Source: Bacillales bacterium
GTDB lineage: Bacteria > Bacillota > Bacilli > Paenibacillales > CANHCR01
Direction: 5' to 3'
DNA: 64,000 bases
NCBI GenBank assembly: GCA_947459205.1
Contig: CANHCR010000009.1
Location: 798-64,797, forward strand
The notes under the pieces were generated by a model that worked only from the letters and a program-made list of their open reading frames with translations, made no database searches and was not told the DNA's origin. Both the position numbers and the translations under genes were made by a program. The number at the start of each line of letters is the position of its first letter. Positions within the stretch are counted from its first letter, which is position 1. Positions 1-64,000 of the stretch are shown here, one piece after another.

Positions 1-1
1 G

Positions 2-376
2 GCGGGGAAGCGCGAAAATGGAGCGTATGAGCGGCGGATGCTAGCGTTGTCGAACCGGTTGTCTGAGCGATTGGCGAATCGGTCGTTAGCGTCGATGAGA
101 CGCGTTACGGAAACTGAGGTTCGTGACTTGGTGTTGAATTTGCCGGCGAAAGGGATGGTCGGGGGGAACGATGCGACGTCGCTTGCATGGCCGGATTTTT
201 TCCTGCAACGTTTGAATAAAGCACATGGTGCGGCGGATTTTGTCGGCGGTAAGGGGTTGATGCGCTTCGAGTATTGGTTCGGCGAGACGCGAGAATCGTA
301 TGCGGTGGTGTTGCCGTCGCTTGGACAAATCTACATCGTGAAGGGCAAACGTACCCAACTGATTTTAGGCAAATAA
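2..376 (+). CDS. hypothetical protein, 5'-truncated by the window edge
   Basis: The reading frame is open from nt 2 to TAA at 374-376. Track ORF 38..376 is its Met-initiated part. A clean intrinsic terminator follows. No motif recognised. Confidence 0.5.
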   Translation, partial: AGKRENGAYERRMLALSNRLSERLANRSLASMRRVTETEVRDLVLNLPAKGMVGGNDATSLAWPDFFLQRLNKAHGAADFVGGKGLMRFEYWFGETRESYAVVLPSLGQIYIVKGKRTQLILGK

Positions 377-391
377 CGGATTGTTATCATG

Positions 392-420
392 AAAACCAGC
401 GAATGTTGCTGGTTTTTTGC
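392..420 (+). terminator. rho-independent terminator
   Basis: Stem aaaaccagc (392-400), loop gaatgtt, stem gctggtttt (408-416), running into a T-tract, directly after the stop at 376. Confidence 0.7.
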
Positions 421-444
421 ATGAGGGGCTGTGCATGGTAATAT
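417..444 (+). promoter_or_regulatory. putative sigma-A type promoter with extended -10
   Basis: TTGCAT (417-422), 16-nt spacer, TGgTAATAT (436-444). It lies upstream of the 522 start and would exclude the track start at 447. Confidence 0.5.
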
Positions 445-479
445 AGATGGAGCGTGTGCTGGAGCCTGAGCAGGAGCTT

Positions 480-511
480 GTACTGAAACATGTACTGAAA
501 CATGTACTGAG
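480..511 (+). repeat. 12-nt tandem repeat (gtactgaaacat, 2.7 copies) in the 5' leader
   Basis: gtactgaaacat at 480-491 and 492-503, then gtactgag at 504-511, read directly. It sits between the putative promoter and the RBS GAGGAG (509-514). Confidence 0.85.
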
Positions 512-521
512 GAGTTTACGA

Positions 522-2306
522 ATGAGACGATGGTTTGCAGTGATCAAAATCGCACTATGGATTTTCGTGCCAGTGACGCTCGTCACGAGTTTGCTGCCGT
601 TGCAACCGGCGAGCGGGCTATCGGTCAGCAGCGATTCGGCGCTCATTTATTTTGATACGACGGAAGCGTTTAACGGCGCGGGGAGTGTGCGCTTGCCGGT
701 GTTGCCACAAAAAATCGATAAGCAGATGTACATACCGGCGGTGGCGCTGCGCCAATTGTTCGGCTGGCGGGTGGAGGTGCTGAAAAATAATGAGCGCTTC
801 TTGGTGGCCTCGCCCGATCGGGTGATTATTTTCGACATAAAAAGAGGCTACTACTTGCTCGACGGGTTGGAGTCGCCGGTCGGCTGGCATGCGCGCTTCA
901 AGGATGGTACGTTATTTCTACGCGTCAAAGGGCTCGCGACGCTGTATGATTTGAATGTCAATCTCGATACGGCGCTGAAGCAGGTGTATTTGACGTATGT
1001 GCCGCCGGTTGTAGAAGATGTGCAGATGCCAGTTGCGCGTTTTTATACGCCGAAAAGTGAATATCGGATTGGTGAGCGCGTTCGTTACTTCGATGTCAGT
1101 TATTCGCCGACGGATGAGCATTTGGCGGATGCGGAGTGGACGGGCAAGCGCGATGTATTTTTCGAACCGGGCGAGAAAGTGGTGAAGCTGCGCGTGACGG
1201 ACAAGGCGGGTCGAGCGAGTCGCTGGTTCACGAAGGTGATTCGTGTCGTGCCGGAAGTATATCATAATGCGCTACAGTATCATGTGTTCAGTGAGGATGT
1301 GGGGCGCTCGATGGCGTTTCCGTCGGAGGAGTTGCGCCAACAGGTGGTGCGTTTGCCGAAGATGGAGGGGCTTACCGGTTCATCGTATGAGCGGAAGTTG
1401 TTGGTTAGCAATTCGCCGGAGACGGTGAAGGAGTTTGGCGTGCTTTATTCGGATAAGTTGGCAGGTAATGTACGGCTGTATGCGAGTCATGTGAATGGTA
1501 CGAATGAGCGGATGATTTTTGCTCTGATGGTGACGAATCCGGCGCCGTATGAGGTGAATGTGACGATGAGCCGGCGCGGCGAGATTGTGCCGACGCGGTT
1601 TGCCCAGTTGAACGGGCGTCAGGGGGCGCTCGAATATTTGATGGATCAGCAACCGCCGAAGCCGTTTTTGGTGCCGGCGCGCGGGACGACGCTGCTAGCG
1701 AAGTTGCCGACGTTACAGACGCAGCAGGGCGTTCATGTGATTTATGATTTTGACCCGCAAGAGTCGGTGGCGCTCCGCTATTCGGTGATTGCCGTGCCGG
1801 AGACGACGAACTTGCGTGAATTGATGGCGGAGAATTTGGCGTCGCTGGATCAGCTTCCGTTTCACAATCATGTGCGCGGGACGTTTGCGACGGCGGAGAA
1901 AGTGTTGCAGATTGAAGGGGAGCGGCTGGTCGGACCGCGGGTGCTGCAGGTGGCGGATGGCAAGCGCGATGAGGCGATTCGCGGCTATGATGTGACGCGC
2001 GGAGTCGAGGTGTTGAATCAGGGCAGTTACGGCGTTGTGTACAAGGTGCGGGTGCAGGCGCCGCCAGCGATGACGCTGATGATGCGTGCGAGTGGCGGTT
2101 CGTACAAGGGTCATTTTAAAATAAACGATGAGATTGTGCTTGTGCCGGGTTCGGGGACGCTGCAGCCGCAGGACGGTTTGTTCGTGCTTGCGCGTACGAC
2201 GGGGGAGGAAGAGATGCTCGACATCGAGTTCTCGCCGCCGGCGGGGTCGTCGTTGCCGATTGATCTGTTGTTTATGCCGCACGCTGATGGCGCGGGGCTG
2301 TACTGA
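522..2306 (+). CDS. secreted or membrane-anchored protein with copper-amine-oxidase N-terminal-like (stalk) and Ig/PKD-like regions
   Basis: ATG 522 sits 7 nt after GAGGAG and opens with a hydrophobic signal/anchor (MRRWFAVIKIALWIFVPVTLV). Track ORF 447..2306 is in the same frame. Segment YIPAVALRQLFGWRVEV..FLRVKGLATLY resembles the stalk domain, and RVTDKAGRASRW is PKD-like. Confidence 0.75.
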   Translation: MRRWFAVIKIALWIFVPVTLVTSLLPLQPASGLSVSSDSALIYFDTTEAFNGAGSVRLPVLPQKIDKQMYIPAVALRQLFGWRVEVLKNNERFLVASPDRVIIFDIKRGYYLLDGLESPVGWHARFKDGTLFLRVKGLATLYDLNVNLDTALKQVYLTYVPPVVEDVQMPVARFYTPKSEYRIGERVRYFDVSYSPTDEHLADAEWTGKRDVFFEPGEKVVKLRVTDKAGRASRWFTKVIRVVPEVYHNALQYHVFSEDVGRSMAFPSEELRQQVVRLPKMEGLTGSSYERKLLVSNSPETVKEFGVLYSDKLAGNVRLYASHVNGTNERMIFALMVTNPAPYEVNVTMSRRGEIVPTRFAQLNGRQGALEYLMDQQPPKPFLVPARGTTLLAKLPTLQTQQGVHVIYDFDPQESVALRYSVIAVPETTNLRELMAENLASLDQLPFHNHVRGTFATAEKVLQIEGERLVGPRVLQVADGKRDEAIRGYDVTRGVEVLNQGSYGVVYKVRVQAPPAMTLMMRASGGSYKGHFKINDEIVLVPGSGTLQPQDGLFVLARTTGEEEMLDIEFSPPAGSSLPIDLLFMPHADGAGLY

Positions 2307-2441
2307 ATATTTTGAAAAAGCGTACTTTGCAGTGGCGACGAATTGTCGTGCTGGGGTGCGTTTTTTTGTTGAGCTCAAAAATAAAAATTAGAGGTATATT
2401 AATACGTAAGAAAAATACAACACTATATTGGAGGAATCACT

Positions 2442-3002
2442 ATGGAACGAAAAACGACGAAATTGAAAACTAACAAGCTTCATCAAGGACACTACAAAAG
2501 TGAGTGTCAACTGCTAGGATTGCCATTATATGCTCTGACTTCTAAGCCAGGGAACAAAGTGACAATTACTACTGGTGAAGAAAAAGGTGAATGGTTAGTT
2601 GCGACACAAAATGAGGAATACACATTGTACGCCAAATATCGAACGAAGCAGGCTGGCTCAGAAATAGCTGGTGAGATTCGTTGGGATTTTCAATTTTTGA
2701 CTACAGATGAGCAAAGGTTGAAAAAGTTAATGGAAGAAGCAAAAGAAAGCGGTCGTAAGTTCCGCTTGGCGTTAGTATGCGGTGTGAAATCTAGTTTGAA
2801 AAATGCACTTGGTGCAGAATTGGTCGTGTTGGATGAAAATTTGGTGAATGAGTGCATAGGTTGGAACAAGAAAATGGAACGCGGCGAGAGTCGTCGCATC
2901 TCGGTGAGATATGAAAAACACCTTGGTTTGCATGTATATGGTACTGGTTTGACTGATTTGCAGGCTGTAAAAGTGCCTCGCAATGGGATTGAGTTGCTGT
3001 AG
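2442..3002 (+). CDS. hypothetical protein (AT-rich orphan between GC-rich genes)
   Basis: 186-aa ORF with RBS GGAGG 8 nt upstream. Composition is clearly lower in GC than both flanks. No motif recognised. Confidence 0.6.
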   Translation: MERKTTKLKTNKLHQGHYKSECQLLGLPLYALTSKPGNKVTITTGEEKGEWLVATQNEEYTLYAKYRTKQAGSEIAGEIRWDFQFLTTDEQRLKKLMEEAKESGRKFRLALVCGVKSSLKNALGAELVVLDENLVNECIGWNKKMERGESRRISVRYEKHLGLHVYGTGLTDLQAVKVPRNGIELL

Positions 3003-3016
3003 TATGGAACGCCCGT

Positions 3017-4393
3017 TCAGGTTCCTTCTGGAACTTGATCGGGCTTTTTTTCGATGGACATCGATTGTTTTTGCCAGACGCGCGAGCGCCAACGCATGAG
3101 CATCAGCAGTCCACGCAGCCATTCGTCGATGACGAATGCCAGGTAGATGCCGATAAGGCCCCAACCCATGGTAATGCCGAACAGGTAGGCGAGCGGCACG
3201 CTGATGCCCCACATCGAGAGGACGCCCATCACGACAGGGAATTTGGCGTCGCCGGTAGCACGTAGTGCGTTGATGATGACGAGGTTGAAGGTGCGGCCAG
3301 GTTCAAGGATGATGGTGATCAGCAGCAAGGTGGCACCTGCAGCGATGATGTTGCGGTCGTCGGTGAACAGGTCGTAGAGCGGTTCGCGCAGCAAGATGAA
3401 AAGCACGACCATCAGCGCTGTGATGACCAGACTCCACTTTAGACTGTCGAACATGCGGTGGTACGCTTCCTCTTTTTGACCTGCGCCAATCATTTGTCCG
3501 ATGACAATTTCTGTGCCTTGGCCGACCGCGATCGCAAACAACATGATGAACAACAACAACTGAAACGTGTAAATGTGCGTGGTGATGGCGGCCGTGCCGA
3601 GGAGGGCGATGAAGCCGAGAATCACCATTTGGCTCGTTTGCCAAGAGAGATGTTCGCCCGCGGCGGGGATGCCAATGCGCACGATACTGCGGATATTGTT
3701 CAGGCGCAGAAGCCAGTAATCGGCGGTGCGGATGCGGACGGGCAACCGTTTGTAAAGCATGACGATCATCACCACGAGCCCGATGCAGCGGCTGATGGCA
3801 GTCGAAATGGCAGCACCGGCGACGCCGAGTTCCGGGAAACCAAATGAGCCAAATATGAGCAGGTAGTTGCCAATGACGTTGAGCACGTTGACGCCGAGTG
3901 TGATGAACATTACGTCGCGCGTGAACCCATACGAGCGGATGGGTGCGGCGGCAGTGAGTAGGAGCGCCTCGATAAACAGTGCGCCACCGACGATGTTGAG
4001 ATACAGTTCGCCGTATGCGAGCAGCGATTCATCGAGCCGGAACAGCGAGAGGATGTAGGTGTCAAAAAAAATCAGGCTAAGGCTGACCAACAGTCCGAAG
4101 CCGAGGTTGAGTGTCAACGAGGTAGCCGCGACTTGACTCGCTTTGGCGTCCCGCTTGCCGCCCACGCATTGTGCGACCACCACCGTCGTCCCCATCGAGA
4201 CGAAGCCGAACAAGATGATGCACATGTAAAGAATCTGATTGGCGACACCGACGGCTGCGACCGCTTCGTCCGATACGCGGCTGAGCATGAACACGTCGAT
4301 GCTGCCGGTCGCAATGTGCAGGAACAGTTCGATGAAAATCGGCCAGGTGATGACGAACAGTGCAGCCGTGTGTTTGTTGAGTGGAAGTCGCAT
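3017..4393 (-). CDS. MATE family multidrug/toxin efflux transporter
   Basis: 458 aa, hydrophobic throughout (about 12 TM segments). The N-terminal signature (FIELFLHIATGSIDVFMLSRVSDEAVAAVGVANQI) and internal duplication are typical of MATE/NorM-like pumps. Confidence 0.9.
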   Translation of the reverse strand: MRLPLNKHTAALFVITWPIFIELFLHIATGSIDVFMLSRVSDEAVAAVGVANQILYMCIILFGFVSMGTTVVVAQCVGGKRDAKASQVAATSLTLNLGFGLLVSLSLIFFDTYILSLFRLDESLLAYGELYLNIVGGALFIEALLLTAAAPIRSYGFTRDVMFITLGVNVLNVIGNYLLIFGSFGFPELGVAGAAISTAISRCIGLVVMIVMLYKRLPVRIRTADYWLLRLNNIRSIVRIGIPAAGEHLSWQTSQMVILGFIALLGTAAITTHIYTFQLLLFIMLFAIAVGQGTEIVIGQMIGAGQKEEAYHRMFDSLKWSLVITALMVVLFILLREPLYDLFTDDRNIIAAGATLLLITIILEPGRTFNLVIINALRATGDAKFPVVMGVLSMWGISVPLAYLFGITMGWGLIGIYLAFVIDEWLRGLLMLMRWRSRVWQKQSMSIEKKPDQVPEGT

Positions 4394-4451
4394 CTGTCAG
4401 TCGATCCTTTGTCTTGGAGTATGTAGCGTCACTCCAAGTATACACGAACAA

Positions 4452-4479
4452 TTTGAATCTCAAAAATCGACGGTATAAT
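4452..4479 (+). promoter_or_regulatory. putative promoter for sbcDC
   Basis: TTTGAA (4452-4457), 16 nt, TATAAT (4474-4479), about 45 nt upstream of the sbcD ATG. An 8-bp inverted repeat cttggagt/actccaag lies about 25 nt further upstream. Confidence 0.45.
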
Positions 4480-4521
4480 AAGTTGTGAACAAACATTCGA
4501 AAGTGAAAAGGATGGCGGTAG

Positions 4522-5700
4522 ATGAAAATTTTTCATACGGCAGATTGGCATATCGGCAAAGTGGTCAACGGGATTTCGATGCTGGATGACCAGAAGTTTG
4601 TGCTTGATCAGTTCGTGGCGGATGTGAAGCGGGAGAAGCCGGATGTGGTGATTATTGCTGGCGATTTGTATGATACGGCTGTGCCGAGTGCGGCGGCGGT
4701 GGAGTTGCTCGATAATGTGCTGGTCGATCTCGTGATACGCAACTCAACGCCGGTGATCGCGATTGCCGGCAATCATGATAGTCCGAAGCGGATTGCGTAT
4801 GCGGCAGATATTGTAAAGGCGGCGGGTTTGCATATTGTCGGACCGCTGAGTGCGGAGATGAAGCCGGTAGTGCTGAACGATGAGCATGTCGAGGTGCATT
4901 TTCATTTGGTGCCGTACGCGGATCCTGTGGCGGTGCGCGAGTTGTTCGATGCGCCGGAGGTGAAGACGCATGATGAGGCGATGCAGGTGATTGTCGAGCG
5001 TTTGCGGGCGACGATGAAGCCTGGCGTGCGCCATGTGCTGATTGGGCATGCGTTTGTCACGCCGGACGGTAAGGCTGCGGACAATACGAGTGATTCGGAG
5101 AAGAAATTGTCGGTCGTTGGCGGTGCGGAGCATGTGAATGCGAGTCACTTTGCTGGTTTCGATTATGTCGCGCTTGGTCATTTGCATCGTGCACATGATG
5201 TCGGAAAAGCGCGCGAAGTGGGACAAGCACACGTTCGTTATTCGGGCTCGATTTTGAAATATTCGCTGTCTGAGGCGAATCACAAGAAGGGTTATTCGGT
5301 GGTTGAACTGCAGGCGGGTGGGTCGGTGCAGATTTCTGATGTGCCGCTGGTGCCGGTGCGCGATGTGAAGGTTGTGGAGGGAACGATTGCCGAGATTGAG
5401 CGGATGACGAAGTCGGACGATTATGTGTTTGTGACGCTATTGGACGAGGAGTATGTCGTTAATTTTGTCGAGCGGGTGCACAGTGTGTTTCCGAATGCGA
5501 TGAATGTCGAGCGCAAAAAGGCGCGCGAGCAGTTTTTGCTGACGCAGCACTCGAGTGGGCAGCGGACGAAGATGTCGACGATCGAGCTGTTCCATAGTTT
5601 TTTCGAGGAGATTATGGAGCAGAAGCCGAGCGATAAGATGGTGGAGATTTTTGAAGATGTGCTGCGTTCGCTGGAGCGTAAAGGGAGGGAAGACGAGTGA
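4522..5700 (+). CDS. sbcD: exonuclease SbcD (Mre11-like nuclease subunit)
   Basis: MKIFHTADWHIGK start, GDLYD, GNHD and GH..H phosphoesterase motifs. Overlaps sbcC by 4 nt. Confidence 0.95.
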   Translation: MKIFHTADWHIGKVVNGISMLDDQKFVLDQFVADVKREKPDVVIIAGDLYDTAVPSAAAVELLDNVLVDLVIRNSTPVIAIAGNHDSPKRIAYAADIVKAAGLHIVGPLSAEMKPVVLNDEHVEVHFHLVPYADPVAVRELFDAPEVKTHDEAMQVIVERLRATMKPGVRHVLIGHAFVTPDGKAADNTSDSEKKLSVVGGAEHVNASHFAGFDYVALGHLHRAHDVGKAREVGQAHVRYSGSILKYSLSEANHKKGYSVVELQAGGSVQISDVPLVPVRDVKVVEGTIAEIERMTKSDDYVFVTLLDEEYVVNFVERVHSVFPNAMNVERKKAREQFLLTQHSSGQRTKMSTIELFHSFFEEIMEQKPSDKMVEIFEDVLRSLERKGREDE

Positions 5701-8700
5701 AACCGATTCGTTTGACGATTGAGGCGTTTTTGGTGTTTAAGGATAAACAGGTGATTGATTTTACGAAATTGGACGATCACAATCTGTTCCTCATTCACGG
5801 CAAGACGGGTGCGGGCAAGACGACGATTCTCGATGCGATTTGTTTTGCGCTTTACAACAAGGCGAGCAATGATAAGCGACATGTAATCAATGGCTTCCGT
5901 TCGCCGCGGGCGAAGGATGATGTGCCGACGAGTGTGGAGTTGATTTTCGAACTGGGCGGGCAGACGTATCGCGTGTTCCGTCAGGCGCCGCATGTGCGTC
6001 AGGGGAATAAGAACGCGACGGGAGACCGCATGGAGTTCGGGCGGATGGTGGACGGCGTGTTTGAATCGCTCGCTGACCGAGCGAGGGCGACGGAGCAGAC
6101 GCGATTGGTTGAGGAAATGATTGGGCTGTCGTACAGCCAATTTTGCAAAATTGTGATGTTGCCGCAAGGCGAGTTTGCGGAGCTACTTGTGTCGAGTTCA
6201 GGTGAAAAGGAAGCGATTTTGCGCAAAATTTTCGACACGCATGAACTGAATTTGATATTGAAGGAACTGCAGGCGCGGCAAAAAAGCGAGGAAGCGAATT
6301 ACAAGATGACGCAGGGGTTGCTGAATGATCAGTTGAACAATGTGAAGCTGAACCTGAGTGACCGCGAAGGGTCGGCGCTGCAAACGCTGTTTCAGGCGGA
6401 AGCGGTCAATGTGCCGCAGGTGCTGGCGGCGCTCGAGGAGGAAGGGCAGTTTTTGCAAACGGAGGCGTCGGCGAAAAGTGCGGAGGCTGTGCAGGCGGAT
6501 GAGGCGCTCCAACAAGCGACGTTGGCGCTCAATCAAGCGGACGAGTTGGCGAACAGTTTTGCGAGGTTGGATGTGTTGCGGGAGCGGCTTGCGGAGTTGG
6601 CTGAGCAGGCGGAGGCGTTCGCCAAGCGTAAGGAGCGTTTGCAACTGGCGGACCGCGCGCAGGGGTGTCAGTCGGCGGAGGCGTTGTACGAGCAGGCGGC
6701 GACGGATGCGGCGGTGAAGGAGAAGTTGGTTGAGGAGCGTCGCGAGGCGTTGGCGGCGGCGAAGCAGGCGTCGCTGGATGCAAACGAGGCGTATAAAAAA
6801 GAAGAGGCGAAAGCGAGTCAGCGTCAAACGTGCGTGTCTGAGTTGGACCGGTTAGAGCGTTTACGTCCGGAAGTGGAGCGATTTGCAGAGGCGGAGCGGA
6901 CGCTGGAAGGATGGCAGAAGGATTTGCAAGCGACCATCCATCAACTTGCTCGAGCGGTTCAGACAGCGACGGAGCAAGAAACGGCTTGTGCACGGGTGCG
7001 GGCAGATGTGCTTGCTAAAGAGAAGGATGCCGATCAGTTGGGCGAGGTGATGAGTCGAGCGGCTGCGTTGCGTTCGGTGTGCACACTGTTGGCGAATACG
7101 ATTTCCGCTCAGGAAAAGGTGAGCGGGCATGATGCCGAGGTTGGACGTTTGCAGGCGAGGTATGACAAGTTGGCGGAAGCATGCAGCGAGCTCGAAGGGC
7201 GCTGGATTGCAGAGTATGCAGGGATGTTGGCGCAACATTTGCATGACGGCGATGCTTGCCCGGTTTGTGGCAACGCGCAACATCCGCAGAAAGCGCAGTT
7301 GTCTCCAGGCGCTCCATCTAGAGAAGAGGTCGATGCGAAGGCTTCCGAAAAAGCGGAGGCGCATGGCTTGTTGGTCGCTGAACGACGATTGCTGGAGGAT
7401 GCGCAAACATCTTTGACCGCGCTGATCGACGAGGTCGTTCAAGGTGGTTATGATGCGACGAATTTGGCTGAGGCGTTGCAAGAGATGACGCAAACACGAG
7501 CGGAGTGGGAAGCGAAAGAGAAGGTTTGCCGCGATGCTGCCGAGCAGTTGCAAACGCTCCGACAATCGTTGGTTGAGCACGAGCAGAAAAGCAAGGATTG
7601 CGAAAAGGCTGTTCGTGATCTGGAGAATGCGGCGGCTGATTGGCGAGTGAAAGTTGCCGGTGCGCAGAATACGGTCGATGAATTGAGCAAGCAGCTCAGC
7701 GAAGATTTGCGCACATTGGCGCAGCTGGAAGGGCGTATCGCTGAAGTAGAAGAGGAGAAGCGTGCGCTCGAGCAAGCGTGGAAAGCGGCACAAACGTTGC
7801 AACAAACGGCACAAGTGGCGCTCGCACAGGCAGAGACTGGTTATACAGAAGCGCAGACTCAGTTGAGCGAGGCACAAACGCGCAAAACAGAAACAGGGTC
7901 GGTGTTTGAAGCGGAGTTTCGTGCCGCCGGGTTCGAGACTGTGGCTGCCTACGGCGCTGCAAAATTGGACAAGGCTACGATGGACACCGAGCGCAAAGCA
8001 GTACAAGATTATGAAGGCGAATGTTCGAGCACGCAGGCTGTATTCGACTCGCTGAACGACTCGTTGGCGGAGAAACAGCGACCGGACGTCGAGGCTTTGG
8101 CTACCGAGGTGAAAGCGAAGAAAACGCTGGCCGATGAGATTGCCGAGCAAGTGGCTGCAATCCGTGACCGCATCAGCAAAGTGATAACGGCACAAACGGA
8201 GATTGCCAACAAACATCGTGCGGCAGAAGAGGCGGCGAGCAAGTACGGCGTCGTGTTCGAATTGTCCGAAGCGTTGAGCGGGAAGAACGAAGACAAAGTT
8301 GCGTTTGAGCGCTACTTGCAGATGGAATATTTGGACCGCATCGTGCATGCGGCAAACGATCGACTGCAGACGTTGTCGAACGGTCACTTTTTCCTCGTGC
8401 GCAGCGGCAAACGGGCGAGAGGCAATGCCAAAAGCGGTCTTGATTTCGATGTCTACGACACGTACACGGAGGAATATCGCCCCGTGCAGACGCTGTCCGG
8501 CGGTGAAAAATTCAATGCTTCGCTATGCCTTGCACTTGGGATGGCGGACATCATCCAGTCCCATGGCGGCGGCGTGTCAATCGACACGATGTTCATCGAC
8601 GAAGGGTTCGGTTCACTAGATGCTGACTCGGTGAACAAAGCGTATGAGACGCTGTACACTTTGCAAGAATCGGGACGCATGCTCGCAGTCATCTCTCACT

Positions 8701-8789
8701 TGAAAGAGATGCATGATTTGATCCCAGCCAAAATGAAGGTTCGCAAACGTTCCGACGGAACGAGCGAAGTGACAATCGATATTGAGTAG
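5697..8789 (+). CDS. sbcC: exonuclease SbcC (Rad50-like ATPase subunit)
   Basis: Walker A GKTGAGKTT, long coiled-coil, CxxC zinc hook (DACPVCG), signature LSGGE and Walker B MFIDEGFG at the C-terminus. Confidence 0.95.
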   Translation: MKPIRLTIEAFLVFKDKQVIDFTKLDDHNLFLIHGKTGAGKTTILDAICFALYNKASNDKRHVINGFRSPRAKDDVPTSVELIFELGGQTYRVFRQAPHVRQGNKNATGDRMEFGRMVDGVFESLADRARATEQTRLVEEMIGLSYSQFCKIVMLPQGEFAELLVSSSGEKEAILRKIFDTHELNLILKELQARQKSEEANYKMTQGLLNDQLNNVKLNLSDREGSALQTLFQAEAVNVPQVLAALEEEGQFLQTEASAKSAEAVQADEALQQATLALNQADELANSFARLDVLRERLAELAEQAEAFAKRKERLQLADRAQGCQSAEALYEQAATDAAVKEKLVEERREALAAAKQASLDANEAYKKEEAKASQRQTCVSELDRLERLRPEVERFAEAERTLEGWQKDLQATIHQLARAVQTATEQETACARVRADVLAKEKDADQLGEVMSRAAALRSVCTLLANTISAQEKVSGHDAEVGRLQARYDKLAEACSELEGRWIAEYAGMLAQHLHDGDACPVCGNAQHPQKAQLSPGAPSREEVDAKASEKAEAHGLLVAERRLLEDAQTSLTALIDEVVQGGYDATNLAEALQEMTQTRAEWEAKEKVCRDAAEQLQTLRQSLVEHEQKSKDCEKAVRDLENAAADWRVKVAGAQNTVDELSKQLSEDLRTLAQLEGRIAEVEEEKRALEQAWKAAQTLQQTAQVALAQAETGYTEAQTQLSEAQTRKTETGSVFEAEFRAAGFETVAAYGAAKLDKATMDTERKAVQDYEGECSSTQAVFDSLNDSLAEKQRPDVEALATEVKAKKTLADEIAEQVAAIRDRISKVITAQTEIANKHRAAEEAASKYGVVFELSEALSGKNEDKVAFERYLQMEYLDRIVHAANDRLQTLSNGHFFLVRSGKRARGNAKSGLDFDVYDTYTEEYRPVQTLSGGEKFNASLCLALGMADIIQSHGGGVSIDTMFIDEGFGSLDADSVNKAYETLYTLQESGRMLAVISHLKEMHDLIPAKMKVRKRSDGTSEVTIDIE

Positions 8790-8831
8790 TTTTTTGTTGT
8801 ATAATATCGATTGATGAGGAGGGAACACAAA

Positions 8832-9272
8832 ATGCTTAGTAAAATTGAAACGAATTCATTTGTGGGCGAGTTTGCGTTTTCGCTTGTCAACGAGCTCACC
8901 ACGCTGCATCCGATTCGGCCGAAGACGACCAAAACGAAATATAGTATCCAGCCGGTTGGTCTTGCTACATTCGGAGACAAAACAAAAAAAGTCGGCTATT
9001 TTTTGCCCGAACATGGCAGGTTGAGGATGGACATGGATTTTCCGTGCGGACGTTTTTCGCCAATTGAATTTTGCGCGCAATTCAACATTCCGTATCGCGG
9101 GGTATGCATGCCGCGAACAAAAACCGATTTTTCGAAGAGCGGCATCTATTACCGTTGTGACAGCACAAAATTCCACACATTCGTCTTTGTTTTCTACGAA
9201 GCAGATTTGCGCGGTGAAACGGGGAGCAGGATTCGAGAAATGCTTAGCACGATTTTGCGCGAAAGCGTATAG
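8832..9272 (+). CDS. hypothetical protein
   Basis: ATG 8832 lies 9 nt after AGGAGGG (8817-8823), within track ORF 8811..9272. No motif recognised. Confidence 0.55.
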   Translation: MLSKIETNSFVGEFAFSLVNELTTLHPIRPKTTKTKYSIQPVGLATFGDKTKKVGYFLPEHGRLRMDMDFPCGRFSPIEFCAQFNIPYRGVCMPRTKTDFSKSGIYYRCDSTKFHTFVFVFYEADLRGETGSRIREMLSTILRESV

Positions 9273-9292
9273 TGTAATCAGGTCATTGAGAA

Positions 9293-9330
9293 GTCCGATA
9301 TGCCATTTTGATGGTGTGTCGGATTTTTTG
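9293..9330 (+). terminator. putative rho-independent terminator
   Basis: Imperfect stem tccgatatgccat / atggtgtgtcgga (with G-U pairs) followed by tttttt. Confidence 0.55.
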
Positions 9331-9465
9331 TGCGTAACAGATTTTTGCCGGTGTGGGTACATTCGGAGGGCGGGCACGTGTATTTGGTGTTTCATCAGTG
9401 AAACTAAAAAACATAAGGTATATTATGTTTGGTCGTTAATATTAGAAAGTGAGGAGTGTTGCATT

Positions 9466-9879
9466 TTGACAGAGAGCGGATTGGATGACTGGGTTATCGA
9501 GTATGTTTTCCATAGTGATGAGCAGTTGCAGGTCATGTATGGCAAGTTTCGCAAAATCATAGACAATGAGGTGGATATCGATCAGGCTGATGAGTCTGAG
9601 TTCGTCAGCGATGATGAGATTGACCAGCACATCGCGCAATTGGTCGAAGCCGGCGCCAGCATCAAGTTGGACATCGGCTATGAGCAGATTGAGGCACTGT
9701 TGGAAAATCGAATCCAGATGGGTGAACATTTTGAAAATGATTCCCTGGAAGTCGGTGCATTCTTCAGCAAACTCGATGCGATGGTTGCTGCAGGGGCGAT
9801 TCGACCAGAGATTCACAATCTCTTCAATCGCAAGCAAGCGTTGACAAACAAGTATTTGACCATTTGGAATTTATATTAA
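9466..9879 (+). CDS. hypothetical acidic protein
   Basis: TTG 9466 lies 9 nt after GAGGAG (9451-9456). The long N-terminal extension of track ORF 9064..9879 crosses the terminator and overlaps the upstream gene. Product is Asp/Glu-rich with no recognised motif. Confidence 0.55.
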   Translation: MTESGLDDWVIEYVFHSDEQLQVMYGKFRKIIDNEVDIDQADESEFVSDDEIDQHIAQLVEAGASIKLDIGYEQIEALLENRIQMGEHFENDSLEVGAFFSKLDAMVAAGAIRPEIHNLFNRKQALTNKYLTIWNLY

Positions 9880-9892
9880 TGGAGAGGGAGTT

Positions 9893-10459
9893 GTGATTCG
9901 TCGTATGAATGTAACACAAATTCAGCAAGCGGATGTATTTTCGGTGAAAATGGAGTTGGCGGAGGCGCTCGAGTTGTTGACGTATTGCGCACAGCAAATA
10001 CCGACGCCGTGCCGGGCGAAGGTGACTGATGTGTTGGTCGATTTGCAGCATGTGACGCAACAGGCAGTCGAGTTTCGCTTTGAGCAACAGCAGGAGTCGG
10101 ACCTTTGGGCGGATTGGCTGGAGCAGAGCCATGTGCGCCATGTGCTACGAACGGGTTCCGATATCGAGGAACTCGAGGTGACGCGCGACGGACTTTCGGT
10201 ATATGTCCCGCTCAATGAGTTGGCGGTGATGGTCAGTCGCTTGTTGCGCGACGTGTACTTCGATGCGCAGATTTTGGATGTGCGCGAAGAGATGGTGCAC
10301 GGCGTCAGCGCTGGCGTGGAGTTGGACTTGGGCGTGACGTACCGCGGCGTGTTTGACCGAGCATTGTGGGAGCAAACGGCGGTATTTATCAGATTGGCAG
10401 TAGACGGTGCACGCTACGAGGAACGAATCGTAGAGGCGCCGACGGTGCAAGTAGTGTAA
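9893..10459 (+). CDS. hypothetical protein
   Basis: 188-aa ORF with a GTG start after GGAGAGGGAG. GC-rich codon usage matches its neighbours. Confidence 0.6.
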   Translation: MIRRMNVTQIQQADVFSVKMELAEALELLTYCAQQIPTPCRAKVTDVLVDLQHVTQQAVEFRFEQQQESDLWADWLEQSHVRHVLRTGSDIEELEVTRDGLSVYVPLNELAVMVSRLLRDVYFDAQILDVREEMVHGVSAGVELDLGVTYRGVFDRALWEQTAVFIRLAVDGARYEERIVEAPTVQVV

Positions 10460-10470
10460 TAAAGTTAAGG

Positions 10471-10518
10471 TGGCGCGATTTGGCTGTTTCATTTAGCCGA
10501 ACCGCGCCGTTTTTTTGT
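10471..10518 (+). terminator. rho-independent terminator
   Basis: ggcgcg (10472-10477) pairs with cgcgcc (10504-10509), with an inner stem (ttggct/agccga), followed by ttttttt. Confidence 0.6.
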
Positions 10519-10529
10519 TTCAGTACATA

Positions 10530-10781
10530 TTACTGCATCCAGGAACGAATTTCGTCTTCGCTTTCACCAGTTACTGTTGCGATCGTGTTGATGTCCGCAA
10601 GACCTAAACGTAAAATTTGAATTGAGAGTTTTTTTCTTCCTAGTTGGATTCCTTTTTGGTAGCCCTCTTGCATACCAGCAAGGCGTGCTTCTTCAAGTTG
10701 CTTTTGCCAAGCATTTTGCTCATTTTGAATCATAGCGGCATCCTCGCATTGTGGATTAGGATTTGACATTACTGTACCCAA
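10530..10781 (-). other. stand-alone copy of the Rpn C-terminal tail (83 aa): gene fragment or small partner protein
   Basis: AAMIQNEQNAWQKQLEEARLAGMQEGYQKGIQLGRKK..LGLADINTIATVTGESEDEIRSWMQ parallels the last about 85 aa of the upstream Rpn protein (AAMIENVQNAWQKKLEEIRLAGISEGEQKG..LGITDIPTISKLTGITEDEIRSWVQ). Overlaps its stop by 13 nt. Confidence 0.5.
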
Positions 10782-11842
10782 GATCGTATCTCATCCTCGG
10801 TAATACCTGTCAGTTTTGAAATGGTAGGGATATCCGTTATGCCTAAACTTAATAATTGTTTTGCGATTTCCTTTTTGCCTAGTTCAACTCCTTGTTGCAA
10901 TCCTTGTTGCAATCCTTGTTGCAATCCTTGTTCAACCCCTTTTTGTTCCCCTTCGCTGATACCAGCAAGACGGATTTCTTCGAGTTTTTTTTGCCAAGCA
11001 TTTTGCACGTTTTCAATCATAGCGGCTTCCTCTCCTCGTTCGGTTTGTTCGAATATGTCGTTGATTTCGTCACGGTGCGCACCGATGCGAGCGCCGAGCA
11101 TGACGCTGAGCCAAATCATAAATTGCCTGTACTGTTCGTCGCTGAACGTTTGCATTTGCTTCGCGATGAACCGCAAACGCCGAATGGTTTCCTCGGGATC
11201 GGTATCGATCGTTTGTTCGAGGTAGAAGGCGCTGCTGATGGTGTCGGATGCACGCGTCAGGATTCTTTCGCTGAGACGATGGACGTCGACCAAGACGTAC
11301 TCGATGGTTGCGGTTAGCGGTTTGGGACTGCTGACGCGAAACAAATCGAGGATGACGGTTTGCGGGTTGTGCCACTTCGGTTTACCGTTGTAGAGAATGA
11401 TGGGCACGATCATCGGCAGCGTGCAGACGCTTGCACTCGATTCGTCTTCAGACAGTTCGCGGATCGAACGGCGCCACTGTTCCATCGAACTTTCAAAGAT
11501 TCGCAGGCCCATTCGTGCATCGACTGTGGACTGCAACTCGAGCAGAATAAAGTAGAACGTTTGCTGTGCTCGATTACGGACGCGGTAGATGAGATCGCCG
11601 GTCGTTTTCGACAAATCCTTTTTGATAAACTCTGGGTTGACGGACAAGATCTCCAAATCGTCAATCTCGTCAATCTCGTCGATCTCGTCAATGAGCGGAT
11701 AGGGTACGAAACGGCGCATGAACTCGAGAAAAGTGCGCTTATCCGATAGTAGATGCTTGTAGCCGCTGTCGTGAATATGATAGGTAGTGAGGTTCGATAC
11801 GTACGGTGATGTCTCTTCGGATACTGCTGCAAGTTGCGGCAC
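10769..11842 (-). CDS. Rpn/YhgA-like recombination-promoting nuclease (PD-(D/E)XK, transposase_31-like)
   Basis: The N-terminus (HDSGYKHLLSDKRTFLEFMRRFVP), the IILYNG core and the helical tail are typical of this family. GTG start follows GAAGGAG. Confidence 0.85.
   Translation of the reverse strand: MPQLAAVSEETSPYVSNLTTYHIHDSGYKHLLSDKRTFLEFMRRFVPYPLIDEIDEIDEIDDLEILSVNPEFIKKDLSKTTGDLIYRVRNRAQQTFYFILLELQSTVDARMGLRIFESSMEQWRRSIRELSEDESSASVCTLPMIVPIILYNGKPKWHNPQTVILDLFRVSSPKPLTATIEYVLVDVHRLSERILTRASDTISSAFYLEQTIDTDPEETIRRLRFIAKQMQTFSDEQYRQFMIWLSVMLGARIGAHRDEINDIFEQTERGEEAAMIENVQNAWQKKLEEIRLAGISEGEQKGVEQGLQQGLQQGLQQGVELGKKEIAKQLLSLGITDIPTISKLTGITEDEIRSWVQ
10889..10936. repeat. 12-nt tandem repeat (tccttgttgcaa, about 4 copies) inside the rpn-like gene
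   Basis: Read directly. Encodes (QQGL)x3-4 on the minus strand. Confidence 0.85.
11658..11693. repeat. 9-nt tandem repeat (tcgtcaatc, 4 copies) inside the rpn-like gene
   Basis: Read directly. Encodes IDEIDEIDEIDD on the minus strand. Confidence 0.85.
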
Positions 11843-11900
11843 GGTGCGGACTCCTTCGCTCTATTTTCATTATACATCGCAAACCAAACTTCGATAACAA

Positions 11901-11912
11901 GAACATTTGTTC
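11901..11912. promoter_or_regulatory. candidate LexA (Cheo/SOS) box
   Basis: aGAACATTTGTTCt is a perfect GAAC-N4-GTTC core, 59 nt upstream of the rpn-like GTG start, with a TATAAT on the minus strand between box and start. Confidence 0.4.
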
Positions 11913-11973
11913 TTATATTACCAATAAATTTTATGATATGCAAATGTATATCTGAAATGGGCGGATTTAGCAT

Positions 11974-12372
11974 TTATCGGTTGGGAAGGTGATCTCCGCG
12001 CACGATGAACGTATGGCCGTCGGGGCTAATAAACAGTTCGTCTTTCTCCAAATCGAAGTAATCAGGTGAGATGTACAATTGATGCAACGCACTAAGGATG
12101 TCGTTATTGTACACGCTCCACAACGCCTCAAATTCGTTCGTTAGATGTTGAAGTTGGTGGTGCCGGATGTTGATTTCGGCGATCCGTGCGCGCATGTGTT
12201 CCGTTTTATCGACCGTAAGCCTGCCGATGTACTTTCCGTTCGCTCTGACCTTTTCGTCTCTGAGCGCCTTTTGTGCGTTCTCGATTTCTTCGAACGTACA
12301 CTTGGTAAATAGGTCGACAACGTTTTTATTTTTTTGACTCTGCGATTGCTTGTTCTTAGGCAAAAGATACAC
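11974..12372 (-). CDS. hypothetical protein
   Basis: 132-aa track ORF. A TTG at 12363 with GGAGG 7 nt upstream is the more likely start. No motif recognised. Confidence 0.55.
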   Translation of the reverse strand: MYLLPKNKQSQSQKNKNVVDLFTKCTFEEIENAQKALRDEKVRANGKYIGRLTVDKTEHMRARIAEINIRHHQLQHLTNEFEALWSVYNNDILSALHQLYISPDYFDLEKDELFISPDGHTFIVRGDHLPNR

Positions 12373-12394
12373 CTCCGGTTCGTTGGTCGAGCGA

Positions 12395-12731
12395 CTAGTT
12401 TTCTCTGACCAGTCGAATGCTCAAAATCTGATAGTCGGTACTGAGTTCAGCTGTCACACGCGACATGTTCATTCGACCGTCACTGCCAATGGGGATGTAG
12501 TATTGAAGGGTGAACATGTCACCGCTTTCATAGTGCATTACACGAACTTCGATCAGTCTGTCCATCTAAATCGCTACTTTGATTGTTGGTTGGGGCGACG
12601 TGCGATCGCCGCTCAAAGGGACTATACACCTGTTGAAATTTAAACTCTACGCGCTCAATCGACCGCTCGTAGGATGTCGGTTGATACCAGGATGACGGAC
12701 CGATCAAGCCGATCCGCGCCATTTGTTCCAT
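12395..12731 (-). pseudogene. possible frameshifted small gene, or two overlapping small ORFs
   Basis: Minus-strand ORF MEQMARIGLIGPSSWYQ..SSDL (part of track ORF 12528..12767) runs into a second frame, MDRLIEVRVMHYESGDMFTLQYYIPIGSDGR..LVREN (12395..12565, 56 aa). The two overlap near 12540-12565. Confidence 0.25.
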
Positions 12732-13309
12732 TTTTTCAACTTGCTGATTAAGGTAGCGCCGTGCCAATATTCGATTTTGAGTGACTCAGCTTCCGCTTTG
12801 GCAGGCGGCGTGAGGTCGGAGGTGGTGACGAGCAATGCGAGCACGCAACCGTGGTTCCGCTTGGCGCCGACCAATTCGCGAACGGTCATGACGCTTACTT
12901 TGTTGTTGTCGTTGTAACATTTGGCTTGGACGGCTGTTTTCTCGCCGCGTTTGTCGATGATGACGAGGTCGACCCCGCCGTCGTTGCCGCCGACGCCAAC
13001 TTCCTGCACTTGATAGCCGTGATCACGGAAATACAGAGCGAGCAAGCGCTCGAAATCGGTGCCGCTGATTTTGGACAACGAACTCGCGAGAATGACATCG
13101 TCGGGTTTGGCGGTTTTGCTGGTATCGCGAGTCGATTGACCGGTGCGACTGCTAGCGCTTGCTGATTGTGCGGATGAGCGTCGCGGTTTGCGGCGCTTTT
13201 TCTTTTTGAGCGATTGGTCGGCGATGTCTAGTAAAATTTTGAACACCGCAACTCCGGCTAGCATGAGGATAAATGTTGTCATGGGCATCGTTTCCTTTTT
13301 TTGTTTCAT
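12704..13309 (-). CDS. membrane-anchored Mrr-like (Mrr_cat) restriction endonuclease domain protein
   Basis: N-terminal TM helix, basic/Ser-rich linker, then FERLLALYFRDHGYQV..GGNDGGVDLVIID..AVQAKCY (the D..D/E-x-K core of the Mrr catalytic domain). Confidence 0.8.
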   Translation of the reverse strand: MKQKKETMPMTTFILMLAGVAVFKILLDIADQSLKKKKRRKPRRSSAQSASASSRTGQSTRDTSKTAKPDDVILASSLSKISGTDFERLLALYFRDHGYQVQEVGVGGNDGGVDLVIIDKRGEKTAVQAKCYNDNNKVSVMTVRELVGAKRNHGCVLALLVTTSDLTPPAKAEAESLKIEYWHGATLISKLKKWNKWRGSA

Positions 13310-13360
13310 AATATCATAAATAAAGAAGGAATTTTCAATTTTTTGTATAATATCTAATCC

Positions 13361-13843
13361 GTGGTCTATTATCTAATGTATGATAGAGAGGGTGGTGTTA
13401 TTCATCGATATGTTCAAAATACAATAGTATCTTTGGTAGCTTTGATGATTGGTGTGCTCATTTATTTTTTTGCTCGCAGCGAACAATTACTAGTTTACGA
13501 TTGGATTCCCGGCTTTTCTTTGATCGCAAACAGTATGAAAGGAGCTGCATCAGACTCAGGGTCATTGCAATTCTTGACGAACCAAACATGGTTCGTGTAT
13601 TCGCTCCCGGATGGTTTGTGGCTGTTCTCGTTTACATTAATAGCAATGACGATTTGGCAGAATGTTCGAAAACGAATCAAAGGAATTGTTGCGATCAGCG
13701 TTTTATTGTTTGCCCTCATACACGAAATCGGACAACTAGCAGATTGGTTTCGAGGGACCTTTGATCTCATCGATGTCATTACATACTTTATTTTTTGGTG
13801 TATCGCAACGATTTACATTAAAATTCAGGGGGATGTAAAATGA
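13361..13843 (+). CDS. hypothetical integral membrane protein
   Basis: 160 aa with about 4-5 hydrophobic helices. AT-rich. Start uncertain (GTG in track). Confidence 0.6.
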   Translation: MVYYLMYDREGGVIHRYVQNTIVSLVALMIGVLIYFFARSEQLLVYDWIPGFSLIANSMKGAASDSGSLQFLTNQTWFVYSLPDGLWLFSFTLIAMTIWQNVRKRIKGIVAISVLLFALIHEIGQLADWFRGTFDLIDVITYFIFWCIATIYIKIQGDVK

Positions 13844-14385
13844 AAAACAGTGTGAAAGTTTTGCTATCAATGTTTGCGGTTTTTGTGTTTTTAATGCTTT
13901 TGGCAGGAAGCAGCGAGTCTGATACATCTAGTTCAACAGACACCAATCAAGGAACTGAGAAAAAGTCTGCGTTCTCTATCGGAGATGACGTAACTGTGGG
14001 AGATTTGGCCTACCGAGTCGAAAGTTCTAAGGAAGCGTCTTCGATTCAAAGTGGTAATGAATTCATTGACGATCTCACGACGACAGGCAAATTTGTAATT
14101 ATTGACGTTACCGTGCAAAACAACGATAAAGAATCACGTTATGTGGACGGAGCAATGTTTAAACTTTTAGATAAAGACGGTGCGGAGTATAGTTCGACAA
14201 GTGAAGCGGACATGTTGATTAATGATGGAACTGGCTTTTTTCTGGAGAAAATCAATCCGAAAATGTCACGTAGAGGAAAGGTTGCATTCGAAGTTCCGGC
14301 CGATGCGACGAACTTGAAACTGCAAGTGTCGAGTGGACTTGGTTGGAGCGGAGGCGACTATGAGGAGATTTCGCTAGGCAACTAA
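13840..14385 (+). CDS. secreted DUF4352-like protein
   Basis: Signal peptide, Ser/Thr-rich linker, then a beta-rich domain (GKFVIIDVTVQNNDKES..GKVAFEVPADA) typical of DUF4352. 4-nt overlap with the upstream gene. Confidence 0.75.
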   Translation: MKNSVKVLLSMFAVFVFLMLLAGSSESDTSSSTDTNQGTEKKSAFSIGDDVTVGDLAYRVESSKEASSIQSGNEFIDDLTTTGKFVIIDVTVQNNDKESRYVDGAMFKLLDKDGAEYSSTSEADMLINDGTGFFLEKINPKMSRRGKVAFEVPADATNLKLQVSSGLGWSGGDYEEISLGN

Positions 14386-14414
14386 GGACAATTGCGATTT
14401 ATATTAGATTGCCT

Positions 14415-14445
14415 AAGAGCGCAGTGAAGTTGCGCTCTTTTTTGT
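14415..14445 (+). terminator. rho-independent terminator
   Basis: aagagcgca / tgcgctctt 9-bp stem, 7-nt loop, T-tract. Confidence 0.75.
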
Positions 14446-14534
14446 TTAAATCGAGAGGCAAGTGTAGTAGAATATATACATCTATGTTACAATTTTGGTA
14501 ACTGTATCTATTTTATTCGCAGCGAGGTGTCCCC

Positions 14535-17500
14535 ATGGACTTGATTAATAATATTGATCGATTACTCGGTGATGACTTGCGTCAAACCATTCGTCCGAAC
14601 GCAAAGGTATCGATAGCCGCTTCTTGTTTTTCTTTGTACGCCTATGAGGCGCTGAAGGAAGAGTTGGAGCAGATCGAGCATTTGCGTTTTATTTTTTCTT
14701 CCCCGACTTTCGTGACCGATCGGATTCCCCGAGAAAAACGCGAGTTTTACATACCGAAACTGACGCGTGAAATGAATTTGTTCGGTTCGCCATTTGAGAT
14801 TAAGTTGCGCAATGAGTTGACGCAAAAAGCGATTGCCCGCGAGTGTGCGGAATGGATTCGGCGCAAGGTGCAGTTTCGTTCGAATCGCACACAAGGGTAT
14901 ATGCAAGGCTCGCTGAATGTGCAAAACCCGTCGATCGATCCAACAGGAAACGTACATTATTTTCCGCTGAATGGATTCACGACTGTCGATCTCGGCTATG
15001 AGCAGGGCGATGTGATGATGAATTACAATAATAAATTTACAGACCCGTCGCAAACGCAAATGTTCCTCATGCAGTTCAATCAATTTTGGAATGATAAGGA
15101 GCGTCTTGAAGACGTTACGCAACAAGTGATTGAGCAGATTACAACGGTCTACAATGAGAACTCGCCGGAATTCATCTACTATGTGATTCTCTATAATATT
15201 TTCAGTTCGTTTCTCGATGATTTAAACGAAGATTTGATGCCGAACGATGCAACCGGTTTCAAAGATTCGGTGATTTGGAACAAGTTGTATCATTTTCAGC
15301 GTGATGCGGTCATCGGTGCGATCAATAAATTAGAAAAATATAACGGCTGCATTCTTGCAGATAGTGTCGGACTTGGTAAGACGTTCACGGCGCTCGGTGT
15401 CATCAAATATTATGAATTACGCAATAAGAGTGTGCTTGTCTTGTGTCCGAAAAAGTTGAACGATAACTGGCAGACGTATCGGCAAAATGTGACGAACAAT
15501 ATTCTTCACGCCGACCGACTACGCTACGATGTGCTCTATCATACCGATTTATCGCGCGACCGCGGTCAATCGAACGGGATTGCGCTCGATCGTATCAATT
15601 GGGGCAATTATGACTTGCTTGTGATTGACGAGTCACACAATTTCCGCAACAATGCCGTGCATAACAAAGATAAGGAGAATCGCTATCAACGGCTAATGCG
15701 CAAAGTGTTACAGAGCGGTGTGAAAACGAAAGTCCTGATGTTGTCGGCGACTCCGGTCAACAATCGCTTTAATGATTTGAAAAATCAGTTGGCACTTGCC
15801 TATGAGGGCAACGTAGAGGAAATCAACAAGCGACTCGACACCGACCGCGGTATTGAAGTGATTTTCAAACGAGCGCAGCAAGCGTTCAATGCGTGGTCCA
15901 AGTTGGTTGCGCACCAACGTACAACGGGCCGCTTACTTGAGATGCTCGATTTCGACTTTTTTGAACTGCTGGACAGTTTGACGATTGCCCGTTCACGCAA
16001 ACACATCCAAAAGTACTATAATGCCGCGGAGATCGGGCGCTTTCCGACACGGCTGACGCCGATTTCGAAGCAGTGCGCGTTGACAGAACGCAGCGACGAC
16101 CAAGATTATCAAGAACTCTTCATGAAGTTGAGTCATTTGAATCTCGGCGTCTATTCGCCGTTTCGCTATATTTTGCCGAGCCGGATTGCGAAGTATGAAG
16201 AGTTGTATAAAACGAGCGCGCAGGGTGGCAAAGTCAGTTTCAAGCAGTCAGATCGCGAACTCAGTTTGGTTACATTGATGCGCATCAATTTGCTCAAACG
16301 TTTGGAAAGTTCGGTGCATGCGTTTCGTTTGACGACGGGAAAAATCATCGCCCGTTTGGAGTCGACGTTGACGCAAATCGAAAACTACAAACAGCGCAAA
16401 CTTGAGCATACACTGACGCAATTTGAGCCGGACCAAGTGAACCTCGATGAAGATTGGCAGGACGAGTTGCCTGAGGATGCAGGCGCCGCGCAAGGTGATG
16501 CAATCGGCGGGAAAATCCAGATCAGCCTGTCCGATATGGACGTTCTGAGTTTGGAACAAGATTTACTGAACGATTTGCATCTGTTGCAAGATATTCAGAT
16601 CGTGATGCGCAAAATTACGCCCCCGCTCGATTTGAAATTGAACACATTGAAGGCTATGATCGATGAAAAAATCGCCCGCCCGATCAATGCAGGCAACCGA
16701 AAAATCATCGTGTTTACCGCATTCAGCGATACGGCAGAGTATTTGTATGAGCAGTTAGCCCCATACGCGTTGCAGCATCATCGTTTGCATACGGCAAAAA
16801 TTACGGGCTCGGATGAGAACAAAAATACGATGCGCGTGCACAACGACTTACATACGTTACTCACTTGTTTCTCGCCGCGCTCGAAAGAGAAGCAGTTGCT
16901 GATGCCGCACATCCAAGGCGAGATTGATTTGTTGATTGCCACCGACTGTATTTCTGAAGGGCAAAATTTGCAGGATTGCGACTTTCTCATCAACTACGAT
17001 ATTCACTGGAATCCGGTGCGCATCATTCAACGCTTTGGGCGGATCGATCGCATCGGTTCAACGAACGAGGTCATCCAGTTGGTCAATTTTTGGCCAAACA
17101 TTTCGCTCGATGAGTATATAGGACTGAAGGAGCGCGTCGAAAAACGGATGGTCATCATGGATATGACGGCGACCGGTGAGGATGATGTATTGACGAATAC
17201 TTCGAGTGATTTGGAGTATCGCAAGCAACAATTAGAACGCTTACAGAGCGAGGTCGTCGATCTCGAGGAAATGAACGCCGGGGTGTCGATAACCGACCTC
17301 GGTTTGAATGATTTTCGCATGGATCTGGCGAATTATGTGCAACGTGAAGGCGATTTGGATGGTACGCCGCTTGGTATTCATGCCGTTGTCCCGGCTGACC
17401 CGGAGAAGGGGCTCCACCCAGGTGTTGTGTTTGTGCTGCGCAATGTGAACAACGAGGTAAATCTCGATAATCAAAATCGTCTACATCCATACTACCTCGT

Positions 17501-17822
17501 CTCGATAGATAGGGAAGGCACAATCCTCACGACGCACCTTGAAGTCAAGCGCACGATGGATTTGTTGCGGGCTGCATGCAAAGACCAGTCGAGTCCGATT
17601 CGCGAGGTATATGAGGCGTTCAATCGTGAGACGACGGATGGCAAGAAAATGGATCGCTATTCGCAACTGTTGCAGGAAGCGATTCACTCGATCATTCATG
17701 TAAAGGAAGAGAGCGATCTCGATAGTTTGTTCCGCCCTGGTGGCACGGGCTTCTTGGTGAATCAGATTCAAGGATTGCAAGATTTTGAATTGATTGCGTT
17801 TCTCGTCATTCGGGAGGTGTGA
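14535..17822 (+). CDS. SNF2/SWI2-family helicase-related protein (R-M associated)
   Basis: Motif I ADSVGLGKT, motif II VIDESHNFRN, SATPVNN, and C-terminal HWNPVRIIQRFGRIDRIGS. 1095 aa. Confidence 0.9.
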   Translation: MDLINNIDRLLGDDLRQTIRPNAKVSIAASCFSLYAYEALKEELEQIEHLRFIFSSPTFVTDRIPREKREFYIPKLTREMNLFGSPFEIKLRNELTQKAIARECAEWIRRKVQFRSNRTQGYMQGSLNVQNPSIDPTGNVHYFPLNGFTTVDLGYEQGDVMMNYNNKFTDPSQTQMFLMQFNQFWNDKERLEDVTQQVIEQITTVYNENSPEFIYYVILYNIFSSFLDDLNEDLMPNDATGFKDSVIWNKLYHFQRDAVIGAINKLEKYNGCILADSVGLGKTFTALGVIKYYELRNKSVLVLCPKKLNDNWQTYRQNVTNNILHADRLRYDVLYHTDLSRDRGQSNGIALDRINWGNYDLLVIDESHNFRNNAVHNKDKENRYQRLMRKVLQSGVKTKVLMLSATPVNNRFNDLKNQLALAYEGNVEEINKRLDTDRGIEVIFKRAQQAFNAWSKLVAHQRTTGRLLEMLDFDFFELLDSLTIARSRKHIQKYYNAAEIGRFPTRLTPISKQCALTERSDDQDYQELFMKLSHLNLGVYSPFRYILPSRIAKYEELYKTSAQGGKVSFKQSDRELSLVTLMRINLLKRLESSVHAFRLTTGKIIARLESTLTQIENYKQRKLEHTLTQFEPDQVNLDEDWQDELPEDAGAAQGDAIGGKIQISLSDMDVLSLEQDLLNDLHLLQDIQIVMRKITPPLDLKLNTLKAMIDEKIARPINAGNRKIIVFTAFSDTAEYLYEQLAPYALQHHRLHTAKITGSDENKNTMRVHNDLHTLLTCFSPRSKEKQLLMPHIQGEIDLLIATDCISEGQNLQDCDFLINYDIHWNPVRIIQRFGRIDRIGSTNEVIQLVNFWPNISLDEYIGLKERVEKRMVIMDMTATGEDDVLTNTSSDLEYRKQQLERLQSEVVDLEEMNAGVSITDLGLNDFRMDLANYVQREGDLDGTPLGIHAVVPADPEKGLHPGVVFVLRNVNNEVNLDNQNRLHPYYLVSIDREGTILTTHLEVKRTMDLLRAACKDQSSPIREVYEAFNRETTDGKKMDRYSQLLQEAIHSIIHVKEESDLDSLFRPGGTGFLVNQIQGLQDFELIAFLVIREV

Positions 17823-17826
17823 TGCG

Positions 17827-18501
17827 GTGGATGCGATCTATCAGTTTCCGCGCACCGCATTTCTGGGGCGGACGATTCCGAAAAATAAGTTTTATCAAGT
17901 ATTGGAAGCCGACGAGCGGGTGAAACGATTTTTTATCGATTACATCGAGCGGATTGTGTTGCAGTTTAAACTTTCGCCGGACACGGTCAATCTGCAGTCG
18001 AGTCCAGATTTGGCGGAATTGAATGTATTCGAGATTCAATTGAAACGCGCAGACTACCCGCGCAAAGTGATTGAGTATATTGAAAAAGCGATTCCGTATC
18101 CGATGTTGCATGTGCTTCGCTTTGAGCGGCAGGTGCAACAAGTGATTGCTTACAAAGTGCCACATGCACAAAAACAGGGCGAGTGGGTCGTGCAGGCGCT
18201 GTATGCCTCTGAGTGGCAAGACGAGCGAGCGGTCATGATATCCTTGGACGGAGCGAGTTCGATGCGGGCACTATATGACGGTTATGTGAAAAAGTGGATG
18301 CCCGTGGCGAATCAAACGGAAGCAGTGGATACGGGACAATCGGTCGAACAGTTGTTTCACAAACAGCAAGAACTCGATCGCTTGAATAAGGAAATCGCGC
18401 GGTTGGAGACGAAATTGCGGAACGAGAAACAATTTCATAAAAAAGCACCAATTCTCATGGAGTTGCAGGCGCTGCGGAAACAAAGAGCGGAGCTGGGGTG
18501 A
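17827..18501 (+). CDS. DUF4391-like protein
   Basis: GTG 17827 lies 10 nt after GGGAGG (track start 17794 overlaps the helicase). Size, N-terminus (..YQFPRTAFLGRTIPKNKFY) and position between the SNF2 helicase and type III mod/res fit the DUF4391 context. Assigned from memory and context only. Confidence 0.65.
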   Translation: MDAIYQFPRTAFLGRTIPKNKFYQVLEADERVKRFFIDYIERIVLQFKLSPDTVNLQSSPDLAELNVFEIQLKRADYPRKVIEYIEKAIPYPMLHVLRFERQVQQVIAYKVPHAQKQGEWVVQALYASEWQDERAVMISLDGASSMRALYDGYVKKWMPVANQTEAVDTGQSVEQLFHKQQELDRLNKEIARLETKLRNEKQFHKKAPILMELQALRKQRAELG

Positions 18502-18632
18502 TCGGAACTGTATATGGGGAAAATTTACGCATGTTCAAAAAAATGTGTACAAAAAACGAAAAAAAATACTCATATAAAGGCTTTGCAATATTTTAAAGAT
18601 TGGACAGAGATCAATTTGGAGTGTGACCGAAC

Positions 18633-19562
18633 ATGAAGTTTATCGCGATAGATTTTGAGACTGCTAACCTGCGTGTTCGCTCTAGCGCCTGCGCATTGGG
18701 AATTGCAGTGGTAGAAAATAGTCGCATTGTTGAGCAAAAGTATTGGCTCATCAATCCTCAATGTGAGTTTGATGACTACTGTATCCGCGTACACGGTATC
18801 ACTCCGAAAATGGTGGCGAATCAGCCAACGTTTCGCGAACTGTGGCCAACCATCAAACATTATTTTGAGGGGACGAGCATGATTGCGCATAATGCCTCTT
18901 TTGATTTCAGTGTGTACAGGTATTGCCTTGCGGATGCAAACGAGACATCCCCTACTTTAAACTATTACTGTACCTATCGGCTGTCTAAAAAATGGCTAGA
19001 TGGTTTGCATGGATATTCGCTCGACGTCATCGCGGACCATCTGGGTATCGCGTTTCAACATCATCATGCACAGGAAGATGCGAGAGTAGCTGCGATGCTG
19101 ATGATTCACATGCAGAATGAACTGGGATTGACAGATTTAAATGCCTTGGCCGAACGCTTTGATTTCGTGCCAGGGACCGTACATGCTCACGGGTATCAAA
19201 GTTTCTCGGTGAAGAGCAACAAAACATCGAAATCGGGCTGGCAAAAGGTTCGAGCTAGTGATATAGTGTCGACTCATACTGAATTTGATGCTGAACATCC
19301 GCTATTTGGGAAAAAGGTTGTGTTCACTGGAACGCTGGAATCCATGACTAGAAAAGAGGCGATGCAGAAGGTCGTAGATGTTGGCGGGCACGTCCTGGAT
19401 AGCGTTAACAAAAATGTGAATGTTCTCGTGGTGGGTAGTTATGACTACCGGAAATTCCGGGAGGGGCATAAAAGTTCGAAACTAAACAAGGCAGAGTCAT
19501 TTATCTTGCGTGGAGCCGAACTGGAGATTGTCGATGAGCGTGATTTTTTAAGGTTTTTATGA
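18633..19562 (+). CDS. DEDDh (DnaQ-like) 3'-5' exonuclease fused to a C-terminal BRCT domain
   Basis: Exo motifs IAIDFETA, HNASFDFSV and HHAQEDA. C-terminal GKKVVFTGTLESMTRKEAMQKVVDVGGHV..VLVVG is BRCT-like. Confidence 0.85.
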   Translation: MKFIAIDFETANLRVRSSACALGIAVVENSRIVEQKYWLINPQCEFDDYCIRVHGITPKMVANQPTFRELWPTIKHYFEGTSMIAHNASFDFSVYRYCLADANETSPTLNYYCTYRLSKKWLDGLHGYSLDVIADHLGIAFQHHHAQEDARVAAMLMIHMQNELGLTDLNALAERFDFVPGTVHAHGYQSFSVKSNKTSKSGWQKVRASDIVSTHTEFDAEHPLFGKKVVFTGTLESMTRKEAMQKVVDVGGHVLDSVNKNVNVLVVGSYDYRKFREGHKSSKLNKAESFILRGAELEIVDERDFLRFL

Positions 19563-19667
19563 AGTGCAGTATCTCCATGATAATTAATTTTAATTGTTTT
19601 ATTCGAGATTTTTTCGCAAATATCGAGTATAATACATTTGTAAACGATATTTGTCGAGGTGAACATC

Positions 19668-20915
19668 ATGTTGATTGATTTCCGTTTTGCTAACTTTCGC
19701 TCGTTCAAAGACGAGCAGACGTTTAGTATGCAACCTGTGAAAGAAAAAAGCAAAGTGAACCAAATCTCAAATTTTTTTACCTATGCTCCAGATAAATCGT
19801 TGCTTTTGACTTGCGCCATTTATGGAGCCAATGCATCTGGCAAAACAAATGTCCTGCGTGCCATGGCGTTGATGGCAGAACTCGTCACGGAAGGGCATAA
19901 GTTGCAAAAAGGTGAATCGCTCCGTGTGGAACCGTTTCGCTTGGATGAACAGCGAGCAGCTGAACCGAGTTCGTTTGATGTGCAGTTTATTGTCGATGGT
20001 ATCAAATATGCATATGGTTTCGTCATTCAGCAGGATAAAGTGTTGGAAGAGTACTTGTATTCATGGCCGAACGAGCGACAAAAGATGATTTTTGAGCGAT
20101 TCGAGACGACGAAGTACCGCTTTGTAACGGAAAAAGCCAAGCAAAAGACAATCGCTGCATTGACCGCGGATAATATGCTGTATTTAGCCAATGCGAATCG
20201 GATGAATTTGTCGTTCGTCACGCAACCTTTCGAATGGTTTCGCCACCGCATGACAACGATGTTGGAGATTGAGACGTTATTCACGGATGCCTATGTACCG
20301 AAACTGATTGCAGAGTACCCTGATTTGATGTCCGAGCTAATCGATGCAATGAAAGTGGCTGACGTCGGTATCGAGAGCATTACCGTCAAACCACGTGCGA
20401 TTCAATATCGACAAAACATTTTTGCTGTTCGTGAACATGAGGAGTTGCTGCGAGACATCATGAGTCACGAAATCAAAGCGATACACCGACTTGCGAGTGG
20501 GAAAAACGTGGAATTTGAGTGGATGGATGAATCGCGCGGTACACGTAAATTTGTTTCGCTCATGTTGCAGGTGTTGCGCTCGCTAAAATACGGCAGAGTG
20601 ATGCTGGTCGATGAATTGGATGGGAGCCTACATCCTATGCTGACAGAATATATCATTGGACTATTTCATTCGATCGAAAGCAATCCGCATCATGCGCAAT
20701 TGATTTTCACGACACATGACACGAACTTACTTTCCTCAACAAAGTTCCGGCGAGACCAGATCTGGTTTACGGAAAAGGATCATGAAAGTGGTGCATCTAG
20801 CATCTACTCCTTAGCTGATTTGAAAATACGAAATGACGAGAATTACGAAAAAGGTTATTTGAGTGGACGATATGGTGCGATTCCGTTTGTTCATGAGGGG
20901 AATAAAAATGAGTAA
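19668..20915 (+). CDS. AAA_21/ABC-type ATPase (AbiLi/RloA-like)
   Basis: MLIDFRFANFRSFKD start, Walker A GANASGKTN, Walker B VMLVDELDGSLH, TTHD. ATG 19668 lies 8 nt after GAGG (track start is 19659). Confidence 0.85.
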   Translation: MLIDFRFANFRSFKDEQTFSMQPVKEKSKVNQISNFFTYAPDKSLLLTCAIYGANASGKTNVLRAMALMAELVTEGHKLQKGESLRVEPFRLDEQRAAEPSSFDVQFIVDGIKYAYGFVIQQDKVLEEYLYSWPNERQKMIFERFETTKYRFVTEKAKQKTIAALTADNMLYLANANRMNLSFVTQPFEWFRHRMTTMLEIETLFTDAYVPKLIAEYPDLMSELIDAMKVADVGIESITVKPRAIQYRQNIFAVREHEELLRDIMSHEIKAIHRLASGKNVEFEWMDESRGTRKFVSLMLQVLRSLKYGRVMLVDELDGSLHPMLTEYIIGLFHSIESNPHHAQLIFTTHDTNLLSSTKFRRDQIWFTEKDHESGASSIYSLADLKIRNDENYEKGYLSGRYGAIPFVHEGNKNE

Positions 20916-21525
20916 ACATTCGCGCCATTTTAACCATAGTCGCAAAATCAAAATGCGTGACCCGAGAAAACGGATCTATGTGCTCTGCGAGGGTAAGACG
21001 GAAGAAGGTTACTTTGAATCGTTCCGAAGACGAGGACTCAATTTAAGACTTGAAGTGCAGACCGCTAAACATACGGATCCTGACAGTATGTTACAAAGCG
21101 CAAAACAGATCATTAGCAAGGAAGAGTTGGAATCTGGTTTTGATGAGATGTGGTGTGTGTTCGATTTGGATGTACTGGCGACGGACGAGCAGTGGAGATT
21201 GATTTATTCGTCAGCATCGAAACATCATGTTCGACTGGCATATTCTAATCCGTGTTTTGAGTTGTGGTATTATCTTCATTTTACGTACGTAAGCAAAAAA
21301 CTAGATTCGAGAACGGTGCTGAGTATGTTGCGAACGTATCTTCCGGATTATGAAAAAAACAAAGATGTGGCGAAGGCGATTCGCCAACAGTTAAGTAAAG
21401 CAATCGCGAACGCTAAACAATTATCGGAGTACCATAATCAAAAGAAAATGGAGAGACGATGGACAAGAAGAAATCCTGAGACCGCAGTGCATGAGTTAGT
21501 GCAGCGATTATTACTGATGGACTGA
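20908..21525 (+). CDS. RloB-like (AbiLii-like) protein
   Basis: RIYVLCEGKTEEGYF..WCVFDLD..AYSNPCFELW is the RloB/Toprim-like signature. ATG 20908 follows GAGGGG and overlaps the ATPase stop by 8 nt. Confidence 0.8.
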   Translation: MSKHSRHFNHSRKIKMRDPRKRIYVLCEGKTEEGYFESFRRRGLNLRLEVQTAKHTDPDSMLQSAKQIISKEELESGFDEMWCVFDLDVLATDEQWRLIYSSASKHHVRLAYSNPCFELWYYLHFTYVSKKLDSRTVLSMLRTYLPDYEKNKDVAKAIRQQLSKAIANAKQLSEYHNQKKMERRWTRRNPETAVHELVQRLLLMD

Positions 21526-21623
21526 CGAAAAAAATGAACTGTATCGACAATAATCGGTATACTTTAAATATAAATGTGAGATTGAAGAATTGGGGGCTGT
21601 CAAACGTGTTTGAAAAACTGAAC

Positions 21624-23474
21624 ATGCAATCGAAAGCGTTAACACAACATCAGATAGAGCAATTGGCTACGTTGTTTCCGAATGTGATAACCGAAGTCGC
21701 GGATGGGCATGGAGGGCTGAAGAAAGCGGTTGATTTCACGCTGTTGCAGCAAGAATTGTCGGATGTGTTGGTTGATGGTGTGAAGGAACGCTATCAGTTG
21801 ATGTGGCCGGGCAAACGACAGGCAATTTTGACGGCGAACGAGCAAATCAATAAAACACTTCGTCCGGTGAAAGAAGATAGTGTCGATTGGGATACGACGA
21901 AAAACATCTATATCGAAGGCGACAATCTGGAGGCGTTGAAACTGTTGCAAGCTTCCTACATGAACAAAGTGAAGTGTATCTATATCGACCCGCCGTATAA
22001 TACAAGTAATAATTTCATATATTATGATACTTTCAAACAAGATGCAGAAGAGTATTTAGTGGAATCGGGTCAGAAAAGTGAATTAGGTGAAAAGTATCGC
22101 CCTAACTTAGAAACTAATGGTCGGTTTCATAGTGACTGGTTATCGATGATGTATCCGCGGTTAAAGTTGGCCCGGAATTTGCTAAGGGATGATGGGGTTA
22201 TTTTCATTAGTATTGACGACCATGAGGTTGATAATTTAACTAAAATGTGTAGTGAGATTTTTGGGGAACAGAATTTTGTTGGAAATGTGATTTGGCAACG
22301 AGCCTTTTCTCCAAAAAATGATGCGAAATATTTTTCTGCAAGTCATGATTTTATTCTAGTTTATGCTAAAGACATTGAAATGTTTAAAATTGGAAAATTA
22401 GAGAGAACTGAGGAGGCAAATAGTAGATATAAAAATCCTGACAATGATCCGCGGGGACCATGGGGTTCTGGAGACTTGTCGGTGAAAACGTATTCGGTAA
22501 AATATGATTACCCGATTTACACACCAAGCGGTAGGGTAGTAAATCCGCCACACGGATCTTGTTGGCGTGTATCAAAAGAAAAATTTAAAGAGTTAGTAGA
22601 AGATAATCGCATTTGGTTCGGAGAAGATGGCAGTAATGTGCCACGTTTGAAGCGCTTTTTGAGTGAAGTACAAGACAGAATAATACCAACAACGATTTGG
22701 TTTTATGATGAAGTAGGACATAACCAAGAAGGTCGTCAGGAAGTAAAAAAAATATTTGATGATAGAGGATACTTTGACGGTCCTAAACCAGTAAGGCTGA
22801 TATCTAAAATATTACGAATAGCAAATTGTAGTAATGAAGATGTTATCCTAGACTTCTTCTCAGGCTCCGCCACCACTGCCCACGCAGTGATGCAACTGAA
22901 CGCCGAAGACGGTGGCAACCGCCAATACATCATGGTACAACTCCCCGAAATCACCAAAAAGGAGTCCGAGGCCCACAAAGCCGGCTACAAAAACATCTGC
23001 GAAATTGGCAAAGAGCGCATCCGTCGCGCCGCAAAGAAGATCAAAGAAGAAACCAACGCAGAGATCGACTACGGCTTCCGCGTGTTTCGCGTCGACTCTT
23101 CCAACATGAAAGATGTTTTTTATACGCCGCAAGAACTAGTTCAGCGCGATTTGCTCGATTTAACCACGAACATCAAAGAAGACCGCACAGGCGACGATCT
23201 GCTCATTCAAGTATTACTCGATTGGGGCTTGGAACTATCCTTGCCACTATCGACAACCACTATCGACGGCTTTGAGATTCATACGGTAGCAGGAAATTTG
23301 TTGGTCGCTTGCTTTGATACCAATATCGCTGAATCCGTCATCGAAAAAATTGCTGCTCTGAAACCGGAACGAGCGTTATTTTGCGACAGTTCCTTTGCCA
23401 ACGATGCGGCGAAACTCAATGTCACGGAACTATTTAAACGAATTTCTCCAGATACAGAAATCAAGGTGATATAG
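21624..23474 (+). CDS. mod: type III-like (beta-class) DNA methyltransferase Mod
   Basis: Motif IV IYIDPPYNT lies N-terminal to motif I ILDFFSGSATTAHAV. Start uncertain: track 21534, ATG 21624 or GTG 21606. Confidence 0.85.
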   Translation: MQSKALTQHQIEQLATLFPNVITEVADGHGGLKKAVDFTLLQQELSDVLVDGVKERYQLMWPGKRQAILTANEQINKTLRPVKEDSVDWDTTKNIYIEGDNLEALKLLQASYMNKVKCIYIDPPYNTSNNFIYYDTFKQDAEEYLVESGQKSELGEKYRPNLETNGRFHSDWLSMMYPRLKLARNLLRDDGVIFISIDDHEVDNLTKMCSEIFGEQNFVGNVIWQRAFSPKNDAKYFSASHDFILVYAKDIEMFKIGKLERTEEANSRYKNPDNDPRGPWGSGDLSVKTYSVKYDYPIYTPSGRVVNPPHGSCWRVSKEKFKELVEDNRIWFGEDGSNVPRLKRFLSEVQDRIIPTTIWFYDEVGHNQEGRQEVKKIFDDRGYFDGPKPVRLISKILRIANCSNEDVILDFFSGSATTAHAVMQLNAEDGGNRQYIMVQLPEITKKESEAHKAGYKNICEIGKERIRRAAKKIKEETNAEIDYGFRVFRVDSSNMKDVFYTPQELVQRDLLDLTTNIKEDRTGDDLLIQVLLDWGLELSLPLSTTTIDGFEIHTVAGNLLVACFDTNIAESVIEKIAALKPERALFCDSSFANDAAKLNVTELFKRISPDTEIKVI

Positions 23475-23486
23475 GGGGCTACGTCC

Positions 23487-26400
23487 TTGAAGTTAAAATT
23501 CAAACACCAACGCTTTCAAGAACAAGCGGCAAAAGCCGTCGTTGATTGCTTTGTTGGTCAGCCACTCGGCGAGATCCGCTATACGATGGATCGCGGTGTC
23601 GTTAAGGACGAGTTGGTGCAAACGGCGCTGGGCATGGTCGCAGATAACGGTTCGGTGGCGCTTGCAACGCCGACCGAAGACGTCGAACTCGTCGGCTTTC
23701 GCAACAAGGAAATCGTCCTGACGGAGCGCCAAGTGCTGGCCAATATTCGTGCCGTTCAGCAACAGAACGGCCTGTTTCTTTCGGAAAGATGTGACGGCAA
23801 GTACAATTTGACGATCGAAATGGAAACCGGTACCGGCAAAACGTACACCTATATCAAAACGATTTATGAATTACACAAAAGCTACGGATGGAGCAAATTT
23901 ATCATCGTCGTGCCGTCCATCGCCATTCGTGAAGGCGTCTACAAATCGTTTGAAATCATGAAAGATCATTTCTTTCAAGAATACCAAAAGACGCTTACCT
24001 TCTTCATCTATAGTTCGAAACGACTGACGGAGATTGAACACTTCGCCAGTGACGGTAATATTCAAGTGATGATTATCAACTCACAGGCGTTTAACTCGCG
24101 GGATGCCGCCTCCCGGCGAATTCACATGGAACTTGATGAATTTCAGTCGCGCAGACCGATCGATGTGATCGCCAAAACGAACCCCATCCTGATCATCGAT
24201 GAACCGCAGTCTGTAGAGGGCGAACGCACCATCGCGGCACTGGCTGATTTTCACCCGTTGTTTACCTTGCGCTACTCGGCTACGCACAAGAAAGAGTTCA
24301 ACAAGGTGTTCCGCTTAGATGCGGTTGATGCTTACAATCGTAAATTGGTCAAAAAAATTCATGCCAAGGGGTTCACGGTCAAAGGTAGTGAAGGCATGGA
24401 CGGCTTTCTCTATCTTGAAAGCGTTGGCATCAGCAGCAAACATCCGCCGTTTGCCTATATGGAGTTTGCATATAAGACGAGCCATGGCGTTCGTCGCAAA
24501 AAGCGGAAGTTTGAGGCGAATGATGATTTGTTCGAACTGTCTGGCGGATTAGCACAGTACCGCGGATTCAAGATTGCAGACATTAACGGCTTGCACAAAA
24601 CCGTGACCTTTATGAACGGGAAAGAGGTAAAAGCTGGCGATGTGCATGGGGAGACGAACGAATTGTACTTTCGACGCGTGCAAATCCGCGAAACGATCAA
24701 GTCGCATTTGGATAAAGAAAGTCGTTTGTATAACGAGGGCATTAAAGTGTTGTCGCTGTTTTTCATCGATAAAGTCGATAAGTATCGACAGTACGATGCA
24801 GAGGGTCAGGAAGTCAATGGTGAGTATGCAGACATCTTCGTCGAGGAGTATGAATCGCTCGTTGAAGCGTATGCGAACATATTGGATGATGACGCTTACA
24901 GTCGATATTTGCAAGCAATCGCCGTGCATGAGACTCATAAAGGCTATTTTTCAATCGATAAACGGACGAAACGCGTCGTCGATTCCAAAGTGAGTGGGCG
25001 CGGTGAAAGCGATTCGGATGACGTTGATGCCTATGATTTGATTATGAAAGACAAAGAGCGGTTGCTCAGTTTTGCCGAACCGACTCGCTTCATATTCTCG
25101 CACTCTGCATTGAAAGAAGGATGGGACAATCCGAATGTGTTCCAGATTTGTACGCTGAAAATGAGCGACTCCAACGTGAAAAAACGCCAGGAAGTTGGAC
25201 GCGGGTTGCGTCTGTGCGTCAATCAACAGGGGGAGCGGATTGATGCGGATAAAGTCGGTACGGACAAAGTGCACGATATCAACTTGCTGACCGTCATTGC
25301 CAGTGAGTCGTATGAACAGTTTGCGCGCACGTTGCAAGGTGAGATTGCTGCGGCGCTGTCTGATCGACCGAAGAAAGTCGATACGGCGTTCTTCAAAGAC
25401 AAATATTTGCAAGACGGTCGCGGGCAGAAACTGAAAATTGATGCTGAGTTGGCGGAACACTTGCGCTTTGATTTGATTGCGCACGGTTATGTCGACCGAA
25501 ATGGCGTGCTGACTGACACATATTTCGCGGCTTTGGAGAACCACACATTACAAGTCGCGGAGGAGATGGTACCGTATAAGACATCGCTCATCCAATTGTT
25601 GGAGGCTGTCTACGTAGAAGGGCGTGCAAAACTGCTCGAGGACGGACGCAAATTCGATTTGGAACCGATGAAACCAAATCAAAATTTTTACAAAAAAGAG
25701 TTCCAAGATTTGTGGAAACGGATCAATCGCAAGACGTATTATACGGTATCGTTTGATAGCGACGAATTGATTCGTAATGCCGTGTTCGCGCTCGACCGTC
25801 AATTGGAAGTGCCGCAGTTGCGGATTGAAGTGGTGGAGGGCGAAATCAAAGAAATCAAATCGCGTGAACAATTGCAGGCGGGGCAGGCGGATCAGCGTTT
25901 GCACAGTCACAATGAGACGCTCGGTGCTCGGGTGGAACATTAACGCCGCTATGACTTGATCGGAAAACTTGTGGAAGAGACGCAACTGACGCGCAAGACG
26001 ATCGTCCGCATTTTGCAAGGCGTGTCGCAACCGACGCTGATGAAGTTTTCATTGAATCCGGAGGAATTCATCATTCGTGCCGGAAAAATCATCAACGAGC
26101 AGAAGGCGACGACGGTCATCGAGCAGATTATGTATGATTTGTTGAACGACACCTATGACAGCGATATTTTTACGAAAAACAACTTGGGTGTGAAATCGTC
26201 GGAAAACTCGATTGCGGTTGACAAGCATATCTTTGATATTGTCGTCACAGATTCGGAAATCGAGCGCAAATTTGCGCGGAACTTGGACATTAGCGGTGAA
26301 GTGTGCGTTTATGCTAAATTGCCGCCGGGCTTTACTATTCCGACGCCGCTGGGCAAATACAACCCGGATTGGGCGATTGCGTTCAACGAAGGGACGATGA

Positions 26401-26576
26401 AATACGTGTACTTTATCGCCGAGACAAAAGGGTCGATGTCTAGCTTGGATGTGCGTGAAGCGGAAGAGGCCAAAATCGAGTGTGCACGCAAGCATTTTGC
26501 GCGGCTGAGCGGAGACGGGATTCAGTATGATGTGGTCAGCAATTACGAAGAGTTGTTGGGGAAAGTGATGAAGTAG
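23487..26576 (+). pseudogene. res: type III restriction enzyme Res, interrupted by a single in-frame TAA (25941-25943)
   Basis: Helicase motifs ETGTGKTY and IIDEPQS are in 23487..25943. The PD..ExK nuclease region (NPDWAIAF..YFIAETKG) is in 25956..26576. Both track ORFs are in the same frame (coordinate mod 3 = 0) and are separated only by TAA: ..GARVEH*RRYDLIGKLVEETQLTRKTI. Confidence 0.8.
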
Positions 26577-26591
26577 AATGAGGGGAAATTT

Positions 26592-27722
26592 ATGATTCCA
26601 TCAAATATTTCAAGGAAACATGTTGAACAGGCAATCGAGGAAATTGACAAAACGGGCTATCCTGCAAAACGCGAATCAACTAAGTTTGATTTGATTCATC
26701 ATGGTAAGCGATATCCTCCTAAAGTAGTTGTTTCTAAGGCAAATCGATTTGCAAATGGAGAGGAATTGACACAATTCAGTGGCGGAGAGGAAACCAATCA
26801 GTTCCTAAGGAGACTTGGTTTTAAGATCGTGCTACGCGAATCTATCAAAACTGTGAGGAAAACATGGATTTTTCAAGGGAATCCAAGTCATTTTGAGATT
26901 GATCGTTACTTGTCGGAACAAACGAAAATGTATTGGAGTGTGACCAAAAACAAACATATAGAAGAGATTCAAGCTGGGGATATTGTTTATTTATGGCGCT
27001 CTCGTGGTAACCGATATCATTCTTACGGAATTGTAGCCAAAGGAATAATCAGCGCTAGTCCAGTGCCAAAGTCTGGCGTAAATAATCCCGAACTACTCGG
27101 TGATGATTTATGGCTTCAGACTGATGAAAAATATGACTCCTACAAAGCTGAAATGGTCATCGATGAAGTTCGTTTGAACGAACAGTCAGGGATGCTAACC
27201 GTCGATATGATTCGTTCGGATGAAATCTTGTCGGAGATGTCGATTGTCAAGTTGAAAGTAGGTACGAATTTTGAACTCACTGATGAGCAAGCGAAACATC
27301 TAGAAGCAATGTGGTCTGAATTTCGCCTCGATGAGAATTCAGAAGAAGACCGGCAAGAGGATTTGTTTCATATCTCTGGATACACCGTACAAGAAGGCAA
27401 GAGAAGAATGAAGATTCATAAGCGGCGTGAAAGAGATTCGAAATTGAGAGAGATGAAAATAAAGAGTTTCATGATTCAACACAAACGTCTATTTTGTGAG
27501 ATATGCAACTTTGATTTTGAAGCAGTATATGGCGAGATTGGCAAGGGCTTTATCGAGGTACATCATTACATTCCGCTCAATAAAATGGGTGAATACCGAA
27601 TGAACGCTAATGAGGCGTTGGATAATTTAAAAATTATATGTGCGAATTGCCATCGGATGGTTCATCGCGGTGACCCAGTGGAGATGTTTGAAACCATCAA
27701 GAAGTTATTTGATATTCCTTGA
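26592..27722 (+). CDS. type IV (modification-dependent) restriction enzyme candidate: N-terminal DNA-binding head, EVE/PUA-like reader, HNH nuclease
   Basis: EVE-like KTWIFQGNPSHFEIDRYL..AGDIVYLWRS..YGIVAKG. C-terminal HNH CEICNFDFE..IEVHHYIPL..NLKIICANCHRMVH. The N-terminus (..GKRYPPKVVVSKA..FSGGEETNQFLRRLGFKI) resembles heads of McrB/ScoMcrA-type enzymes. Confidence 0.8.
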   Translation: MIPSNISRKHVEQAIEEIDKTGYPAKRESTKFDLIHHGKRYPPKVVVSKANRFANGEELTQFSGGEETNQFLRRLGFKIVLRESIKTVRKTWIFQGNPSHFEIDRYLSEQTKMYWSVTKNKHIEEIQAGDIVYLWRSRGNRYHSYGIVAKGIISASPVPKSGVNNPELLGDDLWLQTDEKYDSYKAEMVIDEVRLNEQSGMLTVDMIRSDEILSEMSIVKLKVGTNFELTDEQAKHLEAMWSEFRLDENSEEDRQEDLFHISGYTVQEGKRRMKIHKRRERDSKLREMKIKSFMIQHKRLFCEICNFDFEAVYGEIGKGFIEVHHYIPLNKMGEYRMNANEALDNLKIICANCHRMVHRGDPVEMFETIKKLFDIP

Positions 27723-27872
27723 TTATGCAGTTATTGATGGTTGTGTGTTTCTATTATTTTGGTGCACGCGCATCTGATATTCTAGGTCCGCTATCAGATG
27801 TCGAGAGGTAGTAGGTGCAAGATTGCTTACACTTAAATTTAGTTTCGAGTAAAGGGGAAGAAGCATTGAAGG

Positions 27873-30800
27873 ATGAGTACAATGGATACGAACAAATCGA
27901 TTGATCACACAGAAAACCGCTCATTACTGAAACAAATCTATGAATTTTTACTGGAGATGTATAACCTTCAAAATCCTCCTGTTCTCCATTTAAGTAAACA
28001 TGATTGGAAATTAAGCTTACAACAATTTGCAGACAATCCCCACATTGATTATAAAATTTACATGAACCAAGATGACTTAGAATCGGATGCAGATAATTAT
28101 TTTTTTCGGGTGGTCAAGCCTCCGCTGAACGATTGTCCAGTCCCACCTTCCATTCTGAAATCATGGTTGAGGGAGGGTTGGGATCATCCGAATGTATCCC
28201 TTGATTCGGAAATTATCATTTTTCAACGTTCGTCATCAGAACTCGAAAAAGATAAAACTGTTAAGTTTACCGATTCTGATGATCGAGTATCGGCCTTTCG
28301 AGAATGGAAAATCAAACGCAACGCTTGGGCTACCAAAGAAAAACCAGCCAGAGAAGCAGACCTTATCTACAACAAGTTGTTTGGGTTGAAATCCAAATTA
28401 GATCGCGAATCTGATTCCATTGAAGCGGTTATCGGCGACGGCGTTTTACGTTGGAAATTCAACAAACAAGACTCGGATACAAATCACATCGTAGAATATC
28501 CATTGTTGACTCACAAAATCGAGTTGAACTTCGACCCTAATATCCCGTCTTTTCAGTTATCGCTAGCGGAAATTTCTCCTGAATTAAATCTTTCATTGCT
28601 AAGATTTATCGATGTCGTTGCAGAAGAGGCGATTGCGGAGTCTGCCAAAGATCTCGAGTTGAATGTAAGTTCCATTTTAAATCATTCTGAGACTTCGTCA
28701 TTTTTAAAGCGAGTCGCTTCAAGAATTTCATCACGTTCGCAATTTCTCGAATTCGAAGAATTCAAAAGCGATTACTTAGAGTTGCCACAAATTCGCCGCG
28801 AACCGATTTTGTATTTGCGCAAGGTAACCACAGGCATTCCGAAAGCACTTAGTGATATTATCATTGATATACAAAGTAATCCTGTTTTTTCAGAAGCGGT
28901 TGCCAAATTAATCGGGTTAGCACCATCCTTTCACATTAATCAAGAATCTTCCGAATTATCTCGGACTATCAATGTTCATGGAGAGGATTTTGAAATCTTA
29001 CTTCATAAGGATGCAAATGGTGATCAACTTGAAATTGCGAAGCAGTTGAATCGCTATGGAGCTGTTATTGTACAAGGGCCTCCTGGGACAGGGAAAACGC
29101 ATACAATTGCCAACTTGATTGGTCACTATATATCTGAGGGTAAGTCAATTCTTGTCACGAGTCATACGTCTCGGGCACTTAAAGTTTTGGTCGACAAAAT
29201 CGATGAGGATTTGCGCCACTTTTGCGTAAATTTGAGTGATGAAGGAACTGCTAAACAGAATATGGAATTTGCTGTTGAGCAAATCAAATCACGAATTACC
29301 AAACTGAATGAGACAGAGACTAATGATAGAATTGATGAATTGCTCCAGTCGAGACGAAGTATTTTACGCAAGATGGATTCACTAAGAGATTCGTTAAAAA
29401 ATGCTCGAAAACAGGCATTTACCTCGATCATTATAGATGGTCAATCATATATTCCCAATGAAATAGCTAAAACAATAGACCGACAAATTTCGGAACACGG
29501 TTGGATTCCTCTTCCGATTAACGAAAATGCTCAAATGCCGCTTTCACATGAGGAACTAACGAAACTATATTTCACGAACCAAGAAATAAGCACACAAGAT
29601 GAAATTGAACTTCGATTGTTGCCTTTGAAGACGAGTGAAATCGATGATCCGCTCACGTTTCAAAATTTTGTGGACGAGTGGAAGGTTTGTAAAAACACAA
29701 TACGAAGTGACGTAGAATCATGGTGGAAGCTTGACGTGCCGGGTGAACATCAACTGGAAAGTATCATCAAATCCGCAAAGAACGTTCAAAACATTTTTCA
29801 AAGTGAATTCCCGTGGCGTCAGCAAATTGTCAACCAGTTATTCACTGACAGTGAGCAAATACAAATTTGGGAAGAGTTCATTGATTCGATCAAAGAAGTG
29901 TATGAATTGCAAAAACGATGCTATCGTACCTCATTAGATCATGATATTGTCATAAATGATGAAGCGATGAACGAAGAAAATTATCAAAAACTCATACAGT
30001 TGTATCAGTCGCTCGGTGAGCATGATACGGTTAAACTTGGCTTTTTTCATTTTTTGAATCGAAGTAAATATGCGTTTCTGAAGAGTTGCTCATTCGATGG
30101 ACAGACCCCTACCAAACCCCAACAAATTAAAGCTGTTCTAGATCGGGTACAATTGGATTTATTGCGCACTAAATTACGAGCACGTTGGGCGAAACAAGTA
30201 GAACCAGTACTTGGTCCACGTTTGGATGATGGAGGGACACCTGCAGAACAAAAAGCGTATGATTGGATTGCTGAAATCCAATCTTGCTTAAAGTGGTCAG
30301 AGACAGTTTGGGAATCGCATTTGAATATTCTTGAGGGTAATGGGTTTCAAATCGAGCGATTGATGGAAGCAAGTAAATGCACAGACCTCGAACATATCAG
30401 AATGCATCATATCGAAAGGATTGTTCTCAAGGTCGTTGATATTTGCGAGCAAAGTCTTTTTCTACACCGTATCCGGAAAGCGCAGAAGGAAAGAGACCGG
30501 TGGCTTGAAAAATATCGAACGATTTCGCGGAAAGAGCCTGAATCGGAGTTGCGCAAAAAACTCCTTCGAGCCGTTGATGAAATTCAACCACAAATCTTTC
30601 GAGATGCCTACAATAAAGTCCAATATTACGAGAAGAAATACGTTTACTGGGTTGATCGTCTTGAATGGTTAAATAAGTTACGGTCAGTCGCACCGAACTG
30701 GGCTCGTGAAATTGAATTTCGTCTGCATCATCATGGTGCATCACAAGTCCCAGGTGACGCGAATCAAGCATGGTTGACGAGACGATTGGAAACCAAACTG

Positions 30801-32399
30801 AGAGAATTGGATGCGCTAGATGTAGATGTACTCAGTCGTGAATTGAAAAGTTTGCGTGCGCGGTTCAAGGAAGAGACAGTGCAATTGATTCAGTTACGAA
30901 GTTTGTTGAAATTAAAGGAGAAAACAACAGATGAACAACTACAAAGTTTGAGTAGTTGGCTGTCATATACGAAAAAAATCGGAAAAGGCACAGGTAAGAA
31001 AGCCCCAATCTACATTAAAAGTGCAAAGCAAGAGATGATTAAGTGTCAGCAAACAGTTCCTGTCTGGATTATGCCGATGGAAAAGGTAATGCAAAATTTT
31101 CATCCCGCATCAAATCGCTTTGATCTTGTGATTATCGATGAAGCAAGTCAGTCTAATTTAAATGCATTGGCGTGCGTCTATTTGGCTAAACAAGTAATTG
31201 TAGTTGGGGATGATCAACAGGTAAGTCCCGAAAGTATTGGTGAAAAAGCAGATGAAATTCGTAGGCTGCGTGAAACGATGCTGGTGGGTGTACCGCATAC
31301 GAATCATTACGAGGGAAGCAGTTCGGTTTATTCGATGGCAAAACTTTCATTTCCACTTGTCGTACTACATGAGCATTTCCGTTGTGTTGCTCCAATCATC
31401 TCGTTTTCCAACCGCTTGTGTTATTCAGGGAAAATCAAGCCGTTACGAAACGCTGGATTTGTGAAGAGGTTGCCACATACTGTCGCTTATCAAGTATCAG
31501 GTACGATTGATAGGAATACAAAAACAAATGTTGAAGAAGCGGAAACAATCGTTTCCTTAATTCTTGCCATGCGAGATTTTCCTGAATATGATCGTGCGAC
31601 GGTCGGTGTTATAACCTTGCTAGGTGACGAGCAGGCAAATTTGATCGATCAACGCCTACGCCAATGCATGGATCCTAGAGAGTACGAGTCTCGTCAAATC
31701 CGTTGCGGGAATTCGGCGCAGTTTCAGGGAGACGAACGTGATGTGATGTTTTTATCGATGGTCCATAGCAGCGACGCAGAAGAACCGCTATATTTACTGT
31801 CGGATGCTGGGGAAAAAATGACGAAGCGCTATAACGTGGCAGTCAGTCGTGCGCGCGATCAAGTTTGGGTCGTGCATTCATTGAATAAGGATGTACATCT
31901 TAAGCCAGGTGATTTGAGAAAGAAACTGCTCGATCATACGACCAATCCTCACGCGTATGATTTGATTTTTCAACAACATGCGCCACAAACCGACTCTGAA
32001 TTCGAAAAAATGGTACTTAAACGATTGATTGAATTGGATTATCGTGTGATCTGCCAATATCCTGTAGGGGGCTATCGAATCGATTTAGTTGTCGAGGGGA
32101 ATGGGAGACAACTCGCGGTTGAGTGTGATGGCGAACGGTTTCATGGCCCTGAAAAACTCGAAGAAGATATGAATAGACAAGCAATCTTGGAGCGATGTGG
32201 CTGGACTTTCCATCGCATTCGAGGGTCGAAATTTTTTCGTAATCAAGACGAAGAAATTAAATCGCTTGTGCGCAAATTAGATGAGATGGAAATTTATCCG
32301 CAGGCATTGTCGACAGAGAGCAAGGTGATGGATGGAGAGCAATTGAAAAATGAAGTGATTCTGAGGGCTTCTGAGATTCGGGCGAGTTGGGCGGAGTAG
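27873..32399 (+). CDS. 1508-aa SF1 (Upf1/AAA_11-AAA_12-like) helicase with C-terminal Vsr/DUF559-like endonuclease
   Basis: Motifs VQGPPGTGKTHT, LVIIDEASQ, VVGDDQQVSP, LHEHFRC, QGDERDVMFLS and YNVAVSRARDQVWVV. C-terminal YRIDLVVEG..AVECDGERFHGP..DMNRQAILERCGW is Vsr/MTES_1575-like. Confidence 0.85.
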   Translation: MSTMDTNKSIDHTENRSLLKQIYEFLLEMYNLQNPPVLHLSKHDWKLSLQQFADNPHIDYKIYMNQDDLESDADNYFFRVVKPPLNDCPVPPSILKSWLREGWDHPNVSLDSEIIIFQRSSSELEKDKTVKFTDSDDRVSAFREWKIKRNAWATKEKPAREADLIYNKLFGLKSKLDRESDSIEAVIGDGVLRWKFNKQDSDTNHIVEYPLLTHKIELNFDPNIPSFQLSLAEISPELNLSLLRFIDVVAEEAIAESAKDLELNVSSILNHSETSSFLKRVASRISSRSQFLEFEEFKSDYLELPQIRREPILYLRKVTTGIPKALSDIIIDIQSNPVFSEAVAKLIGLAPSFHINQESSELSRTINVHGEDFEILLHKDANGDQLEIAKQLNRYGAVIVQGPPGTGKTHTIANLIGHYISEGKSILVTSHTSRALKVLVDKIDEDLRHFCVNLSDEGTAKQNMEFAVEQIKSRITKLNETETNDRIDELLQSRRSILRKMDSLRDSLKNARKQAFTSIIIDGQSYIPNEIAKTIDRQISEHGWIPLPINENAQMPLSHEELTKLYFTNQEISTQDEIELRLLPLKTSEIDDPLTFQNFVDEWKVCKNTIRSDVESWWKLDVPGEHQLESIIKSAKNVQNIFQSEFPWRQQIVNQLFTDSEQIQIWEEFIDSIKEVYELQKRCYRTSLDHDIVINDEAMNEENYQKLIQLYQSLGEHDTVKLGFFHFLNRSKYAFLKSCSFDGQTPTKPQQIKAVLDRVQLDLLRTKLRARWAKQVEPVLGPRLDDGGTPAEQKAYDWIAEIQSCLKWSETVWESHLNILEGNGFQIERLMEASKCTDLEHIRMHHIERIVLKVVDICEQSLFLHRIRKAQKERDRWLEKYRTISRKEPESELRKKLLRAVDEIQPQIFRDAYNKVQYYEKKYVYWVDRLEWLNKLRSVAPNWAREIEFRLHHHGASQVPGDANQAWLTRRLETKLRELDALDVDVLSRELKSLRARFKEETVQLIQLRSLLKLKEKTTDEQLQSLSSWLSYTKKIGKGTGKKAPIYIKSAKQEMIKCQQTVPVWIMPMEKVMQNFHPASNRFDLVIIDEASQSNLNALACVYLAKQVIVVGDDQQVSPESIGEKADEIRRLRETMLVGVPHTNHYEGSSSVYSMAKLSFPLVVLHEHFRCVAPIISFSNRLCYSGKIKPLRNAGFVKRLPHTVAYQVSGTIDRNTKTNVEEAETIVSLILAMRDFPEYDRATVGVITLLGDEQANLIDQRLRQCMDPREYESRQIRCGNSAQFQGDERDVMFLSMVHSSDAEEPLYLLSDAGEKMTKRYNVAVSRARDQVWVVHSLNKDVHLKPGDLRKKLLDHTTNPHAYDLIFQQHAPQTDSEFEKMVLKRLIELDYRVICQYPVGGYRIDLVVEGNGRQLAVECDGERFHGPEKLEEDMNRQAILERCGWTFHRIRGSKFFRNQDEEIKSLVRKLDEMEIYPQALSTESKVMDGEQLKNEVILRASEIRASWAE

Positions 32400-32413
32400 A
32401 GTCTATATTATTT

Positions 32414-32441
32414 TGTAGAAAAAAGGAATTTCTACATTTTC
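32414..32441 (+). terminator. rho-independent terminator
   Basis: tgtagaaa / tttctaca 8-bp stem (32414-32421, 32429-32436) plus tttt, 15 nt after the helicase stop. Confidence 0.7.
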
Positions 32442-32595
32442 ATAGAATAATATCCTTGTCGGCATACTCGAGTCTTATTGGATCGGAGTGTGATTCAACA
32501 GTGGCACTCATCCTATGTCCTGAATGTGGAAAATCGATATCAGATTGACCTTCCCCCTCAAAACTGATCCACTTCAAAAGTTAGTTTATGAACGC

Positions 32596-32785
32596 GGTGA
32601 AACGGTTGTTTCTGATCTCATTCAGAGCGTCAAAATTACTATGGATGATATTTTTCATTTTCGTAGTAGCTGATTTGTAGCGTTAAGTGATTTTACCATG
32701 AGTATAACCATGTGGTGTGATGGTTGAGAATTCACCACATGGTTTTTCTTTTTTGGCAGGAAAATCATCACCTATGTGGAAATTG
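32596..32785 (+). promoter_or_regulatory. leader-like module, copy 1 (diverged homologue of 51389-51579)
   Basis: Aligns by eye with 51389-51579 over its full length: gaaacggttgtttctgat, tcaaaattac, ttttcgtagtagctgatt, catgagtataaccatgtgg, catggtttttc-ttttttggcaggaaaa. Contains a 9-codon mini-ORF (32698..32727, MSITMWCDG) and a terminator. Confidence 0.7.
32706..32754 (+). terminator. intrinsic terminator inside leader module copy 1
   Basis: Perfect 12-bp stem aaccatgtggtg (32706-32717) / caccacatggtt (32733-32744) followed by tttctttttt. Confidence 0.75.
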
Positions 32786-32804
32786 TTTAAGAGGTCCCAA
32801 TCGT

Positions 32805-33000
32805 TGTCAATCACCCGTTTTCCATTGCGAATCCGAATCGATATTTTCGTTGATGAACCGAATTCAGTTGCTCTTGGTTGTACGTTTTCAGTAAATGGGG
32901 ATTAAGTTTTAATTTCGCTTGCTATCTGCGACACTTCAAGGCGATGAGATGTTTTACAATTTGCTGATACGTTAATATGAGATTTCGTAAAACTCGATGA
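32805..33000 (+). repeat. about 195-bp direct repeat, copy A (near-identical to 61294-61490)
   Basis: Base-by-base comparison shows one 1-nt indel and four substitutions. It ends at the RBS GAAGGAG of a 17-codon mini-ORF (33014..33067). Confidence 0.9.
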
Positions 33001-33130
33001 AGGAGTGATTCTCATGAAAGACTTACCGAAGGTTTTGCAAAAGCAATTTTTATTTAAAAATGAAACATGAGCCGCATTAGATAGAGGAAAAAGTTATGTA
33101 AGTCAATCACCCGAAAAAGTATCAGAAGCG

Positions 33131-34255
33131 ATGCAAAACAGCGAATGTAACCTAGCGCAAATTTTGCCGATGATTTCTGCAAATTCTCCAGAACATCACA
33201 AAGCCATCATCCAGCAATGTCCATCCGCAATTCGTGAAATGGCTAACCCTGATGAGGCGCTCAAATCGATGGCTTTGCAGATTGCACCTTGGATGCGACA
33301 TGTTTTACATCTTCGTAATGATGACGAAGCCCTGCAAAAACTGATTGAGGCGACCGTGAATCATGGGTTTTTTATGGAACGAGAGGCCGAACAGCCATCT
33401 CTGCATTTAGGCGGGGTCCCGTTTCCAAAGAAAATCTATTATCCGCTTGATCGCTTTCCGAACGACCATTTTAAATTAGATATTCATGACGCGAAGCGTC
33501 AATCTCAACCGCTGTCCAGTTCGAGAATTAACGAGCATGATGACCGCGTTGATGTTTCGCCTGATTTTGAAAGTTGGGCATGGTATCAAACGTTTCATGC
33601 ATGGTCGGATGAGGAATACGGCATCTATATCACCACGTCTGGTTTAGCAAGATTTGCGGACCGTGCATTTTATCAAGCGCTTTTACGACATGAGCACCAA
33701 TCGAATCCGAACCCAAATAAGACAGAATTGAAAAAGATATGGTCTCAGTCTTTGCAAATGGCTTTTCAGACCGTGCTATTTCATGAATACTATCATTTCT
33801 TTAAGGATATTGCAGCTGCCACTTTAGAACAACTTTGGTTCGCATTGAACCCTGGGAACACACGCCAGTTTTTTCATGAGTACAGAAAGAACATCTATTT
33901 TCCTGGGCTACATAACCGACTTCGTGAAGAGCCATTGGAAGAGGCGTTGGCGAATGCTTTTTCTTGGCGAGCGTTCTGCGAAAGATACTCAGATTCATCT
34001 TTGTATGATCAACAAGCGATCGAACTTGTAAAACAAGATTTGGCGAAATATATGACTAATCAACCAAGCGGGTACTGTCATTATGATCAATTTATTGAAG
34101 ACGCGGAGTATGTGAAAGGGAATCAACAACTGATCTCTTTGCTGTTGACTCAGCAGGCGAGTGTGATTCCAGGCAGCGAGCGTCTCTTGCAACCGACTTT
34201 CGCTGACATGTACAAGTATAACGTGCCCGTTTATGTGATTGATGATCGAGACTAG
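33131..34255 (+). CDS. hypothetical protein with HExxH motif (putative zinc metallopeptidase-like)
   Basis: 374-aa ORF with VLFHEYYHFF (HExxH) and a downstream acidic EEPLEEALANAF segment. Weak RBS. No family recognised. Confidence 0.6.
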   Translation: MQNSECNLAQILPMISANSPEHHKAIIQQCPSAIREMANPDEALKSMALQIAPWMRHVLHLRNDDEALQKLIEATVNHGFFMEREAEQPSLHLGGVPFPKKIYYPLDRFPNDHFKLDIHDAKRQSQPLSSSRINEHDDRVDVSPDFESWAWYQTFHAWSDEEYGIYITTSGLARFADRAFYQALLRHEHQSNPNPNKTELKKIWSQSLQMAFQTVLFHEYYHFFKDIAAATLEQLWFALNPGNTRQFFHEYRKNIYFPGLHNRLREEPLEEALANAFSWRAFCERYSDSSLYDQQAIELVKQDLAKYMTNQPSGYCHYDQFIEDAEYVKGNQQLISLLLTQQASVIPGSERLLQPTFADMYKYNVPVYVIDDRD

Positions 34256-34499
34256 AATCATAAAACGAATAAAAATTTTATTGAAAAAGATGGTCACTTC
34301 ACATAATCCTGAAGTTAAATGATAAATTTTATGATTTACATCACCAAACGGGTGAAAACATATTGGATTCGAGGTGATGAATTGACGGATTGCCAGGCAT
34401 TTTTTCATTGGTATAAAACGGATTTTTAAATATGCTACAAGAGAATGATGTGATAAAATTTGTATGGTATCGTTTTCAATCGTCTTAAATTTTTGGTTT

Positions 34500-34528
34500 T
34501 TGACGCTAGTAGTTTGAAGAAATATATT
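34500..34528 (+). promoter_or_regulatory. putative sigma-A promoter for the dynamin genes
   Basis: TTGACG (34500-34505), 17 nt, TATATT (34523-34528), within the 382-nt AT-rich gap upstream of 34638. Confidence 0.45.
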
Positions 34529-34637
34529 TTACATAATTGAGGATTTTAAATGAAATTATTGAATTATAACGATGCTGGTAAATTCTGTACGCATCAGGAA
34601 AATACTTTATCTTTCAATTCAAGGTGGTCTGATATCT

Positions 34638-36479
34638 ATGATTCAAACTAATCCATTTGTCGAGAAAAAAGACGTTCTAAGTGAGTGTAATCGAGAATTG
34701 CTTACCATCATTTCTGATGAGTATATGGCAAGTCGGGTTGAAGCTGCCCAGAAGCGCCTGACAAATGAGAAAATGAAAGTTTTAGTTGTGGGTGAATTCA
34801 GTCGAGGAAAGTCAACGTTCATCAATTCGATTTTGGGCAGACCGATTTTACCTTCAAAAGTAAATCCGACTACAACGACGATTAATATTATCGAAGGTGC
34901 CCTAGAACAGAAAATCATGATTGAGTATACTGACAAATCAACGGAACAGTTGGAGTTTCCGACTGATAAAGTGAATAAGTTTCTCGAAGGCTACGTTACC
35001 GTAGCAAATCAGCAGTGGAACAGAATTACTAAAGTAAATATTTATGTCGACAACAAGCTGAAAGATTGGAATTGTGTGTTGGTGGACACTCCGGGTGTCA
35101 ATGATCTTGACGCTTCTCGTGAAGACATTACATTTAAGTATTTATCGGAAGCAGATGCCTGCATTGTATTGTTGGACTCTCAACAGCCTTTATCTGAAAG
35201 TGAACGTGATTTCATAAAAAACAGAGTGCTAAAAAATGATGTGAATCGCTTACTGTTTGTTATTAATCGATTTGATGAGGCAGAGTCCTTTCCGAATGGA
35301 CCTCAATCGGAACGCATTATCAAACATGTTCAAAAGCTGATTGTAGAGTGTATACCAGAAATAAGCGACCCTGTTGTATACACTGTTTCCTCTAAAGAAG
35401 CGCTAAAAGGTAGATTTAAAAATGAGTCGAACGAATGGGAAACACATTTTAACGAATTCGAACGTCACTTGGTCAAATTTATTGCCGATAATGCCATTGA
35501 TAATAAGTTAAGTGTTCATGCAGAGCGTACCATTGGAATCTGTCGCGACTTAATGGATGATCTCAAATCTTCTAACTCTATGCTTTCTGTTTCACAGACG
35601 GATTTAGAGTCGATTAAGCAAAAACTCTTGAAAGAAAAAGAAATTGTGAACAACGAATTAAAGCTTCTCGATACAACCAGCTCAACGGCCGTTTTTACGA
35701 TGAAACAAGAAAACGTAAAGTTGGTCAATGGACATCTGCAGACACTTCGAACAAATTTGCTGAACATGGCGACATCCATTTCGAGTGAAGATGAGTACGG
35801 CGAGTTAAAAGTATACTTATCAAATGGTATCCGCGATTTAGTTGAATTATTGAGAGAGTCAATTGAGAAGATGAAAACACAATTTGAAAAAGATATCAAA
35901 GATAAGTGTACTTTTATCGGTTCGTCAACAACAGATATCGTTCTTAAATCGTTAGGACGGCAATTAAGTCCGGATCGCATCACGGATGTCGAGTTGATGA
36001 CAGATGTAAAAGAAACATCGAGTGCAGCTGAAGACGCGGTCGCGATTGGGGCAGGTCTAGGCATAGGAATATTGGGAGGCATGTTATTTGGTCCGGTTGG
36101 CATTGCTGCAACCATTCTTATCGGAAGGATTGTGGGCAAACATTTGCAAAGTCAACAGGAACAGCGGGAACTAGAAGCGTTGAAGCAAAATGTCATTGAT
36201 AATATCAATATTCAAATTTCGAATGTGCTTCAACATTTTTTAGAAAACAACGAAGATAGGTGCCGGGAAATCATTGATGAGGTAAAAGCGAAGTATGTGG
36301 AGATGGCCAACAGTAAACTTCGTTCGATGGAAAAAATCACGACGACACAGTTTACAGATATTGCCACTAAACAAAGGGATATTTCATCTGAGCAGGCATC
36401 TATCGCTTCCAAAATGGAAATCATGAAGAAAATTACTAGCATCTCTTTATCACTATTAGACAAAGGAGACATTACATGA
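34638..36479 (+). CDS. bacterial dynamin-like GTPase 1
   Basis: G1 GEFSRGKST, G3 VDTPGVND, G4-like INRFD. C-proximal Gly/Ala-rich hydrophobic paddle (AIGAGLGIGILGGMLFGPVGIAATILIG). ATG 34638 follows AAGGTGG (track start 34572). Confidence 0.9.
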   Translation: MIQTNPFVEKKDVLSECNRELLTIISDEYMASRVEAAQKRLTNEKMKVLVVGEFSRGKSTFINSILGRPILPSKVNPTTTTINIIEGALEQKIMIEYTDKSTEQLEFPTDKVNKFLEGYVTVANQQWNRITKVNIYVDNKLKDWNCVLVDTPGVNDLDASREDITFKYLSEADACIVLLDSQQPLSESERDFIKNRVLKNDVNRLLFVINRFDEAESFPNGPQSERIIKHVQKLIVECIPEISDPVVYTVSSKEALKGRFKNESNEWETHFNEFERHLVKFIADNAIDNKLSVHAERTIGICRDLMDDLKSSNSMLSVSQTDLESIKQKLLKEKEIVNNELKLLDTTSSTAVFTMKQENVKLVNGHLQTLRTNLLNMATSISSEDEYGELKVYLSNGIRDLVELLRESIEKMKTQFEKDIKDKCTFIGSSTTDIVLKSLGRQLSPDRITDVELMTDVKETSSAAEDAVAIGAGLGIGILGGMLFGPVGIAATILIGRIVGKHLQSQQEQRELEALKQNVIDNINIQISNVLQHFLENNEDRCREIIDEVKAKYVEMANSKLRSMEKITTTQFTDIATKQRDISSEQASIASKMEIMKKITSISLSLLDKGDIT

Positions 36480-38197
36480 ATATACCATACGGGAAAGTCG
36501 CAGACGAACTTCTCGAAATATCGAATGTACTGCAGGAACGCAGGGCTAACTTGCTTTTGCAACAGATTAAAGAAAATGAGCAACGAAATTCGTTCCATGT
36601 TGCAGTCCTCGGTGAGTTTAAACGCGGGAAATCTTCGTTAATCAATTCTCTGATTGGAGAAGAATTGTTACCAAGTGATTTATTGCCTGCTACCGCGGTT
36701 TTAAATGTGCTGGAATATGCTGAACAGCCTGAGTTGGTCATTAAGTGGAGAGACGGAAATTCTGAAACGGTCGAATTGACGAGAGAACAATTAAATAGAT
36801 TTACTGTGGAAGGTTCTGCGGACTCTGAGCAGGTTCAGTTTCTCGTTTTAAGGTGTAATTCACCTATCCTTAGGGAAGGTTTGGTGATTATTGATACACC
36901 TGGAGTAAATGATATTTCAGAATCGAGAATTGAAGTGACAAAAAACATTATTCCAAATTGTGATGCTGCCCTTTTTTTACTGGACGCTGCTGCACCAGTC
37001 ACCAGAAGTGAAGCTGAATTTCTTCAAACTCAGGTTCTTTCATTCAGCCTACATTCATTACTGTTCGTCATCTCTAAGGCCGATCGATTGGATGAGGAGG
37101 AATTGGAGGAATCCTTGCAAGGCGCAGAACAGAGATTGAAGCAGTTGCTATCAGTAGAACCTAACATCATTGCTTATTCGGCACGCGAAGTGATGCGTTC
37201 TATTCAGTCCAATGGATATTCAGAACAACAAACAGAACTGCTTCGACATGTTCAAAAGCTGAAGGAGAAAGCAAATAGTGAAAAAGTATTGCGTCAGTCC
37301 AGCAAACTGAAAGCTACCATCGCGATATTAGAAGACCATTTAGACAACGCTGAACAGATACTATGTCTTGATGAAACGAAATCACAAGAACTGATGATGA
37401 ATATTGAACAGCGATTGCGCTCGGACAAAGCGAAGTTTCACCAGTTCATAGATAGTATGAACATCGTGGGTCGATCAACCTTGGTGCGAATGTTCGAAAC
37501 ATCCTTTGATAAGTTCATTAAAGACTTAACGACTCAAATTCTTGATCAAATCCGAGTCGTTGATGATGTTGAAAAATATCTAACTAAGGCATTGCCAGTT
37601 GAAATCGAACGCTCTGTCCGGCTTTATACAGAGCGAAAAAGCAAGGAGATTTATGATTATTTGAAGAATTTCACGAATCATGTATGCAGTGAATACAATC
37701 GACAATTTCACTATGTGTTAAATTTGGATACGATGAACATTCATCTTCCTGAGTTGCAGCAAACTCAAAACGAAAACTCTCAAATGATGTCTATGATTGG
37801 CAGTTACTTGCCGATGACCGCATTGATGATTGCGGGGAGCATTATTATGCCTGGCATTGGCTCGGCAATTGGGATGGCTGCTGGACATTTATTACAAAAA
37901 CATTTGAATGATAAGAAGCAAAGTGAACTGCGAGAAAAGTATTTGGGTGCCATGCCAGATTTGGTGAAATCAGAATTACAGGGCTACAGACAAAATGTTG
38001 TGGAAACGATCAACGGACACTTCGATATGTTGATTCAAAAAGTACAATCTTTTCATCAGTTGCGTGAGGACGAATGGCTAGCGCTATCGGAAGGGACTTC
38101 GTCTGAAGTGAAATCTGATGAGTTAGAAAATCGACGAACAGAATATGAGATGCTAAAAGTTAAGTTGTTGACAATTAAAAAGGAGAGTGTTGGCTAA
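36476..38197 (+). CDS. bacterial dynamin-like GTPase 2
   Basis: G1 GEFKRGKSS, G3 IDTPGVND, ISKAD. Paddle MIGSYLPMTALMIAGSIIMPGIGSAIGMAAG. ATGA overlap with the upstream gene. Confidence 0.9.
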   Translation: MNIPYGKVADELLEISNVLQERRANLLLQQIKENEQRNSFHVAVLGEFKRGKSSLINSLIGEELLPSDLLPATAVLNVLEYAEQPELVIKWRDGNSETVELTREQLNRFTVEGSADSEQVQFLVLRCNSPILREGLVIIDTPGVNDISESRIEVTKNIIPNCDAALFLLDAAAPVTRSEAEFLQTQVLSFSLHSLLFVISKADRLDEEELEESLQGAEQRLKQLLSVEPNIIAYSAREVMRSIQSNGYSEQQTELLRHVQKLKEKANSEKVLRQSSKLKATIAILEDHLDNAEQILCLDETKSQELMMNIEQRLRSDKAKFHQFIDSMNIVGRSTLVRMFETSFDKFIKDLTTQILDQIRVVDDVEKYLTKALPVEIERSVRLYTERKSKEIYDYLKNFTNHVCSEYNRQFHYVLNLDTMNIHLPELQQTQNENSQMMSMIGSYLPMTALMIAGSIIMPGIGSAIGMAAGHLLQKHLNDKKQSELREKYLGAMPDLVKSELQGYRQNVVETINGHFDMLIQKVQSFHQLREDEWLALSEGTSSEVKSDELENRRTEYEMLKVKLLTIKKESVG

Positions 38198-38616
38198 TGT
38201 CTGATTTTTTGGATTCGATGTTTCATCAAAGCACGAGTAATGTATTCGGTGGCGAAAATATGTATAGTCAGAATGGAAGTCTAATAGGAAGTACGCAACC
38301 GAATGTATTTGGCGGTGAAAATTTATACGATGCCAATCATCAAATGATAGGGCACACAACGGATAATGTGTTTGGTGGTGAAAACATGTTCGACAACAGT
38401 CATCAGTTGGTTGGAAGCACCCAACCAGGTGTGATGGGGACAAATGTTTTTGACGGTCATCACCAGCAGATAGGACACGTTCAGTATGATGCTACAGGTG
38501 GAAGTTTCCATGATTTGCACGGACAACAAATGAGTTGGCAAAACAACATGTTTGGTGGCGTCACCATGGACCCGCTACAAAATACTGCAAGTTTGAGTTT
38601 TCCAAATTTGATTTAA
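38197..38616 (+). CDS. small protein built from 21-aa NVFGGEN-type repeats
   Basis: 139 aa. Repeats: NVFGGENMYSQNGSLIGSTQP / NVFGGENLYDANHQMIGHTTD / NVFGGENMFDNSHQLVGSTQP / GVMGTNVFDGHHQQIGHVQYD, plus degenerate copies. TAATG overlap with dynamin 2. Confidence 0.75.
   Translation: MSDFLDSMFHQSTSNVFGGENMYSQNGSLIGSTQPNVFGGENLYDANHQMIGHTTDNVFGGENMFDNSHQLVGSTQPGVMGTNVFDGHHQQIGHVQYDATGGSFHDLHGQQMSWQNNMFGGVTMDPLQNTASLSFPNLI
38239..38490 (+). repeat. 63-nt in-frame tandem repeat (4 clear copies) within 38197..38616
   Basis: Copies at 38239-38301, 38302-38364, 38365-38427 and 38428-38490, read from the DNA and translation. Confidence 0.8.
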
Positions 38617-38632
38617 AACAGGTGGTGAAGAG

Positions 38633-41600
38633 ATGTCGAATATCGGAAAACAATTAGTTGAAAAAGTTCTAAAAGGTAATCCGCTTCAAAATGAAACATT
38701 TCATTTTTTGAAAGATTCTCAAATATTTTGTCAAGTGAACAATTTTCAAGAGGAGCATTCTGGATATTTCTTTATTTCGAATCAGAGACTCGGATATGTA
38801 CTGAACGACGGAGAATGTTTTTACTATTTCCCTTATTCAACAGTATATCGATATGAATCTCAATATACTGATGAAACCGAGCAGTATGTATATATATCTA
38901 TTTTGACAATTCACGATAATCAATGGAAGTGGACACGTTTTCACGTACTTGTAGATGATAAGGTTTTTTCGAGTATTCAGTTTGTACTCGACTACAAGTA
39001 TTTTTATCCTGCAGAGACATCTAAAGGGGACATTAAGAAAATAGCAAGTTTGATTAATGAATCAAGATTCCAAGACGCGATCGATGTACTCAATGAGTTA
39101 GGGCAAAACGATCCGCTATGTGGAATCTACCATGCATTGCGATTTCAAGTCAACTCAATCCAAGGAAAAAGTGAATTCGCACAGTTTAATTTGATACAAA
39201 TGTTTGATACTCTGTCTATCTTGGATCCGGAACCGTTGATTTATGCCATTGACTCTCTTGAGTGGGATAGTCGTATCATTCAATGGATGAATCAATATCA
39301 AGAAAACACACTGGAATTTAGAATAAAAGAATATATGATGGCAAAGTCAAGAAAGAACCCAGTCGAGATTTTTCATGCGATGAACCAGATGTTTGCTCAA
39401 CTGGAAGGTGAATATTCTGATTTCGGCGACATTTTATCATTAAAGTCATCATTATTGATCAACTACTTCGTCGGATGGAGTCATCTATTAGATGAGAACA
39501 TGGTAAAGCGTACTCATCAACTCATAGTGGATACGGAAAAAAAATATATTCAATCGAATGATTTTGCTCATCTATCAGATGCTGAAGCGAACATGGTTGT
39601 CCGTAGAGGAGCTACGCTTAACAGTTATCCTCAATCAGGGTTGTTCGAATGTGTGCGAACCATGTATTCTACAATAAATGGATACCCTCAAATAAGTGAG
39701 ATGTTTAATCATCATCAGTTTGTCTCACTAGCGAACCATTCATTTGATCTTGTGTCTCTCTATGATGTTGACCAGAGTGACACATGTTCTTTCCTTTACA
39801 ATGAGTTGCCGGCGAAAGAAAAAAGCAGACTTATCAACAATATTTATTGCTTATTTGCGCTTTTGCGAACGGAGGGAATAACGGAAAAAACCAAGCAAGT
39901 CTTTAACTCCATGCGTACAAAAGAGGGTATCGACATCAATATTGTTTTGTCGAAACCACAGTTGATTTTGGAAACTAGTATCTACTTTTTTTCCTGCATT
40001 GAATATTTCATCTTAACGTCTCAGAAAAAACTCGCTAATGAATATATTCTTCACTATCGATTTAAATACGGTGAGGCACTCGGTTCGAACATTCATCATA
40101 TATTAAAATTTGGGAAAGATATTTTAGATGTTTATGAGGCTTGGGCCAACAGTGACATTCCATTATTAATGTCCGCCAAGAATTTTGAAGTTTTTCTTGA
40201 GATTGATTGGCTACCATCGCTATACATAAAATATATACAACCAATGATAGAGAAGCACTTAAAGCGACTCAATGAGAACCCTCAACAGTCCATGCATGTA
40301 GTGCGAAATAGTATATTAGAAATCACATCAGGTTTTCAAAGTCTTGCACAATCCAATGAATTGTTGCAAGCGAAAAAAACGAAAATCAATGAATATGTGA
40401 ACCAAATAAAGAATCGGTTGCATTCCGACGAATTACGGATTGCGGTCATTGGGGAAACAAGTGCTGGAAAGACATCGTTGCTTAATCGGATGTTCGCTAC
40501 AGATTTATTTTATGTGACCCAAGAAGAGGCAACAGGAGTACCGACAGAAATACGTAACGGGATTGAAGCGGATGCACAAGTGTTGGACCGGCACGGAAAT
40601 GTTGTGATTAGGCTGAATGACACACAAAAATTCGAACTAAATCAAATGATTAAACGTACCGTTTCGAATTCAAATGACACTAGTCTAAATTCTCAATTAC
40701 ATGCATTTATCAAACAACACACAAAAGTAGACGAAGAGCGTTCTGTGAATGTAGACAGAGTGGTTGTTACTTTACCGATTCATGATCTGCCGAAAAATGT
40801 AGTGATTATTGATACCCCAGGTTTTAATGCAAATCAAAAGAGAAGTGACATTGCCTTAAATGTGATTAATCAAGCACACGTTTGTATATTTATCATCGAT
40901 GCACGAAACGCCTTGAAAAGTAAAGAGATGAACATTTTGAGAACGGTTCGTGAGCAAACGGGTAAATTGTTCTTGGTGTTGAATAAGATGGATTTAATCA
41001 TGGGTGATGATGAATTAGATTGTGATGACGGTGATTCTATTAAGCAGACGTTGGATCGAGTGAATGGTGATTTAGTCCGTTTTTTTGATAGTGATAAATT
41101 CCAAGTGTGTCCAGTCACTTGTATGCCTGCGGATAGAGTGCCTGCGGAAATTGTGGAGTATGTCAATAATTTATCTAGTTTAAAAACGAGAGTAATTGAA
41201 CATGCAACAACCAATGAGTTGGAACTGATTACCGATATGGCGGTGAAAGAATCTGTCGATTTGATAGAAGAAGTTCAAACAATTATGTATCAAACAAACA
41301 CTCAGAAGATAAACAAAACCTACGAATCGATCGACAAGTTACCCATGGATCCTCACATACACGCTAGTTTTTTATATGAACAGATAAACGATTGGTTGTT
41401 TTCACTCGAGCAAAGTTATAAATCGAAGATGTATGCTTTTAATCTTGCAAAAATACAAGATGCAATCGATACTTTTGCCGCATGGGTCTCCAATCAAACG
41501 AGTAGTGATCATTTGACGACTGGCGCACAAGCGAAAGCGGAAAGTATACTGACGATTGCTGTCAATGAAATTAACCGAAATCGTAAGCAAGAACTGAACA

Positions 41601-42184
41601 AGTTTTTAACGGCTCTATCCAAGAATATCGGTGATTATTTTGTCGAACTATACAAAGGATACGACATTAAAATTCAAGTGAATAAAACTGAGATTGATAA
41701 TTTGTTAGAAAAAATACAACGTGTCACATCAACCGAGGTTAGTGCTATTGGAAACATTGATGATGGTGTAAAAGATCAACTTTCCGGAGCGGCAATCGGT
41801 GCAGCAATTGGATTGATTTTGGGACCGCTTGGTGCGCTCGTCGGAGGATTCTTAGGAGGTTTGTTTTTTTCGAAATCAATTGAAGAAATTCAATATGAAG
41901 TGAACCAGGCCTTTTATAACGTGGCTAACGATACGCATATGAAATCTAATCAAATGGTAGAGAATGAAATAAGTCTTCAGAACGATCAAACCATTATGGC
42001 GAAAATCGATGAGGTTTGTGAATCGATTATGACGAAATACATTCAAGCAGTAGATCGTGTGCGTGGTTCATACCGTAACGAGATTAATGAATCTTTGGAA
42101 CGAATTATTCAAACTAAACATCATATCACCGATATTGCTAATAAGAATGTTCTCCTTGAAACTTGGCGCTCGTCGCGAAGGTAG
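38633..42184 (+). CDS. large dynamin-like GTPase 3 with about 560-aa N-terminal extension
   Basis: Central G1 GETSAGKTS, G3 IDTPGFNA, G4 LNKMD. C-proximal paddle LSGAAIGAAIGLILGPLGALVGGFLGGLFF. RBS AGGTGG. Confidence 0.85.
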   Translation: MSNIGKQLVEKVLKGNPLQNETFHFLKDSQIFCQVNNFQEEHSGYFFISNQRLGYVLNDGECFYYFPYSTVYRYESQYTDETEQYVYISILTIHDNQWKWTRFHVLVDDKVFSSIQFVLDYKYFYPAETSKGDIKKIASLINESRFQDAIDVLNELGQNDPLCGIYHALRFQVNSIQGKSEFAQFNLIQMFDTLSILDPEPLIYAIDSLEWDSRIIQWMNQYQENTLEFRIKEYMMAKSRKNPVEIFHAMNQMFAQLEGEYSDFGDILSLKSSLLINYFVGWSHLLDENMVKRTHQLIVDTEKKYIQSNDFAHLSDAEANMVVRRGATLNSYPQSGLFECVRTMYSTINGYPQISEMFNHHQFVSLANHSFDLVSLYDVDQSDTCSFLYNELPAKEKSRLINNIYCLFALLRTEGITEKTKQVFNSMRTKEGIDINIVLSKPQLILETSIYFFSCIEYFILTSQKKLANEYILHYRFKYGEALGSNIHHILKFGKDILDVYEAWANSDIPLLMSAKNFEVFLEIDWLPSLYIKYIQPMIEKHLKRLNENPQQSMHVVRNSILEITSGFQSLAQSNELLQAKKTKINEYVNQIKNRLHSDELRIAVIGETSAGKTSLLNRMFATDLFYVTQEEATGVPTEIRNGIEADAQVLDRHGNVVIRLNDTQKFELNQMIKRTVSNSNDTSLNSQLHAFIKQHTKVDEERSVNVDRVVVTLPIHDLPKNVVIIDTPGFNANQKRSDIALNVINQAHVCIFIIDARNALKSKEMNILRTVREQTGKLFLVLNKMDLIMGDDELDCDDGDSIKQTLDRVNGDLVRFFDSDKFQVCPVTCMPADRVPAEIVEYVNNLSSLKTRVIEHATTNELELITDMAVKESVDLIEEVQTIMYQTNTQKINKTYESIDKLPMDPHIHASFLYEQINDWLFSLEQSYKSKMYAFNLAKIQDAIDTFAAWVSNQTSSDHLTTGAQAKAESILTIAVNEINRNRKQELNKFLTALSKNIGDYFVELYKGYDIKIQVNKTEIDNLLEKIQRVTSTEVSAIGNIDDGVKDQLSGAAIGAAIGLILGPLGALVGGFLGGLFFSKSIEEIQYEVNQAFYNVANDTHMKSNQMVENEISLQNDQTIMAKIDEVCESIMTKYIQAVDRVRGSYRNEINESLERIIQTKHHITDIANKNVLLETWRSSRR

Positions 42185-42305
42185 TTTGTAACCTAGAAGA
42201 TGGTTATAATTATACTCGCTTGGTTGACGAATAGGCTGTAGTGATACTCAGTAGCGTAGCCAATAAATTGGGGTTAAAAGATTCTACTGTTAAGGAGATC
42301 GAATA

Positions 42306-43943
42306 ATGAAAAAAATGAAGATTATCTTTGTTGTTTTGGTTGTATCTTTGGCATTTAATTTGCTGCCAACAATTTCATGGTCTCAAAGCCCGATTCAAAT
42401 TTATATCAATGGGGTAAAAAAGATTTATGAACAACCGCCTATTGTTCAATATAGCACCACTTTAGTTCCAATGAGAGGCATTTTTGAATCGCTTGGCGCC
42501 AAAGTGGTTTTTAATTCAAGCACTAGACAAATCACAGGTGTAACACCAACTGTTGAAGTGAAATTAACAATAGGTCAGAAAATTGCATCTGTTAATCAAA
42601 ATGGAAAGATTAAAAAATTATTGCTTGGTGTTCCCGCTCAATCATTAAAGGGAAATACGATGGTTCCTTTGAGGTTTATTAGTGAAGTACTCGGAAGCAA
42701 TGTTTCATGGAATCCGCAACAGAGAATTATTAATATTAACCAAGCGAAACCCAAATTACTGTTTAGTGTATCTAAAAAAACTTTGTTGATTGGCGAGACG
42801 ATTCAGTCAAATGTTACACTGCTTAATTTCTCTAAGAAATCACCTTTCGTACAGTATTTCAGCAATCGACCAGATATTTTACATGTTGATGATTTTGGAA
42901 GAATGACTGGTAAATCACTTGGGGTCGCAACGATAACAGCAACGACAGAGAATGTAGAATCTTCAATTAAGGTTGAAGTTACGAATATCATCTGGATCAA
43001 TGATGAAATTGTTCATTCTGCAAGTTCCGGAAACTACGGAAGTGTAGGTGTTTCGTACAATAAAAATCAATTCATGGTTAGAAACTCAATTTATGATTTG
43101 AACTCCGGTAAATTTTTAAAAAAGTTTGCTAATGATACTCAATTTTATAAAAGTGGAATCGTGGAATATAAGTCTGAATGGAATGCGTCGCCCAAAATAA
43201 ATTTTTACAGCGATTCTTTTAAAGCGGAAGGTCAAGCAGAAAGTGCGCTTTTCCCATCAACTATCATTGGTTCTCCATTCACTTCGGTTTTCGGAGATAA
43301 ACTGTTTTATATGGGAGGACAAAAAAAATATTATTTATATGATACATCTTTTCACGAAATTCTTACTTCATACCATTCAACTGAAGAAACCGGAGATTAT
43401 TTTTTCACTTCCAACGTAGCGAGTAATTATGACGAAAGTATCGTGGCAATAGATTCTACAGAAGGAAAGATTCACCTATACGATATGAAAAATGGACAAT
43501 TCATTAATAAATTAAATGCATATAATTATGCTGAGTCAACGAATGATTATAGTTTCGCGTTTAATCCCGGAGATTATCATTTTGGTTTACTTATCGATGA
43601 TCGTGCAAATGGTGTATTAAGTATAATAAATCCTTTGAATCAATCTCTAGAACACAGAATATCGTTCGTGAACAAAAAAATTCGAAGTTTTGCTTTTAGT
43701 CCTAGTGGTAAATTTGTTGTTGTAGGTGACAATAAAGGCACAATCACAATATTTAATTTGTCGGATTATTCGGTAGAAAAAACTTTGAGTACCAAACTTA
43801 ACATTTCAAAAAATAAATTGAACGAGGGAGCAAGTTCTGTTGAAAAGTTATCTTTTGCCAAAGGGGATAAAAAGATACTCGCTTTCTATTCGAGTAACTA
43901 TGACCCAAATGTGATTTGTTGGGATACCAACTTACCGAATTGA
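42306..43943 (+). CDS. secreted protein: stalk (copper amine oxidase N-like), Big_2-like Ig and beta-propeller/WD40-like regions
   Basis: Signal peptide MKKMKIIFVVLVVSLAF. Stalk-type LVPMRGIFESLGAKV and MVPLRFISEVLGSNVSW. Big_2-like GVATITATTENVESSIKVEV. C-terminal FAFSPSGKFVVVGDNKGTITIFNL. Confidence 0.8.
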   Translation: MKKMKIIFVVLVVSLAFNLLPTISWSQSPIQIYINGVKKIYEQPPIVQYSTTLVPMRGIFESLGAKVVFNSSTRQITGVTPTVEVKLTIGQKIASVNQNGKIKKLLLGVPAQSLKGNTMVPLRFISEVLGSNVSWNPQQRIININQAKPKLLFSVSKKTLLIGETIQSNVTLLNFSKKSPFVQYFSNRPDILHVDDFGRMTGKSLGVATITATTENVESSIKVEVTNIIWINDEIVHSASSGNYGSVGVSYNKNQFMVRNSIYDLNSGKFLKKFANDTQFYKSGIVEYKSEWNASPKINFYSDSFKAEGQAESALFPSTIIGSPFTSVFGDKLFYMGGQKKYYLYDTSFHEILTSYHSTEETGDYFFTSNVASNYDESIVAIDSTEGKIHLYDMKNGQFINKLNAYNYAESTNDYSFAFNPGDYHFGLLIDDRANGVLSIINPLNQSLEHRISFVNKKIRSFAFSPSGKFVVVGDNKGTITIFNLSDYSVEKTLSTKLNISKNKLNEGASSVEKLSFAKGDKKILAFYSSNYDPNVICWDTNLPN

Positions 43944-44187
43944 GAGAGAATCGATTACACATGCGTTCACAAACCTCGTCATGAATAAGTTGGCTGTGGA
44001 GAATCGTGACTAAGATGAATTGATATGGCGGATTCAGTCTGACCTATTGGGGAAAGACTTCCGTTTGGAGTGTTTTTCCTTTCAAGTAGCACTTTGTCAT
44101 ATTCGCAGGAAATTGAAGGAGATTCTAGAAAATTAGCGAATTAAATCATAAAGCAATTGAAAAATGATAATTTTAAGGAGCACAGAC

Positions 44188-46665
44188 ATGACTTCGACCG
44201 AAATTCATTACCAATGGATTGCTTTTTATATGGAATTGGCCAATAAACTTCTTCAATATAAGCAGAATCGAAGCGAACTTCTTCAACTTTTGGACAAGGC
44301 ATACCAGGAATCATTCGCAGAAACTGGTCTAAACAATCCGTTGAGGAAGAATCAAGAGGACTTGGAAGATGTGTGTCCATTCACATTTTTTGCGTGTTTC
44401 AATCGCGGCATCAAAGATGAAAATCGCACCGCACTATTGCGAGAACTGGGGAGATTGTTTCAAATATCGGCAGAAGCCCCTACATTATTTGACGGGATTC
44501 CCCTAGCTGACAACCGGAGCATGTGGTTTTTTGCCGGCAAAAGAAAGCGTAATCCCGATGACATTCAAAAATTGTGGGATATGTTTGAGGTCGCAATTCA
44601 CTATGCAGAGCAATCGAGGGATCAACATGTGGAAGAACGTTTTGTTGATTTGTTCGACCGTGTTTTAACGCAACATCAGGTGAAATGGAATTTGACAATG
44701 GGTCTATATTGGATTCGACCAAACTTCTATTTAAATTTGGAAGAAACGAACCGCAAATTCCTAACAGAATTGAGAGAATTTCAACAATCGGAAATTGGTG
44801 GTCAAACAAAATTTGCGGATATGCCGGACGGAACTACTTACTTGAAATTGTTAGCATGGTTCGAATTGTATTTTCAACAATCCGATGCGAATGAACAAGA
44901 TAAAGCCGGCAACTTTTTTGAATTGTCGCGAAATGCTTATGAAACTGCAAAATTAGCGAAATCTGATCGGATAAGATATATGGTTCCTGTTGTCACTGCA
45001 TTACGAGAGTTGGGCGGCTCAGCTAAACCTGATCAAGTCCGAAAGGAATTGATCCGTAATTTGCAACTAAGTAACGACGTGTTAAATGAGCTTCGCGGAG
45101 AGAATAAAGTATCTAAATTTGAACACGAAGTTGCGTTTGCCAGAGAGGCATTGGTATTTGCTGAAATGATCGAAAAAGGCAATCACGGAACTTGGAAATT
45201 GACTGAGAAAGGTCTTGCGCTTCAGTTTACAAATCGGATTGCAATTCAAATGTATGCAAAATATGAAAAAAATACAAAAACGAAAAAAGAACACGTTCCT
45301 AACACTGGCGCTCAACAGTATTGGATCATCGCTCCCGGTCAAAACGCCGAATATTGGGGGGACTTTCAGGACTCCGAAATTATCGGTATCGGATGGTTTG
45401 AAGTGGGGGATTTACAGCAATATGCCAATAAGAATGAAGTTACGGATGTGATGAAGAAACATTATGGCGAGGACAAAGATTATAGAAACGACTCGCTTGC
45501 AATTTGGGAATTCGTCAATCAGGTGAAACCGGGAGATATCATCTATGCCAAGAAAGGTACGCGATTGATAGTCGGTCGCGGTATCGTTCAGGACGATTAC
45601 GAGTTTGAAGTTAGCGATCGGGTGATTCCCCATAGACGAAAAATCGTGTGGACACACACAGGGGAATGGAATTATCCGTTTGATAAAGATATTCCGAGAA
45701 AGACTTTAACGAGAATAAAAAATCAAGCGTCGTGCGCTGCTTTGGAAAGTCTGTTTGGTGAAACTCAAGTGAAACCGCCTGCTACGGATGCCGCTTTTTC
45801 CGAGCAGGACTTTTTGACGCAAGTGTTTATGGGATCAAAAGATTTGACTCATTTGATAGGTATTTTAAAAAATAAGCGGAATTTGATCTTGCTGGGTCCG
45901 CCCGGAGTAGGGAAGACATATGTCGCTGAACTGTTGGCGTATGCGTATATGAATGTGATAGATAAAAAACGCATAACATTCGTTCAATTTCATCAAAGTT
46001 ACAGTTACGAGGATTTCATGTTGGGCTATCGTCCAAACCTTGACGGATTTGAAATGGGGTATGGCCCGTTTTATAAAGCGTGTAAAGAGGCCGAAAAAGA
46101 TCCCAGTCAATCGTACTTCTTCATCATGGATGAAATTAATCGTGGCAATATCAGCAAAATTTTCGGCGAGTTATTGATGCTGATTGAGGCTGACAAGCGC
46201 GGTAAGAAGATTCAATTGCTGTATGGAGATGAGTCATTTTATGTTCCTGATAATCTTTATTTGATCGGCATGATGAATACTGCAGACCGAAGTTTGGCAT
46301 TGATTGATTATGCTCTCCGTCGTCGATTTTCGTTTTTCGAATTGGAACCTGCATTTGAGAAATCGGGATTTAAAGAAATCTCGAAAACGGCGAACAATGT
46401 GAAATTTGATTTGCTTGTAGAAAAAGTGAAGCAATTAAATCGACATATTCGTGAAGACCAATCACTGGGAAGCGGTTTTTGCATCGGTCATAGTTATTTC
46501 TGTGTGACAGATTCTGTCGATGAAATGTGGCTGGAGCGAGTCATCAAATATGAGATTTTGCCATTGGTACAAGAGTATTGGTTCGATGACAAAAAGAGCT
46601 ATGACCATTGGCACAAGGAACTTATGCAGATCTTGGATGGACGGGAAAGCGAGCAATTGCAATGA
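44188..46665 (+). CDS. mcrB: McrB-family AAA+ GTPase with N-terminal winged-helix and EVE-like reader regions
   Basis: LLGPPGVGKTY, FVQFHQSYSYEDF, FFIMDEINRGNISKIFGEL and IGMMNTADRSLALIDYALRRRF are McrB signatures. Upstream QQYWIIAPGQNAEYW..PGDIIYAKKG is EVE/PUA-like. ATG 44188 follows TAAGGAG. Confidence 0.9.
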   Translation: MTSTEIHYQWIAFYMELANKLLQYKQNRSELLQLLDKAYQESFAETGLNNPLRKNQEDLEDVCPFTFFACFNRGIKDENRTALLRELGRLFQISAEAPTLFDGIPLADNRSMWFFAGKRKRNPDDIQKLWDMFEVAIHYAEQSRDQHVEERFVDLFDRVLTQHQVKWNLTMGLYWIRPNFYLNLEETNRKFLTELREFQQSEIGGQTKFADMPDGTTYLKLLAWFELYFQQSDANEQDKAGNFFELSRNAYETAKLAKSDRIRYMVPVVTALRELGGSAKPDQVRKELIRNLQLSNDVLNELRGENKVSKFEHEVAFAREALVFAEMIEKGNHGTWKLTEKGLALQFTNRIAIQMYAKYEKNTKTKKEHVPNTGAQQYWIIAPGQNAEYWGDFQDSEIIGIGWFEVGDLQQYANKNEVTDVMKKHYGEDKDYRNDSLAIWEFVNQVKPGDIIYAKKGTRLIVGRGIVQDDYEFEVSDRVIPHRRKIVWTHTGEWNYPFDKDIPRKTLTRIKNQASCAALESLFGETQVKPPATDAAFSEQDFLTQVFMGSKDLTHLIGILKNKRNLILLGPPGVGKTYVAELLAYAYMNVIDKKRITFVQFHQSYSYEDFMLGYRPNLDGFEMGYGPFYKACKEAEKDPSQSYFFIMDEINRGNISKIFGELLMLIEADKRGKKIQLLYGDESFYVPDNLYLIGMMNTADRSLALIDYALRRRFSFFELEPAFEKSGFKEISKTANNVKFDLLVEKVKQLNRHIREDQSLGSGFCIGHSYFCVTDSVDEMWLERVIKYEILPLVQEYWFDDKKSYDHWHKELMQILDGRESEQLQ

Positions 46666-47723
46666 GCAGCATCCGAATCCGCAACATCTATCACATGCTT
46701 TCTTATGCATACAAATCACTGCGACAGACCTCGTATCAGAATTTGGCAAACGAGCCATTTGAACATGTGGCTGACCTGTTCGCTGCGATTTTGGCGATGG
46801 GTATGGCTGATCAGGTTCGCCGTGGCATCACAAAAGATTATCGTGAGCACACCGAGTCTTTGCCGATGATACGGGGCAAAATAGAATGGGGTACGACTTT
46901 GAACAGCAGATCGGTGCTGACCAAGAAATTGGTTTGCCGATATGACGTTTATGACGAAAATATATACTTGAATCAGATTCTTTATACGACAGCACATGTA
47001 TTACTTCGCAATCAAGAGGTATGTGAAGAGCGGAAGCGAAAACTGAAAAAAACGATGATGTTTTTCGCAGGTTGTGACTTGCTCGATCATTCCTCAATTC
47101 AGTGGAATCGAATTCAGTACCATCGGAACAATGTCGTGTATAAGATGTTGATCAACGTCTGCTATCTGGTGCTGCACGGATTATTGTTGCGGCAAGAGAG
47201 CGGGGCGTATCGGCTCGCAAACTTTATAGATGACCAAAAACGATATCAACTCTTCCAACGGTTTGTTCTTTGCTACTATCAGCATCATTACCCGCACTAT
47301 CATCCTCGCGCCCAAGTGATTAAGTGGCAACTGGATGACTCGTTCATCGATTTTTTGCCCAATATGGTAAGTGATGTACTGATGGAGTATGGTGGACGAA
47401 CGGTGATATTGGATACCAAATATTATAGGAAAATTATGAGCAAACGGTATTACTCAAATCCGGGCGCCGAGAACGATGAAGACAAAGTCAAAGTGAACTC
47501 GGCAAACTTGTATCAGATGTTTTCTTATGTGAAGAACTATGCCGCACATTCAGTTAATCAAGTATCGGGCTTATTGTTATATGCCAATACGAATGAACAG
47601 ATTACGCCGGATGTAGAGTACAGGATGGGTGGCAATGTGATACGCATCAAAACTGTCGATTTAGATCAGGAATTTTCATTGATTGAAACACAGTTGCATG
47701 ATATTTTGAAAGAGTTGATTTGA
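46662..47723 (+). CDS. mcrC: McrC nuclease subunit
   Basis: ATG 46662 overlaps the mcrB TGA (ATGA). N-terminal IRNIYHMLSYAY and the PD-(D/E)xK-type VILDTKYY motif fit McrC. Confidence 0.8.
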   Translation: MSSIRIRNIYHMLSYAYKSLRQTSYQNLANEPFEHVADLFAAILAMGMADQVRRGITKDYREHTESLPMIRGKIEWGTTLNSRSVLTKKLVCRYDVYDENIYLNQILYTTAHVLLRNQEVCEERKRKLKKTMMFFAGCDLLDHSSIQWNRIQYHRNNVVYKMLINVCYLVLHGLLLRQESGAYRLANFIDDQKRYQLFQRFVLCYYQHHYPHYHPRAQVIKWQLDDSFIDFLPNMVSDVLMEYGGRTVILDTKYYRKIMSKRYYSNPGAENDEDKVKVNSANLYQMFSYVKNYAAHSVNQVSGLLLYANTNEQITPDVEYRMGGNVIRIKTVDLDQEFSLIETQLHDILKELI

Positions 47724-47751
47724 TAAAAAAATGAATGAAGGAGTGTTTTAC

Positions 47752-48213
47752 ATGAATCGAAAAGGTATTCCGTATGGCATGACGATTGCGATGTTTATGA
47801 ATGCATTTTCCATCACCAGTTTCTTCGTGATTGGATTCTTGCTCGTTTGGAAATCCGAGTTGCCAAGTGATTTTTGGGGCTGGTTGCAAATAGGACTATC
47901 CTCCATAATCTATTTAATAGGTGGAGCAGCCTTTATTGTTGTTATCTTCTTGGCTTCGATTGTTGTGTTTTTTCGCGACAGTTATCTTAAGTACATTGGT
48001 GTTCCGATTCTGGTGACATTAGCATACTCAGGAATTATGTTTTTTTTGCCATTCAAAATTCCTGGACCCATCGATGAAGCGATTGTATTCGGGATATCGC
48101 AATGGATTCGTGTTGCGGCACTCAAATCTCAGGAAAGTGATGAGAAAGAATTAGAGGAACTCCGAAGATACAAGGAAATAAAGGAACAAGAAAACCAAAA
48201 AGAATTAAATTGA
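47752..48213 (+). CDS. hypothetical 4-TM membrane protein with acidic coiled tail
   Basis: ATG 47752 lies 8 nt after GAAGGAG. Four hydrophobic helices, then ESDEKELEELRRYKEIKEQENQKE. Confidence 0.6.
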   Translation: MNRKGIPYGMTIAMFMNAFSITSFFVIGFLLVWKSELPSDFWGWLQIGLSSIIYLIGGAAFIVVIFLASIVVFFRDSYLKYIGVPILVTLAYSGIMFFLPFKIPGPIDEAIVFGISQWIRVAALKSQESDEKELEELRRYKEIKEQENQKELN

Positions 48214-48353
48214 TTTGATTTAGACCACTTAGATTTGAGAAAAGACGAAAACGGTGAGCATGTATATCGTTAGTAACGTAATGGTTAGTTCACATGGCGT
48301 TTGTTTTTGATGAAAGCTACTTTGAATTTTTGTATTTACGGAGGTGTGTTATA

Positions 48354-49838
48354 GTGGGAATGCCGATGAATGCGCATCTGATGCTGAGTTTATTAGGTGA
48401 GACCGAATTGGAGCAGTCAGTAATTGCAAAAGTCCATGGAATGCTGAAATCATTCGATTTATTTGCATTTGTCTTGCATGACAAAATTGAGCATCGACAG
48501 TTTGATTTGAAGTTCGAAGAAATTTATCATGATTTGCATCGTGAGACTAATAAGCATGTATTATTCTTTTCGTTTGTAAATCCTAAAGTTGGATGGGACG
48601 ATTATTTAAAAAATACCGCTTATTTTTCTGAACTTTTATCAACAGATTTTTATAAATTTTTATCTGTTATGGAGACATATTTTTCGCATGACTCCGTTTG
48701 TTCAGTGAACCAAATCGCGCGAGCACTTCGCATTGATTCGGAACAGCTTCCTGTCATTATCCTAACACAAGATTTCAGTTTACAAAGTTTTAAGGTTATC
48801 GAAACGAACGAGAATATTTTTGTTTCTCAATTTAAAGCGATAGAGAAAGCAGTCAAGGATTTTGAAGTCGAGCGCCACCATTACTCGAATGAACAGGGGC
48901 AAGAGCGACTATTTAAGGACATTGATAAATATCTTGCATTGCTTAAATCAGATTCGCTCGACTACAACTCAGAAGTTGTTGGATTTTCCGTCGCAAATGC
49001 TCTTCAACCATTATTCCGCATCATTCGCATGATATGGGATTGTCCATTCGAACAACTTTCTCACGTTGACAAACAAAAAATTATTGAGATTTTTGAGTCG
49101 ATGCGCATTGATTTAGAGCGAATGAAGGTTTTGTTTCTAAAATCGGAAGAGGAGAATATTATCAACGAGTACGAACAAATGTGTAAACAGTTGTCGGATT
49201 GTTTGGCACTTGTAGATAAGCCTGTTCAGCAAATTGTGCCTGAAGAGTTCGCTGATGTGAGCCGATTTATGGAGCGTAACTCTCATGAATGGTTCATCAG
49301 CGGGTTACGCATTTCTAAATATTTAGAAACGGGAATCAACCGAAATACGAATAAGAATACGATTGATTATTCTCCGGCGGCCATTTGCATCGGAAAATCG
49401 TTTGAGAATGAAATAAATTTATCGATTTATCAATGGTTACGGAAAATTGCTGGTGTTAATTTGCCTGATTACTATGATAAGCCTCAACCGAATTTGGGAG
49501 TAGAAGAGACGCAGTTTCAGTTACCATACGGCAACACTTATCAAATTAATGTTAATAGGTCAAGCAAAAATAATCAGAAATTAATTTACCCAGGTCTAGG
49601 AACTATCTATCATTTCGTGAAAGATGATTATTGTCCTGATCAATTTACAGAAAACGATTGGCGCTCATTTCTTCAGGAGTGGGAAACAATTTTTCGTGTT
49701 CGAAATCAAGCAGCCCACACAAAAACTGTGAATAAGTCTGAATTTAACAAACTCGTTCGATCCTTTGAAAGAATTATTGTCCCGAGACTTTACTCCCAGA
49801 TTGTCGCTATGAAAAAAACGTTGCGCGGAGAAACATAA
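48354..49838 (+). CDS. hypothetical protein with C-terminal HEPN-type RNxxAH motif
   Basis: GTG 48354 lies 9 nt after GGAGG (track start 48294). The C-terminus WETIFRVRNQAAHTKTV matches the Rx4-6H (RN..AH) HEPN signature seen in Abi_2-like proteins. Confidence 0.6.
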   Translation: MGMPMNAHLMLSLLGETELEQSVIAKVHGMLKSFDLFAFVLHDKIEHRQFDLKFEEIYHDLHRETNKHVLFFSFVNPKVGWDDYLKNTAYFSELLSTDFYKFLSVMETYFSHDSVCSVNQIARALRIDSEQLPVIILTQDFSLQSFKVIETNENIFVSQFKAIEKAVKDFEVERHHYSNEQGQERLFKDIDKYLALLKSDSLDYNSEVVGFSVANALQPLFRIIRMIWDCPFEQLSHVDKQKIIEIFESMRIDLERMKVLFLKSEEENIINEYEQMCKQLSDCLALVDKPVQQIVPEEFADVSRFMERNSHEWFISGLRISKYLETGINRNTNKNTIDYSPAAICIGKSFENEINLSIYQWLRKIAGVNLPDYYDKPQPNLGVEETQFQLPYGNTYQINVNRSSKNNQKLIYPGLGTIYHFVKDDYCPDQFTENDWRSFLQEWETIFRVRNQAAHTKTVNKSEFNKLVRSFERIIVPRLYSQIVAMKKTLRGET

Positions 49839-50039
49839 AGAGATTTGGATTGACTGTTCTTGCGACCCGTTGAAACATCAAGAAAAAATGTGACGCATGT
49901 CATCAAATTGGAGAAGTGTATGTTAGGGCATTCAATTTTTTCTGGTTTTTACTTTTAAAAATAAGTAGTTTCAAATTAAAAGATTTATAAAAAATTGAGT
50001 GTGGAATTCCTTTGAGATTATGAATTTGGAGGAGATTAA

Positions 50040-50999
50040 TTGAAAATTAATACTGATTGGAAACTGAAAGTTTTGCTGACGTTCGGTATTATATTGACTG
50101 TGCTCATAATAGCGGTTCCACTTATTTTTTCAATAATTTCATACGACCCTTATAATACATTGAGGAACGCTGATGCACCTTCTTATTTGGATTATTTAAT
50201 GTTTGTTGGTTCGATAATTGCTGGTTTAGTGGGTCTATTAGGGGTGTTCTCTACGTTATATGTGAGTTACAAACTTTATAAAGTATCCGAAAAAGCTGTT
50301 GAAATTGCAGACCAGGCAACTAATATAGCAGACGACACTCGTAATGCTCAAGTATCGGACAATAAACTCAACTTAGTTAGAGAATATATAACGATGATTA
50401 GAGAACTCGAATCTACAGACAGTCAAATTACAGAAGCTCGTGCATTTCAAGATAAATTGAGTGGAATTATTAACCGTCGATACGAGCACATCTACAGGCA
50501 GGTCAATTCCTTTTTTAACCATGTCATTGATCAGGTTGAAAAGGGGAGTAAATTTCATCATTCAACGACTATTAGAACCAACAAATTTCCAGATGATTTG
50601 TTTGACACTTTTTTAAATAATTCCTTATTGGATAGAAATCAAATTCGACTAATAAATTATTTTTTTCAATTTGAATGGATAAATCCTGCAATACGAACTA
50701 ATCCAGTAATTGATATTGTGAGAATTTCTTCAGAGCACCACCAAATCGAATTTGTAATTAGTTTTTCTAACTTATCAGTTTCCTTCACAGAGAATGAAGT
50801 GAGAAAGGATGTTATTCAAATCAATGAATTTTATGAAAATGACATAATGAGAGATAAAATTGAATTTGTAATGGATTCAATTTCGAATAGAATAAAAAAC
50901 ATAGAGCGAATAAAAGAATTTTACGTAGAAAACTGCAAGGAGCTTCAGAAAATTACTGGTTATAAATTGATTGAATTTACACAAGATGAAAAGGCATAA
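50040..50999 (+). CDS. hypothetical membrane protein (2 N-terminal TM helices, cytoplasmic alpha/beta region)
   Basis: TTG start after GGAGGAG. 319 aa. No motif recognised. Confidence 0.6.
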   Translation: MKINTDWKLKVLLTFGIILTVLIIAVPLIFSIISYDPYNTLRNADAPSYLDYLMFVGSIIAGLVGLLGVFSTLYVSYKLYKVSEKAVEIADQATNIADDTRNAQVSDNKLNLVREYITMIRELESTDSQITEARAFQDKLSGIINRRYEHIYRQVNSFFNHVIDQVEKGSKFHHSTTIRTNKFPDDLFDTFLNNSLLDRNQIRLINYFFQFEWINPAIRTNPVIDIVRISSEHHQIEFVISFSNLSVSFTENEVRKDVIQINEFYENDIMRDKIEFVMDSISNRIKNIERIKEFYVENCKELQKITGYKLIEFTQDEKA

Positions 51000-51388
51000 A
51001 CACAAATGTATTTTATACAATCTCTGCGGAATGGGATTCTGCAAGCATTCAAAATTGTTAGGAAATCAAATTCATGGGAACATGAGATCATATCATTCGA
51101 TTGGAGAAGTGTATGTCAGGACATCAAAGATAGCAGCTTTATCGTCGGGATGTTGTCGAGCATGTCTTGAGAAGGGTGAAGAACCCTACAGCATCTGTTG
51201 GCTCGCTCAACTGAGTTGAGTAATCACTCGTTTTTTTGCCAGTGGGCATTGAGGGCATTTTGTATCAAATTCTCTAAACTGCTGATGTCCGACATCAAGT
51301 GATTTTAGGGGAATTCACGAGTGCATGAAATCAAGCATCCAATCAAGACGGTATGTTATTAATGGCACCAATTAAGGTGTATTAAATT

Positions 51389-51579
51389 GGAGAAACGGTT
51401 GTTTCTGATTATATACAGCGTGTCAAAATTACAATTGATGATATTATCCATTTTCGCAGTAGCTGATTCATAGTAAAAAATGGCATTATCATGAGTATAA
51501 CCATGTGGAAAGATTTTTGAAAATCTGCCGCATGGTTTTTCTTTTTTTGGCAGGAAAACCATCAAATATGTAGAATTTA
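51389..51579 (+). promoter_or_regulatory. leader-like module, copy 2, directly upstream of the 51619 operon
   Basis: Homologous to 32596-32785. Contains mini-ORF 51491..51520 (MSITMWKDF) overlapping the 5' arm of a terminator. It ends about 40 nt before the RBS GGAGGG of the 51619 gene. Confidence 0.7.
51499..51548 (+). terminator. intrinsic terminator/attenuator inside leader module copy 2
   Basis: Stem aaccatgtgg (51499-51508) / ccgcatggtt (51528-51537, one G-U), inner stem agatttt/aaaatct, then tttttcttttttt. The stem is conserved with copy 1 while the loops differ. Confidence 0.7.
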
Positions 51580-51618
51580 TAAAATAGAATTCTAAATAAT
51601 CGGAGGGTTTGATTTCAT

Positions 51619-52653
51619 ATGTTAAATAAACTACTAGAAAACAAAGAATTAATCAATTATTTAGAAAGTGCAGCATGTCGATTGAAAGTAATCGAATTCG
51701 ACGAAAGTTTTAAGTCAATTTCAGAGGCGGAATTAAATCATTTATTGCAGTTTTTACACCGTTTTTGTCACGAAAGACAGTGGGTGTATGCGATTCGAGA
51801 TGCATCAAAGACGCCGGAGAATGCGATTTCACACTATGTCGATCGTTTAATCGAGCAGTCGAAATCTAGGGATGCAGAAGACAAAATTTTTAAACGATTG
51901 GTTGTTATTACGAATATACCTGACGAGCCTTCAGAAGCACTTGTATCGGCTTTAGATCGTCTATTGGAATCTAGTGATGATATGTATTTGATCGTTTCTT
52001 TCGGCAGATCGATCTATAAGCAAGTCTATAAGATGAGTAAATTCAGGATGTTCCTAGATAAATTGCTTTTGATTTCGAATGCAACAAAAAATACGGAAAT
52101 CAGGAGTGTTGCGTCATCAAACATATTGATAACAAATGTACCGACAACAAACGTGGCATTTCCGCGATATCGTCCGTCAGATGATTTGAAAGCATTTCTG
52201 TACGCAAATTTCCCGCTGATTCATAATGCGAATTTTGACTTGTCTGAAATCAATCATGAGTCAACGATAGTGAAAGCAAAATTAACGGATCACCTTAATC
52301 ATCATCACACAGCGTTCGGTGGCAGCATTGCTCTTAGTTTGTTATTGTCGGCGATGTGCCATTTGGTCAAGATTGTCGATACGTTCCCTGAAGAGTTGTC
52401 ATTTGTTATCGGCAAACAGGAAGTCACATATTACGAAAAAATAAACGAAGACTTTGTTGTTAGAAGTCTTGAGGTTTCCGACCAGGAAAAACGCGATTAT
52501 TTTGCACGCGTAATGGAGCGCGGAAGAGGTGCCATTGTGATTAAATCGCAAATTCGCGACGAAGCCACTGATAAACTGCTGGCAGAGTTTATTGGGAAGT
52601 TCGTATGTATCAAGTGTATGGATGTTGAACCTTCCGACTATGCAATAAGCTAA
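51619..52653 (+). CDS. hypothetical protein, C-terminal hotdog-fold (PaaI/4HBT thioesterase-like) region
   Basis: 344 aa, RBS GGAGGG. C-terminal KAKLTDHLNHHHTAFGGSIALSLLLSAMCH..GAIVIKSQIRDEATDKLLAEFIGKFVCI resembles the N..G.(H/F)GG..a.L.D hotdog pattern. The N-terminal half is unknown. Confidence 0.65.
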   Translation: MLNKLLENKELINYLESAACRLKVIEFDESFKSISEAELNHLLQFLHRFCHERQWVYAIRDASKTPENAISHYVDRLIEQSKSRDAEDKIFKRLVVITNIPDEPSEALVSALDRLLESSDDMYLIVSFGRSIYKQVYKMSKFRMFLDKLLLISNATKNTEIRSVASSNILITNVPTTNVAFPRYRPSDDLKAFLYANFPLIHNANFDLSEINHESTIVKAKLTDHLNHHHTAFGGSIALSLLLSAMCHLVKIVDTFPEELSFVIGKQEVTYYEKINEDFVVRSLEVSDQEKRDYFARVMERGRGAIVIKSQIRDEATDKLLAEFIGKFVCIKCMDVEPSDYAIS

Positions 52654-52676
52654 ATTGAATTGAGGAGTGGTAGAAG

Positions 52677-53294
52677 TTGCGCATATGTGATGTACAAGCG
52701 TTAGTTTTGAATGGGACGTTTATTGTTTGTTGGGATGAGACATTGCTGCGAAACAGTCCGCCACGAGGCAGGCTTACTATTGATGCGAATGCCCTTGTGT
52801 TGCGAGCATACATTGACAATGAGTTTGGTTTAAGTTTTAAGTTTGCGTGTTATGCGATGCTCCAAGATGAACAGGTGACATTGTTTGCCGACGACAGCGG
52901 ACTGGGTTCGTTTACCATTCGTATAGACGAATCGACCGACTATTCTTTTATTTGGCTGCCACATGGTGTTTATAATGAGGATACTTTGAATCTCGATCGG
53001 ATGGTTCGCGAATGTTATCAAGTGAATGATTTTGTTCAATATAGTAGAACGATGGACGTTTTGCATCCGTTGCGAGACAGGATTCAGCCGGATGTGATTC
53101 GTGTTCTACTATCTGCTAAAGATGGTGAGATGGAAGGGGTATGGTGTCGAATTCATGACTACATCAATGAACGAATGGTTGTTAAATTGTTGCATGACAC
53201 GAAGAGAGATTTTGGTCTACGGACAAATGCCCTGTTAAATGTGGATATCGTACAACATGAGGGTCAAGCATATGTTGTTTGGGAACAGGAGTGA
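52677..53294 (+). CDS. hypothetical protein (decayed paralogous fragments lie at 32805-33000 and 61294-61490)
   Basis: 205 aa, TTG start after GAGGAGTGG. The segment RLTIDANALVLRAYIDNEFGLSFKFACY parallels RIRID..NSVALGLYVFSKWGLSFNFACY encoded by the repeat copies. Confidence 0.65.
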   Translation: MRICDVQALVLNGTFIVCWDETLLRNSPPRGRLTIDANALVLRAYIDNEFGLSFKFACYAMLQDEQVTLFADDSGLGSFTIRIDESTDYSFIWLPHGVYNEDTLNLDRMVRECYQVNDFVQYSRTMDVLHPLRDRIQPDVIRVLLSAKDGEMEGVWCRIHDYINERMVVKLLHDTKRDFGLRTNALLNVDIVQHEGQAYVVWEQE

Positions 53295-53398
53295 GCAATA
53301 CAATTTCGGATTTCTGCAGTAGCTGCGATGCAGTAGAGTAATAGGCTAATTATTTTATTTTGGTCAAGAGGAACATGTGACGCGAGAGGAGTGTTCTG

Positions 53399-54673
53399 AT
53401 GAAGTTACAGGAGCAGTATCAAAAGTGGTTGAATGAATTTACTGAGGCGCACGGCAGACCGAGCCCGTATGAATCGGTTGCGACATTTGAATCATTTGAG
53501 GCGCGCTTGAAATTTGCTGATTTGTTGCGCATGTTTGACGAAAGTGGTGAGCAGGATTTTGCGAAAATCGAACAAATTTACTTGTCAATTATTCACGATG
53601 CGGTTGCAAGACAATGTGCAGGTGTAACTTTTACACATGCAGAGATGCATTTGTTGGCGCGCTTGTATATCAAATATGGGCAGTTGTACTGGGAGTGCCG
53701 CAAAGATGAGTCGTTTTTGCTCGATATGTTGGATCGCGCGACTACGTTCATCAAACTCGATAAACGCTTGAATGGGCTTGAAGCGACGGTCGAATATTTT
53801 CGTTTGAAGTTGTTGGCGGATCAGGGACAGCAATTGAGAGCGCTACAGGAAGCAAAGTCGCATCTGACGCTCGTCGGGAAAAAGAGGAAGTCGTTGTGGA
53901 ATCGGGAAAAATACATGTTTCATTTGTTTCTATTTGAATTGTATAGCGACAATCAATGTTATGAGGATGCGGAAGAACATTTGCAGGAAGCGTGCCTTGC
54001 TCTGAACTTGTTGAAAAAAGCGAATGTTGATGACTTTATGCCAGTAGAGCTCATGGGCGTCGTGTCACGCTACATTTTTGAAGTAGAAGATCAAGGGATG
54101 ATGTTTGTACCTGGGGAGGATGGTCCGGAGCGCGACCGCAAAGCAAACTATGCAGCGAACGTGAAGATTCAGGTGGAGAATGCGGCTTACTATGGGGAAG
54201 CGCATTTTGATGAGAAGTACCAGCGTGACGAGCAGATTTTGCTATTGAAAGGCTTTTTGCCGAAGAAGGTTGAAGGCAATGAACTAATTGAAGAAGAGTG
54301 TGCGACGATTGTCGCGGGTGCGCTGAAGGCAGGCGCATTGATTGAGACGGAGTTCGGACTCGAAGTCGTGAATCCGATTGCCGGAAATGTGATGGATATC
54401 GCGGCGTTGATTAGCGGACAAGCAGGCCTAAAGCGACGAGAATATTACAAAATGTGGCGCGATAAGGTGGATGGAGCGAGTCTGTACGAGGACCATTATT
54501 ATGTACGAGGTGAAGGTGAGGATGACCACCTCGATGATGGCAATGATTATGAAGGCATGTCGGCTAAGCAGAAAGAATTATTGGAATATAAATGGAGTAA
54601 ACAGTTTAATCGATCGCGGCGCTTAAACCGAAATATTGCGAAGCGATTGCGCGATTTGTTGGAGTGGAATTGA
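53399..54673 (+). CDS. hypothetical alpha-helical protein
   Basis: 424 aa, RBS GAGAGGAG. Predicted helical/TPR-like N-terminal half. No catalytic motif recognised. Confidence 0.65.
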   Translation: MKLQEQYQKWLNEFTEAHGRPSPYESVATFESFEARLKFADLLRMFDESGEQDFAKIEQIYLSIIHDAVARQCAGVTFTHAEMHLLARLYIKYGQLYWECRKDESFLLDMLDRATTFIKLDKRLNGLEATVEYFRLKLLADQGQQLRALQEAKSHLTLVGKKRKSLWNREKYMFHLFLFELYSDNQCYEDAEEHLQEACLALNLLKKANVDDFMPVELMGVVSRYIFEVEDQGMMFVPGEDGPERDRKANYAANVKIQVENAAYYGEAHFDEKYQRDEQILLLKGFLPKKVEGNELIEEECATIVAGALKAGALIETEFGLEVVNPIAGNVMDIAALISGQAGLKRREYYKMWRDKVDGASLYEDHYYVRGEGEDDHLDDGNDYEGMSAKQKELLEYKWSKQFNRSRRLNRNIAKRLRDLLEWN

Positions 54674-54817
54674 GGTTTCTTTAGAATCAACACGATAAAG
54701 CTAGTGCCTCGTGCCGGTGCGCTTCTACTCATCAAGCGAATGTTTTTCTTTTTTCTAAAATAAAGGAATTAACGCTGTTTTTATTGAATTTATATAACGA
54801 CTAATGGGGGTGAGCAT

Positions 54818-55672
54818 TTGTTGATTGATCAGCTACGCCAAAGTTTTCAAACCAATGGAGCAACTCACCCGCAAACGATGTGCTTCGTTACTCAGTACAT
54901 CTCGCGCATCATGAATGTCGCGCCGAAACAAAAAGACTTTCGTAACCATAATAAATTTCACGACGCGCAATTGATTGCAGATGACCGTCAATTATGTCTG
55001 ATGGTGATTGAAGCCTATATTTGCGATCCGAAATACATTCGAATTTATGAAAATCTCGACCAATATGACGACGAACAGTGGATTCACATGAAACCAAGTG
55101 AGCAGGATCCACACGGAACATTTTATGTGGAGGAGTTACGTGGATGGATTTGGGACTTTGGTCCAGATGATCCGCATGATACAGAAGACATTTTATCCGA
55201 TAATGAAGATTTGGAGGAGTGGATGGACTTTGACACCCTCGTCCACCAACGCATTTCTTACGTTTTGCTGAAACTTACGTTTCATGCGTTTATGGGAAGC
55301 GCAGAACAACCTGCGTTTTTCGAAATGTTGTGGCGAATTATTGCGCGCGCGTTTCAAAAACAAACCGTCTTTGGAGAAGGTACGTGGTCTCTCGAGGGCA
55401 TTATGGAGGAACTTGTTCATTACAAAGCGTTCACATTTATGAGCAATGTGTTATTGCATTTTCGCACAAATAAACTTTTCCCCTACAACTCTTGGATGCG
55501 TTTTGCTGGCATGTTGATACGTGGACAATTTGAAGCATTATCCAAGATGGGCTATCACTCCAAAATTAGTGCGAATGTATTGATCAGAAATGAACTCGAG
55601 CGTGTGGCAAACGAAGAAAACTGGCCGGCGTTGAAGAAGAAATATTTGCTAGCACGAGTTGGTCTGCTGTAG
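54818..55672 (+). CDS. hypothetical protein
   Basis: 284 aa, TTG start after GGGGGTGAG. No motif recognised. Confidence 0.6.
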   Translation: MLIDQLRQSFQTNGATHPQTMCFVTQYISRIMNVAPKQKDFRNHNKFHDAQLIADDRQLCLMVIEAYICDPKYIRIYENLDQYDDEQWIHMKPSEQDPHGTFYVEELRGWIWDFGPDDPHDTEDILSDNEDLEEWMDFDTLVHQRISYVLLKLTFHAFMGSAEQPAFFEMLWRIIARAFQKQTVFGEGTWSLEGIMEELVHYKAFTFMSNVLLHFRTNKLFPYNSWMRFAGMLIRGQFEALSKMGYHSKISANVLIRNELERVANEENWPALKKKYLLARVGLL

Positions 55673-55701
55673 CTGCAATCACGAAAAGGAGTCACACGTC
55701 A

Positions 55702-58137
55702 ATGATGATTCGCATCGATCTAGAGCGAGCTCGCACGGCACGCACGATTGTCGCGCGTTTGCAGCTAGCCATGAAAGAGCACTGGCAAGTCGCCTTTCCT
55801 TTATATGAAGATGCGGAACGGGCACGCCTGCTTTGTTTGCAAAACGGCGGCGGAAACCGTAATTTCACTCACCCGCGTTTGCTCCAGATGTGGCGAGATC
55901 TTCAAAAGGAATCGCAAATGAACGTCACGATTACGTTTTTCGACCTCAATCGGCATTATGCAAAGTTGGTGGAGGCCGCGTTTCGTGCTGATCTAGCAGA
56001 TTTTTTTGCCACGTGTACAGCAGATGAGCGAACTGCGCTTCCTGTTCTGAATGTGTTCAATTACATTTGTCCTAAACATTGGCAGTTGCAAATCGATGGC
56101 GTCCAGTGGGGCTCCGTTTATGCTCGGACCGAGGTGCCTGAGCTGCCGGTGGATGCTTTATTTGCGTGCAATCGTGAAGCGACGATGGAACCGGTGTGGG
56201 CAGATCAGGCGATTGCATGGTTGGAGTATCGTCTGCATCACTGCAACCAGTTGTCTGAAGTTTCGAAAGTCATCAAGTCTACGTTTAGCAAAATCAAGAA
56301 GCGCCTCTATTTGACGTATCAATTGACGGAACTTTATGAGGCGTATCGCGTCATCCTTGACGCTTTGCCAAAGCTTGCACGCGCCGAACGATTGCTGAAG
56401 ATGTATCGCCTCGAATTCGCACAGCTACTCGCCATCCATTTTGAGGAAGAGTGTGCGCAACCGTTAGCAAATTTCAATCAATCCATCGAGACGAATATTT
56501 TAGACATTCAAGTTCTGACTGCGCTACATGAAGAAATTGCGTTTGATGGCTTTGCTTGGCTTGGACGTTGGCGACAAGAAACGCGCACTTCTTCTGTCAT
56601 CCACCAACGAAAATGCAAGTGGTTCGATCAATGCAACGAATTGTTTCAAGCACATGATGGTCAATACAAGCCTTGGATGCGCGAAATCTTCTGTAAATTA
56701 GCGATTGAGTTCCATGCGCGTATGCAACATCGACAAATGGAGCAACTTTTCGAATGGAACAAATCGGTGCGCTATTGGAACGTAATGGACCGCTTAATTG
56801 TGTTTTATGACTGGCATGAACTCGTGACGAGAGATACAAGTTATCTATTCGATGTGGCGGAACGAATGACTTTCATCGGTCGTTTCGAACGTGTCGTGCG
56901 CAACTATTTCCGCCATTTGCGAGAGGATGATATAAGTGAGCAAGATATGGTAGAGCGGTTCCAAAATCAATATATCGTGCCGCGACAGTTCATGCGTTAT
57001 GATACTTGGATTCGCGAAGTCGATAAGCTAATTGGCAACGAGCGTTGGATGAGTCGCTTTTCCGAAGCAACGCAATTGGATTTGCGTTTTGCGGTGCTGA
57101 AGTCACACACTCTATTGTCGTTTTTTCAAACACCACTCGACGAACGTTTTGCAGAATTACAGCAACAAATTGAGCAACGTTACGGAAGAATGGATCGACG
57201 TTGGATTGAATTGATGACAGATATTTATCCGAAGATCGCTGATCGGCTGAAAAGAGCCGATCAATACGGTCTCTTAATATTGAATTCGATTGAAGAGGAT
57301 AATCACGACAATTTGGGTGATCGACTACAAGTTATCGCAACGTTGTTGGAGCGAAAAACTATTTTGCTGAATCAGTCAACAATCCTCAGTTTGGCTCACG
57401 AATATGTAGAAATTGTGGCATTAACGAAAAAGAAAGATTTGACTGGATTATGCAAATTAATCTGGTCGCGCGGCGCCCGAACATTGTACTTTTATTTAAT
57501 GCAACGGCAACTCGAAACATATGCAGCAATGGATAACAAAAATGTTTTGGATGCTATGCGTTTTTATGGAAACTGCATCTTATTAAATGAGGATATTTTC
57601 AGAACCGCAACTCTTTTTACAAAAGCTTCAGATTATTCTTTTGCTTGTTTCCGCATGGTAGAGCAAATTGTAATCCAAAAAGCTACATTTGATATGAGTC
57701 ACTTATCTTTTTTAGCAAAGTTGTTGGTGATGTGTTCACAGTCGAACGATTCACGGACTCCGTCCATTATGCAAAACTTATATGAGTATGTGTTGAACGG
57801 CATCGAAGAGGTACAAAAACAAGATAAATCTTTATCAGAGAAATGGAGAAATCGTTTTTTTAAAATACTCCGCAATAAAGATTGGCACATTTGGGTGGAA
57901 AAACATGGGGGTGAGCAAATGTGGTGGGATTGGTTGGAGTTTTCTTGGTCAGAAACGAAAAATTGGTATTTGAAGACCTTGAAAGATGTGATGATCGTCT
58001 CACGGTTGAACACGCTCAAAAAATTCGAAACACGTTTTTCCTTGGACGCAGGTCGACTTGCCGCTGTCGCCGAGATGCGAGCAAGATGTTATGATCTGCT
58101 CGGTCCGCATCATCCGAAGGTGAAAGGTGGGATGTGA
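55702..58137 (+). CDS. large hypothetical alpha-helical protein (811 aa)
   Basis: RBS AAAGGAG. Trp/Arg-rich and helical. Its size and position upstream of MoxR/vWA recall the large uncharacterised partners (YehM/DUF4132-like) of other MoxR-vWA loci, but no homology could be verified. Confidence 0.7.
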   Translation: MMIRIDLERARTARTIVARLQLAMKEHWQVAFPLYEDAERARLLCLQNGGGNRNFTHPRLLQMWRDLQKESQMNVTITFFDLNRHYAKLVEAAFRADLADFFATCTADERTALPVLNVFNYICPKHWQLQIDGVQWGSVYARTEVPELPVDALFACNREATMEPVWADQAIAWLEYRLHHCNQLSEVSKVIKSTFSKIKKRLYLTYQLTELYEAYRVILDALPKLARAERLLKMYRLEFAQLLAIHFEEECAQPLANFNQSIETNILDIQVLTALHEEIAFDGFAWLGRWRQETRTSSVIHQRKCKWFDQCNELFQAHDGQYKPWMREIFCKLAIEFHARMQHRQMEQLFEWNKSVRYWNVMDRLIVFYDWHELVTRDTSYLFDVAERMTFIGRFERVVRNYFRHLREDDISEQDMVERFQNQYIVPRQFMRYDTWIREVDKLIGNERWMSRFSEATQLDLRFAVLKSHTLLSFFQTPLDERFAELQQQIEQRYGRMDRRWIELMTDIYPKIADRLKRADQYGLLILNSIEEDNHDNLGDRLQVIATLLERKTILLNQSTILSLAHEYVEIVALTKKKDLTGLCKLIWSRGARTLYFYLMQRQLETYAAMDNKNVLDAMRFYGNCILLNEDIFRTATLFTKASDYSFACFRMVEQIVIQKATFDMSHLSFLAKLLVMCSQSNDSRTPSIMQNLYEYVLNGIEEVQKQDKSLSEKWRNRFFKILRNKDWHIWVEKHGGEQMWWDWLEFSWSETKNWYLKTLKDVMIVSRLNTLKKFETRFSLDAGRLAAVAEMRARCYDLLGPHHPKVKGGM

Positions 58138-58744
58138 TTTGAATCGTCAAACGAAAAAGAAATATCGCCTGCGCAATTGGGATGACGTACAAGAGTTTGA
58201 AAAATATGCGCGACTCATCACCGAACTGATGATTTCCTGTTTGCCTCGCGAACAGGTGGAACGTTTGATGCTGGCGCGTCTAAATGAGCGAGATTTTTCG
58301 ACATTGCAATGTTGGTTCAATCACGATAAAGATTTTACGGCGACCGTCGCGGCGTTGCAAACGCAAGATTTCTCGCGCTTTGTGGAACTTACTTTGTTTA
58401 ACGTATTCAGTGAACTAGAGCGGGCACTTGTCGAGTATTTAGATTCGCTCGATTTCACGCCGGAAGTAGAGGTTCAGAACGCGGAAATTGTGGTGCGCAA
58501 TCCGCTTCCGTTTTTGCAATATACGACGTGGCCGATGGAAGATTACTCGTATCTAGTCGTAAAGACAAGCATCGACAAACAGAAGTTTTGGGCAGAGAAA
58601 TGGAGCCGTTCGGAGCAAAAGATTTTACAAAAGGTATATGCGTACAAGAAAAACCGCAGCGGGCGCTATGTGATTGCAAAAGACGAGTTCGCCAAGGCGT
58701 TGATTGAAATGAACGAGTTGTTAGGCAACCCGACTGATCGTTAA
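58127..58744 (+). CDS. hypothetical protein
   Basis: 205 aa. GTG 58127 or TTG 58139 start, overlapping or abutting the stop of the 811-aa gene (translational coupling). Confidence 0.6.
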   Translation: MGCDLNRQTKKKYRLRNWDDVQEFEKYARLITELMISCLPREQVERLMLARLNERDFSTLQCWFNHDKDFTATVAALQTQDFSRFVELTLFNVFSELERALVEYLDSLDFTPEVEVQNAEIVVRNPLPFLQYTTWPMEDYSYLVVKTSIDKQKFWAEKWSRSEQKILQKVYAYKKNRSGRYVIAKDEFAKALIEMNELLGNPTDR

Positions 58745-58756
58745 GGAGGTACCACC

Positions 58757-59827
58757 ATGCATCATGTGACACCAGGAAAATTGTTGGAAATTTTGCTACC
58801 GCTGTATACGAACGCTGCGAAAATGAGTGAAGTGCCGAGCATCATGCTGTGGGGCGAGCCAGGCATCGGCAAGTCGCAGACGATTCGTAAACTGAAAGAT
58901 GAGTTGCATCGTTTGACGGGCAAGGAGGGATTGTTGCGCGACGTGCGCCTCTTGCTCTACAATCCTGTCGATTTGAAAGGCATTCCCGTGCCTGACGAGG
59001 AGCGAGTGCGCTCGAAGTGGTTGCGACCGACGCTGTTTGATTTCGCGGAGGGTGATGAGTTTCTGCATGTGCTCATGCTCGATGAAATATCGGCAGCTCC
59101 GCCATCCGTGCAGGCAGCAGCATATCAGCTGATTTTGGATCGGCAAATCGGCGATCACAAACTGCCAGACAATGTCGTCGTTATCGCAGCGGGCAACCGC
59201 ATCGGTGATGGCGGTGTTGCGTTTCGTATGCCGACGCCCCTTCGCAATCGCATGACCCATTTTAAAATTGAGCAGGATTTAGACGATTGGCTTTCCTACG
59301 CCGAACGCGATCAGCTGCACGAAGCGGTGCGTGGCTTTATTCGTTTCGCAGGTATTAAGATGCTGCTTGATTTCCGCGCCGACAGCGACGAGGAAGCGTT
59401 TCCGACACCGCGCAGCTGGGAGTTCGTCTCGCGCTATTTGAAGTTGTACGGCGATTCACAACTCGCTGAACCTGCGATTGTTGGAACGGTAGGCAAAGGA
59501 GCAGCAGCTTCCTTTATTGAGTATACGAAAGTGTTCGAGGAATTGCCGGATCTCGAGGCGATTATGGCGGGTCAGCAGGTCGAATTGAAATCGACACGCT
59601 TTGACGTGATTTGTGCGCTGTCCATTCGTATCGCTGGCGTGATTCCGACGATGACGAGTGAGCAAGCCCATCATCTCGTCGATTTTTTACTTAAGTCGGC
59701 GATAAAAATCGAACATATTTTCATGTTGATCAGTGATTTGTGGCGCATATCGAGAACACACGAGATGATACGCGGCATGAGCAGTTTGGTGCAATGGCAA
59801 ATGTCACACAAACGATTTTTTAAGTAG
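58757..59827 (+). CDS. MoxR-like AAA+ ATPase (AAA_5)
   Basis: Walker A GEPGIGKSQ, Walker B LMLDEISAA, sensor VIAAGNR and PTPLRNRM. RBS AAGGAGG. Confidence 0.9.
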   Translation: MHHVTPGKLLEILLPLYTNAAKMSEVPSIMLWGEPGIGKSQTIRKLKDELHRLTGKEGLLRDVRLLLYNPVDLKGIPVPDEERVRSKWLRPTLFDFAEGDEFLHVLMLDEISAAPPSVQAAAYQLILDRQIGDHKLPDNVVVIAAGNRIGDGGVAFRMPTPLRNRMTHFKIEQDLDDWLSYAERDQLHEAVRGFIRFAGIKMLLDFRADSDEEAFPTPRSWEFVSRYLKLYGDSQLAEPAIVGTVGKGAAASFIEYTKVFEELPDLEAIMAGQQVELKSTRFDVICALSIRIAGVIPTMTSEQAHHLVDFLLKSAIKIEHIFMLISDLWRISRTHEMIRGMSSLVQWQMSHKRFFK

Positions 59828-59830
59828 GCG

Positions 59831-61081
59831 ATGCGGATGAACGAAGAACAAGAAGCATTAAAGAAATTGGAAAACTCATTGACCGTACTGATTGTCAAGT
59901 TTCCGTTCTTAGGCAGGTTGGCATTGCACTTGCAATTGCGTGCGCGGCCCGATGTGAAGACCGCGGCGACAGATGGGATTCATTATTTCTATGCGCCGCA
60001 GTTTTTTGCCCGACTGAAGCAAACCGAGGTTAATTTTGTCACGATCCATGAAGTGATGCATGTCGTATTCAAACATATTGAACGTTGCCGTGATCGGGAT
60101 TTGGATTTTGTCACGTACAATTTTGCCTCGGATTATGTGATTAATGCCGCCATCCGTGAACTCGATCCGACGCAAGAGATTTTTAAAATGCCGAAACAAG
60201 GCTTGTACAAAAAGAAATATGAGGGTCTGTATACGGAAGAAGTGTACGCGCTTTTGCAGAACAGCGACTCGGGGCAAGAGTTGATTGATCGTTACAAAAA
60301 GCAAAAAGAAGCGCAAGAACGGGGTGTAGGAGAGGGTACGCATCCGATTAAGGGACACGATGTGTGGCGCGAATTGTACGATCGCTTGTCTCCTTCGGAT
60401 ATTGAGCAGTATGAAAGGGAATGGCAGCGTAGAATCGATAGCGAAATCCGACATTTTCCGGAGCGATTTGCGGGTAGCAGTGCGGGGTCGATGTTTCGCC
60501 GGTTTGTGCTTGAGCGTGCGGTGCCGAAAAAAAACTGGCGCCGGTTGCTGCACGAGTTCTTGGCATTTGAAAGCAACGATTTCGGCTTCAATCCGCCGAA
60601 TCCCAATATGATGCACTTATCGCAATTTGGCTACGATGTGATCATGCCGGATTGGAGCGAGCAAGAGCCTGTTTTGCGCAACATCGTGTTCGCCGTCGAT
60701 ACGTCGGGGTCGGTTGATGGCGCACAGTTTCAACTTGTACACAATGAGATCATTGCCTGCCTGCAAATGTTTGGCGGGCGCGTGGATGGCAAGTTGATTT
60801 ACTGTGACGCTCATATTCCTGATGATGGTGTGTACGACATTGTGAACGTGAAAAACGCGCTGCCGGTCGGCGGTGGTGGCACGAGTTTCATCCCCGTATT
60901 CGAGTGGATCGCAGCTAATTGGCAAAATCAGTGTGCGGGCCTCGTGTATTTGACCGATGGGTATGGTGAATTTCCCGATTTTGCTCCGCCGTATCCCGTA
61001 CTTTGGGTGCTGTTGCGAAAGAAGCATGAATGTGAGGTCGAAGTGCCGTTCGGCAGTCGAACCGAGTTAATTATGGATTGA
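59831..61081 (+). CDS. vWA domain protein with N-terminal HExxH metallopeptidase-like domain (DUF2201-type)
   Basis: IHEVMHVVFKH (HExxH) in the N-terminal half. MIDAS VFAVDTSGSVDG and a YLTDGYG-type strand in the C-terminal half. Starts 3 nt after the MoxR stop. Confidence 0.85.
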   Translation: MRMNEEQEALKKLENSLTVLIVKFPFLGRLALHLQLRARPDVKTAATDGIHYFYAPQFFARLKQTEVNFVTIHEVMHVVFKHIERCRDRDLDFVTYNFASDYVINAAIRELDPTQEIFKMPKQGLYKKKYEGLYTEEVYALLQNSDSGQELIDRYKKQKEAQERGVGEGTHPIKGHDVWRELYDRLSPSDIEQYEREWQRRIDSEIRHFPERFAGSSAGSMFRRFVLERAVPKKNWRRLLHEFLAFESNDFGFNPPNPNMMHLSQFGYDVIMPDWSEQEPVLRNIVFAVDTSGSVDGAQFQLVHNEIIACLQMFGGRVDGKLIYCDAHIPDDGVYDIVNVKNALPVGGGGTSFIPVFEWIAANWQNQCAGLVYLTDGYGEFPDFAPPYPVLWVLLRKKHECEVEVPFGSRTELIMD

Positions 61082-61293
61082 CACGATTCTCTTGAATAAC
61101 TTCATAATTGCTGATTTCAAAAGATTAAAAATACAACCTTCTAGGGTGAAGTCGGATTTTTCAATTTTCGAAAATTTTAGCGTCCTTTGTGCCCGTTGCT
61201 CGTTGTACGATGAAACGTTGTCGAATGCTATGCTTTACCTTTGATTCAAATAATCTTTAGCCGATTTCTACGGATTGTATACGATTACAGCAA

Positions 61294-61490
61294 TGTCAAT
61301 CACCCGTTTTCCATTGCGAATCCGAATCGATATTTTCGTTGATGAACCGAATTCAGTTGCTCTTGGGTTATACGTTTTCAGTAAATGGGGATTAAGTTTT
61401 AATTTCGCTTGCTATCTGCGACACTTCAAGGCGATGAGATGTTTTACAATTTGCTGATACGTTAATATGAGATTTCGTCAAACTTGACGA
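61294..61490 (+). repeat. about 195-bp direct repeat, copy B (near-identical to 32805-33000)
   Basis: See copy A. Carries an open 54-codon frame (MSITRFPLRIRID..GLSFNFACY..) that is frameshifted in copy A. It ends at the start region of the 61484 gene. Confidence 0.9.
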
Positions 61491-63133
61491 TGGGGGTGGA
61501 GGTAATAAAAAACATTTCTATGCAAGACTTCAGCGTTGATGATGTTCCGAATCTAATTCGCTCCGCTGTCGATGAGATTAATTCTACACATAACAGTTTT
61601 GGGCCATACAACCGAGAATCTCTTGTCAAAGTGAAAGGTTGGCTTGAAACCGCATGGCAACTGATGGTTGACAAGGAGTTCTGTGAGACTCATCTGCAAA
61701 TCGCTTGGCCGTTAACGGTTGTATATATTAGGCTGAATTTGCCTCATAGCATTGATGAACTCATACAATACTTGAAAAAACATGATCGTGAAGGTTTGTC
61801 CGAATCTCTGTTAAGCTTGATGAAAACCTCGCAAGCTCTATCAAATTACACTTCAATCTATAAAACATATCATAACGGCTCAGTGGTGTATGAGTTGTCA
61901 AATCCAAAAGCTGTGGCACAACTTATTGCATTGTGTAGTGAACATCGGTATTGGGTGTTAGATATGAGAATTAAGGAACAACCTGTTTTACATGGTCACT
62001 CAATCGTCAAAGGTTTAACTGAGGCAGATGGAGCGATTTTGCTTGAATTAATGACGAATCGACGAGGAGCATCTTCGCAACTCATCATAGAGAGGTTGAA
62101 CGAAGTGCTTGATTCGGTTGTTGAAGCGGAACAGTTTGATCTCCGGATGTCACGACTACGCACACAATTAAGAGATCAATTTTCCGAACTAATCCCTCGA
62201 GATACCTTGTTTATCAATGAGTCTGAACGATATGAATGGAACGTGCCTGGTACGTTCTATGTAGTTGAAACAATTGATTATAAATCTATCAGTACCTCGG
62301 ACTTTTTGAATATCGGGCTAACACCGTATCATGTTTGCGACTTGTCAGATATGACGGAAATGAGTGATTTTGAAGCGTTTGAAAAATTTTGTTTGGCGGT
62401 CGCAGTGGAATACGGTTTATTTGTTGAAAAAGAACCTTACTCGCTTGATCAAGTATTACAACATCTAACGGAGTCGGCAGATGATAAAAAAATTCTTTCA
62501 CTATCTGGGGAGTTAATTAAAGGATTAGTAGTCTGTCAAATCCATCTGAAACATTCTGGTGAGATTGATAAAGTATGGGGTGAAATTGAAGCGATTTTGA
62601 AAAAAAACAAATTGTACAATTTCTATGAAAGGTATAATTATCTTTATCGTGCGTTAGATGAAAGTAGGTCACCGCATCTTTTGTATATAAATGGTGAGCA
62701 ATTTCGTGATGTGACCCTAGATCGTGTATATCGCACAATTGAGGATGCTCATGATCGTGAGGATATGTTAGTCTTGGACTATCGTGTTGCCATTCGACCC
62801 CGAATCCATGCTGCGGGAATAACTTGGGAAGTAACGCCGCTTCAAGGGAAATTATTGTTCGCGCTTATGACAACAACTCGCCCTGTGACAAAGGAGCAAA
62901 TTATCGCTTACGTAGGTGAATCCTTTTCATTCGATCGAATGCTCCAAAATTTAAGACAAAGATTTGAAGACAAGTATCCTAACCATTACAACACTAAGTT
63001 TCTTCGCAGTCCAGATAAAAAAGGATATCGCATTGGACTGGATTGTGAATTTGCTGTCATTGATAGAAAAACATACGAACCTTACACTGGGATCATTAAA
63101 CCATCACCTATAATTCAATTCACTAACATCTAG
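61484..63133 (+). CDS. putative transcriptional regulator with two OmpR/PhoB-type winged-helix (Trans_reg_C-like) domains and no receiver domain
   Basis: Two matching segments: LTEADGAILLELMTNRRGASSQLIIERL..FDLRMSRLRTQLRDQF and VTPLQGKLLFALMTTTRPVTKEQIIAYV..DRMLQNLRQRFEDKY. Start ambiguous (TTG 61484, ATG 61490 or ATG 61520). Confidence 0.65.
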   Translation: MTMGVEVIKNISMQDFSVDDVPNLIRSAVDEINSTHNSFGPYNRESLVKVKGWLETAWQLMVDKEFCETHLQIAWPLTVVYIRLNLPHSIDELIQYLKKHDREGLSESLLSLMKTSQALSNYTSIYKTYHNGSVVYELSNPKAVAQLIALCSEHRYWVLDMRIKEQPVLHGHSIVKGLTEADGAILLELMTNRRGASSQLIIERLNEVLDSVVEAEQFDLRMSRLRTQLRDQFSELIPRDTLFINESERYEWNVPGTFYVVETIDYKSISTSDFLNIGLTPYHVCDLSDMTEMSDFEAFEKFCLAVAVEYGLFVEKEPYSLDQVLQHLTESADDKKILSLSGELIKGLVVCQIHLKHSGEIDKVWGEIEAILKKNKLYNFYERYNYLYRALDESRSPHLLYINGEQFRDVTLDRVYRTIEDAHDREDMLVLDYRVAIRPRIHAAGITWEVTPLQGKLLFALMTTTRPVTKEQIIAYVGESFSFDRMLQNLRQRFEDKYPNHYNTKFLRSPDKKGYRIGLDCEFAVIDRKTYEPYTGIIKPSPIIQFTNI

Positions 63134-63198
63134 TGAAAGCCTGCTCACTTAGGATAAAGATAAGTAATAAACACACTTATTATAAGGGAGCGATTAAG

Positions 63199-63942
63199 AT
63201 GTCGAAAAACAACGATCAGATTAGAGAATTGCTAGCTTTTTATCAAAACAATGGTGACCGTCATGCACTGGAACAAATCATGATGGAACATATGAAACTG
63301 GTTTGTTTTATCGTGAACCAATTTTTGTCCGACAAAGAGACATATGCGAGAACATGGTTTGATGATTTATGCTCGGAAGGAAATCTTGGTTTGATGCATG
63401 CCGCAAATGAATATGATTTGTCTCGTAACACTAAATTCTCTCATTATGCTTATATGAAAATTTTTCGCAATGTGAGTCGAGCGTATCATGAGTGTATAAA
63501 ACAAATGAAAGTCCCGTATTCACATGTGACTCGTCTGAAGCGATACATTGAAGCGGATAGCATGTTTAAGAACGCACTTAATTTGGAAGTATCACATCGT
63601 GAGTTTATAAAATCAGAGATGGGGATTTCGGAATGCCAATACTGGAATCTCAAGCATGCCGCAGCTGCTAGTGACGTTGATTTTTTAGATGACGATTCCT
63701 TTGAAACATCAGCCATAACTCCAACAATTCGTTTAGAAGACGAGGTGATTTATGGAGAGTTTGAAACTTTTTTAAACCATATCTTGTCTCAATTAGATGT
63801 GGAAGTGGGGCAACTGGTCGTACAAAGAATGAACATCGATTTTTCGCGTAAATCGCAACAAAAAGTATTAAGTAGAAAGGAAAAACAAGTCCTTCAACCG
63901 GTGCAGTCACTTATCGGCGAGTGGTTTAACGAATCAAATTAA
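63199..63942 (+). CDS. sigma-70 family RNA polymerase sigma factor (divergent; region 4 not obvious)
   Basis: Region 2 DLCSEGNLGLMHAANEYDLSRNTKFSHYAYMKIFRNVSRA, then MKVPYSHVTRLKRY, then a region-3-like HTH. ATG 63199 follows AAGGGAG (track start 63133). Confidence 0.8.
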   Translation: MSKNNDQIRELLAFYQNNGDRHALEQIMMEHMKLVCFIVNQFLSDKETYARTWFDDLCSEGNLGLMHAANEYDLSRNTKFSHYAYMKIFRNVSRAYHECIKQMKVPYSHVTRLKRYIEADSMFKNALNLEVSHREFIKSEMGISECQYWNLKHAAAASDVDFLDDDSFETSAITPTIRLEDEVIYGEFETFLNHILSQLDVEVGQLVVQRMNIDFSRKSQQKVLSRKEKQVLQPVQSLIGEWFNESN

Positions 63943-63959
63943 TTCATTAGGAGGCACTT

Positions 63960-64000
63960 ATGAAAACATTCGATTTTGAACAATTCGTACAAGCGTTATC
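63960..64000 (+). CDS. hypothetical protein, 3'-truncated by the window edge
   Basis: ATG 63960 lies 6 nt after AGGAGG. Only 13 codons are visible. Confidence 0.4.
   Translation, partial: MKTFDFEQFVQAL

Follow-up and report, generated by a model that had tools for sequence, protein, structure and literature searches.

Two adjacent genes in the 64,000-nucleotide stretch of DNA analyzed here (the window) encode a soluble protein with two winged helices and a divergent sigma-70-family protein. We infer, tentatively, that the two proteins constitute a dedicated transcription-initiation pair for the operon that they head, and probably also for a dynamin operon whose near-identical 200-bp cassette lies 28.5 kb upstream of their own. 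The assignment of both proteins to types of transcription factor is supported, and the two operons headed by the cassette may plausibly be regulated together.

Genes, operon and genomic context

The pair was confirmed as two ORFs on the plus strand, both identical across three assemblies, for which the public gene calls begin at ATG 61490 (P0001) and ATG 63199 (P0002). The lengths of 549 and 269 aa given in an earlier note on this DNA correspond to starts at TTG 61484 and GTG 63133, and ATG 61520 is a third start candidate for the first gene. The two genes and the beginning of the one that follows them are:

61490..63133, + strand: gene for the 547-aa soluble protein with two winged helices (ORF and public gene call; alternative starts TTG 61484 and ATG 61520)
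63184..63190, + strand: Shine-Dalgarno sequence AAGGGAG of the sigma gene, read from the sequence, preceding ATG 63199
63199..63942, + strand: gene for the 247-aa divergent sigma-70-family protein (Pfam Sigma70_r2, PF04542, E = 2.7e-7)
63960..64000, + strand: start of the M28 peptidase gene, the third cistron (Pfam and PADLOC matches), which runs past the window end

The pair makes up cistrons 1 and 2 of a tightly packed, co-directional operon of 10 genes, which extends for ~7.7 kb more beyond the window. The winged-helix and sigma genes are followed, in this order, by genes for the M28 peptidase, an MkoB-like PLD protein, proteins of 293, 108 and 231 aa, a LeoB-like protein, a PDC-M09A/LeoA-like protein and TerB. 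A gap of 408 nt lies upstream of the first gene, the subsequent gaps measure 65, 17, 28, 23, 12, 48, 68, 22 and 34 nt, and a convergent gene is found after TerB; the long upstream gap, tight spacing and convergent end are those of a self-contained regulated operon. Searches with the winged-helix and sigma proteins, one word-indexed over 5.8 billion proteins and one exhaustive with phmmer over 1.84 billion representatives, gave self-matches only.

The surroundings are a genuine defense island, containing type III R-M, McrBC, EVE-HNH, an SF1 helicase-nuclease, three dynamins, the MkoB-like PLD and the PDC-M09A-like gene. Apart from the three dynamins, the island contains no paralogs. The GC3 of the regulator block (35-37%) resembles that of the dynamin locus (35-40%) and is unlike both immediate flanks (56-59% on the upstream side, 46-52% downstream). 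Neither an integrase nor a transposase was found at the borders of the block, and terminal repeats were absent as well. For MoxR/DUF2201, the relatives on plasmids are only ~30% identical, and none was found among viral contigs.

The tandem winged-helix protein

The 547-aa protein arose by internal duplication, as its N-terminal half matches its C-terminal half in BLASTP (29% identity over 76 aa, E = 1e-7). The duplicated unit is a helical module of ~150 aa together with an OmpR/PhoB-type winged helix, giving the following arrangement:

61490..61945, + strand: alpha-helical module 1, aa 1-152 (no Pfam match at E <= 10 except noise; mostly helical in AF2, at low confidence)
61946..62269, + strand: first winged helix (wHTH-1), aa 153-260 (homologous to wHTH-2 by BLASTP of the N-terminal against the C-terminal half)
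62270..62764, + strand: alpha-helical module 2, aa 261-425 (no family match; helical in AF2, at low confidence)
62765..63070, + strand: second winged helix (wHTH-2), aa 426-527, with a predicted OmpR/PhoB-type winged-helix fold (AF2 and Foldseek)

Sequence models do not recognize the protein. No Pfam model matched, and Trans_reg_C (PF00486) in particular was absent at E <= 1 for the whole protein and at E <= 10 for isolated segments; NCBIfam, PHROGs, PADLOC and phmmer searches of the PDB gave nothing or noise, a profile of the two repeats retrieved only noise from the PDB (e.g. haemagglutinin HA2), and BLASTP against a verified PhoB domain was not significant. The structural evidence comes from an AF2 model of the C-terminal segment, for which the alignment consisted of the protein's own two repeats only. 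This model (pLDDT ~80 over segment residues 1-100, pTM 0.67) has a beta3-alpha3-beta2 topology, with strands at segment residues 5-10, 17-20 and 23-26, helices at 29-39, 47-54 and 60-74, and strands at 92-94 and 99-104. In a Foldseek search of the PDB, all of its best 50 matches were DNA-binding domains of the OmpR/PhoB type (CadC, BaeR, OmpR, PhoB, ToxR, CovR). The target-normalized TM-scores against isolated DNA-binding-domain chains reach 0.72 at most, and the E-values, obtained with one model of moderate confidence, are modest (3e-3 to 7e-2). The two OmpR/PhoB-type domains that the earlier note had proposed are thus supported at the level of predicted fold for wHTH-2, and for wHTH-1 through its homology to wHTH-2, whereas sequence models do not bear them out. 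The full-length AF2 model, made without an alignment, had a pLDDT of 38.7 and was unusable.

The same note's statement that the protein lacks a phosphoacceptor domain holds. No receiver domain (Response_reg) was detected in the whole protein at E <= 1 or in the helical modules at E <= 10, and the predicted secondary structure of these modules is helical rather than (beta-alpha)5 (AF2, low confidence). A transmembrane segment was likewise not found, the maximum 19-residue Kyte-Doolittle hydropathy being 1.42, which indicates a soluble protein.

The sigma-70-family protein

The 247-aa protein scores 30.7 bits with Sigma70_r2, against a gathering score of 24, and its alignment to six reference sigma factors in hhalign (98.45%, E = 4e-15) spans residues 17-193 and template columns 118-298 of 362. 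Its parts are:

63247..63777, + strand: sigma regions 1.2/2.1 to 3.2, aa 17-193 (hhalign against the six reference sigmas)
63778..63939, + strand: C-terminal tail, aa 194-247, a region-4.1-like helix and a shortened remnant (gap in the MAFFT alignment; outside the hhalign alignment)

Read against the reference sigmas, the core-binding motif DLCSEGNLGLMHAANEYD of region 2.2 is conserved. Chains of sigma factors in the PDB match with E-values down to 2e-7, and the best library match is a phage family, PHROG 351 (E = 7e-20). Partial NCBIfam matches to RpoD, RpoS, SigF/G, WhiG and RpoH (~1e-11 to 1e-13) are far under the cut-offs, while the superfamily model TIGR02937 gives 41.3 bits, just under its cut-off of 42.9. 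With the subfamily models (RpoD, RpoS, SigF/G, SigB, FliA/WhiG, RpoH, SigK) the protein reaches 32-48 bits where 190-1020 bits are required, and it is therefore a member of no defined subfamily.

Regions 2 and 3 had been described as clear. For region 2 this is confirmed by both PF04542 and hhalign; region 3 is less distinct, in that Sigma70_r3 of Pfam does not match the isolated fragment, whereas hhalign and the full-length NCBIfam alignments extend to ~3.2. The reported lack of an obvious region 4.2 is borne out: neither PF04545 nor PF08281 matches the whole protein or isolated fragments, the hhalign alignment ends at residue 193, before region 4, and MAFFT leaves a gap of ~18 columns opposite two elements of the references, the loop and helix 1 of the 4.2 helix-turn-helix. 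Judged from these alignments, region 4 is shortened and appears to lack that helix. Alternative BLASTP registers for the tail conflict with one another, and its 54 residues could still make an atypical region 4.

A cassette upstream of two operons

Exactly two copies of the cassette (repeat B) are present in the window, and its core 25-mer gave two matches where none is expected by chance:

32805..33003, + strand: copy A, the twin ahead of the dynamin operon (~98-100% identity to copy B)
61294..61493, + strand: copy B, non-coding, 200 bp, a presumed promoter/leader reaching the annotated start codons of the winged-helix gene (~98-100% identity to copy A)

On the 3' side of copy A, a small ORF with a strong Shine-Dalgarno sequence at 33015 comes first, then a gene for a 374-aa protein at 33131. 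The distance from copy A to the first gene of the three-dynamin locus downstream is ~130 nt; the dynamin genes of this locus start at 34572, 36476 and 38633. The pair was thus correctly described as standing directly behind one copy, with the twin ahead of the dynamin locus. No further copy was found in JGI metagenomes, GTDB genomes, IMG/VR or the 10 kb beyond the window.

The cassette is considered non-coding because a 1-nt indel between the copies disrupts its only small ORF. A structured RNA or riboswitch was rejected as well, as no Rfam family matched and the RNA fold gave z = +0.41. No sigma-A consensus promoter in the cassette passed the scan, which is compatible with the use of an alternative sigma, and the cassette yielded no shared motif of either a promoter or an operator. 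Operator-like direct repeats within the cassette occur at chance level (124/300 and 90/300 shuffles). In two assemblies the two diagnostic positions are swapped between the copies. Their near-identity points to a probable recent duplication or gene conversion rather than to long-term selection.

Proposed model and alternatives

In the model that we put forward, with due reserve, the sigma protein would bind the host core RNA polymerase and, on the strength of regions 2 and 3, the core-binding and -10-reading part, which seems intact, would read a -10-like element in the cassette. The helix-turn-helix of region 4.2 normally reads the -35 element, and PhoB and SARP-type regulators carry out class-II-type activation at promoters without a -35 element. 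By analogy, the tandem winged-helix protein may bind DNA that spans the -35 position or lies upstream of it, as an activator of the class-II type, which would offset the defective region 4, and its two helical modules are candidate signal-sensing or oligomerization parts. The outcome would be positive autoregulation and a joint induction of the two cassette-headed operons. The earlier note had suggested an autoregulated, island-specific circuit that switches on defense operons. Both the autoregulation and the switching on are conjectural. The pair does stand at the head of its operon, and the cassette is common to the dynamin operon; however, only two operons carry it, so that any circuit would not be island-wide, and neither a promoter nor an operator was found. 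A fuller version of the model, in which promoter recognition is split such that the sigma reads the -10 element only and the tandem protein reads the -35 or upstream sequence and, substituting for region 4, docks on the polymerase, the whole being portable with the cassette as a private switch for defense operons, seems to us improbable.

A different account of the pair starts from the M28 peptidase. Among full-length relatives, the closest (P0005) matches the M28 peptidase of the window with 43% identity from end to end, N-terminal 75 aa included, and a homolog at least 90% identical to P0005 (P0073) has a divergent sigma-like gene directly upstream, with overlapping stop and start codons. 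The 302-aa product of this gene matches sigma factors in hhalign (95.1%, E = 3e-8), and its locus contains metabolic and spore genes, with no defense context and no winged-helix gene. The recurrence of the adjacency ties the sigma to its downstream genes and, because it is seen in a non-defense locus, suggests that the conserved partner of the sigma is the M28 peptidase and not the island. The pair might accordingly belong to a sigma-M28 module without a specific defense role, which entered the island by recombination, bringing a portable promoter cassette with it; the sigma would then drive or obey the peptidase gene, and the twin on the dynamin side would be a by-product of this recent event and no mark of a sigma-specific regulon. 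In both loci the AT content is higher in the sigma region than in the M28 gene, and a recent duplication of the cassette would also fit. However, the adjacency is backed by this one other locus only, and the two sigmas have no significant pairwise similarity, so that orthology of the two modules is unproven. The operon in the window, moreover, runs on into defense-type genes (MkoB-like PLD, PDC-M09A-like, LeoB-like and TerB), and the closest M28 relative (P0004, 54% identity) is directly preceded by a DUF2201/VWA gene, the regulator pair being absent. We regard such a module as an alternative, albeit a rather unlikely one. The gene upstream of a 38%-identical M28 relative (P0006) is unrelated to either the winged-helix or the sigma protein.

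The pair could also be part of the defense machinery itself. The sigma-like MzaA of the MZA system is a suspected sensor or decoy. By the same token, the binding target of the sigma-like protein would be RNA polymerase or else an anti-sigma or sigma-appropriating factor from a phage, while the winged-helix protein would sense foreign DNA and the peptidase and nuclease effectors encoded downstream would be activated. Effector-type genes are indeed found in the same operon, sigma-70-family genes occur in restriction/helicase loci (e.g. of E. faecium pW142), and a degenerate region 4 would fit a sigma that has ceased to read promoters. The protein also matches the MzaA models of NCBIfam (4.9e-10) and PADLOC (3.7e-9), but no better than it matches ordinary sigmas, and over the generic core only (38.9 bits in NCBIfam against a cut-off of 800). 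The 5' position of the pair in the operon, behind a common cassette, is typical of regulators, and the second sigma-M28 locus is not a defense locus; we therefore give this reading little credence.

Finally, that the block is a decaying, functionless remnant of a mobile element or phage, inserted between a VWA and an M28 gene, is very improbable: its low GC3 relative to both flanks, the phage family as best library match of the sigma, the truncated region 4, the orphan status of both proteins and the related contig with DUF2201/VWA followed by M28 and no pair would suit it, but the ORFs are long, uninterrupted although such AT-rich DNA abounds in stop codons, and identical in three assemblies, the sigma gene has a strong Shine-Dalgarno sequence and lies 17 nt from the next gene, the borders carry no integrase, transposase or terminal repeat, and the M28 protein of the pair-less contig (P0004) lacks the N-terminal 75 aa, which makes that contig appear to be derived by deletion and not ancestral.

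A dedicated initiation pair would bear on the open question of how bacteria hold costly or toxic defense operons silent until they are needed. To our knowledge, only a few dedicated defense regulators have been described (CapH/CapP, CapK/CapS, BrxR/CapW and DdvS/DdvA). If our reading is true, a private sigma with a defective -35-reading part, combined with a double winged helix in a single chain, would be a different solution, as would a promoter cassette copied ahead of two operons, and the pair would provide a natural case in which a sigma and an activator share the recognition of a promoter. The value of the case is limited by both proteins being one-off orphans from an uncultured Bacillales genome.

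Comparison with known systems

With its OmpR/PhoB-type fold and no phospho-receiver, the 547-aa protein is similar to regulators of the ToxR, CadC and SARP types; the DNA-binding domain of CadC (5ju7) is its best structural match, and ToxR (8b4b) is among the matches. In contrast to ToxR and CadC, it has no membrane anchor and carries two winged helices per chain, each after a helical module of ~150 aa. It differs from SARP-type activators in having neither a BTAD nor another known partner domain, and from receiver-less OmpR/PhoB-type regulators in being undetected by Trans_reg_C and without sequence relatives.

The sigma protein aligns with high confidence over regions 1.2-3.2 with sigmas of groups 1-3 (RpoD/RpoS, SigF/G/B, FliA/WhiG, RpoH) and with PHROG 351, sharing the region 2.2 motif and a region 3.1-like segment; in contrast to the group 1-3 sigmas, its region 4 is shortened and unrecognizable. 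With the family models it gives ~45 bits where the cut-offs are 190-620 bits. Its identity to phage and plasmid sigmas is at most ~30% over at least 100 aa, although a 90-aa cyanophage segment reaches 36.7%.

The earlier note had considered dedicated sigma factors in defense islands to be not commonly described, a view that is weakened, since MzaA models exist and the ECF sigma/anti-sigma pair DdvS/DdvA controls a CBASS-CRISPR defense island in Myxococcus xanthus (PMC11506125). Here as there, a sigma is encoded with defense operons and proposed as their controller. DdvS, however, belongs to the ECF sigmas (group 4) and is partnered by a transmembrane anti-sigma, whereas the sigma of the window appears to have a region 3, has no recognizable anti-sigma and is paired with a winged-helix protein. 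MzaA (NF041931, PDLC02203) has in common with it a sigma-70-like core and the location in a defense cluster. The MzaA profiles are ~700 positions long (726 in NCBIfam, 683 in PADLOC), and the protein of the window covers only the generic core, positions 474-620 of the NCBIfam model, the PADLOC match being partial too; among the downstream operon genes scanned against PADLOC, none matched an Mza model.

Sigmas in which the canonical region 4 is missing, or which are split, are represented by gp55 of phage T4, with gp33, and by SigO-RsoA of B. subtilis. The likeness to the pair proposed here is one of description only, namely that recognition of the -10 element is uncoupled from that of the -35 element and that a second protein is needed. 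In contrast to these systems, the sigma in the window has a DNA binder of the OmpR type as its proposed partner, a kind of partner that none of them is known to use.

Genomic context of the putative regulator genes

The window contains a genuine defence island, encoded on one strand, with genes for an SNF2 helicase, an AAA_21 ATPase, a type III methylase and Res, an EVE-HNH protein, an SF1 helicase with MTES_1575 nuclease, three dynamin-family GTPases, McrBC, proteins of 811 and 205 aa, a MoxR AAA+ protein and a DUF2201 VWA-metallopeptidase. MoxR-vWA conflict systems have been described, without a sigma (PMC7159879). The source sequence is a metagenome-assembled scaffold that is also present as scaffold_69 (226,917 bp) in ENA sample ERZ28613002 (L001), through which 10 kb past the window end could be read. 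The host belongs to the Bacillales; its chromosomal SbcD, encoded in the left flank, shares no more than 54% identity with that of Paenibacillus and Brevibacillus. Where the island borders on the chromosome, a 115-nt direct repeat (10638-10752 and 10925-11039, 77% identity, spacing 287 nt) overlaps in part with a minus-strand ORF of 357 aa with a QQGLQQGLQQGLQQG tract.

The features relevant to the regulator genes are:

32805-33003, copy A of the 200-bp direct repeat, before the dynamin operon
33015-33070, 18-codon ORF behind copy A
33131-34255, 374-aa gene, first of the dynamin operon
61294-61493, copy B of the 200-bp direct repeat, before the winged-helix gene
ATG 61490, forward strand, winged-helix (wHTH) gene, 547 aa (P0001), start in public gene calls
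ATG 63199, forward strand, sigma gene, 247 aa (P0002), start in public gene calls
63960, start of another gene, which extends past the window end
65110-71661 (window-equivalent; L001 11912-18463), downstream operon genes

Behind copy B the sequence is occupied by two long ORFs on the forward strand. Both had been listed in the earlier note, as proteins of 549 and 269 aa; the starts chosen there (TTG 61484 and GTG 63133) differ from those in the public gene calls, and the sigma-gene ATG is preceded by the Shine-Dalgarno sequence AAGGGAG. Within the wHTH ORF, ATGCAAGACTT (61520-61530) is similar to the first 11 nt (ATGAAAGACTT) of the 18-codon ORF behind copy A, a likeness that makes ATG 61520 a candidate for the true or the ancestral start of the gene.

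A gap of 408 nt separates the genes on the DUF2201/VWA side from the wHTH gene, which is followed by genes for the sigma, an M28 peptidase, a PLD protein, proteins of 293, 108, 231, 516 and 342 aa, and a TerB-domain protein. As gaps within this series measure 12-68 nt and a convergent gene ends it, the pair leads an operon of approximately 10 kb. The 485-aa PLD protein has a MkoB/MkoC/DrmC-like nuclease domain (PADLOC MkoB, 1e-22), the 516-aa protein is LeoB-like at its C-terminus, the 342-aa protein matches PDC-M09A over its full length (2e-24) and LeoA weakly, and the TerB-domain protein is 133 aa long. Together, the PLD, LeoB-like, PDC-M09A-like and TerB genes may form a composite or new defence system.

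The tandem winged-helix protein

The 547-aa protein has no match in Pfam, NCBIfam, PHROGs, PADLOC or PDB sequences; a word-indexed search of 5.8 billion proteins found no relative but itself, and neither did an exhaustive phmmer search of 1.84 billion representatives. It contains an internal duplication (residues 156-231 and 428-496, 29% identity, E = 1e-7), each winged helix being preceded by a module of about 150 aa that is predicted to be mostly helical and is of no recognisable family. A two-copy profile of the duplicated segment found no OmpR-family chain in the PDB, and BLASTP against the PhoB DNA-binding domain (sequence confirmed identical to 1GXP and 1QQI) was not significant, so that membership of the OmpR/PhoB family is not apparent at the level of sequence.

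The C-terminal copy was modelled with AF2 using no templates and an alignment consisting of the protein's own two repeats only. The model (pLDDT ~80 over residues 1-100, pTM 0.67) has a predicted beta-beta-beta-alpha-alpha-alpha-beta-beta topology, and all of its 50 best Foldseek matches in the PDB are OmpR/PhoB-type DNA-binding domains, including those of CadC, BaeR, RitR, OmpR, PhoB, ArlR, GlnR, ToxR and CovR (probability 0.95-1.00; E 3e-3 to 7e-2). Target-normalised TM-scores reach 0.72 for isolated DNA-binding-domain chains. The fold proposed in the earlier note is thus borne out by one model of moderate confidence; a receiver domain, said there to be lacking, was likewise searched for in the protein and not found. 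There is no membrane anchor (maximum hydropathy 1.42). For the complete chain, AF2 run with no alignment gave an unusable model (pLDDT 38.7).

The wHTH-1 segment (61946-62269) has a weak, non-significant Pfam match to PF25742 'Phage Gene 33 protein' (E = 0.18), probably by chance; it is mentioned here because late-transcription co-factors of phages bear on sigmas without region 4.

The sigma-70-family protein

Judged from its sequence, the 247-aa protein is a member of the sigma-70 family. Its Sigma70_r2 match is above the Pfam threshold, it matches PHROG 351 (phage sigma, 7e-20) and PDB sigma chains (E down to 2e-7), and it gives partial matches to about 47 NCBIfam sigma models (E near 1e-11 to 1e-13), none of them close to the cut-off of the model. 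Identity to the nearest sigmas of phages and plasmids does not exceed ~30% in alignments of at least 100 aa, which cover regions 2-3 only; a single 90-aa cyanophage segment reaches 36.7%.

In hhalign against a profile of six full-length reference sigmas, residues 17-193 correspond to regions 1.2-3.2 (98.45%, E = 4e-15), and the alignment ends exactly at the start of region 4. Isolated middle and C-terminal fragments do not match Sigma70_r3 or r4, two BLASTP alignments disagree on the register of the region-4.1 motif, and the multiple alignment has a gap of ~18 columns at the loop and first helix of the 4.2 helix-turn-helix of the references. Region 4 therefore appears shortened and degenerate, in agreement with a suspicion already voiced about region 4.2.

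Another sigma-like gene within a restriction/helicase locus is present on the Enterococcus faecium plasmid pW142 (L099 11650-16093; NZ_CP096052.1 57649-62092), where a 374-aa sigma-70-family gene immediately follows the gene for a type I restriction R subunit and has an overlap with a helicase-related gene of 1,114 aa; its product is ~30% identical to the sigma of the window over region 2-3.

Repeats upstream of the operons

The two copies of the 200-bp repeat are about 98-100% identical, and the core of the repeat has exactly two matches in the window, with none expected. No further copies were found in the 10 kb past the window or in three public collections. The end of copy B and the annotated wHTH start lie no more than a few bases apart. 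Copy A, the twin of copy B, lies upstream of the dynamin locus, as the earlier note had stated: it ends at a strong Shine-Dalgarno sequence (AAGGAGTG), followed by the 18-codon ORF (MKDLPKVLQKQFLFKNET) and the 374-aa gene. The repeat is non-coding, as an indel between the copies disrupts its sole small ORF. It contains no consensus sigma-A promoter, and direct repeats inside it are at chance level. As a candidate RNA it matched no known RNA, and its fold is unremarkable (z = +0.41).

Over 10.8 kb the window and the independent ENA assembly differ only at 61367 and 61370 (also 32877-32880), both within the repeat, at exactly the two sites by which copies A and B can be told apart. In effect, then, either copy can take the place of the other, and a recent duplication or gene conversion is indicated; the differences themselves could stem from heterogeneity among strains, from gene conversion or from cross-talk between the copies during assembly.

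The 374-aa protein behind copy A has an HExxH-like motif (LFHEYYHF) and no Pfam match, and may be a metallopeptidase. If so, a metallopeptidase would be encoded behind each copy, the M28 enzyme being its counterpart behind copy B, after the regulators.

Two operons are preceded by a second, older direct repeat (32584-32793 and 51377-51587, 78% identity), in which a conserved hairpin (ACCATGTGGTG...CACCACATGGT) is followed by a T-run. The arrangement looks terminator-like, although a loop of 15 nt exceeds what the scanner allows. A sigma-A-like promoter, TTGGCA-18-TAGAAT (51547-51576), comes next in the copy at 51.5 kb.

Discussion

From the folds, domain content, operon layout and shared cassette, which are observed, we infer a series of regulatory steps. 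The sigma would bind core RNA polymerase via its conserved region 2 and read a -10-like element in the cassette, and the tandem winged-helix protein would bind upstream of or across the -35 position, standing in for the defective region 4. PhoB-type and SARP-type activators, which act at promoters without a -35 element, provide a model for this substitution. The outcome would be positive autoregulation and co-induction of both cassette-headed operons. That the pair switches its own and the dynamin operon in this way is proposed tentatively, as a possibility that falls somewhat short of probable.

An alternative is that a sigma-M28 module unrelated to defence was recombined here together with a portable promoter, which we consider unlikely. 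The M28 peptidase of the operon has a few real relatives. One (P0005/P0073, 43% identity over its full length) is encoded on scaffold_1766 of the same metagenome (L100 7640-10945), amid metabolic and spore-germination genes, in the order sigma (280 aa, canonical r2-r4), 98 aa, divergent sigma-like protein (302 aa), M28, with the stop of the 302-aa gene overlapping the M28 start. The 302-aa protein aligns with sigmas over regions 2 to 4.2 (hhalign 95.1%, E = 3e-8), its region 4 is still recognisable (Pfam r4 E = 7.5e-4), and its pairwise similarity to the sigma of the window is not significant. There is thus one further case of a sigma gene immediately preceding an M28 gene of this subfamily, and it has no defence context; among more distant M28 relatives the neighbouring genes are unrelated. 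Another relative (P0004, 54% identity), on a 7,986-bp contig of JGI sample 3300059473, has the order LRAT, 841 aa, 200 aa, MoxR, DUF2201/VWA, M28 (300 aa), mirroring window 55702-61081 plus the M28 gene but without the wHTH/sigma pair. The M28 of this contig is without the N-terminal 75 residues, and the contig has therefore probably arisen by deletion; it also shows that in two lineages the M28 gene has the MoxR-VWA module as its neighbour.

It is improbable that the pair would serve as sensor or decoy components of the defence system, as has been suspected of MzaA, and a decaying foreign insertion is the least probable explanation. The base composition of the regulator block (GC3 35-38%) is unlike that of its upstream (56-59%) and downstream (46-52%) flanks and similar to that of the dynamin locus (35-40%).

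With regard to the proposed sigma/wHTH switch, the anatomy of the pair is curious and experimentally tractable, but it is a one-off, and its function is something we infer. Both proteins are of known kinds. What is unusual is the single chain with a duplicated unit of helical module and OmpR-type winged helix, as are the shortened region 4, the wHTH/sigma pairing and the complete lack of relatives for both proteins. Sigma control of a defence island has a precedent in DdvS/DdvA (PMC11506125), and among other known examples of a regulator module preceding a defence operon is CapK/CapS (PMC13373217).
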